Shown: piece after piece, positions 1 through 64,000 of the stretch | Layout: each line of letters starts with the position of its first letter | How positions within the stretch are numbered: the first letter of the stretch is position 1 | NCBI GenBank assembly: GCA_002104945.1 | Contig: MCFH01000024.1 | Coordinates: 248,001 to 312,000 of the forward strand | Direction of reading: 5' to 3' | DNA length: 64,000 bases | Origin: Piromyces finnis finn | Lineage: Eukaryota > Fungi > Neocallimastigomycota | Translations under genes and position numbers: made by a program | The notes under the pieces: generated by a model | Seen by the model: the letters and a program-made list of their open reading frames with translations, nothing else | Told to the model about the DNA's origin: nothing | Databases searched by the model: none

Positions 1-268
1 ATTTTTAAAAATAATGATGATCTTTTAAATAATAATAATTATTTTAAAGTTATAACTGATGGAGGGAGAAAATATAATTTTAATGAATTTAAAAAGAGAA
101 AAAATATAAAGTAAACAAGTAAAAGATTTATTGGAATTGAAATGTGAAAACAGCTTAAAAAATATAAAAATTTAGATAGTTTTTAAAAATATTTAAAAAA
201 TCAACTAATTGTTTATATATATATATATATAAATAAATTTATTATAAAAAAAAATAAAAAAAAAAAGA

Positions 269-771
269 ATGGGTCAAACTTTATCTGAACCAATTACCGA
301 AAAGGAAACTACTCTCGGTGAAGATTCTAGAATGTTATTTGGTGCCAGTTGTATGCAAGGCTGGAGAATAAGTAATATATATATAAAAAATAGTATCATT
401 TAAAAAAAAAAACTTTAAATAATTGTATTAAACATCATATAATAAATTAAATTTTAAAAATGAAGCTATGGAAGATGCTCACACTAGTATTTTAAGATTA
501 AATTCTCGTTTCAATACTACCGATCTTAAGAAATTAGAAGAAGAACTTAACAAGGAACCACCAAAGGATGAATTACATTACTCATTCTTTGCAGTATTTG
601 ATGGACATGGTGGATCATCTGTAGCAAAATACTCTGGTGAACATTTACACTGGAGATTATTAGAAGAAGAAGCTTTTAAACAAAAAGATTTTAAAAAGGC
701 TTTAAAATCTGCCTACTTAAATATGGATAAGGAAATGTTAAATGGTATGTCTTCGTTATTCATTTTAAATC

Positions 772-804
<33 letters not shown>

Positions 805-2183
805 TATTATTTACAGATAAATGATTTTTGTCATACAATAAATAATAATTCTATATATCTAACAAATTATTAAAATAAAAAAAAAAAGAACCAAGCATTA
901 TTCGAAATCCAGCTGGTTGTACAGCCGTTTCAGCTTTAATTACTGACGATAACATGTTATATATTGCCAACTCTGGTGATTCAAGAGCCATCATATCGGT
1001 TGATGGTGTATCAAATGATATTACCGAAGATCACAAACCAACTAAACCAGGTATTTTTATTAATAATAATAGTAGTAATAGTAGTAACTGTTGTTGTTGC
1101 GATAGTAGTAATAATAATAGTAGTAGTAGTAGTAATAGAATTATTTTTTTTAATACATATGGTCCTTTTCATATAGTAGTAACTGTTGTTGTTGCGATAG
1201 TAGTAATAATAATAGTAGTAGTAGTAGTAATAGTAGTAGCTGTTGTTGTTGCGATAGTAGTAATAGAATTATTTTTTTTAATACATATGGTCCTTTTCAT
1301 ATAGTATACCTTTTTTTTTAAATTTGTTATGAAAAATGATAAAAAAATTATTTTTATTAAGAACTTTAAAAAGAAATAATCAAATGAATGAATGATGCTT
1401 AATTCCTTTTTTTTTTTTTTTAATATAATTACCTATATCAATAATAGATGAACGTGATAGAATTATAAATGCTGGTGGTTATGTTGAATGTGGTCGTGTT
1501 AATGGTAACTTAGCTCTTTCACGTGCCTTAGGTGACTTTGAATTCAAACAAAACAGTGATCTTCCAGCTGAACAACAAATTGTTACTGCTGATCCAGATC
1601 TTTTTGAAAGAAAAATTGGTGAAAATGATGAATTCATCGTTTTAGCTTGTGATGGTATATAAATTTTTATTTATTAAATTTCTATTTCGATATGCAGTAT
1701 TCAAATCAATATATCCTATGAATATTGTCATGCCAATGATTGTTTTAAAATTCTTGTAAAGATTTTAATGACTAATTAACTCCAAATAAATTGAAATCTA
1801 TTTTTTTTAATATTAAACTAAATAACAAAGGTATCTGGGATGTCCTTACCAATCAAGAAGTTGTTGATATAATTAGATTCGGTATTGCCCGTGATAAGGA
1901 CTTAGGTAGTATAGCAGAAGATGTTATGAATGCTAGTCTTGCTAAGGATAGAATTTCCTTTGATTATGGAGGTGTTGGTTGTGATAACATGACCATAGTT
2001 ATTGCTGCTTTCCTTAACGGTAAAACTAAAGAACAATTCTACCAAACTATTCGTGATAAAGTTAATGAAAAATACCCAGATGGTGATTATCCAGAAATTG
2101 ATCCATACGCCAGAATAAAAAATGCTAGTAAAAATATTAATCAACCAGAAGAAGAAAATCCTACTCAAGAACTTCTTTACTAA
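269..2183 (+). CDS. PTC2: Protein phosphatase 2C (Ptc2/Ptc3-like), ~5 exons
   Basis: Spliced translation gives [12 protein letters not shown]...[31 protein letters not shown]...[41 protein letters not shown] and GCDNMT. All PPM metal-binding motifs are present; the N-terminal MG may be myristoylated. Ptc2 vs Ptc3 cannot be distinguished. Confidence 0.95.
1069..1306. repeat. Composite tandem duplication inside a PP2C intron
   Basis: CTGTTGTTGTTGCGATAGTAGTAATA occurs 3 times (~1088, ~1183, ~1240). TAGAATTATTTTTTTTAATACATATGGTCCTTTTCATATAGTA occurs twice (~1136, ~1264). Both sit among (TAG)n/(TAA)n. Confidence 0.9.
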
Positions 2184-3634
2184 TAATAAAAGACGAAAAA
2201 TCAAATAAAGATGCTCCCCCTTTTTTTTTTACACTATTTTCACTTTTTAATAATTTTTAAGAACTATTTCCTTATTTTTTTTTAACGAGAAAAAAATCAA
2301 AAAAAAAAAAAAAAAAAAACATTGGTAATACTCCAAAGCAATAAATTTAAAATAGTAAAAAAAAAAAATACATATATATTAATAATTTAAATTCTGCAAG
2401 CAATCCAAAAAAAAAAAAAAAAAATAAAGAAAATAAAAAAAAAAAAAGTTAAAAAAAAAAATAAAATCATCATCCTCATCATCAAAGCATGAAATAATAA
2501 AAAACAAGAAAAGCCGCCCGTGCTATTATTATAAAAATAAATAAAATGATTTTTTTTTTTTATATATACTTTTTTTTTTTTTTTAAAAAAAAAAAATATT
2601 ACATTAAAAAAAAAATAATAATAAATTATATTAATATAAAAAATAAAAAATAAAATAAAATAAAAAAAAAATTAAAAAAAAAAAAAAAAGTAGTGGTTGT
2701 ATCAACTCAATGTAAATAGCAATTTCAAATCAATTCACCTTTTTTTTAATTTTTACTTTTTTTTTTTTTTTTTTGAAAAACAATAGTTACCATTTTTTAA
2801 CTTTAAAATGACGGTTTAAATTTCTTTTTTTTTTTTTTAAGGAGTTAGGGTTAAAAAAAAAAAAAAAAGCAGATTTTAATACAAAAAAGAAAGGTTTTTT
2901 TTTTTTTTTTTTTTATTTTTTATTTTTTTTACTATTATTATTTTATTTCATCTTCATTTAATAGAACGTTTTAAATCATTCTGTATAGTTAAAGTCTGAT
3001 GAAGTCCACTTTTTGCCTGGCTAAAAGTTTTGGCTCAATTCTTTTAAAAAAAAAAAATATATAGATAGATATAGATAGATATAGATATAGATTAATTCAC
3101 TGTATTTGGATTAATAGTAATAATCAATGGATAAAAAAAAAAAGGGTGGGTGGGGGTTAAAATCAAACTATAATGAATAGTGTCAATACTAAAATAAAAA
3201 TAAAAAAGTAAGAATTGGCAAGGGCCAATACAATGACAATACACAACAAATGTTTAAGATCTTAATTTTATCGTTTTTTTAAAAATATGGAATGATCTTT
3301 TTTTTTAAAAAAAAAAAAAGTTTTATAGAATACAATGAAGCCAACTATTACTATTAGCAATACTAAAATAATAGGATAAATCATTTAAAAATCATTCATA
3401 GTTATAATACTAATCTTTTTTTTTTTTTTTTTTTTTTTTTTGATGGTCTCTATCGTCTCTGGCCAATAATGATTTATAGTTCATAGTTTGGGGAGAAAAA
3501 AAAAACACTATTAATGAAACAAACTTTACTAAGGAATCAACCATCCTTCCTTCATTCTTTATATATATATATATAAATTTAAAACATCATCTTAAAAAAA
3601 AAAAAAAAACATAGATATAATAATAATAATAATA

Positions 3635-3668
<34 letters not shown>

Positions 3669-4053
3669 TTGATTTTCAATATAAATAATATTATGTATAA
3701 ACATCAAATACTTTTCCAAAACTTCCTTTGGAAAAAAAAAAAAAAGTATTTGAAAAAAACTTTTTTCACTATTATTAGTAATATTGCTAGTATTATTATA
3801 TATTAATAAATATATAATAATAATTTTATTTATTTATTTCTTTTTTTTTTGAATGTTTTTTCTTTTTTTACAATTTTTTCATTCAATATAAAAGTTTTTT
3901 TTTTTTTCTTCCTACATGTATTAAATAATAAAATTTTATAATTTTATTATTTAAACTATGTATAAACAGCTATACCTATTATTATTATTATTAATGTAAT
4001 TATTAACTATTATTATTATATTTTATTATGTAATTATTATTATTAACTATTGC

Positions 4054-4056
<3 letters not shown>

Positions 4057-4146
<90 letters not shown>
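4057..4146. repeat. (ATT)n microsatellite
   Basis: Uninterrupted ATT run of ~90 bp. Confidence 0.95.
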
Positions 4147-4147
<1 letters not shown>

Positions 4148-4567
4148 TTATTAACACTTTGGAAAAAAAAATTCTTTTGTTTTTGCTTTGTTTTCTTGTT
4201 TTTTTTTTGTTTGTTTGTTTGTTTGTTTGCTTGCTTGCTTGATTGCTTTACTTTGCTTTTTTTTTTTTTTTTAAATAAATAATAATAAAAATAAAAAAAA
4301 TACTACACATCATATAAAGTAATATTTTTTTTTATTATTATTTCTCTTTTTTTTTTTTTATTAAACTTTAAAATATATCTTTTTTTTTTTTTTGTTAAAT
4401 AATATATTTGATTATTAATATAATTTGATTTATGTTCTATTATAAATAAAAAAAAAAGTTTCAATATATAAATAATAGGATAAATAATACTATTTAATAT
4501 ATTAAAAGGAAAATAAATATTGTCTTTTTTTTTTTTATCCTTGATGATCCCAAAAAAAAAAAGGTAC

Positions 4568-7500
4568 TTATATATTTTGTGAATATAATTCACCAAGTTG
4601 TTTTCTATTATTTTGTAATAATGCTGGGAATATGGTAACAAACATTGATTCAACTACTTCATCCTTTGCCTATTTAATAAAAATTTTATATAATTAATAA
4701 ATAGTTTTTTAAAGGATTGATTAGAATTTCAAGGTATAAAGCATTCTTTATTTTTTATGTTTATATATAAATCAATAAATTTATTATAAATATACTTACT
4801 TCATCAAAAATACCGACAGTTGGATAGGTATAAAAGTCATGATAAATTCTTCTAACTGTACTTCCTGAAATATTTACAACAGCCGGGCCGTCAACATCAA
4901 TAAAACTATATAGATTTAATATAATAAAATAAATATATTAATTATTATTTAATCCTTCTTTTAAAAAAAAAAAAAAAAGTATTCATTTAGGCATGCATGG
5001 ATAACATACGTATGATAGAAAGCATTATAATATGGAACGAGTTGAGGTAATAAAGGATAATTTGGATCATACGATTCTTCATCATGAGAACCTGAATTTT
5101 GACTATATATATCTTGTAATGAAAATTTTTGATGATGACTATTACTACTACTATCAACTGTTATATCTTGCTTTTGTTTTACACGTGTAACTAATTTTTG
5201 TAAAATACAATAGTTTTCCCAAAATAAAACATTTTCCACTACAAAATCTTGTATAGCAATAGACTTTAATTCTTCAACAAGATTTGGAGAATTCAATACT
5301 ATTCAATAATAATTATAATAATTATAATAATAATATTATTATTAATAATAGTTTTAATTTTTTTTTTTTCAGTAATAATAATAATAATATGGGAAGAATA
5401 TTAATGTTTCTATTTTTTGAAATATATATGAAATATATATATAGTATATTATAATTATTTTTTATGATATTTACTTTTATAAAAGTATTGCATTGTATTT
5501 GTTGGCTAATAATAATAACAATAGATTTTAAATATAAAATATAAATATATATTATTAATAAGAATAAATCAATAATTAGTTAATAAACAAAACTTTTTTT
5601 ATTATTATTTATTTACCTCATTAGCATATCTTTTATTCAAACGTTCCGCCTTAAAACACTTTATAATCGGAATAACAACAGATGTTAAGTGAAGGTATAT
5701 TCCACATGTAATAAAGATGTATATACCATCTTTTGTCCATTCTTTAAGTGTAGAATTTCCTGAAAAGGCCTTGATATAAAAATATAAACTTTCGGCTATT
5801 ATTTTAATAAGAATAGTTTATAAAAATTTTAGTAACTTTTTTTTTTTTATAATATACTTTTTAACTTTTTATATATTAACAATAGGAATAACAATCATTT
5901 TTTAACATACCTAAAATATGAATAACGGAATTACTAAAGCAATCAAACTATATTAAAAGAATTACGTTGGATTAATATTACAATTTTTTTTTTATTTTAA
6001 TATGTAGTGTTGCATTACCTTAATACCCAATCTTTGATCATCTTTAATATTTGTAAATGAAAATATTATTGTAATTACTATATTACAAATAATGAAGATA
6101 ATACCAGTAATTACAGGTATTGTAAACATTTTTTGCATTTTTTCATAATTATTTTCCACGTTTAATTGGGAGACCTTTTCATTATTCTTTGATGAATAAC
6201 CTGAGATTTTTTCATTAATATCTACTGGTGTCCTATATTAAAAAAAAAAGCATTAAATAGTAATTACATTTAGTCATTACTTTTATAAAAGTTTTTCTTT
6301 TTTCTTTTTTTTAATTAATCAATATATATATATGTGTATTACCATCCACACAGTTTTTGACCTGCACTAATGTGTAACATTATCGAAATTATTGTATATA
6401 TTGTCTATATAATTTTATTAGATAAATAAATAATAATTTTTATTTAAATATTAAAATTCCATAAACAAATTTCAATTCCTCTTTTCCTCATTGATATTAT
6501 AATAATAAAAAAAAAAAAAAAAAAAAAAAAAAACACTTACTACACAAGAAATGACTAAAATTTTTACAAATGTCTTTGTAAATTAATAAAACAATATATT
6601 GATTAATAATTATTTTTAATATATTGTATATTTTTCATTACTATTTTTATAAATTAACTTACTTTATCCACCATTCTATATATTGATTTATAATATATAT
6701 TTGGTTCTATCATTGTACCCTTTTTTGTATTTTGTATGAATTTCTTTTGACTTAACTCAGTAACTATATATAATAATAATTTAATATATATCCATAATTT
6801 TATATATTTTATAGATAATGAATATTTTATATAATTATTAATATTCTATCCATTTTATACTTTTTTATGCTTTTTTAAAAAAAATAATAATAATAATTCA
6901 TTTACCTTTAAAAATATTGAGTTTATATAACAAGACTAATCTAAAGGCACGAGAAACAAAACTATTTCATTCCAATATTTAAATTCTATATGAATAAGTT
7001 TTCAATGGATATCTTTAATATTTACTATAACTTTTTACCATATATGGGAAACAAAAGTGAACACAGTAGCGGAATAATAGGTAACTGTTTTTTAATGAGA
7101 CATTTTATATATTAAATGGATATTTTAATAAACTTTATTTTTTCTTTTCTATATTAAAACTATCTATCACTCTATAATTATTTAAGAAATGATAATAATA
7201 ATTACAGGCACAAGGAACTTCCATAATTTCAGTAATCTATTTTTATTGGTAAATAATTTGATTTGTTAGTTTTTTATTTTTATTATTTATCTATTTATTT
7301 ATTTATTTATTCATTCATTCATTGATTTATTCATTTATTTATTTATTTATTTATTCATTGATTTATTTATTTATTTATTTATTTATTTATCTATTTATTT
7401 ATAATTACTAGTATATTTCATTTAAAATAAAAAATACATACCGCATTAAATAATGTACTTAAAAAGTTTGCACAACCTCCAATAAAAGTAAGTGTAAAAT

Positions 7501-7763
7501 TTCTTTGCTTTATAATGTACCAATTTTTATATTTACAAAGACTTTTATAATGAAAAGATTAAATTCTTATTCTTGGATATTGATAATTAATACATTAAAA
7601 TTTACCATATTAACGATATACAGTAGTAAAAAAACAAAAAGCAGTTGAAAGCATAAAAAACCCTTCCTTTTGCATTATCATAATGTATAAATATTCCAAG
7701 TAATTTCTCTTGTTTATATGATGGGTCTATACCCATATAGGATTCTTTATTTGGATCAGACAT
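4568..7763 (-). CDS. Multi-pass membrane protein with C-terminal RGS domain (7TM-RGS type), many short exons
   Basis: Starts MSDPNKESYMG. Hydrophobic segments include ...RNFTLTFIGGCANFLSTLF, YYSATVFTFVSHICFVSRAFRL and YIFITCGIYLHLTSVVIP. The RGS signature follows: LVEELKSIAIQDFVVENVLFWE...FIDVDGPAVVNISGSTVRRI...IFDE/AKDEVVESMFVTIFP. Stop TAA at 4570-4568. Confidence 0.8.
7275..7400. repeat. (TTTA/TTCA)n tetranucleotide repeat in the first intron of the RGS gene
   Basis: Direct reading of the tract. Confidence 0.85.
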
Positions 7764-8757
7764 TTTCTTTGTTTTTTTTTAAAGAAAAATAAAATAAAAG
7801 CAAAATTAGTTTTTTTTATATTTTTAATATTAATACCATAACTATAGAAAGTATTTAAAGTATAGATACCTTTTATATCAATATGTTTAAAAATATAATT
7901 TATTTTTTAAGCTTAATTTAAAATTGAAGAAATTTTTAATTCCTTTTCAAAAATGTATATATAAAGTATTAACTTTTAAACTATTATTAAAAGTCTTTTT
8001 TATTATTGTTGTTGTTGTTACTATTTTTTATATAATTCACTAATAACAATCTTTATTTACACAATGATATGGTTTAAATAAAAAATATATTTAAACAATA
8101 TAATAATTTAATTCTTTTAAATTTTTTTTTTCCTTCTTTCTTTATCAATTTAAATATTTACACTTTACAATATTAAAACTCTTTATTTTTTTAAAAGAAA
8201 AAATAATTATTTTATATTGTATTATACCAATTATTATTTTCTTTTTTTGATAAAATATAAATATATATTTTAACAATTATATACAATGTATTATTTAAAG
8301 TGGTAATAAATTGATATAGGTAAAGGATAAATTTATTAATAAAGTGTGATTTAATACAAGTATGATTTTCTTAAACTTTTAAAATTATTCTACAATTAAA
8401 AAAATAAATTATTATTACTATTACTATTATTATTATTATTACTGAACGTATATAAACTTTTAACAGTATTATATTATTTGACAAAAATAATTGTAACTAT
8501 TATTTTTTAATTCTATATATATTACAAATATATATAATGTATTATGTACTATAGTAATAATATCTTTTATTACTAAGTTTTTTTTTTCTTTTTCTTCTAT
8601 AGTTTAAATTATCTTTATTCTCTTGGTTTGGTATATTATTACTCTTCTATTTTCTTTTTTCTCTTTTTGTTCAATTTCCATTGATTAAGAAAAATAATAG
8701 AAAACTATTTTTTTTTTTAATTAAAAAAAAATAGAAGAACAATAAGTTTTTTTTTTT

Positions 8758-8788
<31 letters not shown>

Positions 8789-11700
8789 GAAATTTAATTT
8801 GGCATCCTTCTTCCTTTTTAAAGTTTTTATATTTTTTTTTTAAATACTTTTTTTAATTAATAATAATAATAATAATAATAATAAGGAAATGATAATGAAT
8901 TTGTTTGTGATAATACTTTTTAAATTACCAATGCCTGAAACAATCTTTAATATATTTAAATATATTGAATATAGATATGTATAAATTATATTATCCATTA
9001 AATTACAATTATCTAATAATGTATGTATAATATATGTTCTAGTAAAAAACTATTTAATCTATTTTAATTAATTATATAGAATTTTATAACAATATTATTT
9101 ATTCATTATATATTGTACAATGTATTTTATAATATATTATTATTATGAAATAAAACAATCAACAACTTTTTTTAAAAAATTATTTCTTTTTAAATTAGTA
9201 TTATAAATGAAATTAATATAATCCTATAATATTAAATGAATTCTATGGGTGACTGAAATATTGATTAATCATATATTATTTTCATATTTTATTATTAAAT
9301 AAGGTTTACTCATCTTTTAGTTATTTTCCTTTTTCTGTATATTTAAATTTTAGTGTCACTCTATTAATTAACTTTAATAACCTTAAATATTTTAATTAAT
9401 TAAAAAAGAAATAATAAGAAAAGATTTTATTAGAGTAATATCAATGACGAATTGTATAAAACTTGTCAATAACAAAAGTATGCTCTAATGCTCTTTATCT
9501 TTTATATAAAAAAAAAAGAATAGATGATGAATTTTAGTAGTAGAATGGTATTTATTTTATAAAAAAAAAAAAAAAGAATCAATGCATGGATGGTTAAAAA
9601 CCAATTGTAATATTACTAAATTTTATTTTATTCTCTACTAATTTTTCTATTATTTTATACAATAGTTAAATAATAAATATAGAGATAATGATTATTTCTG
9701 TTTGAATAAATGGATGATACAAAAGAGTAACTACGAAAGATAAATTTTAATTTCAACTGTCTAATAACACACTAGATGAACCCTTATTAATAAAATAATT
9801 AAATGCAATTTTTTTACCATAAAACAAAAAAAAAAAAAAAAGGTTCTTCCCTCAGATATTTATAAGCTCAAAGATAGTGTAACTCGGAATATAGAAAATG
9901 TGTTACAGCAGTGATGATAAAGATTATGATTAAATACATCAATTTAAATTTATAAATTGGCTGTGATATTTAATTTAAATGAATCATGGTCTATATTACA
10001 GTATATTATATATAGTTTTAAAGCTTTATTTGTTGTTCAATTATGGCCTATTTTTAAAAAGGTAGATAGAAAATAAAAGTTGTTTGAATTGTATATCTCA
10101 AATTCATATTTATTATAGTTTCATTTAAAAAATAATCATTAAAGTTTGGCTTTCATATCATATTATTTGTTAAATGAATCAAATAATAGAAAATAATTTA
10201 TTCTTACCATAAATTGGAATTAATTGTAATATATAAGGTGAAATAAAATTTTTGTTAAAAAAAACAAATTGTTTTAGATTTATTAATTAAAAAAAAAAAA
10301 AAGAAACAAATTCAACATCGTTCTATCAATACAAAAAAGTAATAATAACAATAATAATAGATAATAGTAAATAATAAATAATAATCGTTGGATAGATAGA
10401 TAAATGATAATTTAATAGACTATAGTTTTAAAGAAAAAAAGAAAACCTTTTTTTTTTTTACTATTATCAAATTGTGAAAGAAAAGATTTCAACTTTTTCT
10501 ATATTAGTAATTAATTACAATAAAAAAATTTTTTTTTTTTTTAATTATTCATTTAAAGAATAAAAGTGATAAAAAACAATTTTTTTTTCATAAAAATAAG
10601 GTTTTGTTTATGAATATCCAACCAAACCATAAAAAAGATAAAACTAGATAACGTACATGAAACTTAATAATAAACAAACTTACATTTTATTATTATTTAG
10701 TTTTCCTATTCTTTAATTTTTTTTTTTTTTTTAAAAAAAAACACATATAACTCTATTGACAAAAAAGTATTATCTTAATTTATTCATTTTTTTTTATTGA
10801 TAACCCATTTTTATGATTTGTAATAAAAGACACTATCAGTTCATTCATAGATTAATAATAATACTATTCATTAAAAAAAAGGTTTAGTATTATTAATAAT
10901 GAAAAGAAAAATAAAAAAAAATAAAAAAAATAAAAAATTAATTAAAAAAATAATTAAACCAAATTTAGAAAGTAATATAAATTTAAAACAAAACAAAAGT
11001 ACAATTCTTAATGATTTAACCTGAAACATTTCCATTTCTATTCTTTTACTTTGGTACAACTAAAAAATACTCTAGGTAGAATAAGAAGGTTGCTTTGTTT
11101 TGTTTTGTTTTGTTTTGTTTTACCTACTTTTAATTTTTAAAGTATTTACAAAAATGAAAAAAAAAACTTTAAAATTTTGAAGAAAAATTTAATAGAAATT
11201 ATTACTCTAATTATTATTATTCTACATTCTTTTTTACTTTTTATTTATTATATTAATATAATAAATACGATCCAATTATTCTTTTCCTTTTTTTTTTTTT
11301 TAATATAACCAAAATGGAAATACTTTATATCTTTCTTAACAATAAAAATCAATGAAAAACAGAAATTTTATAATAGTTTAGTTGTAAAATTTTAATTGTA
11401 TAATCATTGGAAATAAAGTGTTTCTTTTTTTTTAAAAAAATGAACATAAAAAATATTAATAATAATTGTTATTATTGTTATTATTATTAATATTATTATT
11501 ATTATTAGATTCAATTTTAATACATTTTTAAAGAGTATTAACTTTTAAAAAGCCATTTTAATCACTCTTTTTTTAAAAAAAAAATAATAATAAATCATTT
11601 TAATAATATATAAAAAGTTTCAGTTTCTATTAAATAGAAAAATTAATTATATAATTAATTATTAAATAATTATATATTTAGAATTAATATTCTAATATAT

Positions 11701-13343
11701 GTAATAATTAAATAATAAACACAATAATTAATCAAAAAGTTTTATGTATATAATATATATATTTATGTTGACAATGCATTAATTAAATTATATATCATGA
11801 TTTTATCACTTGATAGGAAATGGAGTATTAAAGAAAATGGAAAATATCTTAAATTAAAACTATATTTAATAATAAAATTACACATAATACTAATGACTAA
11901 TATTAATATGATAAACTAAATGAATTAAAAAAACTAGCGGCGGTGAATTAGGATAAAATAAGAAAAAATAAATAAATATAATTTTAGTCATATTTGGGAA
12001 ACCATGAAAAAGGTTTAATTTTTTTATTAATGAAATATCATGATAATTATGATAATGTAATATTAAAATCCTTTTTTTTTTAAAAAAAAAGAATGGTTCA
12101 TTGCCATGAATGAAAATTTTATATAAAAGGGGATTCTTTTTTACAAGAAAACAAAATAATTTTTGATTCAATACTACAAAACTAGAATTGATGTATTAAA
12201 CCAATGATAAACATAAAAAAGGATAATAACTAGTATTATCCTAAATTTTTGTAATAAAATAAAGAGTTTATTATACCTTTCATTTTGGATATTTAATAAA
12301 GGACAATGATCAAATTTTGATTATAAATAAAATAAAAATTATTTTAATTTTTGATAAGAAAATTATGTTTTACATAAAGAGCTTGTAAAAAAAAAAAAAA
12401 GATATATGTATTACATGGAGTATAATAGATGTGAATATCATAATAAAATAATTATGATACTAAAAAATAAAATAAATCTTTTTTATAAAAGAGTTAGCCT
12501 TTTAAAATTGCTTATTTTCAATGATACATTTAATTTTATTATTTTAGTGTTTTTAAATTTTATTAAAAAGTATCTTTGTCAATTTTTATCCTCTAGTACT
12601 TTTAAGTTTTAGTGGTATCTTTCTCTAATTTTTAACATTCAAATGAATATAATAGAGTAAATAAAAAAAAAAAAAAAAAAAGAAAGCCAAGTGAATACTA
12701 GTAAATAAAGTATTCTAATATATAAATCAATTTGATTTAATATCCTTTATGCTAGTCTTTTTTTTTTTTTAAATAGTTAAAAAAAAAAAGAGATTAACTA
12801 TTAAAAAAAAAAAAGCAATTAATACAATATAATATTATTTAATAACCTATTTAAATAAATAAAACGTTACTGCTTAAATCATTACATACTATTTTTTTAA
12901 TCATTACATATTATTAAAAAAAATAGTATGTAAAGATTAATTTTCAAAAACCTAATCATTCTTTATAAAATAAAATATTTTTTTAAATTTTAAAATAAAA
13001 AGAAAAGAAAAAAAAAGACTTTAATATTTCTTTTTTTTTTTGTTTGTTTGTTATAAAGAAAAAATAATCTATTTTATTAATAAAACGTATTTAAAATAGG
13101 AATAATAAGAATATATCCATCCATTTTTTTATTTTATTTTATTATAGAAAGATATTGTTTTTACCATTTGTTTGTAGAGAGATATAAAGTGGATGATTTA
13201 AAAAAAAAATCTTATACAATAAAAATTTTAATTTTTAAAGTTTTTTTCAATAATTTTTTTTTATTCATATATATAATTATATAATTATCAAGTAAAAGAA
13301 AAAAAAAAAACAATTTCTTTTAATACCATATAATCAATTTGAA

Positions 13344-15769
13344 ATGAAAAAATATACAAGATTAGTTCCTTTTTTAAATATTATTAAAGAATTTATTGAA
13401 AGTAAAAATGGATATGAGCTAGCTGGAATGCTTAATGTTAAAATTCTTCATTCTACTGGATTAATGAAACAAATTTCACAGGTGAATTGTAAATTCTATT
13501 CTAAAAAAAAAAAAAAAAGATGACATTTCAATTCAAAATGAAATTTTAATGACATTTATTTTAAAATAAAAATCAAATTAAATAATATTAGAATTACTTT
13601 AAAAAAAAAGATAAAAATAATTATTAAACTTTTTTTTTTATACATTTTTATACCTATTTATTTATTTATTTATTATTATTATTTTTCATATTATATATAT
13701 ATTTATTATTTTAATTTATAAATACTTATTCATTAACCTTGAAAAAAGCCTGATCATGCCAGAGATCTTTGCAGAAAGAATTTACCACGATACTGGGATG
13801 ATACTATTTATTCACAATTAAGAGCTTTATATCATTATCAAACTAACAATGTTGTTGAAGCTTGTCTAGAACAAAAAAATTGCGTACTGTAAATATTCTT
13901 TATTCTATATTTTAAAATTGTTAAAAATTTAATATATATATAAAACTCAAGGTATCCCTTGAGATGTTATACTCACTATAAATGTATCTAAATGTATATA
14001 TATTACTTTTTTTTTTAAAAAAAAAAATTATAATTTGATGGATAATAATTTACAATTGCAATTCTTATTATTAAAATATATAATAACAAAACAAAACAAA
14101 ACAATAATAAATAACAATAAAAATAAAAATAGTGCTTTTCATAGACTATTTCCAGATTTAGATCGTTGGTCTTTACCTATACATTATATTATTCATTCAG
14201 ATTTATATTATTTATCAGTATTAGCTGATAAAGAATTGATAGCTAATAACAAAAAAGCAGGTAATTTAGAAGAAGCAGCAAGAGCATTCAATAAAGCATT
14301 TACTTATTGTGTAATTGATAGGTAATTATTTTGTTTACACCCTTTTGTATTTATTGTAAAAAAAAGTTGAAAAGAAAATTTTTAATTTGTTCAAATTAAA
14401 TTGAATTTCTAATTTCATTTATGGTTGTATTTAAATTTAAAAGACGTGTACAAATAGCTAATTCAAGAAAATGGGGAACATATTACATTGCAAATTTGTT
14501 ATTTAAAACATACTTTAAGGTATATATATATATTTTAAAAAAGATGGAATATTAAATTTCATTTATCCATATAATATTTATTTATATATAATTTTAATTC
14601 ACTCTTCTATCAAATACCCAATTAAAAATTAATTAAATAATTACTTTCAATAAAAATAGTTAAAATCAATAAGTTTATGTAAAAATATTCAAAGAGCTAT
14701 TGATGCTGGTGATATGCCAAAGTTAGAAGAATATCCAATTGCAGAACAAACAACATTTCACTATTATTCCGGTTTATTATTATTTTTAGAGGAACAATAT
14801 CATGAAGTAAATATATAAATATTTATATATATATATTTTATTTTATTTTATTTTTTTTTCATTTTAGTACCTATTAGTATTCTTAACCTATTAATATAAC
14901 TTTTTTTTTTTTTTTTGTAATTTTTGATTCTATTTTGAATCATTTCTTTAATTAAATTAGGCTGAAAAACATTTACTTAAAGCCTTTAAATATACTAAAG
15001 GAAAATCAGAAAAGAATGAATTGTAAAATAATATTTTATTTATAAATAATGACTAGTGAAACAAAATAAATTCTAATGGATTTTTTTTTTTTTTTTTTAA
15101 TATTTATATATTTATATCTTATTTTGAAAATGAAACAAATATTTTATTTTATCTGAAAACAAAACAACAACAAAAAAATAGAATTATTATTCATTTATTA
15201 ATACCTATTCGACTTTTATCGGGTGTTATTCCATCTTATAATTTATTAAATTATCATAGTTCCATTAAAAGTGTATATGGTGGAATGGTAGATGCTATTC
15301 GTTCAGGGAATATTAGACAATTTGATCAATGTTTAAAGGAAAATGAAAAAGAATTATTAAAATATAATACCTATTTAACAATAGAAAAATGTAGATTATT
15401 ATGTATAAGAAGATTATTTAAAAAAGTATATTTTATGGAAGGAAAATTAACTCGTATGAAGGTTACTTCATTTCAACAAGCATTAAAATTTGTTGGTGTC
15501 GATGTTAAACTTAATGAAGTTGAATGTCTATTAGCTATTATGGTTGATAAGGTTTGTAAAAAAAAAAAAAGAAGGGTTTTAATTTTAAAATTAATTTATC
15601 TTTTTTAAGATTTCCTATTAATAAAATTTCAAAAATAAAATAAAAAAAAAAATTCACAATTAATTTAATATAGGGTTATATTCGTGGATATATTTCACAT
15701 GAAAAAAGTATACTCGTATTAAGTGCTACAAATGCTTTCCCAAATGTTACCTCTATCTCTTTAGCATAA
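13344..15769 (+). CDS. CSN12: PCI-domain protein PCID2/Csn12 (Thp1-related), ~9 exons
   Basis: Motifs: DRWSLPI, LEEAARAFNKAFTYCVIDR, SRKWGTYYIANLLFKTYFK, PIAEQTTFHYYSG, DAIRSGNIRQFD, EVECLLAIMVDK/GYIRGYISHEKSILVLSATNAFP. The last matches the PCID2 C-terminal winged helix. Confidence 0.9.
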
Positions 15770-17665
15770 TTTTTTTAATAACATTAAAAAATATTACTAT
15801 ATCTTTCATAATACACTTTTTTTTTTTTCTTTCCCATGATGTATAAAAAAAAAAAAAAAACTTTTCTATTCTATAATTGTAATAATATTTCAATAAATCA
15901 TAAAATATAAAATGATTCTTTAATACGATTCACAATGTATATAACTATTTAAAGAGAATGATAAACAAATTTATCAAGTATTTTTATTTGATTATTAGTT
16001 TCATTGGGTTTTATTGGTGTGTCAAGGTTTAATTAGATACTAATATAGCAACATATATAAAAATCCTATAGGGGATAGATTTTCAAGAACATGGTTTAAA
16101 AAATAAAATAAAGGAATTTTACAATTAATATATACAAAATCTTAAAAATTAGAGTTTAAATTTTTTTGGATTATTATTATTATTATAATAACTTTCATAT
16201 ATTTTCTACAAAACTATTAAGTTAGTAATATACACAAAAAGTTAAAGGGCTTGATTTTTTTTTATTTATTTTATATTGTTATTATTCCCTAGTTGTTATT
16301 TCACTTAAACTTTTATTATAAAAAAATATTAGATTTACATTATTGTATACGTAAAAATACATTTTAATGTAGGATACAATCAAAATTTAATTTTTTAATT
16401 TTTATAATTAAAGTTTTATGGATAATATATAATATAATAAATATATAATATATAATAATAATATATAATAATGTATTATATATTAATTGAGATCATTAAA
16501 TTATAAAAAAAAAAAAGTTTCAAAATCCACAATTGAATAGCAAAATTATTTATTATAATTTCATTATTTAAGAGAAAGAGTGTGTGAAATGAGAAAAGAA
16601 AAGAAAAAAAAAATAGTATAGAAAAATTTTAGAGTATAAACATTTGTAGTTTTTCTATTTTATTTTTTTATTCGTTTATCATCGATTGAAAAAAAGTCAG
16701 TTTTAGTGATTTGATTTTTATGATACATACACTACAATTAAAAATTAAACTTTGGTAAATAATTTTACAAATTTACAGACTTTAATTTTGTAAAGTAGGA
16801 TTAAAGTCTACTTTTAAATAAAACTATTTTTTTTTATTGGTAAAGCGTCTTTTTTTATTTTATTTAACCTTTGCCAATAAAAAAATCTTTTCCTAAGATT
16901 TTCACCTTCATTGTAGGCAGGTTAGAGAGTGAAAAACCTTTTTTTTTCGAATCTCCAAAAAGAATACAAAAAAAGAGTTTAATTTTAATTAATTCTTTAA
17001 TTATTGGAAAATAAAAAAAAAAAACAAATTTAATTAATTAAATTGTAATATGATAATTCATAGATTACAGTATAAATGTTCATATATTATTTATATTATA
17101 AATTATTGTTCATTATACTTTGTAATATAGTACATTTAAATTAAAATAGTAACAATTAAAAAAGATGAAAATAATTAGTATCGAGTAATAAATAAATGAA
17201 TGAATAAATAAATGCATAAATAAATGAATAAATGAATAAATAAATAAATAATTTTTTTTTTTTTTATATTTACCTTTGAAATTGAATTTATGCATTTTTT
17301 TCTTTTTTATTTTAAAAAAACAAAAACAAAAATATAAAAAATAAAAGCAGAAAAAAAAAAAAAAAGATCGACAAAGTACTTTAAAAAAATAATTTAAATA
17401 GTATTTATTATATATAAATACTTTTTATTAATAAAATAAAGAAGAAATATAATACAGATTATAATATCAAAATTATTGTTTTTTTTATAATAAAAGAAAT
17501 TCAAAAATAAAACTATTTTAAAAAGTCTTATAATCAATAGAGATAAAATAATAATAACAACAACAACAATAAAAAAGAAATCATAATTAAATTATAGATT
17601 AAATTAAATAAATATAAATAAAATTATTGTTTTTATAATAGATTTTTTTTTAAAAAAAAAAAAAA

Positions 17666-19036
17666 ATGTTCAAAGTATCATTACACAAATTCCTATTCAT
17701 AGTACTATTATTTACTTTAGTATTTCAATATGTTTCAGCAACCGAGGAAGAACAAGAGGTAGATAATTATATTGAAGGTGATGAAACTGAAATGGATAAA
17801 TATAACGGAAATGAAGAAGATAGAATACGAAATTTAAAATTCCCTCATGTCGATGAGGTAAATGAAAGAGAATATAAGAAATATGAAATTCCAAAAATCA
17901 TTCATCAATATGGTAATTTTATATATATATATATACATAAATTTTATGAAAGTAACCAATTATTTTGAAAATAAAAATGTCTAATTTGTATTTATTAAAC
18001 TATTTTATTTTATCAAAATTTTATATATTATATATATATAATTTTAATTATAAATAAAATTTATTTTTGATAATTATTGAAATGTCTCACTATTATAAAA
18101 ATTACGTTTTTCAAAAACAAATTATATTTCAATATGTAAATGTTGGAATTGCATAAAACAGTAAGATCAAAAGAAAATGTCTCACCTCACAATTTAAAAA
18201 ATATGGAAAGTTGGAAACTTTTAAATAGTGAATGGGAACATAGATTATACGATTATTCTGATATAAAGAATTTTATGGAAAACAATTATTCAAAGGTTAT
18301 TGATTTATGGAATGCTTTAACTTACGAAGAACAAATTAATATGTGGAAATATGCTGTTCTTGATGTTATTGGTGGTGCTTATGTTAATATTAATTGCTAT
18401 TGTACAAAACCAATTGATGAATGGTAAATGTTGTCCTTTTATTTATTATAGTATATAGTGCCTATAATGTATATAATAAAAATATCGAGGCTAATAAATA
18501 TTTTTTTTTTTTTTTTTGCTAATTATTATCATCATCATCATATAATTTAACTCTATTCATGTAGGCTTGATCAATACACTACTTCCAATATTGTCCTTGG
18601 TCTTGATCACTTATATATACCAGATCATATTTTAAATGAAAAGAAATTAACTGATTCTATTCAATTTAATATATCTACTATTATTGCTGCTCCAGGTCAT
18701 GAAATATTAACTAAAATGCCATACTATATTCATCGTTACAGAGTTTTAAGTACTATCAATGTTTATGAAGCTGATCCAGATTATAAGAGACTTGGTAGAA
18801 CATTCTTTAGTACAGGAACTGCTCTTTTCACCGAAAGTGTTTTCGATTATTTAATTGAAAATAATGTTATTTTAAAAGAAATTGTTAATGGTGGTTTAGT
18901 AAAGGATGTCGCTGTATTAAATACAAATGGTTTCTCCTACCAAGGAACTGATTTAGATGACTTACCAAATGACGTATACTCATTATACTTTCCAGAAAAA
19001 TCAAAAATAGTAAATAAAAATGATTATATTATTTAA
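17666..19036 (+). CDS. Secretory-pathway glycosyltransferase family 32-like protein with degenerate DXD, 3 exons
   Basis: Signal peptide/anchor MFKVSLHKFLFIVLLFTLVFQYVSA. GT32 landmarks: IPKIIHQ, SWKLLNSEWEHRLYD, GGAYVNINC, IIAAPGHEIL, STGTALFT. Exons ~17666-17911, 18162-18423, 18565-19036. Confidence 0.8.
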
Positions 19037-19712
19037 AAAAAATAATAATAAAATAAAAAAAAAAAAAAATAGAAAAAATAGAAATACAAGTAAATAATAA
19101 TAATTATTATATTTAGATATAAAAGTTTTTTTTTTTTTTTATTTATTTAAAAAAAAAAAAAAAAAGAATATTATAATTTTTACCATAAATAAAATAAAAT
19201 CTACTCTAATACTCTCTCTATATATCAAGATCAGTAAATAATATATATATTTTTTTTAATATGTTAAAAAATGTTTAAAAATAAATAAAAATACATATTT
19301 TATATATATACACTATATTCTTTTAACTTTTTTAAAAAATTATAGGCCTATTTAATAGTTTTTGTATATACATACGCACACAGAAAAAAAAGTTTTTTTT
19401 CCTTTTTTTTTTTTTTTTATTTTATTAGTTTATTATTACTAGAAAATGGTATATATTTTATTTTTCTTTTTTTTTTTAAAAAAAAAAAAAAAATAAAGGA
19501 AATATGTTTTTAAAATAGTGTAAAATATATATATATAAATATTCGATTAGTATTGGGTAAAGTAGTAGTGGAAAATAAAGTTTTTATCTATTTCTATATC
19601 TAATATAAGAAAAAATGGGGAAAATGAAAATGAAAAAAAAAAAAAATAAAATGTATGCTTCAAATTAAAGTGTAAAAAGGATAATAAATTTTTGTGTTGT
19701 TGTCATTGAATT

Positions 19713-19749
<37 letters not shown>

Positions 19750-20003
19750 CTCTAGACAAATTCATAGAGTGTATAAATAAAATTTAATGTTTAAATTGAA
19801 ATGTAAAATACAAGATGAGGATTGTATGTTGTATGATTTAAGAGGGATGGATAGATGAATAAAATACCAGTTTTATTATTCTTTTATCCGTATAATCTTA
19901 TCTATCAATAGATGGATGGTTGATTGAATAAATTAAATCTATTGATAGTACTAAAAGAGAATTTCTTTATCGTTTTTTTTTTTTTTTTTTTTCCAAGATA
20001 GAG

Positions 20004-23000
20004 TTATACCGTGTGTTTTGATTTTTTCTTTTTTTTTTTTGAATGAGAATTAGATGATAACTGGGAAGGTAATTCAGGGTTCATAACTAGGGTGTTTAAA
20101 GGTGCTGCTGTTACCGGAAAGGAATACCTATTTTGATAATGAGATGGAAACCATGGTGGATTTATATAGGATTGAAGGTAGGTTGGTGGAACAATGGAAG
20201 AATTTATATTAGAAACGTTCATTTCATTGGAAAGATTTGAAATAAAATTGGAGGAATTTGTATGCTTTTTATGATGATGATGATGATGATGTTGTTGTTT
20301 CTTTGATTTACGTTGCTTTTTATCTTTTTCTTTAATACTTTTGGTAGAATCTAATTTCGATTTAACAATTTCAATATCTAATTTTTATACATGAGTAAAA
20401 AAAGATCGTTTATTTATAATTAATAAAAAAAAAAAAAAAAAATCAATTATTATTTATTGTGTGATGGAATGATTTATATAATTAATTCTTATATTTTACC
20501 TTTTTCTTCTTTTTCTAAATTAGTGGTATCTTGTGTATTCGCAGTAGATGTGCCGGCTTTTAATTTATGACTGGATTTACTTTTTTTATGTTTCTTTTTA
20601 CTCTCCTTTTTTAATTTTGGTAGGTCTGGTAAATTTGTTGATGAATACACGGGACAATAGAGTTGTGGTAGTGGCGGTGATATTATAGGTGTAATCCAGG
20701 AATAAGGAGGTTGCTTGAAATTTAATAGTGGAACAGTAGTAGTATTCGATGATGATAATGGCTGTTGGTGATAATTAACTATTGGATAAATTGTGGGAGG
20801 AGGAGGAAGGGTTGGCACAGGATAGAGAATAGGTTGAACTTGTCCAAAATTGTTTATTTCTTTCATGCCATTGAATATATTATTCATTTGATGTTCATAC
20901 ATTGCTTGGTAATTCCCAATGAATTGAGGATCACTATTGAAATCTTTATTTTTCGGAAATTTTCCTTTTCTCTTTCGGGTGGGATAATAAGTAGTTTCAT
21001 CTTCGGATGAATCCGATGTAGAATCAAAACTTTCCTCTTTACTACCTTTATCATCATTATTATGTTTTATTTTACGCTTTTTATGATTTTCTATTCTATC
21101 TTGATGTTCCTTTTTTCTTTTCTTTTCTTTTTTATCATTTATTTTTACATCTTCGTTTTCGGGTTTTTTGGTTAATTCGTTTTGACCTTCATGAATTTTA
21201 TTTTCTTTACTGATATTTGAGATAGTTTCATGAACATGTTTGTCTTTAGTATTGGTATCATTTAATAGTTGATGATGCTGAGTTAAAGTTTCATTTTCTT
21301 TGGTATTGAAACTTTCAATTATACCATCATTATTTTTATTTTCTTGAAATCCTTGATTGTAATGATTCTTTGGCTTATTGGGATTTTCAAGTTTCTCAAC
21401 TTCATCAGTAGAATTAAAAATTTCTTCTTCATTTATTTTTTCTTCATCTTCAAATTCATTATTCTTCAAAATAGCGGATTCAGATAATGCATCTTCATTA
21501 TTTGCCTTTGAAAATTTTATGTTACTATTTGTCTTAATAATGTATGATAAATTATTGGTGTCATCTTTAGTATTAATTAAAGCTTCAACTTTATTCTCTT
21601 GAGATATTTTATTTAGATTTTGATTTGATTGTTCTGTTTCTTTTGATTGAATCCTTGAACGTTTTGTGTTATTATTATTCGCATCATCATCAAATTTATC
21701 ATTAGTATCGTTAGTATCATTGTCATTATTATTAATGTTATTATTAGAATTCTGGGATTGTTGATGTTTTGAAATTTGAGATGATAATTGTTTCTCACAT
21801 TCAACATCTAATGATTTTTGATTGCCTTGTATTAATTCATGATATTGGAATGCATCAACATTTTGATTTTCTATTATTTGACATCTTTCTTGATAATCTT
21901 CTTCTATATTTCTTTCTATTATTTGATAATTATCTGGATTTTCTTTTATTATTTGATGCTTTTTCTGTTGTTGTTGTTGTAGTAGTTGTTGTTGTTGTTG
22001 GTACTGCTTCTTATTTTTTAATGCATTATATAATTCTTCATCACTTAAAGAAAATGGTGTAAACTCTGTGTTTTTATTATTAATTGTCTTTTTCTTAATT
22101 AAGTCGTAATTAAAATCAAGATCATTATCATTTTTAATTCTTTCATATTCTTCATCTGCCGATAAAGTAGAATAATTTGACTTTTGGATGTTATCAAAAT
22201 ATGAAGATCTTAGAGCGGCAAATGCTTTAACTCTATTTGAAGGATTTAACATTAACATATTCTTCATTTTATATTAGATAAAAATATATTTATTATTAAT
22301 AAAAGAATTATAATTATTATTTTTTTATTTAATACAAAATAAAAGTTAAAAAATAAAAAAGAAAATACTTGTAATAATTTAATCCCTTTATTGGATAAAA
22401 ATTTGTGGATATTACTCAGTGGATTCTTCACTAACTTTGGTAATTCCATAATAACTTGTTTCATTTCAGGATAGTATTTAAATAATTCAGGCCAGGTATC
22501 TTTTGTTGGAATATCAATTACCCTAATTAAAATTATAAAGAATAAAATAAAAATAAAACTATTTGTAAATAATTATTTAAACTATTTTTATAAGATAATG
22601 ATTTCTTCTTACTGTAGTATATATTGAAATATTTCAAAATGATCAGAGTAATTTCCTATTTTTTTAAAAAAAAAATGAAATAACATACATGCAATTATTT
22701 TAGATATGACACTATTATTTATATATATTTTTTCATTTTTTAAATGTTTATCATTTATATATTATATTTGCTTAATTAGTAAGAGTATAGAGTACCTCTA
22801 AATATAGAATAACCAAGTGCCATTTCAGCAAAAATACATCCAACACTCCAGATATCAATTGATTGATCATAAAGAGGTAAATTTAATAATAATTCAGGTG
22901 CTCTATAAAACAATGTAACAACCTAAAACAACACAATAAATAAATTAGATATTATAAATATATGAAAGCTATTAATAAATGGCAAAAGAAAAGAATAATA

Positions 23001-23972
23001 ATTTTTTTTTTCGTATTATTTTACCTCATAAGAATAATTTCCTAATGGTACACTTATTTTTCGACCGATCCCAAAGTCAGTAATTTTTAAATCAAATGAA
23101 TTTCTATTATTTTTTATTAAAATTATATTTCTATTTTATATAAAGAAAAAATAAAAATAGCATTTAATATTCATTTTTATACCAAAAATATAAATAATTG
23201 TAGCATAGGAATGATAATAATAAAAATAATACTATGGAATATTTAAAATACATAGAATGGTACATACTGTGGTTTTAAATCACGATGGATTATTCCTTTA
23301 TCATGACAATAAGTTAGTCCGTTTAAAAGTTGATACAAAAAATCCTATTTGTAAAAATTAAATAATAAAAATATTAATAATTTTTTATATAAAACTTTAT
23401 ATATTAAATTTTTGACCTACCTTAATTAATTCTTCAGGCAACCCATTTTTATAGTATTTAGTAATTAATTTTTCAAGGTCAGTATGGCCATATTCCATTA
23501 CCACAAAAATATCATTTTTAAATTGTTCATCATTTTCACCAGGTAAGATAAAGTCAAGCATCCTATTATTTATATGAATATTGAAATTCAGGTAATTTAT
23601 TAGAAAAATATTTTCAATATACATATATTCTTATATTCATTTTATTATATATATAATTTATTTTTATTACTTTATCATATTTTTATGTTTTAATGAAGCC
23701 AACAAAGATATTTCTCTCATTGTTGAGTTTGATATAACTAAATGTTCATAATTTTCATCTAATTTTGTTTTTTTAATTGCAACAATTGTACCATCAGATT
23801 TTCTTTTTGCTTTAAAAATCATTCCAAATGCACCTCTTCCTATAACATTATTTTCACCGAAAATATACTGTTCTTTATCTCCCTTTAAAACAATAGTTTT
23901 AGTTTGTGTTTTTTCTTCATCTCTTGGAGTTGGGAGGTGATTACTTTCTTTAACAATTGAACCAATCATCAT
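20004..23972 (-). CDS. CDK-like (CMGC) Ser/Thr kinase with a very long low-complexity C-terminal tail
   Basis: Motifs: [91 protein letters not shown]. The tail spans ORFs 20489-22267 and 20004-20222 and includes a poly-His run. Confidence 0.9.
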
Positions 23973-23973
23973 G

Positions 23974-24003
23974 TTTTAGTATAATAACTTTTAGTATAAT
24001 AAC
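23974..24003. repeat. Perfect 15-bp tandem duplication immediately upstream of the kinase ATG
   Basis: TTTTAGTATAATAAC x2. Confidence 0.9.
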
Positions 24004-25713
24004 TCAAAACTACTCTTATTTCTTAATGAAAATAAATTATGAATTTAAAATGTTAATTTTTTTCTAAAAAAAAAAAAAAAATTGAATGTAAAATAGAATG
24101 TCTATAATATAAATTTATTATATATTGATAATGTAATATATTATTAAAATTATAGTATATATTTTAAAAGATAACAATAAAAAAGTTAACATTAACTTCT
24201 CTATTATTATCTTTTTAATTGTTATATAATTTTAAATTTCAGAATTAGAATTAGAATTATAGAAAGGTTGAAATCAGTGTTATACTATATAAAATAATTA
24301 CAATAGTAAATTAAAAAAGTAAATAGATACAATAATAAAATTGATAATTCCAATTATAATTTATAATAATAAATAGGATTTTCAAAAGGAAATTCAAAGA
24401 GAGTGTATAAAGAAAGAATTTGAAAATTTAAATATAATTTAATAAGTCATATTAAATTATCAATTTCCATTGAAATTAAAATTTGATTTATTAATTCAAT
24501 ATTTTAACATTTAAATAAATAATTTACAAAATGGAAATGATTTATAATAACTTTTATTGCTTATTATTACTGTTTATAAAGAAACGTTTATATTGTATTT
24601 ACAAATTAAAACATAATTGAGAATTATATAATGAAATGAAAAATTGTTAATGTGTTTATAAATATAGTTGTTTTTTAATACAATGTTTTTTTTTTTTTTT
24701 TCTTTAATTCTTTTTAATTTCCTTTTTTTTTTTTTTTTTTTAAATAATAAAATTGTGAATTTTATTTTTCTTTTTTGTTTTTTTTTAAAAGTAAATTTTA
24801 TTCTTTCCTTTTTTATTATTTCTCTTTTTTTTTTTTTTTCTTAAAATTTAAACTTTTTTTGTAATGTAGATATTATTAAAAATGACTAAATGATTAATTA
24901 AGTGATTCAAAGTTTATTTAATAATAAAAATTAATATTTAAAAAATTTTTAATTTTTTTTCTTTTTTGGTCCTGGTAGTTCGTAAAAACTATAAAGGTTA
25001 GACTTGAATTTTTTTTATAATAATAAAAGAGTTCTATAAGAAATTACCACATTATATAATTACTAGCCATAGCAAATATAAAGATAAAAAGAAAAGTATT
25101 TTAGGAATTAATAAATGTTTTTATTAAACTTTATTAATTTATGAAAAAAAAAAAAGAGCCATTATTATAATAAATATAATTATTTTTAATATTTTGAACA
25201 TATTGTTATTGAATGATTAGAAAATATGGAAATAGTACAATGCAATATAAATACATACTTTGACTAAAAATAATAAATTAATAGTTAAACAAATACACAT
25301 AAAAATCCTTAATTCACATGTAAAAAGAAATTGTTTGATTATTCTTATTGTTTATATATATGAACATTACTATTTTTTCTTATATATTACAAATGAAATA
25401 AGGTTAATAAATATATAAATCTCGTTATAATTTTTAAAATATATTTATATAAAACTTTTTTCCGATTATTTATTTATTATAGTAATATTTTTTTTTATTA
25501 AACAAAGTAAATTAATAAATGAAAAAATAAAAAAGAAAAAAAATATACATTTAACATATAAAACTTTTTTTTTTTTTTTATACCATGATGATAATGATAA
25601 TTTAAAATACATTTATCTTTCTTTTTATTTTTTTTTCTTTTAAAAAATATTATTAAAAAAAAAAAAAAATAAAACATTGATAAAATAAAATAAATAAATA
25701 GTTTGCTAAATTC

Positions 25714-27176
25714 TTATATTTGTCCTTTAATATCAATACCCTTTTTAGTAATTTCTTGCCATTTTTTAAGAAAGAGTGGATGTGTTTCTTTTCCTGAAAT
25801 ATAATATCCTTTATCTTTTTTAATTTGACATTTACATTTTCCTAAAAATTCAATACATTCATTATCATCTTCAAAACTCAATTCATCTGCTACAAATGGT
25901 ATGCTTAAGGTTAAATATGATTTAGTCATAACTTTTAACGCTTTTATACGTTCTCTTTCAACAAAATGATCCATTAAATAAATAGCCATATTATCTGGAG
26001 GATAGGCATATAACTCAAAAAATTTGTGATAATTGCCATTTGCTACTGCAGATCTAACTTCTAATGAATGCTTTATACCTGGATTCTCTTTTTGTTGTGG
26101 CGTTAATTCAGAAATTAAGGCATTTATATCTTTATTATAATAATAAATAAATAGTTATTTAGAATTTTAATAAAACTTTTTACAACTATTTAATTATATT
26201 ATTACCTTTTGGATTTAAAGTATGAACATAATATAAAAGACGATATGCCAAAAATTCTTCTTCATGTCCCTTAAATCCCAATTTATATAATTGTTTGAGT
26301 TGAGATTGACATTGATTATATTCACCTAAATCTCCCTAAATAGATTATTATATATATGTATTTATTCATTTATAGATTATTAATAAATAGCCATTATATA
26401 TACACATATTTCAACAAAAACAATTTACTAACCTTTTCTAATGCAATTCTAGCATGAATTTCATACACTTCAACTGTAAATTCATTTTTTATTCTCTGAA
26501 CAGTTAAATCTTGACGTAAACTTTTAAATTGATCACATATATAATTGTAATTTTGTTCTTTCAACCATTTTTTTTTTAAAAATTCCAAAGTTTTACGTAA
26601 AACGGAAAGAGGTCTTACTGTTGCTGGATCTGGTGCCTTTTCAAAAAAAAAAAAAAAAAAAACTTATTAAATTTACTTTATGGTATTAAATGAATACCTT
26701 ATAATTAAAAAACTTACTGATGTTAATCTTAAATAATTCTTTTCTAAATCTTGACATGTTCCTACTAATGTATCTTGATCCCAATCTACAACATCTGGGT
26801 TACCATTTTGATCTATATACTCTTGCTTTTTAATTTCTGCTTCACGTTTTAATTTTATTTTTTCTTGTCTCTTTTTTAATTCTGCTGAATAATCATCATT
26901 GAATCTTTTAGCTCTTTTTTCTCTAAGTTTAATTTCTTCCATTCTTTCATTTTCAGGTAACTTCATTAATGACTCATTCATTTCTATTGTTGATGATACT
27001 TGAGAAGAATAAGATGATGATGTTTCTGCAAATTTCTTTCTTTTTTTATTTGCTAATAAATTATTTGAAATTGTTGTACTTTCAACATTATTGGAATTTT
27101 CTAAGCATTTTCTTTTAATATATATATATATATTTTAAAAATAGATTTAATTAATAAAAATAAATACATTAAAAGA

Positions 27177-27207
<31 letters not shown>

Positions 27208-28537
27208 CGACTTTGTTTAAATAATAGAAATTTAAAATTTACTCAGGAATTCCCATGGTTTCCCATTTTATGGTATATAAAGTATTTTGACTTTGAGCAT
27301 TAACAATAATTTTTTTCAATTCTTCTTCTAATACATCTCTTTTATTTGTAGGACAGAGATTAAACATCCTTGTAATATATTCCCTTTATTTGAATAACAT
27401 TATTATTATTATATTTATATATAAATATTGTTATCATAAATAAATAAATAAGTAAATAAATAAATAAAGTAGTAAACATAAGTATAAACATTGAGATAAT
27501 AATAATAATAATGAAAAAATTTTAATTTACTTTAAGGCCTGAGGATATTCAGATTTTTCCTTTTCAGCTTTTTTCTTCATTTCTTCTTCCTTTTTTTTCT
27601 TTTCTATATTACTTTTTATTTTTTCTACTTGTACAGATATAAATTCAGGTTCTTTTTATTATATTCGAAGTGGGTGTTAGAAGAATATTAATATATATAC
27701 ACTTTGAAATCTCAAATTTATAGTATATATAAAATGTTTATTTAAAATTTATTAATAATATCTTTTTGTTTTAATACTTACTAAAAGTTTTATTTTCCGT
27801 TAGTTCAAGTTTAACTTTATTATATGAATTATTATTTGGTTGTTCTTTTGAAACTGTACTATTATTATTAATATAAGCTGGTTTCACAACTGTTGATGGT
27901 GGTTTAGGAATTGTTGCAGATGGAAATGTTGTTGATGTTTGTGTTGCTTGAGGTTGATATAAATTACTTGTTATAATTAATGTATTTAATATTAGTAATA
28001 TTTACAATTTATGAAATTAAAAAAAAAAATAAAATTTAGAGAATAATTATAAATATAGAATATATGAAATAATTATTTTTATAATTTACATTGAATAATT
28101 TTGTTGGTAATATGGATATGTGTATGAAGAAAGGGTTGAATAAGTTTGATTTTGTGTTGGTGTTGTAGATATTCCTGGTGGTCTAGGTATTGAATAATTT
28201 GAAATTCCTAATGTTCCAGTTGATGTTCCAGGTGGTGAAATTCCAGGAGCTGATAATCCAGGTGGTGGAGGTATTCCAGGGGGTGATATTCCAGGTGGAG
28301 GAGGTATTCCAGGAGCTGATATTCCAGGTGGTGGAGGTATTCCAGGGGCTGATATTCCAGGTGGAGGTGGATTAACTGAATTTATATTATTTGTCTGAGC
28401 TTGTTGTGCGAAAGTATTTGAGTATGTATATTGGGAATAAAAATAATTATTATATGGATCCCTTTAATGGTAAATAAATTAATTAAATTAAATTTAAATA
28501 CAAATATAAAAATATGTATATATATTTATTCAAACAT
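25714..28537 (-). CDS. THP3: SAC3/GANP-family protein, LENG8/Thp3 type
   Basis: Motifs: [111 protein letters not shown]-terminus is Pro/Gly-rich. The start codon is uncertain and may be split by an intron at 28462-28535. Confidence 0.9.
28230..28372 (-). repeat. Coding ~30-bp tandem repeat encoding ([10 protein letters not shown])n
   Basis: About 3-4 imperfect copies of CCTCCACCACCTGGAATATCAGCCCCTGGAATA on the minus strand. Confidence 0.9.
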
Positions 28538-29456
28538 TGAAAATATATTTAACAAATTTATAATTTTAATAAGACTTATTTCTAAACTTTTTATTGTATT
28601 TTATTGTATAAAATTGATATTATAATTACATATTATATATATTTGATTATAGAGATATTTTATGATAAATTTCTATATGTTATATTTAGTTTTTTGTTTT
28701 TGAATTTTTTTTCATATTATAATAATATTTCTTTTATAAAGTTGATTAATTGTATTGAGTTTTGTGCTTCTTTATTTTTTAATATCTTAAAGATAAAATA
28801 TTTATGTATTTATATATAATACAAAAATATAAACATATAAATATATATTTTTAAATATATAAAATAAAATTCTTATTAGTATTATATATGCTTTAATATG
28901 AGAAAATATCAAAGATATATATATACATATTTAGTTTTTTTATTTTTATTACCTTTAGTTTTTTAAAATTAATTTTAATTTCTACAATAATAATATATAT
29001 TTTTTTATAATATTAATAATTTTTGCCAAATAGTTAATTTCAAATAGAAATTGACTAAAGAGTTTTATTCCAAATTAAAAAAACTATGAACAAAAATAAA
29101 GAAAAATATTTAATTTAAATTTATTTTTTTCTATTATATAATAATTGTATTATAATGTAAGATGTACAATACAATAATCCAATCATATATATAAAATAAT
29201 TAATAAAATTAGTATAATTTAAAAATTTCTAATATTGAAAATACAAAACTTTAAAATTTAATATAATGATTTCAAAGAATAAATTTTAAATATTTTTTAA
29301 TATACAAAAAAGTAAAAAAAATAGAATAATAAATATATATATATATAAAATAAACCACATAATTTGAAATTATTTTTTTTTAAAAAAAAAAAAAAACAAA
29401 TAAAAACAAAAACAAAAATAAAAGCAATATATATAATATAATAAAAAAAGAGGAAA

Positions 29457-31676
29457 ATGTTAAAGTATCCAATTCAAAATGTGTTAAAAAGTAGTGTACC
29501 AAAAAGTTACACATTATTAAATAAATCATCTGTAAATTTAATTTTTCAAAAATGTTCGAAACACCAATACAATGAAACATTCAAATATGATAATTTATTT
29601 CCAAAGAAAAATTCTGAACTTGACAAAACTCGCCCACTTATCAATATGAAAAATGTATTGTTAGATGGAACTCTTAAACCATTTAAAGGAAACTTTATTA
29701 ATGTTTATTCACCAATTTATTATCAAGGAACAGAAGAAAGAGCATTAATTGGTTCATACCCAGATATGACTCCTGAAGATTCAATTAAAGCCATTAAGGC
29801 TGCTAAAAAAGCTTTTAATAATGGAAAAGGAGGTGCATATTTTGATATAAATATTTTTTTTATGTTGAACCAATTTCTAATATATAATTTAAAATTAATA
29901 AAATAGAATGGCCAAGTATGTCACCATATGAAAGAATTAATGTAATGAATAAATTTTTAAAAGGATTGGAAAAAAATAAAATCGAAATAGCTAAATCAAT
30001 TATGTGGGAAATTAGTAAAAGTTGGGATGATTCTTTAAAGGAAGTTACCAGAACAATAGGTATTTATAGGATTAAATTATTTATTTTAAAGAAAATGAAA
30101 TTCAAAAATTGTATAAATTAAATTTGTTTTTACGCTATATATTATATAATAGAATATATAAAGGATACTATTAAGGCAGTTGAAGACTTGTATAAAAACA
30201 AAAATTTAAGAACTGTAAGTGGAGTAAATGCTTTTATTAAAGATTCTCCAATTGGCGTTATTCTCTGTTCCTCACCTTTTAACTATCCATTTAATGGTAA
30301 TTATTATATTTATATATATATATACTTTTTATATATTAATATTAATTATTTCTCTTTTTTATTTTATATATGAAAGAAACCTATACTACTTTAATTCCAG
30401 CTTTAATCATGGGTAATACAGCTGTAATGAAATTACCAAATTATGGTGTTGTATGTCACTACCTTACATATCAATTATTTAAAGATATTTTCCCTGCTGG
30501 TGTTATAAATATTGGTATATACACTGTACATTAATTTGAATAATATTCTTAATTCATAAATAATGAATTCTTATTGAAACCATATATATATATACAAAAC
30601 AAAAAACATTTGATTAAATAGTTACTGGTGATGGAAGAAAAACTCTTAAGCCAATTATGGAAACAGGTCTTGTTGATATCTTTGGTTTTATTGGTACATC
30701 AAAAGCTGCTTCAACAATTATTAAATATCATCCAAAGCCAAATGCTCTTAAATTATGTTTAGGTTTAGAAGCTAATAATGTTGGTGTTGTTTTGGGAGAT
30801 GTAGATTTAAAAAAAGCTATTCCAGAAGTTGTTTCTGGTTGTCTTTCTTACAATGGTCAACGTTGTACAGCTTTAAAGGTTTTATTAGTTCATGAAAATA
30901 TTTATGAAGAATTCGTTAAAGAATTTTCAGAAGCTGTTGATAAATTAACCCTTGGAATGCCATGGTAAATATAAGAATGATTATTTTATATCCTTTTTTT
31001 TTCGATTTAGTTTTAAAAATTCTAATTAAGATGAAACTGTATATATTAAAAAATAAGGGAAAAATCTGTAAAAATTACACCATTACCAGAAGAAAATAAA
31101 CCAAAATACATCGAAGAATTAATAGATGATGCAATCAAGTATGGAGGATCAATTTGCAACAAAAAGAAAGGTGGCGTAATTGATAGATCTATTGTATCAC
31201 CAATAGTTATTAGAGATGCAAAACCATGCATGAGAGTTGTTCAAGAAGAACAATTTGGACCAATTACTCCAATTATGAAATGGTCAGATATCTCTGAAGT
31301 TCAAGAATTTGTAATGAATTCTAATTATGGACAACAAGCAGCAATTTTTGGAGAAAATCCAGATTTAATTGCTAAAGCAGTTGATTGTTTTGTCTACAAT
31401 GTTGGACGTGTTAATATTAATTCTCAATGTCAAAGGTAAAAACTTTATAAAAAAAAAAGAACTTTCAATCATTTCTTCATAATTAATTTATTAACATATA
31501 TTTTAAACAGAGGACCTGATGTTCTTCCATTTACTGGTAGAAAAGATTCTGCCCAAGGCACTTTAAGTGTAACTGATGCTCTTAAGGTATTCTCTATTCC
31601 AAGTGTAGTAGCTATAAAGTCTAAAGAAGCCGAATTATTTAATAAAGTTAGCCAAAAATCAAAATTCTTGAATTAA
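29457..31676 (+). CDS. gapN: NADP-dependent non-phosphorylating glyceraldehyde-3-phosphate dehydrogenase (GAPN, ALDH superfamily), 7 exons
   Basis: Motifs: [37 protein letters not shown], catalytic Glu in LGLEANN, catalytic Cys in [67 protein letters not shown]. Confidence 0.88.
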
Positions 31677-32106
31677 AATTTAATGATAAATTCATTAAAA
31701 AATTAATTAATATTTAATTAAAATTAATACAATTAAAATTATAAAATAATAACAATTATAAGTGTATCATTCTAAACAATTTTCAAACAAAATCTTCATA
31801 AAACAATTGTAATTAATTTTAACATTTCAACAAAATAATTTATGTATTTGAATAAAAAATGTATTAAATAATTATTAAAGTTAAAAGATTAAGATTAAAC
31901 TAATCCAATCATAATTTAAAATTCTGACCAATAATATTTATGATTACAATAATATAAAAATAAGTTTTTTTTAAAAATAGAATTGTTTTTTACTTCTCAT
32001 CAAAAAAGAAAAGTAAAAAAAAATAATTAATAATAAAAGAATATAATTATAAATATTATATTAAATATTATTAATTAAAAAAAGAGAAAAAAGTTATATT
32101 TATTTG

Positions 32107-32186
32107 TAATTTTGTGATGAATTTCGCTCCTTAATTTTTTATAATGATGACATTTTTTTATTTATCACCAAGATCTCTGAAAATTA
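32107..32186 (+). ncRNA. U24: Box C/D snoRNA U24 (snR24/SNORD24 homologue)
   Basis: Terminal stem TAATTT/AAATTA, box C GTGATGA (32114), C' ATGATGA and box D CTGA (32177). The D guide TTATCACCAAGATCT pairs over 15 nt (two G:U) with LSU rRNA AGAUCUUGGUGGUAG. As I recall it, the same 3' end occurs in yeast U24, which guides 25S Cm1437. Confidence 0.92.
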
Positions 32187-32279
32187 TAAATAAATATAAT
32201 TCAAATTATGTATTTATTAAAGTAATGATAAAGTTATTTTAAAAAATATATAATGAGTTAAAAAAAGGAACATTTTAAT

Positions 32280-32355
32280 TAAGATGATGAAGAATTTTTA
32301 CTATATTATAAGCAATTATATGATAGTAACTAATAAACTACAATTCTCTGATTTA
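32280..32355 (+). ncRNA. Box C/D snoRNA, family unassigned
   Basis: Box C ATGATGA (32284), C'-like ATGATAG and box D CTGA (32348), with a weak TAAG/TTTA stem. The D guide AAACTACAATTC is complementary to GAAUUGUAGUUU. It lies between two clear snoRNAs. Confidence 0.7.
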
Positions 32356-32453
32356 TGAAAATAAGAAATAATATTTTTGATAAGTACTATCAAAATTAAT
32401 ATTTTTTATTAAATAAATAAAGAAAATAAAATGTTCTGGTTAAATTGTTTTTG

Positions 32454-32563
32454 TTATTTAATGATGGTTGTAATTTGCGTTTGAGTGATTATAAGTTGAT
32501 GACACAACGCCTAGTGTCGAATATCTCTTATAATAGATGAAACAATTGTTTAACTGAGAATAA
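32454..32563 (+). ncRNA. U16: Box C/D snoRNA U16/snR87 homologue
   Basis: Stem TTATTT/GAATAA, box C ATGATGG (32461), D' guide GTAATTTGCG followed by T-TTGA, complementary to SSU rRNA CGCAAAUUAC (yeast Am436/human Am484 site). Also C' TTGATGA, internal hairpin GACAC/GTGTC and box D CTGA (32554). Confidence 0.88.
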
Positions 32564-33015
32564 TAAAAACAAAAAATTAAAATTTTATTTTGTTATATAT
32601 TGAAAATGTAGAATATATATTAAAAATAAAATTTCAAATAAAATATTTAATTTAAAAATTATAAAAAACAAAAAATTGTGTAATGAAAGTTGTGAGTGTA
32701 TAGTGAGATGATTTTTGTGTGTTAAGTGTAACGAAAGTATGTTGTACTTTTTTTTTAGTTATTAGGTTAAATGTTTGGGGAAGAGGGATTAAATATAAGG
32801 TTACAAAAATGTATGAAAATTTGATTAATTATAAGTGGTGAATTATTAATAGACAAACAATAAAATTTTTAAATATTATCTTTGATATTGTAATAATACT
32901 CTAAAAATAATTAAAATATTATTCCCATTCGTTTAATCAACTTTAATAAAATATAAAATCAATAAAATTGTATCTATTCTACTTATTTATAATTTTTATA
33001 ACCTTTTTAGTGGAA

Positions 33016-38435
<5,420 letters not shown>

Positions 38436-39355
38436 ATTATAATTTAATCTCAATTAAAATCTAATTTTTGATATGCACAACAAATAATATAAAAATAAAA
38501 TAAAAAAAATGTAAAAGAAAAAAAATATAAATAATAATAAAGGAAATTAAAAAAAAAACAAAAAAAAAGAAAAAATAATATATTGTATTATTATTTTTTT
38601 TATATATAAATAAAATAAAACTAAATAAAAAGAAAAATAAAAGCCAAACAGAATTTAACATAAAACTTTTATTAAAACATTTCGTTAAAGCTAATAGTAA
38701 TTATTTCTTAACCTATAACATTAATATAACTTTATATTATTTTTGCCAATAATTATATCATTGTATAGTTAGTTATTATAATTACATTAATATAAATTAT
38801 GCTTTTGTTCCTTTTTTTAGTGTAATTTTTAATTAAATTAAATGATAATAATAATAATTATAATTTTTAATGTATAAAATTAATGTCATTATAATTATTA
38901 AAATATAAGTTTTTCAATAATAATTGACGAAAAAAAAAAAAAAGTTCAAGGAAAATTATTTGTAATTATGTAAAATAAAAATTTCTCCCAAATTTTTAAT
39001 TTATATTAATCTTTAATTAATAAGATTTTCATAATTCTTTAAAATTTTCAATAGTAAAAATTTTAGCATCATCTGATTTAGTAATTTAAGCTAAATTCAA
39101 GAATATTCATAATAAAATTCACTAATGAATTTATTAAATTAATACAAAATTAACTATGAATAATGAATAGAAAAGTCTTCTTTATTATTATTCACAAAAT
39201 AAATATATATAATATATATAATTAAATTTTTGATTTTTTAATATATAAATAGATTGAAAATTACCTTTTTTTTTTAAATTCATATTTTTTTTAAATAAAA
39301 AAATATAATACTATAATTTTTAATTAAATAATTAATATATTTTTTTTAAAAAAAA

Positions 39356-40342
39356 ATGGGTATCCACAACGAATCCACTAAGCTTCAACAATACACCCAA
39401 GAATTATGGAATGATTACACTAATGATGAAGATATTGTCATTAGAAAATCAAACAATAATTTAAGTGAAAAGTCCAAAAAGACTAAAAAAATGGCTCTTC
39501 CACCAACTCCAAAAAAGAAGGCTCAACCAATTCAACCAGTTAAGGATAGTAAAGAATTAAAAGAAATTAAAGATTTCTTAGAAGAAAATTTAGCTGTTGG
39601 TTTTGGAAGTTTAGTTCCAAGTACTAACAAAAAGAGAGTTAGAAACAGAAAACCAAAGGCTAAGAAGCAAAACGGTCAACCAATTAATTTACAAAATGAA
39701 TTAAATAAATATGATGATGGTTGGGAAACCATGCTTTACAAAAAGAATAAGAAGGAATTAAATCATATGAAGCGTGAAGTTGAAAAAGAAGAAAAGATTC
39801 AAAAGGCTCAAATGTTAAATAAAGGTTTTGTTAGACATAATAGAACTGCTTCTGCAACTGAATCTGAAGTTAAATCCCCAATTAAGCAAAGCAAACAAAG
39901 TAAAAAAGATATGAAAATAATTAAGGAACAATTAGATCAACAAATTGAACTTCAAAAACAAAAACAACAAAAGAAGAATGAAATGGAAAAATGGAACCAA
40001 AAGTTACAAAATGAAAAGAAGAAGCAATCCCAACCATTAAAGGGTACAAGAGGAAAGGAAAGTAAATTCAATAGTATAATTCAAGAACAACAACAACTTA
40101 AAGAAAAAATTAAGAGTGATAATTCAAAACCAAAGGCTAACAAGACTAAGCCACAATCTCCAGAAGAAGATGTTCAAAAGATTATTCAAAAACAAGTAGA
40201 ACATGAAAAACAACAAAAGCAACAAGAATTATTAAAGGCCCAAAAGGAAAAGAAACAACAAAAATTAATGAAACAACAAAAGCACGCTCAAATGGTTGAA
40301 AGAGCTAACAACAAATCAAAAGCAACAAATCAAAAAAAGTAA
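39356..40342 (+). CDS. Intronless Lys/Gln/Glu-rich predicted coiled-coil protein of unknown function
   Basis: 328-aa open frame with the codon usage of well-expressed genes here (CCA, GCT, AAG) and an AAAATG start context. No family recognised. Confidence 0.8.
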   Translation: MGIHNESTKLQQYTQELWNDYTNDEDIVIRKSNNNLSEKSKKTKKMALPPTPKKKAQPIQPVKDSKELKEIKDFLEENLAVGFGSLVPSTNKKRVRNRKPKAKKQNGQPINLQNELNKYDDGWETMLYKKNKKELNHMKREVEKEEKIQKAQMLNKGFVRHNRTASATESEVKSPIKQSKQSKKDMKIIKEQLDQQIELQKQKQQKKNEMEKWNQKLQNEKKKQSQPLKGTRGKESKFNSIIQEQQQLKEKIKSDNSKPKANKTKPQSPEEDVQKIIQKQVEHEKQQKQQELLKAQKEKKQQKLMKQQKHAQMVERANNKSKATNQKK

Positions 40343-40735
40343 AAAGTGATTTAGGTTCAAAATAATAATAAAATGTCTTTGTTGTTACACAGTAGTTCAA
40401 ACTTTTATTAAAGCTTAATTATTATAAATTTGAATTTTTAGTATATAATTTTTATTTTTTTTATATGATTCATTATAATGATCATATAAAAATTATAATA
40501 TTTAAAAATAAAATCAAATTATAAAAATTTGAAATTGAATTAATATAGAACTGTTCCATTATTTTATTTCATTTTTATTATAATTTTCGGTGTTTGATTT
40601 TTTTTTTTGTTATAGTTGAATATTAACAAATATTTAAAAGATATTTAAATAACTAAACTTTATGGTTTTATTTTAATTTTTAAAATTGTTACCTTACTAA
40701 ACTATTATAAAACTCTATTTTATCATGACCAATCT

Positions 40736-42217
40736 TTAATTATTTCTTTTAATTGATGATGTAGTCTTCAAACTTTCTTCAATTAATTTTGCATTTTCAT
40801 TCACAAAATTAATTTTAATATTTTCCCAAATTTTTTGAGAAATCATAAACCATTCTTTTTCATATAATTTTGGAAAGGTATTAATAGATAGTGAGTTTAC
40901 TGAAGTATGTTTCATACGATCATTTATGTTTGAAATTTTGTTTTCTTGTTCTAATAAACTATGCATATTTTTTCTTGGTATATGATAAATCTGTTGTCTT
41001 AAATTTTCAATAAGTAGCTTAAATATATGCTTATTTACATTTTTACTATTTTGTGTTTTGCTATTCTGATTATCTTGAGATTTATAAAATGGTAAAAAGA
41101 AGAAATTTGCAACATTTGTAGCATTTTCTGGTGTAATGTCAGGCATTTTTATTAATCCTTTAACCTTTAATTTTGAATCTTTAAAATATTTATTAAGCTT
41201 TCTATTGAAGTTTCTTGCAACCTCAAGTGAAAAATATTCCGGAGTACATTTATTATTAACAAACACTATCTTTGGATATATATCATTATTATCTCTATCA
41301 CCATCAATATTATATTGCCTATTTATATTATTTTCAAGAGCATTATATTCATATTTATTCTTTTTATCGCTTGATGATCCGTATGATTCCATAATATTTT
41401 CAATTGTTTTTATAAGTTGCCAAAGACTTACATCATTGATATCATCACTGACAGCAACAACAACATGGCAAATTAAGAATAAAAATAATGCAAATTGAAA
41501 AGATTGAATACTATTCCATAAATCAGGCTCTTTAGAATAATTTTCGGGAATGCTATTTTCATAATTTCTTCTTCTTTTCTCAGATTTGAATTTTCTAAGA
41601 ATTGGTTGGGTATCTAATATAATTACTCTTTCTTCAGTAAGATACATGTCAATACCAACTGTATCTTTTTTGGAAATTAATTTAGGGCCTTTTTTATTAT
41701 TTTTTATTTTTGAAAAATGTGAAACAATCGTTGTCTTCCCAACGTTTTCATGACCAATAAACCCAATGACAAATGCATCAACCTTATCAACTAAAACTTT
41801 ATTTACTTGATCGTATAATATTCTATAATTCTCATCCATCAGTGACAAAAGTTCTGTTTTTTGATTTGCTTTATTTAACTTTGTAGATAATAATGATGAA
41901 TTACCTCCATTTGATAAATCCTGTTTTCCTCTCTCAGATTTTAAAGGTGATTTTAATATTTTTTTAATATCAGATGAATTTTGAGTTAAAATTTGATATG
42001 AAACATTGCTATCATTTCTTTTTCCATTATATACATCTTTACTCCATTTATCTCTTCTTAAATCTTCATTATTATAAATATAGATTTTACTATTATTTTT
42101 TTCATCAAATAAACCTCTTTCCTTTCCTTTCCCTTTTCTTTCACGAGCTTCATAATCATCCGTGTAATCTCGTTTTTTAATAATTACATTTTCTGGCATA
42201 TAGCTATTATGATTCAT
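40736..42217 (-). CDS. SMG9: Nonsense-mediated decay factor SMG9 (P-loop NTPase), intronless
   Basis: VIGFIGHENVGKT (P-loop), TVGIDMYLTEERVIILDTQPIL and IQSFQFALFLFLICHVVVAVSD...SLWQLIKT closely parallel animal SMG9 as recalled (QTSGIDFFITQERIVFLDTQPIL; QSLQIAAFLFTVCHVVIVVQD). Confidence 0.9.
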   Translation of the reverse strand: MNHNSYMPENVIIKKRDYTDDYEARERKGKGKERGLFDEKNNSKIYIYNNEDLRRDKWSKDVYNGKRNDSNVSYQILTQNSSDIKKILKSPLKSERGKQDLSNGGNSSLLSTKLNKANQKTELLSLMDENYRILYDQVNKVLVDKVDAFVIGFIGHENVGKTTIVSHFSKIKNNKKGPKLISKKDTVGIDMYLTEERVIILDTQPILRKFKSEKRRRNYENSIPENYSKEPDLWNSIQSFQFALFLFLICHVVVAVSDDINDVSLWQLIKTIENIMESYGSSSDKKNKYEYNALENNINRQYNIDGDRDNNDIYPKIVFVNNKCTPEYFSLEVARNFNRKLNKYFKDSKLKVKGLIKMPDITPENATNVANFFFLPFYKSQDNQNSKTQNSKNVNKHIFKLLIENLRQQIYHIPRKNMHSLLEQENKISNINDRMKHTSVNSLSINTFPKLYEKEWFMISQKIWENIKINFVNENAKLIEESLKTTSSIKRNN

Positions 42218-42299
42218 TATTAATTACGACAACATTAATATTTCTTATACTTCATTGAAAACAATTATATTACTGTCTAATACCTTTTAATATTAATGA

Positions 42300-42300
42300 T

Positions 42301-42346
<46 letters not shown>
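42300..42346. repeat. (AAT)n microsatellite upstream of SMG9
   Basis: Direct reading. Confidence 0.9.
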
Positions 42347-43368
42347 TATATATATATAAAATAAAAATTAATTTTGTTGTAAAAGACTGTTATTATATCT
42401 GTTAATAAATTTTATTGTATAATAAGTAAATTCTTATTTATTTTTATTTAAATTAAATATAATAATAATAATAATATTATTATATTATTATTATTAATCT
42501 TTTTTTTTTTTTTTTTTTATAGTTTATAACATAAATTATTTTATTTTATATCTATATGACATTGATTTTCATCTTTAGCTGTCAAAATTACTTTATATAT
42601 ATATTTTAATATGTGTATAATTATATAATATCAATTAATTTTGTTATTTACATTTAAACCTATGTATAATAATAAATATAAAAATGATAATATTATTATT
42701 ATAAATAAAAGCCTAGTTGCAGTTTTTTTTTTTTTTAAGCTATTTTTTATTATATATTTTTTCTTTTTGAAATAAAAATTCAAAAAGAATTTCAAATAAA
42801 AATTATTTATTTTATATATATTTATATGAACATTTTGAAATTTTTTTATACATACATTTATATAAATTCCAATATACTTTAATATATTAATTCAAATATA
42901 TTATTATTTCTACTAATAACTTTGGACATAATAATATATAAATAAAATTTAATAATATATTATACAAATATAAATTTAATGCAAAAGAAAAACAATATCA
43001 ACAACAATAATAAGAAAAAAAAAAAAACTTTTAAATTAGGAAAGGCTTAACTATCGGATGAATCACAAGAATATATATAGATTAATAACAATAGGAATGA
43101 TGTTTTTTTTTTTAAAAAGAATACTTTAAACATATTATTATTCTTTTTTGTATTATGTATAATTTTTATTAATTTATGAATAAAAATATTTATTATTGAA
43201 ATTTAAATAATTATATTAAATAATAAAATATATATAAGAAAAAATTTCTTATATTTTTAGTTATTTGAAGTTATGATAATAAATGATTATAATTAATGTA
43301 ATAATGAAAAAATAAAATAAAACAACTTCTTATTTAACTGGTATACATGGAAAAATTAAATAAAAAAA

Positions 43369-45053
43369 TTATGAAAATTGTTTAAGATTTCTGAAAATTT
43401 TTGATAAATCTACGAATTTTCTTGCATTTCTTTTCATATAGTTGTCAGCAATGGTTTTTAAATTTTCGTAATCCTTTTCAAATGTAATGGCACCATTATA
43501 TCTTCTATCATCTAATATTAATAAATAAATAAACAAACAAATAAATATATTATCTTTATTCTTCTTCTTATACTATCAAAAAGTGTATAATAATTACCTT
43601 TGTTTTTATCTCTGTATATTTCTTTCATTTTTTTAGTATCAAATAAATGAATATAATAATCTAATTGAGTATATAACATTTTATCTGTGTACTATATATG
43701 AAATATATGAAAAATAATTTTAGAAAATATAGCTCAAAAATAATATAATTTTAACTATGAATCGTATTTTAAATTATAATTACTTGATGTGAAATGGTTC
43801 CGTTACATCCAGGATATAAACATTTTGTTCCATATACGGATAATTGTCTAGTATGTGTGGCACATATATCATCACAAATTAAAACACTATTATTATATTC
43901 CCTTATGTGTTTTCTTATTGAACAGTGTAATTGCGCTGCTAATGATGTAATAGGTATTGCTTTTTTACAATTTGGACAACTAAAGTTAATTATATAATTT
44001 TTGTCCTATTTGTAAAATTTTTTGTTAATTATTTAAAATTAGTTTTAATTTTATTATTATTATTTAACATTACTTTATATATATATTTATATTTATATTT
44101 ATATTTTTATTATTTTAAGTATTTATATTAATCTTTACTTTTAGGTCTTCCGTTTTAATTTCGTAACCTGCAAATTCATACTTTTGTTTACAATGAATAC
44201 ATTTAGGAATCCATTTTTCAACATTTTTGAATTTTTCTTCAATAGAAATATGTGATTCAAAGGTGAAATCATTATTATTATCATTATTTAAAAACATGTT
44301 AGCTTGATATTTAGCAGCATCAAGACCTATTCGTAATAAAAGTATTTATATGATAATAATAAATATTAAATTAATATTAATATGTATAAAAAAAAGATAA
44401 ATAAAACATATTAAAATTACCTAAACATTTTGATAATTTATAACCATCAGTTTCTTCAATTGGTTCACACAAACGCATAATTGGAGGTAATATTTGCTGA
44501 TTGAGGTACCATTCGTGATCTATTTTTTTTTTTTTTAATTTTTATAAATTATTAATTCAATAATTATTATAAAATATAATATATACTTTATATATATTTT
44601 TATAATTACCAATTTCTAATTTTTCATTCATTTTTAGTTCATCCGGATGATAAGCCCTTTCGGCAAAACTTTTCTTATCATCGTCTTTACAGATAATATA
44701 TTGTATAGTATCACCAGCGTGACAACCAATACCTCTAGCTTTTAATCTTAATGCAACTTGTACGTGTGGTTGAGCTTTTATATCAGGATAATCTTCAGGA
44801 TTTTTAGATAAAGACTATTTTATGTATATTATTTTTTTTTTTAAATTTTTATTTTTATTAATTTTTTTATACTAATATATTGTTTTTTTAAACAATATAA
44901 TATATATGATATAAACCTTGTTGATTATGAAATCCTCAGCTGAATATGAATTGTTTCTTATACCTTCTGAAAGTTTTTCTAAGTATTCATATATATTTTC
45001 TATGGACTTTTCACGGTCAATATCTGAGAAAAGTTGATCAAGTATGAAACTAT

Positions 45054-45089
<36 letters not shown>

Positions 45090-45158
45090 ACAAACAAACA
45101 AACAAACAAACAAATAAATAAATAAATAAATAAATAAATAAACAAACAAACAAACAAA

Positions 45159-45197
<39 letters not shown>

Positions 45198-48100
45198 ATA
45201 TATATATATATTATAATATAATATATTCTTTAAAAATATTAATTATTGGTTAATCTTACTTTGATGCATCAATAGATAGTTTACACCATTCACGTCTGAC
45301 AACATCGATACCCTTTTTCTCAATAAATCTTTTACTATTGGATTCATCAACAGTTAATGCTGCGTACTTCTTTTTTTTCAATAACAACATCTTTCTGAAA
45401 TATCCATCAATTTCAATTTCTAATAATTTATACTTTTCATTAACAGATGACTTAATTTCGTTACCAATCTTTTTAACAATATCCAAATTATCTGTATTTG
45501 TATTAATCATAATTGAATCTGTATCACCATATATAACCTATAATAATAGGATATTTACATTTATAGAGATTATTAAATAAAGATATAAAAATATATTAGT
45601 ATTTAATAAAAGTATTGAATAAATTTTTTTTTTTATTATCATTTAATATTACATCATATCCTTTCTCTTCAGCTAATGTTTTAGTATTTTGTAAAATTTC
45701 TCTACCTTTTGATGTGATTAACATAGCAATTGGTTTGGCATAAAATCTTGACAAATTATAACCTAAACAACCGTACATACTGTTAGCAGTTAATTTGAGA
45801 GCCTTTTGTCTTATATCAAGCTATAAAAAATTATAAATTAGATTAAAATTTGTTTTTAATATATAATTAAATTTATATATATTAATTAAAATTTATAATT
45901 TTTATATTCTTATTAAACTTACAGAAATCAATTCTGCAGGATCATTACATGTTTTAATAATAGATTTAACTTGTCTACGACGTTGAACAAGCTTTTTTAA
46001 TAACTTTGGCAATACACCTTGTTCCAAAGATGAGTCTGGAACTTCTGGAACTTTCGTATTTTCTTCATCATCATCATTAAACTTAATTTTTTAAAGAAAT
46101 AAAAAACAATTTTTGTAAGTTTTAGATAATAAATTATTATTATTATTATTAACATATTATTAGTTTACATCTTTTCTATTGACAGTAGTAAAACATATAT
46201 TAAATTCTTGTATAATAGATGGATATAAACTGTTGAAATCTAGAAGTAAAATATATTTATCATAAAATCCTTTTTTTGGATCAAGAACAAGACCACCAGA
46301 ATATGCGGCTTTCTTTTTGGTTCCAGAATTACCTTAATATTTAAAAATATATATAATATAATATTGTAAGCAATGATGCTACGTTATATACTATTTATGA
46401 ATAATTAAACATACCATTTTGTCTTTTTTTATAATCATATTTGTCTGGGCATATAAATTTTTTCCCATGAAATTCATGTAATAATAAATATTCGTTTCTA
46501 TCAGCACGTGCACCACATAATGTTCTAGACCAAAGATTACCAGCTAATTTTGTTAATTGATTCGTTAAAGGTAACAATTGAATTTTAAACATTAATGCAG
46601 AGGAAAGGAAAGAATCAAATTCTGTATGTTGAATTAAATGCAATAAATCGTTTGCTTGCCAGAAATACTTTGCGATTTTTTCTGGTTCTATATCTTCACG
46701 ATTAATATTAAGAAGTAATTTTGATAAATGAGTTAAACCGTTATTTGATGATTTTACATAATCCTTCAGAAATAATTTAAAATACAATAAAATTTAGAAA
46801 TATAATCTTATTAAATTTTTGAATTATAAGTTAATTTATTCATACTTTTGCTCCATAATATGTATCGCAAAGTAATCTACCGCATGTTACAGTTCTTTCA
46901 GCTAATGATGTTTCACCCATACCACCAGCACCAGCTTGAAGATTTGGCCACCTTTAATTTAATAATTTGATTTAAAAAAAAATTAAGAATTAAAAATTAT
47001 TAATTTTGTAATCATAAAGTATTTATTTTATTATATTTAAATTTAATTTACATAGATCTACGAAGTCTTCCTATTCTTGACCAATTTAAAGTCCCTAATG
47101 ATTTCATACGGTGTAATAAAACATCAAGATGAAATCCAATAAAGTTATGACCAACAATTATATCTGGGTCTTGTCTTTGAATAATGGCTATTAAATAATA
47201 AAAAATCATTTTTAGTATTATTTATTTAATTATATAATATTAATTAATTTTTATTTTCCATAATTATTGTAGTTTACCCATTAAAAGGTTTAATAAAGCA
47301 TTTTCATTTGGAACAACTTCAACTTTTTTACTTCTTTTGGATAATAATTCCTTAAATCCCATTGGAAATGGTACATCATCCAATTTTCGAACAATAGTAA
47401 ATTGATGATGTTCTTGTCTTGCATTAGAATTATGATCCATAATATTCACTTTTCATTATTATATATATTAAATAAATATATATCAATATTTTATTATAAT
47501 CAAATAATAATAAAACTTTTTATTTAATTAGTTTTACCTTCTGGATAGACCATTGCACTAGCAATGACGATTTCATTTATATTTTTTACCGTATTAAGTA
47601 CAGTTTTTATATTTAAACACATTACAACAAATGGTGGAATTTCTTTAATTATATTTGGATCATCTTCACTGCAAACAGAAATTAGTTTTGGTGAATTAAC
47701 AGAAACTTCAGTTTTACACCATGAAATCTTTAATAGTTTATGATATAATTAATAAAATTTAATGAAGCAAATATGTTTATATTAATAAATTTAATTAAAA
47801 AACTATATATAAATACATATATATTTAGTTTTTTAAAACTTACATTTCTTTGACTTTTGGTATAATTTGTAATTTTTAACCAACATGGTCCCATTAATTT
47901 TCTTTTAATGATTAAAAGTTCTAATGCACTTGTGTCAGTTCCAAAAATTTTACTGAAGGTTTTTCCGGTTAAGTCAGATGGTAATTGATTATCTTTTTCA
48001 TTATAAATTTTTATTATTTACTATTTATTTATAATTATATAAAATCAATTTATTGATTCTCTACTAACCTTTAAAAGAATATACTGTTTTAAAATAATGA

Positions 48101-50202
48101 GCTTTTAAAGGAACGTCAGGTTCTTCAAATGCGTATTTTCTTTCAACATCTTTACATTTCCATGAAGAAATCTTATATTTTTTTCTTATAGATTCTAATT
48201 CGTTGTAAACATCAATCATCGTAACTTCTTTATCAGTTTCCTTACCGTCATCTGTAACATTTACATATATTAGAATTTTAATATTTTTTTTTTAAAAAAA
48301 TTTAATAATAATATGAATGAAAAGAATTTTACTATCTAGCATTTTAGATCTTGGTAAAACATAAAGGTTTCTCATAATATTATTGACTGTTACACAACAA
48401 CTAATGAATTTTTTATTTTTTTTATCATAAACCTAAAAAACAAAAAATGTTAATGTTTATAATATATATTAAGTTATTCAATATTTATTTATCAACCTTT
48501 CCTAATAAGTATACAGATCCTAATTTTTCTAAAGCATCAAACCAGTAAAATAAGAAATATTCACCATTATTTTCTTCAAATTCTATTTTTTGATCATTTG
48601 AAAATAAAGGCTGACTTTTTGACTTATTATTAGAAATTGATTGATGAATATTAACCCAATCTTGTTGTGTATTTTTAACTTCTGGTTCCATAGATGCTTC
48701 AATTTCTTTCTTAATTTTATTTTCTTTACTAGGAGAAATATCCATTTGATTATTATTTTTATTTATATTGTTATCATTCATATCAATCTTATTTTCTTTT
48801 TTGACGATTGATTCGTCAAATGAAACTATCTCTTTTTTAATTTTATATGGGGACATTATTGGTGAAGTTGTTGGCGAAATTGGTGATCTAATAGGGGATA
48901 TTATCGGTTTCATTGGAGTTTTTTGGATGCTATCATCTTCTTCAATTTTTACTTTTACTAATTTCTCTGGTCTTTCTTCTTTTTTAATATTTGTTGAATC
49001 GAATAATGGTATATCTTCTTGTAAATCAATTTTATAATCATTATCTAAAAATTGATTTTGATTCATATTCTGAAAAAATAAATAAAAACATTAATTTTCG
49101 TTTTTTTTTTTTTTTTAAAAAAAAGTAAATTTAATATATTGATAATATAAAATAATAAGAACCTCCACTTTATTTTTCATATTTGTTAATTTAGATGGTT
49201 TATTTATGGGTGCTTGACTTGATACTTGTTTATCAAGTTCACCTAATAATGAGTTTAAAAAAGCATCATCATCAACATTATTACTATTCGAAGAAAGATG
49301 CTTTTTTTTATATTTAAAAAAAAAAAAAATTTAATATAATATATTAAAATTAAAAGTTTTATATATATATATATATATTTATTATTTATTAACTTTTTTA
49401 GCAGGTCTTGAGTTTTGCTTTGCAAACATGTGTTTAATACTTTTTGATTTCACTTTATCTTCTCTTTTTCTTTTCTTATTTTCTATGTATTATTAAATAT
49501 ATATTTTTTTAAATATTCGTATATTTTTAAAAAAATTATTAAATTGTATTGTAGAATATTTTTATATTATTACTTTGATATTTTTCTTCATCTGAAGATT
49601 CATAAAAATCATCATCATATTCGTCGAAACCATGATCTACATAACCTGAACCATCATCATCAATTACAAAATCATCGTTAATTCTTGTTTGAACAATTCT
49701 GTTATATTCTTCTTCGGTAACCTCATCATAAATATCTTCTGGGTCCTTATGTTCTTCCTTTTATTTTAAAATATTTTTTATTTTATATTAATAAAGTATT
49801 GAGTATTAATAATTATAAATACATGTATAGAGATTATAAAAATGTTATTAAAATGAGGTACTGAATATAGGAATTTTACAAATGATTATAAATTTATAAT
49901 GTTAACGAAAATTAATGATAAATTAATTAAATAAAAATTTTCAACTTAAATATTATAATTATAACAACTGAAAATAATTGTTATTATTTATTTTATTTCA
50001 TATTTAAAAACAAATGTATATACAAATATAGTTTATATGAAATTTTTAATTTTTTTATGTTAATAAAATATATATAAAACAATACTTTATATAATTGAAG
50101 TCTAGATTTTCCTTTGGAATTTCTTAACCGTTTTAATTCATTAATCCCTTCTCTTGTTGCAGATGCATTTTTATTAACATTTCCCCTTCTTGATCTTTCC
50201 AT
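43369..50202 (-). CDS. POL1: DNA polymerase alpha catalytic subunit, multi-exon
   Basis: Pol-alpha N-terminus ([17 protein letters not shown]...IYDEV...[14 protein letters not shown]), [93 protein letters not shown], and a C-terminal Cys zinc region. Confidence 0.97.
45055..45198. repeat. Alternating (TAAA)n/(CAAA)n compound repeat in a POL1 intron
   Basis: Blocks run TAAA-CAAA-TAAA-CAAA-TAAA. This is the source of the spurious [13 protein letters not shown]. Confidence 0.9.
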
Positions 50203-51087
50203 TGTTAAAATTTATTATATAATATTCTTTATTTATATAACAAAAGATAAAAACGATATTTATAGTATTAAAAAGGAAGTAAGAAAAAAATGTTAAATTT
50301 CAATTATTATGAGAATTGCTTAGCAATAGTTTTTAATAATTTAATGTTAATAATAATTATTTTCAATTATTATTAGATAAAAAATTTTATAAACTTTTTA
50401 ATTTTACTTTATACTCTTATTTCTTCGAATATAGATATTTTAATTATAATTCATTTATAATATGTAACTATTATCTTATTTTATCACTTATTTAAAGGTA
50501 ATTTTTTTTTAAAAAAAAAAGACGATTTTTTTAAAAATAATGAAAAAATGAATAAAATAATATTTTTTGTAGAATTAATAATAAAACACGTGAATTATTG
50601 ATGACTAATAACTTTATTTTCCAGGATTTTAACACAAGAATATAAATGTATGATTTTTTCACATTATTTTTAATTAATTTTATTATGTTTTTTTTTTTTT
50701 TTTTTATTATTATTATTATTATATTTAATCTTATTTTTATATCTTTTATTAAATAAACAATATTTACATAGTTTTCTTTTTTTTAGTTTTCTATTTTTAA
50801 ACATTAAAACATGAATTAATAAAAGCATTTATATAATATTTAAAATATATAATATCATTAAAATATTTATGTTTTTATTGATCTATATTAATTTTTATGT
50901 AGAACAACGATATTTTATATTTTTTAAAATTTTAAATAAAATATTTAACCAATAATAGTTTAAAATTTTCAACTTTTTTTTTTATATATATATATATTTA
51001 TCCTTTAAAAATTTTTAAAAATATTACATATATTTAATTATTTGAAGCATTTAATTTTAAAAAATTATATATATATATTATTGCAAA
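50203..51087. promoter_or_regulatory. Putative bidirectional promoter shared by POL1 and TRM5
   Basis: Head-to-head start codons 885 bp apart. A single CACGTG at 50587-50592 stands out in near-pure A/T sequence. Confidence 0.45.
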
Positions 51088-53547
51088 ATGTTGGCCCCAC
51101 CAAAGAATGAAGGAATGTTTGAATTAGATAAAAAAGCATTTGATAAAGAATTAACTGTTACTGCTATAAAAATCGATGTTAAAAAAAGTTCTTTGTTTAT
51201 GAAGACTTTAGCAGAGTAATTTTCTTTCTTTTTTTCTTTTTTTTTTTTTTTTTTATTTCGAAGTTATTAAAGACTATAAAAATAAATACATAAGATTATA
51301 TCAAATTAATATGTAATTAATAAAAATCTAATTTCAATAATTATATTTAAATTTTTTAAAGTCATTTATTAAATATGAAAAGATATCAAAATATTATCGA
51401 AGATCCAGAATATGTACCACCAACAGTTGAACAAGAGCAAGGAAATAAGAGAAAAAGAAAGAATAATTCTCCAACAAAATATATTTTATTATCACCAGAT
51501 GTAAAGCAAGGTTACTAATATATTGTATATGATATATTATTTGTATGTTAAAAATTAACAATTTTATTATAAATGATATTTATTTGTTTTAATAAATGAA
51601 AATTTTATAATAAAAAAATTTAAAAGATTTAAGCAATCTTCCAGAAGAAAAGCAAAAATTTATTAAAGATGAATGCATGGAAATCAAGAATTATACTTTT
51701 ATTGTTGATTATGAATATTGGTCAACAGGTAAATTTAACTAATAATTAAATTTTATTTTTTTTATTTTAATTAATTTTTTTTTTTTTTTAAAAAAAAAAA
51801 TTAATATAATGTTATAGATGATATATTACGTTCAATTATTCCAGAAGAATATCAAATCCCAGGTTCATTTGAAACTGTCGGTCATATAGGTATAAAATAT
51901 TGTATAACTCTAATAATATCTTATAAAAACTAATTGATATATATATGCATAAATGTTAATAGCTCATTTAAATTTAAGAGAAGAATATTTACCATATAAA
52001 AAAATAATTGGAGAAATTATATTAGATGTAATTATATATAAATAAAAAATAAAAGTCTTATAATAATTAAAATGCTAAAATTTTATTAATGTCTAAAATT
52101 TATAGAAAAACAAGCACATTAAAACAGTAGTTAATAAAACCGGTAAAATTGATAATACTTTTAGATTCTTCGAAATGGAATTATTGGCTGGTGTTTGGGA
52201 TATGAATGCTGAATTGGTAAATTATATAAGATATTATATAAATTAAAATTATTTTATTAATATATATTTGTTTTTTGTTTTTTTTTTGTTTTTTTGCTAT
52301 GCAGAAAGAAAGTAACTGTAATTTCCAATTTGATTTTTCAACCGTTTACTGGAATTCAAGACTTCAAGGTGAACACGAACGTTTAGTAAAAAAATTTAAG
52401 AAAGATGAATTTATATGTATGTAAAATTATAAAATATGATTTATAATATAAAAATATTTGAAGTTATATTAATATGTTTTTTTTAATTGTTATTAATTAG
52501 GTGATGTAATGGCAGGTGTTGGTCCTTTTGCATTACCAGCAGCAAAGAACAAAGGTTCTATTGTATTTGCCAATGATTTAAATCCAAAATCTTATGAATA
52601 CTTAAAGAAAAATGTCGAAAATAATAAATTAGTAAATAAAGTATTTTCATACAATTTGGATGGTCGTGATTTTATAAAGAATTCTTTAAATTATTTAAAT
52701 GATAAATCAGTTCAATCCAAGGTTATTGAACAACGTAGAAAGGATAAAATTGAAGCTATTCGCAGAAAGTTAAAAAAACATAATGTTAAAAATACTAACA
52801 ATGTTCCAGAAAAAGAAAATGTAAACAATTACAATGAAGATTTATTTAAAACTGAGAATGATTCACCAGTATTATTCCAACATTATGTTATGAATTTACC
52901 TGCAATTGCTATTGAATTTTTAGGTAAATATTTATAATAGCTCATTTAAAGAAATTTAAATTTCATAATATAATAAAATAAACTCAATGTTTATACATAT
53001 ATAAAATATATATTTAGACGCATTTAGAGGAATATTCAAAGAATACAAAGGTAAAATAAAATTCGAGCAATTCCCAACCATCCATTGTCATTGTTTCTCT
53101 GCTGCTGAAGATAGACATTCTGAAATAAAAAGTGTAAGAAATATTTTATAGTTATTATAATAATATAAATTTAAAAATTAATAATTATTAAATAATAAAT
53201 ACGTTGGTATTGTTTATAGAGAGTTGAAGCTGCACTTGGACATACTCTTGATGACAAGTATATAAAAGAAATTTATTTTGTTAGATCTGTTGCACCAAAT
53301 AAAGATATGTATTGTATTTCTTTTGTCTTACCACCAGAAGTAGCATTCATGGATGAAAAGTAATGTAAATTTTTCCATTTATATTCTTTTATAATAATAA
53401 AAATATATTAAATTATTTTGGATTACTAATAAAGTTAAACATAATTTTATATCCATTTTTAGGGAATCACAATCTAATAAAAGAAAACTTGGTAATGAAG
53501 ATGCCATATCTGAAGAAAATAAAGAAAAAGTTAAAAAAATAAATTAA
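51088..53547 (+). CDS. TRM5: tRNA (guanine-37-N1)-methyltransferase Trm5
   Basis: Motifs: [20 protein letters not shown]...[82 protein letters not shown]. Confidence 0.96.
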
Positions 53548-54141
53548 TTTTTTTTTTTTTTTTTTTTTTTAGATAATAGATTTAAAATAGAAAGTACGAC
53601 TTTATTATTGTAATAAATAATATTTTAATTCAAGTGAAATATTATATTTTTTTTATTTATTTATTTATAAAAATGTAATTTAATAAAATATTTAAAATAA
53701 AATATTGAAATATTATAGAAGATCATTTTTTTATTAAAAAATTTTTATTTTAATTATTATATATATATTGTTGTACAAAAAATTAAATATAATTTTATAC
53801 TTTTTTTTTTTTTTAATTATAAAACCATTTAATTTTAAAATAGAATATATAAAAAAGTAATTATTTAATATATAAAAATCTTAAAATTTGAAAAAAATAT
53901 TCATTTAAAGATTAGAATTTTTGATTTGTATATATATATATATATAAAATTATAAGATATACTTTAAGATTATTTGTATGATAATATTATTAATATTACA
54001 AAAAAAAAAAAAAAAGTTAATGAATATTTGATTCAATTGAATGTAAAACAATACTTTATATCAAATTAGTTATATAATTTACCACAAATAAAAATTAGAA
54101 TAATACATAATAGAAAAACTTTTTTCTTTATTATCTGATAA

Positions 54142-55368
54142 ATGGCATTACCAAAATATATACAGCAAAGTGTTTTCACTCCTTCTGAAATTGAATTTAT
54201 ATCAGAATATGAACAAATTACTATCCTTCCTTTGCAAAGAATGGAAGCAATTACTTTATTGGAAGTAAGATTAATATTTTATAATATTACTAATTATTAT
54301 TAAGAATATTAAAAAAAGATAAATAAGTTAAAATAAAACAATATAATTGAAATATGAAATTTCACAATTAATAAAGTATTTGATTAATATTTCAGGGAAC
54401 ATATGGACCATTCAGACCACCATTAACAATTAAAGTATATAAAAATTTCATTATATATATTGATTTAAAAAATTAAAAAATTATTTTTGATAATGAAATT
54501 CAAATTTTTATTTTTATTTTATGTTTTCAATTTATCATTTAAGGTACCGTTATGGTTAGCAGTAACTTTAAAAAAAAAACATAAATGTTCAATTCAACCA
54601 CCAAAATGGCTTAATATAGGTAAAAATATATATATATATATATATAATAAGAATAATTAAGAAAATAAATTTTAAAAAAGTATTATGAATATTTTGAAAT
54701 TAATTGTAAATTTTAATATAATTACAATTCACAAATAAAAATCTTTAATTTTCAAAGAAACATTAAAAAAAAAGAAACAAAGAGAAGAAGAAAATGAAAA
54801 AGAATTCAGTGATTTACCTACACATTATTTCGAAATTTCTTCAGTATTATTAGATAGGTAATATTATAAAAAAATTAATTTAAATAATATTTTAAATCAT
54901 TAATCAATTTATTAAATTATTTTTTAATTAATAGTGCTTCCGATGATATTCCATATTCAGACGAAATAAAAATTTTACTAAAAGATATTAGAGAAATAAG
55001 GAGACGAAAGACTAAAAAGGGTCTTGAACTTTTAAATTCAAATTATATTCAAGTAAGGATAATATATTTTACAGTTAAAACATTAAATATATATTTCAAT
55101 AGACCAATAAACAAATAAGAAATAAAATAAAATAGTATAAAAATAGAGAGAAAATAAGAAATATTAATTAATCATTAATTATATATATAATAAATGATTT
55201 GATTTTCTAAAGCTTGATAATTTAGGTTTAATGGAAATAAATGAAATTAGACCCTTCTTTTCAAAAGCTTTCAATGATATGAGAAAACTTGAAGAAATTT
55301 TACCTCGTTTTCAAGATAGCCAAGCATCCCAAACTTATAGTATGGCAAGCTCTTCAAATCGTTATTGA
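54142..55368 (+). CDS. PSF2: GINS complex subunit Psf2
   Basis: MALPKYIQQSVFTPSEIEFISE...GTYGPFRPPLTIK/VPLWLAVTLKKKHKCSIQPPKWL, FSDLPTHYFEIS, KILLKDIREIRRRK, LDNLGLMEINEIRPFFSKAF. Confidence 0.96.
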
Positions 55369-55831
55369 TTTTCATCTATTTATTTTACATCATTTATCCA
55401 TTTATTATAAATTATTTCCACAAAACCAAATTCATAATTATTAAATTATTTAAATTAAATAACACTAATTATTTTAATTGTGTGTAATATCTATCTTAAA
55501 AATATTATTAATTTAACAAATTAATAAATAAATTATAAATTAAAAGAATATAAATATAAAGTGTAAAACTCTTATAAACCTTTGATTTTTATATAATATT
55601 AATAAACTAGTGTTAAAATTTAAGTGAGTAAGAAAATCAATAAAAAAATTATTTGGTTATTTTAATTTTCTTTTTTTCTTTTTTCTTTCTTTTTTTTTTT
55701 TTTTTTTATTTAATTTAGTCCTTTTATTATTGAAAAATAATTTGATATAAAGATATTTTTATTATTGTTAATTTTTTTTTTTTTTTAAAAAAAATATCAT
55801 TATTCTTATTAATTATTTACATGTTAATTTT

Positions 55832-58482
55832 TCAATTGAATAGATTTACAAATTCATTTAATTGATAAGATGGTATATCAACAGCTTCCATCATTTGATT
55901 CCATTTCTCTTCTGTAATTTCTTCTTCTATTATTTTGATGCGTTTTGTAAGACTTTTTTTTTTTAAAAAAAAAATAAAAAAAAAAAAAGTAAAAATTAAA
56001 ATAAAAATCAATATCACTTTATTAAAATTGATGGTATATAATTTAAAATATAAATAATATAAACTTACGCTTTAAGAAATACAACTGTCAAAATCCAGTA
56101 TTCTACTGATGATAAAACAACCATAGTTTCACTTACAATAAGAGACTTTATTAATAAAATTAATTCATCTTCTATTGATAAGACAATTTCATGTTCCAAT
56201 TTTATAGATGAATAGCTAATATTAAATATAAGAATAAATGATTAATTATTTTATAATAGTATAAAACAACTATAAAAAATAAAACTTACGATTTCATAAT
56301 ATTTGTAATTAAAATGTCTTTTCTTGTATTCATAATTTCATCATCTACTAAAAGTAATTCATTTAATTCATCTTCATCAATTTTATTATTTAAAAACAAT
56401 TTTGTCTCCTTAGTTATCATGCTACTAATATTTGTCCAAATTTTTCCAAACAATGAAAGATTTGGTACAAGTTTTTTCTTTTGCTTCTTTTTAGCTTCTT
56501 CTTTGGTCATTTCAGTTATTTTAATAATTTTTTCTAAATCCTTATTCATTTCAAAAAGTGTTTTAATTTTCTTTTCTGGATCATTTTCTTTGCTATCTTT
56601 ATTTTCTGTATTAACAATTTCTTTATTTTCTTTAATTAAATCATTATTTTTTTCTAAATTTTCTGTTTTTTGTATTTCAGCATTGGATTCTTTTACTTCT
56701 TTTTTAACACTACTTTTTTCTATTACATCATAGCTATAAAATACATCTCCATTTTTTCCTTTCTTTTTATTGTTATTTCTTTTTCTACTACTTGCATGAT
56801 ATGCTTTGTTCATTTCTTCTTTAGTTTCTATTATTTTAATTGACGGATCTTCATTAAATCTAACTTTAAGATTTTCTTTAGATACTGAATTTGACTTTTT
56901 AAGAATTCCAACAGACTTTTTCCTTGAAAGTTTTTCATCCTTACTATTACTATTTTCGTCTAATATCTTTTCATTTTTACCATTAATGTCTAAATTATGA
57001 AGATTATCAGTAATTTCTTTTACATTATCAGTAATCTCATTTCTTTCTGTTTTATTTTTATCATTTAATAATTTCTTTTCTGCTAACTCCTTCTCTTTTT
57101 TTTGATTTCGTGAATATTGCTCATATAGTTCATTAAATTTATCAGCATCTTCTTTATTCATAATAACTGAAGATACAATTTTTTCTTTATTATTCTTTTT
57201 TTGCGAGTTTTTATTAGTACGATTTTCTTTATTACTTAAATTTAATGAAATATTTGAAGAAAGTATTTCTTTATCTAAAATAATGGTTGAAGGTTTACGA
57301 TTGTTCATTTGATCTGTATTTTGTGGTTTATATTGAAAACCTTCAATACTGTCATATTGAAATGATGATTTTTCAATAATAGGTTGAATTGCATTTGAGT
57401 TATTTTTATTATTTTCAAAATGCTCATGAATAACCAAATTCTGATTTAAGTTTGGTAATGATTTCATCATACTTTTAACATAAATGTCAATACTTCTTTC
57501 AGTAAAAGTATTTAATTTATCATTTTCTTTAGATATCCAGTTTCTATTTTACCAATTTAATATATATATTGCATAATTATAAATTTTGTGTTAAAGTTTA
57601 ATTAGTAATTTTGAATATACAACATTTTACTAGAGTTTCAATATTTTTAATATTAAAATAATAATATATATTATTAATAAACTTACTCAATGTTTACACC
57701 AAGTGGTATAACATCAGCTTCTTTAGTTCTATATTATAATATTATTATTTTTAAAATTGTAAATATATTAATTGGTTTTATTCCTATAATTTAATAATTT
57801 TCAAAAATCACATAAAAAATTACTTTTCTAAATTTCTTAAATATATTGGTTCATCAAGTAATTGAGAAGCAAAATATCTAGAAGATATCATACAGTCAGA
57901 CCCACAATATGATTTAAGTTCAGTGATGTCGAAAATTTTCTTTTTTGAACTTGATAATCTATATTTTCCTTTTAATTGCTTTTTAATTATTTAAATACAA
58001 TAAGTAATTAAATAAAAAAAAATAGAAAGAAAGAAAGAAATTTATAATTATTACTTGTGTCTTTTTACTACATAATGGATAACCACATATATTTAAAGAT
58101 TTTCTTTCTAATACAACTTCTTCATAATGAGCTGGTTGGAAATATTTTGACTAATTTATTTATTTTTTTTTTATGTAGATTCATTAATAAAATAATGATA
58201 AAAAAAAAGAAATGAAAAACATTAATAATTACTATAAATAGACACATTATTAATAATTTGATAAATTAAAATTACAATGTATTTCATATATTCAATTGTA
58301 ACAGGTGTTTCAAACATTTTTTCTTGTAATTCCATAATTGTTAGTTCCCATTTTGCTTTTTCAATAATTGAGGTCTTTTCAATTTGTTCTTTAGTTTTCT
58401 TCGAATGTTTTGGAACTTTAAGTCTATCACTACTCTTTTTAGCAACTTTTCTTATATTTGGTCTATTTTCATCAGATAACAT
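55832..58482 (-). CDS. RTR1: RNA polymerase II CTD phosphatase Rtr1/RPAP2
   Basis: FQPAHYEEVVLERKSLNICGYPLC, KYRLSSSKKKIFDITELKSYCGSDCMISSRYFASQL (RPAP2-type Cys zinc motif), followed by a large low-complexity central exon (56286-57470). Confidence 0.9.
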
Positions 58483-59580
58483 TTTTGAATAATTCTTAAT
58501 TTAAAATTATCAATATTTTTAAATTCAAAAAAGTTTACTTTTTATACAACTTTATTTTTATATTTTTTCTTTAATAATAAAATTTAAAATATGAATGAGG
58601 AAAAAACTTTATATTAAATAAAAAGATAGCCAATATTATTTCTTTGCAATTAAATATATAAATATTAAAATATAAATAAATTATAAAAGAAAATTTTTAT
58701 AATTTATTTTCTTCTTCTTTTTTTTTTTTAAAAAAAAAATATTTATATTTCAAATTAATGGGTATTCTTTATAAAGTGAGGAACAATAATTTGATATAAA
58801 TTTCTATTATATCCAGTATTTGAGTTACTATTGAAAAGGTATATTTATCACGTATTTTCCTATTTATATTCTTTTGATAAATTGATTAAATATAAAAAGT
58901 ATATAATAATATTAAAAGCAATAGCAAATGCTCTATTATTTTTATTTAAAAAAAAAATAATAACAATTGACTTTAAAATTCTTTTTTTTTTTTTTTTTTT
59001 TTTATTAGGAAAACAGAAACATATAGAATTAATGGAATAATAAATGAAATTTTGCCTAAATTTGAATTAAAAAATTATTGTAATACCAAAATAACTTCAT
59101 TAAGAATATGATTTTTTTTGAATTATGATTGGATAAAATTTTTAAATTTTTGTTTCTATTTTTTTAAAAAAAAAATTAAATTTGAAACCTAACTTTATCG
59201 AAGACACAAAGAAAGTAAAATTATAGTACAAGAATTAATTATTTTAGTAAATTATTTAATTAAATAACTATTTTTAAATATTTAGTTATTTCTTTAAATA
59301 AAATAATATAAAATAAAAGAAAAGATAAATTAATTAAATATAAGTACTAAAACATAAATAAAATTTTATAAAAAAATAATAAAATATAGTCTTCATAAAC
59401 AATATACAATATATATAAAAAGAATATTGGAATTAATATTTTTGTTAAAATAAAAGCTTAATTTATTATTTCCTTTAATTTTTATATATATATACTTTTA
59501 AATATATCAATAATTTTTATATCTTTATAATATTTATAATAATAATAATAATAAATAATAATAATAATAATAATTCGAAA

Positions 59581-62500
59581 ATGCTCTGTAAACTCTCAAT
59601 TTTAAATACTAAAACAAATAAATTATTAGTACTCAACAATACTTATATATCTACTAAACTATTTTCTACAATATCTTCAAAAGGAAGACCAACATGGAGA
59701 ATTACATACAATGAAGATGATGAAGAATCAGAATATAATGATATTAGTATTACCCAAAAGAGTTTTGGTAATGTAACATTAAATAATGTTACACCAAAAA
59801 AAGAAGAATTGAGTGTAAAGAGTTCAAATAATTTAAAAATTAAAAATATATCAAATTCTAATTCTAGAATTGAATTACCAAATAAAAATGTTGATAAAAA
59901 ACAAATAATTAATAAAGCAAAATCAACAAAACAAAAAGCAACATATAATAATCCAGAATTTGAAATTATAAAATCCACTAATTCAGGTAATTATTATTTT
60001 ATTATTTTATTAATTATATAAAAATTCTTAAACACTAATAGTGTTTCTATATAAAAACAATAAATAGAATCAATATTATTTGCAAAAATGAAAAAAAATT
60101 CAATGTTTTATGCAAAATATGGTACAGTTGTTGGTTTATCGTCAAAAGTCAGAATTGAATTATCCTATGAAGATAATACAGATGAAGTTTTAAAAGGTGG
60201 CAATGGTAGTGGGATTTTTGCATTTGAAAAGGTAATTTTTTTTTATTTCTATTTTATTTTTTATAAAATTCATTTATTAAAATGAATTAATTTTTTTAAA
60301 TAGGTATGGACAGAAAATAATTCAGGTCAAGTTTTATTAGTACCAGTAAAGGGTGATTTAATGTTAATAAATGTTAAAAAAGATAAAGAATATGTTGTAA
60401 AAGGAAAATCATTATTTGGAGCTGTTTCAAGTATTAGTGTCAATGATTATTATCATAATAACCATGTAAGTTAATATTTTTATATTTAGTACATTTTAAA
60501 TATTAAGTATAAAAAATGAAATATAATAAATATAATAAATAATAAATATTTTTTTTAAATTAATAGAAATTTGAAGGTGTCAAATATTTTATCGTTAAAG
60601 GAAAGGGTACAATTGCTATCGAAGGAGAAGGTGGTGTTTTAGAAATCACTTTAAATGAAGATGAACACTTTTTAGTAAAACCAAGGTTAATATACATAGT
60701 GAAATAGTGAAAATTAATTACTTTTAAAGTATTAGTATTAACAAATTATTATTATAATATATATTATGTATTAAATAGTACATTATTGGCTTTTGAATCT
60801 CAAATGTCAGTTAAACCAGTGTTGTCATCAGCATGTACTGAAGAAATTGAAGAAGATATACTAGAAAAACAAGATAATGATAGCTCTTTTTGGAAAAAAG
60901 CAAAAGGAATGATTGATAGAGCAAAAATATATGTTTCAGGAGATCAGCTCTTCTATCGTTTAAAAGGTCCAGGAAAATTTTATATTTCCACTAGAATACC
61001 ATCATTATCAGGATTACAAGCATTTAAATTAAATAATAAAGATAAAAAGAAAGCAAATAAAACCATACAAAAAAGAAATTATAGTACAAATTCAAAAAGA
61101 CCTCAAGCCTTAGATGAATATGAACCAGAACTAGAAAATGAAATTTCTTCATTACAAAAAAAATTAATGGAAAAAACATTAAATAATCAAATAAATAAGA
61201 AAATAAATAAGAAAAGTAAAACTCCATCGGTTTCTAAAAAGCAACCAAAAAATGATAGATACCCTGATACATCAAATCATTTTAATGAAGAAGAAGAAGA
61301 AAATGAAAACGAAAACGAAAACGAAATTACTGAAGAATCACCATCTTATCAATCAATAATAGATGAAAAAGCAGTTCTTTACAAAAGATCAGATAAAGTA
61401 AAAAGTCCAAAATCTTCAATGTTTTTTTCCTCAAGAGAAAGTACTGATGAAACAAATGTTGAAAAGTCTTTAATTAAAACTCCAAAGGTTAATACTATTG
61501 ATGTTTATTTAGATGAAGATATTGGTGAAGCCCTTATCAAAGAAACCAATAAAAATAAAAATAATAAATTTTCTTTAAGTTCACATCAAAATAAAAACTT
61601 AAAAACCATGATTAATAGTGAAGTGAAAGAAAATAAAGATAGAAAAATTAACACCATGTTGGAAAAGCGTACTGCTGAAATTAAGGCTGAAAAAAAAAGA
61701 AAAAGACAACAAGAATTAAATCCAAAAAGATATATAAATAAAGAAGAAGAAGATAATGATGAACAAGATATTGATGAAAAAGAAGAAGTTTTAGATGGAA
61801 ATGAAGAAAACTTTGAAGATGATGAAGATGAAATAATTGAAGAAGAAGTTGAAGAGGAGGAGGAAGAAGAAGAAATAATAGAAGAAGAAGAAGACCAACC
61901 TGAGCCAAAATCGAAAAAAGTTTATAGAAATAATCAAAAAAATCAAAATAAAAAAGTCATAAAAATTGAAAATGAACCAGAAGAAACTGAAAAAAAAGTT
62001 TGGGTAATGAAAGAAAATATTAAAGAAAATAAATTCTTTACCTTTGACGATAAAAATCCTATGACTATTCAAGCTATATCTAAAAATAAAAAATCAACCA
62101 AAGATTCAGACTCATCATTTAAATCTTCCTCTTTAAAGAAAAAATCCACCACAAAGAAATTGAAAAAGTCATCAAATCTTTCCAAGAAATCCCAATTAAA
62201 TACCAGAAATCTTAGAAGAAATAACAAGAATATTGAAAAAGATATTCCAAAGCAAAACCAACCAAAAAGTATGAATAAGGCAGCAGCAACAGCATCAAAC
62301 AAAGGTATTATTTCTTCTAAAAGAAAACCATCACAAAAAATAATTGTTAAAAAGAATAGCAATTATGAAAATAATTACTATGACAATGATGTAAATGATG
62401 ATGATGAAGAAATAATTGATGATAAATATGATAATGATGATGAAGTTGTTGAAGAAGAGATTGATGATGATGTCATTATTGATGATGATAATGCGGCAAA

Positions 62501-62687
62501 TGATGAAGAATTCGATGTTGTTGAAGAAGATGATGTTGAAGAAGATGAAGAAGAAAGCAATATTGTTGATGAAGATGATGTTGCTGAAGAAGATGACGAT
62601 AATGAAAATATAATAGATGAAAATGACGAAGAATATGTTGAAGATGAAGAAGAGGATAATGGTGAATATGTTGAAGATGAAGAATAA
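59581..62687 (+). CDS. AIM24-domain protein with organellar-type presequence and long acidic tail, ~5 exons
   Basis: The beta-rich repeats (SILFAKMKKNSMFYAKYGTVVGLS; KGKGTIAIEGEGGVLEITLNEDEHFLVKPSTLLAFES; FYRLKGPGKFYISTR) resemble AIM24/TRAP-like folds. The N-terminus MLCKLSILNTK...KLFSTISSKGR has no acidic residue until ~position 45. Confidence 0.72.
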
Positions 62688-63314
62688 TATATTTAGAATT
62701 TATAAAAAATTATAATAGAAAATTAATAGAAGTTGTAGTAAAAAATTTTTATTTATAGTTAAAAAAAAAAAATATATTATTATTAATAATATTATTAATA
62801 ATGCTAATAATAAATAATAAAAATAAAAAAATAATAATAATAAGCAACAATTTAATAAAGGAATAAAAAAATAAAAATAAAAATAAAATTACAGTTATAA
62901 AATTTATTCTGAATAAGTATCATTTTTCATTATCAAAAATTATATATACAATTTAAAAGTAAATATATTAATTCAGTTTATTGTACATTGTTTTATAAAG
63001 TTTTCTGTTTATTTATAAATAAAATTAAATAAAAAAGGTAATAACAATAGAAGTAAAAAGAGAATAATAATAAAAATAAGAAAAGAAAAAGGAGAAAAAA
63101 AAAAAAAAAAAATACAAAATAACTAGATTTTTATTTTATTTATTATATTTTATTTATAAATTTTTTATTATTATTACATTTAAGTGTTAAATAAAAAGAA
63201 AAAATATTAAAAATTAATATTTTAAAGTTCTAAATGATTCTTCAATATGTAGTTAATTTGAATGGATAGTTTAATTTATAATATTGTAGTTAATAATTAT
63301 ATTTAAAATAAAAT

Positions 63315-64000
63315 CTAACTAAGGATTTGCATAAGTCTAACAGCGCGTTTAAATCTTAATGATTCTTCATCAATATTTTCTTCTTCCATAATTTTTTTAG
63401 CTTGTTCAAGAGTTAACTAATTCATTTATTAATAATAATAATAGTAATTATGGAAAAAATGTTCATTATTATTTGTAAAAAAAGGTTTATTTTTAAAATA
63501 CTATTATCTATTATATTTATATTCAAAATATTATCATAAAAATATAAAATGTTTTTACAAAAAATATATATATATATATAAATAATGCTTACAGTTTTTG
63601 AATTTCCTTTTAAATCTTGTAAATATTCCAATGCAATTTCAAATAACTTTTCTGAAATAGCCTTTTCTGAATATATATGTTTAAGAATCCATGTTTGACG
63701 AATTTTTGAAAATTTCCATGATTCCTTAGAATGTTTCCAAAGAGATAAGTATGAAAAAGCTTGTTTAACTTGAGTTTCTGATACTATATAAAGAAATAAC
63801 AGATTTATATACAATATATATATAATAGGTATTAAATAATTATAATAAACATTATATAGAATTAGAATTAGGAAACTACTATTTAGTAGAAATCATGATT
63901 TAAATATTTAAAATTTAAACTTTACATTTTTCTTCTTCATCTTCTTTCTTATCTTCTTCCATTTTAGAGTCATTAATTTCGTTATTGTTTTCTTCTTCTC
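63315..64000 (-). CDS. WKF-domain protein (C7orf50/DUF2373-like), 5'-truncated by the window edge
   Basis: QAFSYLSLWKHSKESWKFSKIRQTWILKHIYSEKAISEKLFEIALEYLQDLKG...RFKRAVRLMQILS*. Stop at 63317-63315. Confidence 0.85.

Follow-up and report, generated by a model that had tools for sequence, protein, structure and literature searches.

We analysed a 64-kb stretch of DNA (64,000 nt; contig C150:248001-312000, hereafter the window) of the anaerobic gut fungus P. finnis, and searched for related sequences in the 56.46-Mb assembly of 232 contigs to which it belongs. In the window, which has a G+C content of 19%, a GAPN-type and an IDE-type gene, both assessed as separate exons and not as spliced proteins, are divided by a 1.3-kb spacer that holds a cluster of three box C/D snoRNA genes (sno1, sno2 and sno3). 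The cluster lies on the plus strand, like both of its neighbours, ~450 nt upstream of the IDE start codon. As the original prediction had proposed, the boxes, the guides and the Pfam matches on the flanking exons agree on this arrangement, whose elements are listed below.

Ends at 31676, plus strand: aldehyde-dehydrogenase (GAPN-type) gene, upstream of the cluster; Pfam Aldedh on its exons
32092-32112 and 32181-32201, plus strand: 5' and 3' arms of the sno1 external stem (21 bp, 2 G-U)
32108-32187, plus strand: sno1, a U24-like box C/D snoRNA, recognised by its boxes, its D guide and a sub-threshold SNORD24 match
32114-32120, 32144-32150, 32162-32176 and 32177-32180, plus strand: C box, C' box, D guide and D box of sno1
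32122-32130, plus strand: non-canonical segment in sno1, at the usual place of the U24 D' guide; invariant in four taxa
32281-32354, plus strand: sno2, a box C/D snoRNA with C box 32284-32290, D guide 32334-32346 and D box 32348-32351
32291-32303, 32307-32320 and 32320-32326, plus strand: candidate D' guide, GNRA-loop hairpin and C' box (AUGAUAG) of sno2
32445-32459 and 32558-32572, plus strand: 5' and 3' arms of the sno3 external stem (15 bp, 2 G-U)
32460-32557 (32445-32572 with stems), plus strand: sno3, a U16/snR87-like box C/D snoRNA, recognised by its D' guide and a sub-threshold SNORD16 match
32461-32467, 32481-32484, 32497-32502 and 32554-32557, plus strand: C box (last base G, not A), D' box (UUGA), C' box and D box of sno3
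32470-32480, 32501-32518 and 32508-32512, plus strand: D' guide, hairpin and extra-pairing element of sno3
From near 33016, plus strand: first coding exon of the M16 peptidase (IDE-type) gene, downstream of the cluster; Pfam Peptidase_M16_M on its exons

From box to box, the gaps between sno1 and sno2 and between sno2 and sno3 are 103 and 108 nt, and from stem to stem they are about 95 nt, the spacing given at the outset. The cluster is unannotated, as had been noted, and a search of the fungus's own genome found it to be single-copy, with no paralogues. No promoter or terminator of the cluster was identifiable. A G+C-richer (G/T-richer) block at 32660-32790 was considered as a fourth RNA and rejected, its conservation being at the level of the spacers (61% column identity across L128, L144 and L154); lying upstream of the IDE start, it is probably the IDE promoter or 5' UTR and not an RNA gene.

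Sequence evidence for the three RNAs

We scanned the window on both strands for a C box followed by a D box at a distance of 45-125 nt, a terminal stem no shorter than 4 bp and complementarity to the fungus's own rRNA, this last being an exact 10-nt complement that adjoins the D box or follows just after the C box. The scan returned exactly three candidates, namely sno1, sno2 and sno3, against a mean of 0.06 matches in 100 Markov-shuffled windows, which indicates that the cluster is real and far from chance expectation. All three RNAs carry the boxes of the class (RUGAUGA C, CUGA D) joined by a terminal stem, the C box of sno3 deviating in its final G. Terminal stems had been part of the original prediction and are indeed present, although those of sno1 (21 bp) and sno3 (15 bp) are far longer than was implied, while that of sno2 spans only about 4 bp.

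A search of the whole window against Rfam gave no match at the gathering score. When the 901 nt around the cluster were searched permissively (E up to 10), sno1 matched SNORD24 (RF00069) at 30.8 bits (cut-off 41; E = 0.0053 in this 901-nt search) and plasmodium_snoR17 (RF01592) at 30.9 bits (cut-off 51), and sno3 matched SNORD16 at 17.9 bits (cut-off 45) and Afu_514 at 15.1 bits (cut-off 39). The matches expected to U24 and U16 families are thus found, at sub-threshold scores. The sole match of sno2, at 20.5 bits, was a partial one in its 5' half to the nematode family ceN106. In very A+T-rich DNA such motifs might also arise by chance, without any functional RNA behind them, and this reading would be in keeping both with the empty Rfam search at gathering score and with those regions (D' in sno1 and sno2, D in sno3) for which no target better than those of shuffled sequence was found. 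We nevertheless consider it hardly credible: shuffled windows produce next to none of the matches that here number three and are clustered on one strand, all three predicted targets correspond to sites known to be methylated in other eukaryotes, and conservation in sister fungi is much higher in the RNA bodies than in the spacers.

Guides and predicted rRNA targets

Guides were compared with the rRNA of P. finnis itself, for which one repeat of the rDNA on contig C153 was taken (L004) and delimited with Rfam.

L004 178-1981: SSU rRNA
L004 2230-2384: 5.8S rRNA
L004 2609-6148: LSU rRNA

The repeat unit, of ~8.5 kb, also contains a 5S rRNA gene (L004 6514-6632), which lies on the minus strand, opposite to 18S-5.8S-28S. 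As the criterion for the class we used at least 10 nt of rRNA complementarity ending beside a D or D' box, and guides of 15 bp (sno1), 13 bp (sno2) and 11 bp (sno3) were found. Target nucleotides were assigned by the D+5 rule, by which the nucleotide opposite the fifth base upstream of the D or D' box is selected.

The D guide of sno1 pairs with LSU 1589-1603 over 15 bp, comprising 13 Watson-Crick and two G-U pairs, and D+5 falls on C1593, the predicted equivalent of yeast 25S Cm1437. The D guide of yeast U24 directs C1437, and Arabidopsis 25S C1447 is likewise listed under U24 (PMC8053127 Table 1). The segment at 32122-32130, in contrast to a canonical U24 D' guide, has no pairing to LSU 1601-1614, where the A1605/G1606 site lies; the second U24 guide is therefore missing, and sno1 is only half a U24. 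The U24 label given to this RNA thus holds for its D guide at a conserved LSU site, together with the sub-threshold SNORD24 match, and fails for the second canonical guide. Searches for another target of the D' region, in the rRNA and in the whole rDNA unit, gave nothing above shuffled sequence: at best, 32122-32130 matches rRNA in a run of 10 bp that includes one G-U, its duplex energies are like those of shuffled sequence, and the genome offers no exact 12-nt target elsewhere.

The middle RNA, described merely as new in the original prediction, is a genuine box C/D snoRNA, to which a predicted target can now be given. Its D guide, which ends one base before the D box, forms 13 Watson-Crick bp with LSU 142-154, and D+5 points to U145, which in LSU domain I is the first U within the motif GAAUUGUAG. 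This nucleotide is the equivalent of Arabidopsis 25S Um144, and its local context, A-U-U-G, agrees with A143-U144-U145-G146 of Arabidopsis (PMC8053127 supplement), in which U144 is methylated with a MethScore of ~0.9 and assigned to SnoR36 (PMC8053127 Table 1 and supplement). The candidate D' guide of sno2 forms 13 bp (2 G-U) with LSU 179-191, only 25 nt from the main target, and this pairing, which 20 of 300 shuffles equal somewhere in the rRNA, may be a second interaction or an accessory one. A 5-bp hairpin lies between D' and C' of sno2; its GNRA loop is GCAA in three of the taxa and GAAA in one other. The terminal stem of sno2 is weak (2-4 bp), and nhmmer matches to this RNA are restricted to anaerobic-fungal contigs.

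The D' guide of sno3 pairs with SSU 434-444 over 11 bp (10 Watson-Crick and one G-U) and selects A438, the predicted equivalent of yeast 18S Am436, human Am484 and Arabidopsis A440, the last of which is listed under U16 (PMC8053127 Table 1). Hallmarks of snR87/U16 are a non-consensus D' box and a conserved extra pairing to 18S beside the target, the latter measuring 4 bp in snR87 and 11 bp in human U16 (PMC3116282). Both occur in sno3: its D' box is the non-consensus UUGA, and the element CGCCU at 32508-32512, located in the loop of the internal hairpin, is complementary to SSU 430-434, directly 5' of the target, and is invariant in five taxa. The U16/snR87 label is accordingly upheld by a D' guide at the conserved 18S site of the fungus's own rRNA and by the sub-threshold SNORD16 and Afu_514 matches. 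Upstream of the D box, the sequence of sno3 differs from taxon to taxon and does not match rRNA, as fits a single-guide RNA. Two other candidates were set aside for sno3: a D-region guide, of which none was found in this variable region, and 5.8S as a target via a GUGA D' box, a box that is not kept in L143 and L154.

Conservation of the cluster in anaerobic fungi

Using single exons as protein queries, we retrieved exon-sized ORFs from JGI metagenomes and, with them, contigs of related anaerobic fungi. At least three further anaerobic fungi have the cluster in their metagenome contigs, with its order unchanged and its spacing similar. The three RNAs follow downstream of GAPN in L128-L134 (two variants), L143 and L144, of which L144 displays the full GAPN-cluster-IDE synteny, and in L154 sno3 lies upstream of IDE. 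The synteny comparison suggested with the original prediction thus gave the same order in sister fungi. In four distinct taxa, 87% of the columns are invariant in the bodies of both sno1 and sno3, compared with 34-44% in the spacers. With the external stem arms included, 270 of 355 columns are invariant in the bodies, against 125 of 332 in the spacers (Fisher p ~1e-24).

The external stems of sno1 and sno3 are also kept in every taxon, with the caveat that A-U-rich stems are easily formed in a genome of such low G+C content. That of sno1 has a 16-bp core in all four taxa and measures 16-18 bp in the relatives, and the fold of 32092-32203, which covers sno1 and its external stem, has z = -4.2. 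The sno3 stem measures 14-17 bp in five taxa and contains double changes: at one pair, two taxa have G-C and three have A-U, and a second pair changes from U-A to A-U. With 4-5 closely related sequences, this covariation is not statistically significant, as 64 of 500 shuffles reach the observed score.

A different picture emerged in another anaerobic fungus, represented by JGI and ENA contigs, which has close orthologues of GAPN (L135-L142) and IDE (L146-L153, L155-L157) that are not neighbours. The cluster is absent from both places, beside GAPN as well as beside IDE, which implies a rearrangement breakpoint exactly at the position of the cluster in P. finnis. These GAPN genes are taken as orthologues and not paralogues because P. 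finnis has a single GAPN. In L135, the gene next after GAPN is one for an Rpb1-type RNA polymerase, on the opposite strand. No U16-type guide or relative of sno2 or sno3 was found in 120 U24-bearing metagenome loci from diverse eukaryotes. On present data, linkage of U24, sno2 and U16 therefore appears confined to a subset of anaerobic fungi, and the suggestion that it may be lineage-specific agrees both with these loci and with the fungus that has the cluster beside neither gene.

Structure of the putative precursor

The spacers contribute further predicted structures, which together with those described above make up a 501-nt stretch that folds with z = -5.7 relative to dinucleotide shuffles.

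32205-32254, plus strand: hairpin in spacer 1 (~21 bp, 6-nt loop), predicted when the putative 501-nt precursor is folded
32267-32276 and 32428-32437, plus strand: arms of a long-range stem (10 bp) around sno2 and spacer 2

In the alignment, the arms of the spacer-1 hairpin are better conserved than the remaining spacer. Both arms of the long-range stem are found in the window, L128 and L144, and its 5' arm is absent from L143; the motif at 32428-32437 is invariant in all taxa, L143 and L154 included. An AGNN-capped hairpin of the Rnt1 type, considered in spacer 2, is not conserved and was dismissed.

The same layout might be produced by introns, with one snoRNA in each intron of a non-coding host, or all three in a UTR intron of IDE or GAPN, and release by splicing, debranching and exonuclease trimming. 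Such an origin would suit the strand shared by the cluster and both flanking genes, its proximity to the IDE start codon and the GTA-type and AG motifs scattered in individual taxa. GAPN introns in the window start with GTA followed by A/T bases, and across four taxa no GTA(A/T)-type 5' splice site or AG between the snoRNAs is conserved in position; the only invariant GT, that of the 32428-32437 motif, has T at +3, unlike those GAPN introns, and the exons would need to be 0-6 nt. Moreover, GAPN and IDE are both present in a fungus that has no cluster next to either gene, which shows that neither of them contains it as an integral part. The splice-site comparison speaks against one intron per snoRNA more than against a single large intron. 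An intronic origin is unlikely in our view, and we favour the alternative in which all three snoRNAs are derived from one polycistronic precursor, which seems the likelier model because there are no conserved splice sites between the RNAs.

A candidate partition of U24

The second canonical U24 guide was found by a search of the genome at a separate locus.

Contig C156 557585-557660 and 557859-557934, minus strand: two tandem 76-nt box C/D snoRNAs (L162 1451-1526 and 1725-1800)

The D' guide of these RNAs forms 13 Watson-Crick bp with LSU 1602-1614 and points to A1605/G1606, the equivalents of yeast A1449/G1450, which are the second canonical target of U24. In their D guide, which looks like a decayed canonical U24 D guide, matches to rRNA do not exceed 6 bp, and neither RNA has a match in Rfam. 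In alignments, the C156 RNAs match two-guide U24s from the C box through the C' box, and sno1 matches them in its 3' half only. In addition, sno1 and the C156 RNAs share a 7-mer at corresponding places, within 32122-32130 in sno1 and as the 3' arm of an internal hairpin in the C156 RNAs, suggesting common descent through duplication followed by partition of the two guides. Taken together, sno1 and the C156 pair resemble the two half-function genes that a split of U24 would leave.

The second U24 guide is present in 86 of 125 metagenomic U24 matches. Among the U24 loci, L071 (JAAUYJ010022291.1, ~843-920) contains a U24 of reversed order, with a C1437-type guide before D' and an A1449-type guide before D, lying in an intron of what by eye seems to be a ribosomal protein S5 gene of a eukaryote with 52% GC. 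An 8-mer common to this locus and the D' region of sno1 was taken as chance. Tandem U24 copies, four in L050 and three in L104, occur within ~0.7-0.85 kb and resemble plant-type arrays.

Discussion

Given the boxes, guides, stems, conservation and single-copy status of these genes, we think it very probable that three box C/D methylation-guide genes form an unannotated cluster at this locus, present once in the genome of an anaerobic gut fungus and most likely expressed as one precursor. A full-text literature search found no description of snoRNAs in Neocallimastigomycota.

For methylation, co-transcription and the processing route with its enzymes, we infer the following scheme. A single precursor transcript would be made, in which each unit occupies its own stem-closed domain and the long A-U external stems of sno1 and sno3 bring together their C and D boxes. 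Endonuclease cuts in the spacer hairpins, followed by exonuclease trimming to the snoRNP, would then yield the mature RNAs. Each RNA would assemble with fibrillarin/Nop1, Nop56, Nop58 and Snu13, and each guide would pair with pre-rRNA so that a 2'-O-methyl group is placed opposite the fifth base upstream of D or D', the predicted sites being LSU C1593 (sno1), LSU U145 (sno2) and SSU A438 (sno3). At A438, the 5-bp accessory pairing beside the target may help sno3.

With these assignments, the rRNA map of an early-diverging fungal phylum gains three predicted methylation sites, and the fungus seems to carry a guide for a site, LSU Um144, documented so far in plants. To our knowledge, the equivalent site is not methylated in yeast or human, and we know of no 2'-O-methyl group so near the 5' end of yeast 25S or human 28S. 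The middle RNA may thus be an ancient guide lost in the yeast and human lineages, or it may be convergent with SnoR36. The presence of the two U24 functions on separate genes is of use for the study of how rRNA modification evolves. More tentatively, and with appreciable doubt, one can propose that anaerobic gut fungi partitioned an ancestral two-guide U24 into a C1437-type RNA (sno1) and an A1449/G1450-type RNA (C156), and that they retain a plant-type guide for LSU Um144. If this were true, the partition of U24 would be a clean case of duplication and subfunctionalisation of a guide RNA, and a Um144 guide absent from yeasts and animals and retained here would make this methylation ancestral to eukaryotes and not plant-specific.

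Comparison with known systems

The RNAs described here are additions to known snoRNA families in a little-studied phylum and leave knowledge of the box C/D mechanism unchanged. Like U24/SNORD24 (yeast snR24), sno1 has a D guide directed at the LSU cytidine that is universally methylated (C1437 in yeast, C1447 in Arabidopsis), a similar size and a consensus C' box. U24 is intronic in ASC1 of yeast and in RPL7A of vertebrates; sno1 differs in lying in an intergenic cluster and not in an intron of either gene, and in scoring below the Rfam gathering cut-off. In having the C1437-type guide only, it is alike to Plasmodium snoR17 (RF01592).

With U16/SNORD16/snR87, sno3 shares the D' guide and 18S target, the accessory element beside the target, an internal hairpin and the lack of a second guide, and its UUGA D' box is the same as that of the Aspergillus Afu_514 consensus. 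It differs from that family in an accessory pairing of just 5 bp, in a C box that ends in G and in scores below the Rfam gathering cut-offs. In addition, sno3 belongs to a three-gene cluster, whereas snR87 stands alone in yeast and vertebrate U16 lies in an intron of RPL4, and we know of no long external stem, such as the 14-17 bp stem of sno3, in the U16/snR87 families. The middle RNA, whose predicted target nucleotide is also that of plant SnoR36 (SnoR8, AtsnoR36), would work like this plant guide.

As a same-strand snoRNA cluster, the locus has an arrangement that is common in plants, yeasts and protists. Its genes lie on the same strand ~100 nt apart, like those of the polycistronic clusters of plants, yeast (snR72-78 and snR190-U14), Plasmodium and Dictyostelium, and this spacing, without evident internal promoters, would imply a common precursor. 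No AGNN-capped Rnt1-type stem-loop is conserved in the spacers of the cluster described here, which instead has long A-U stems around sno1 and sno3, together with long spacer hairpins.
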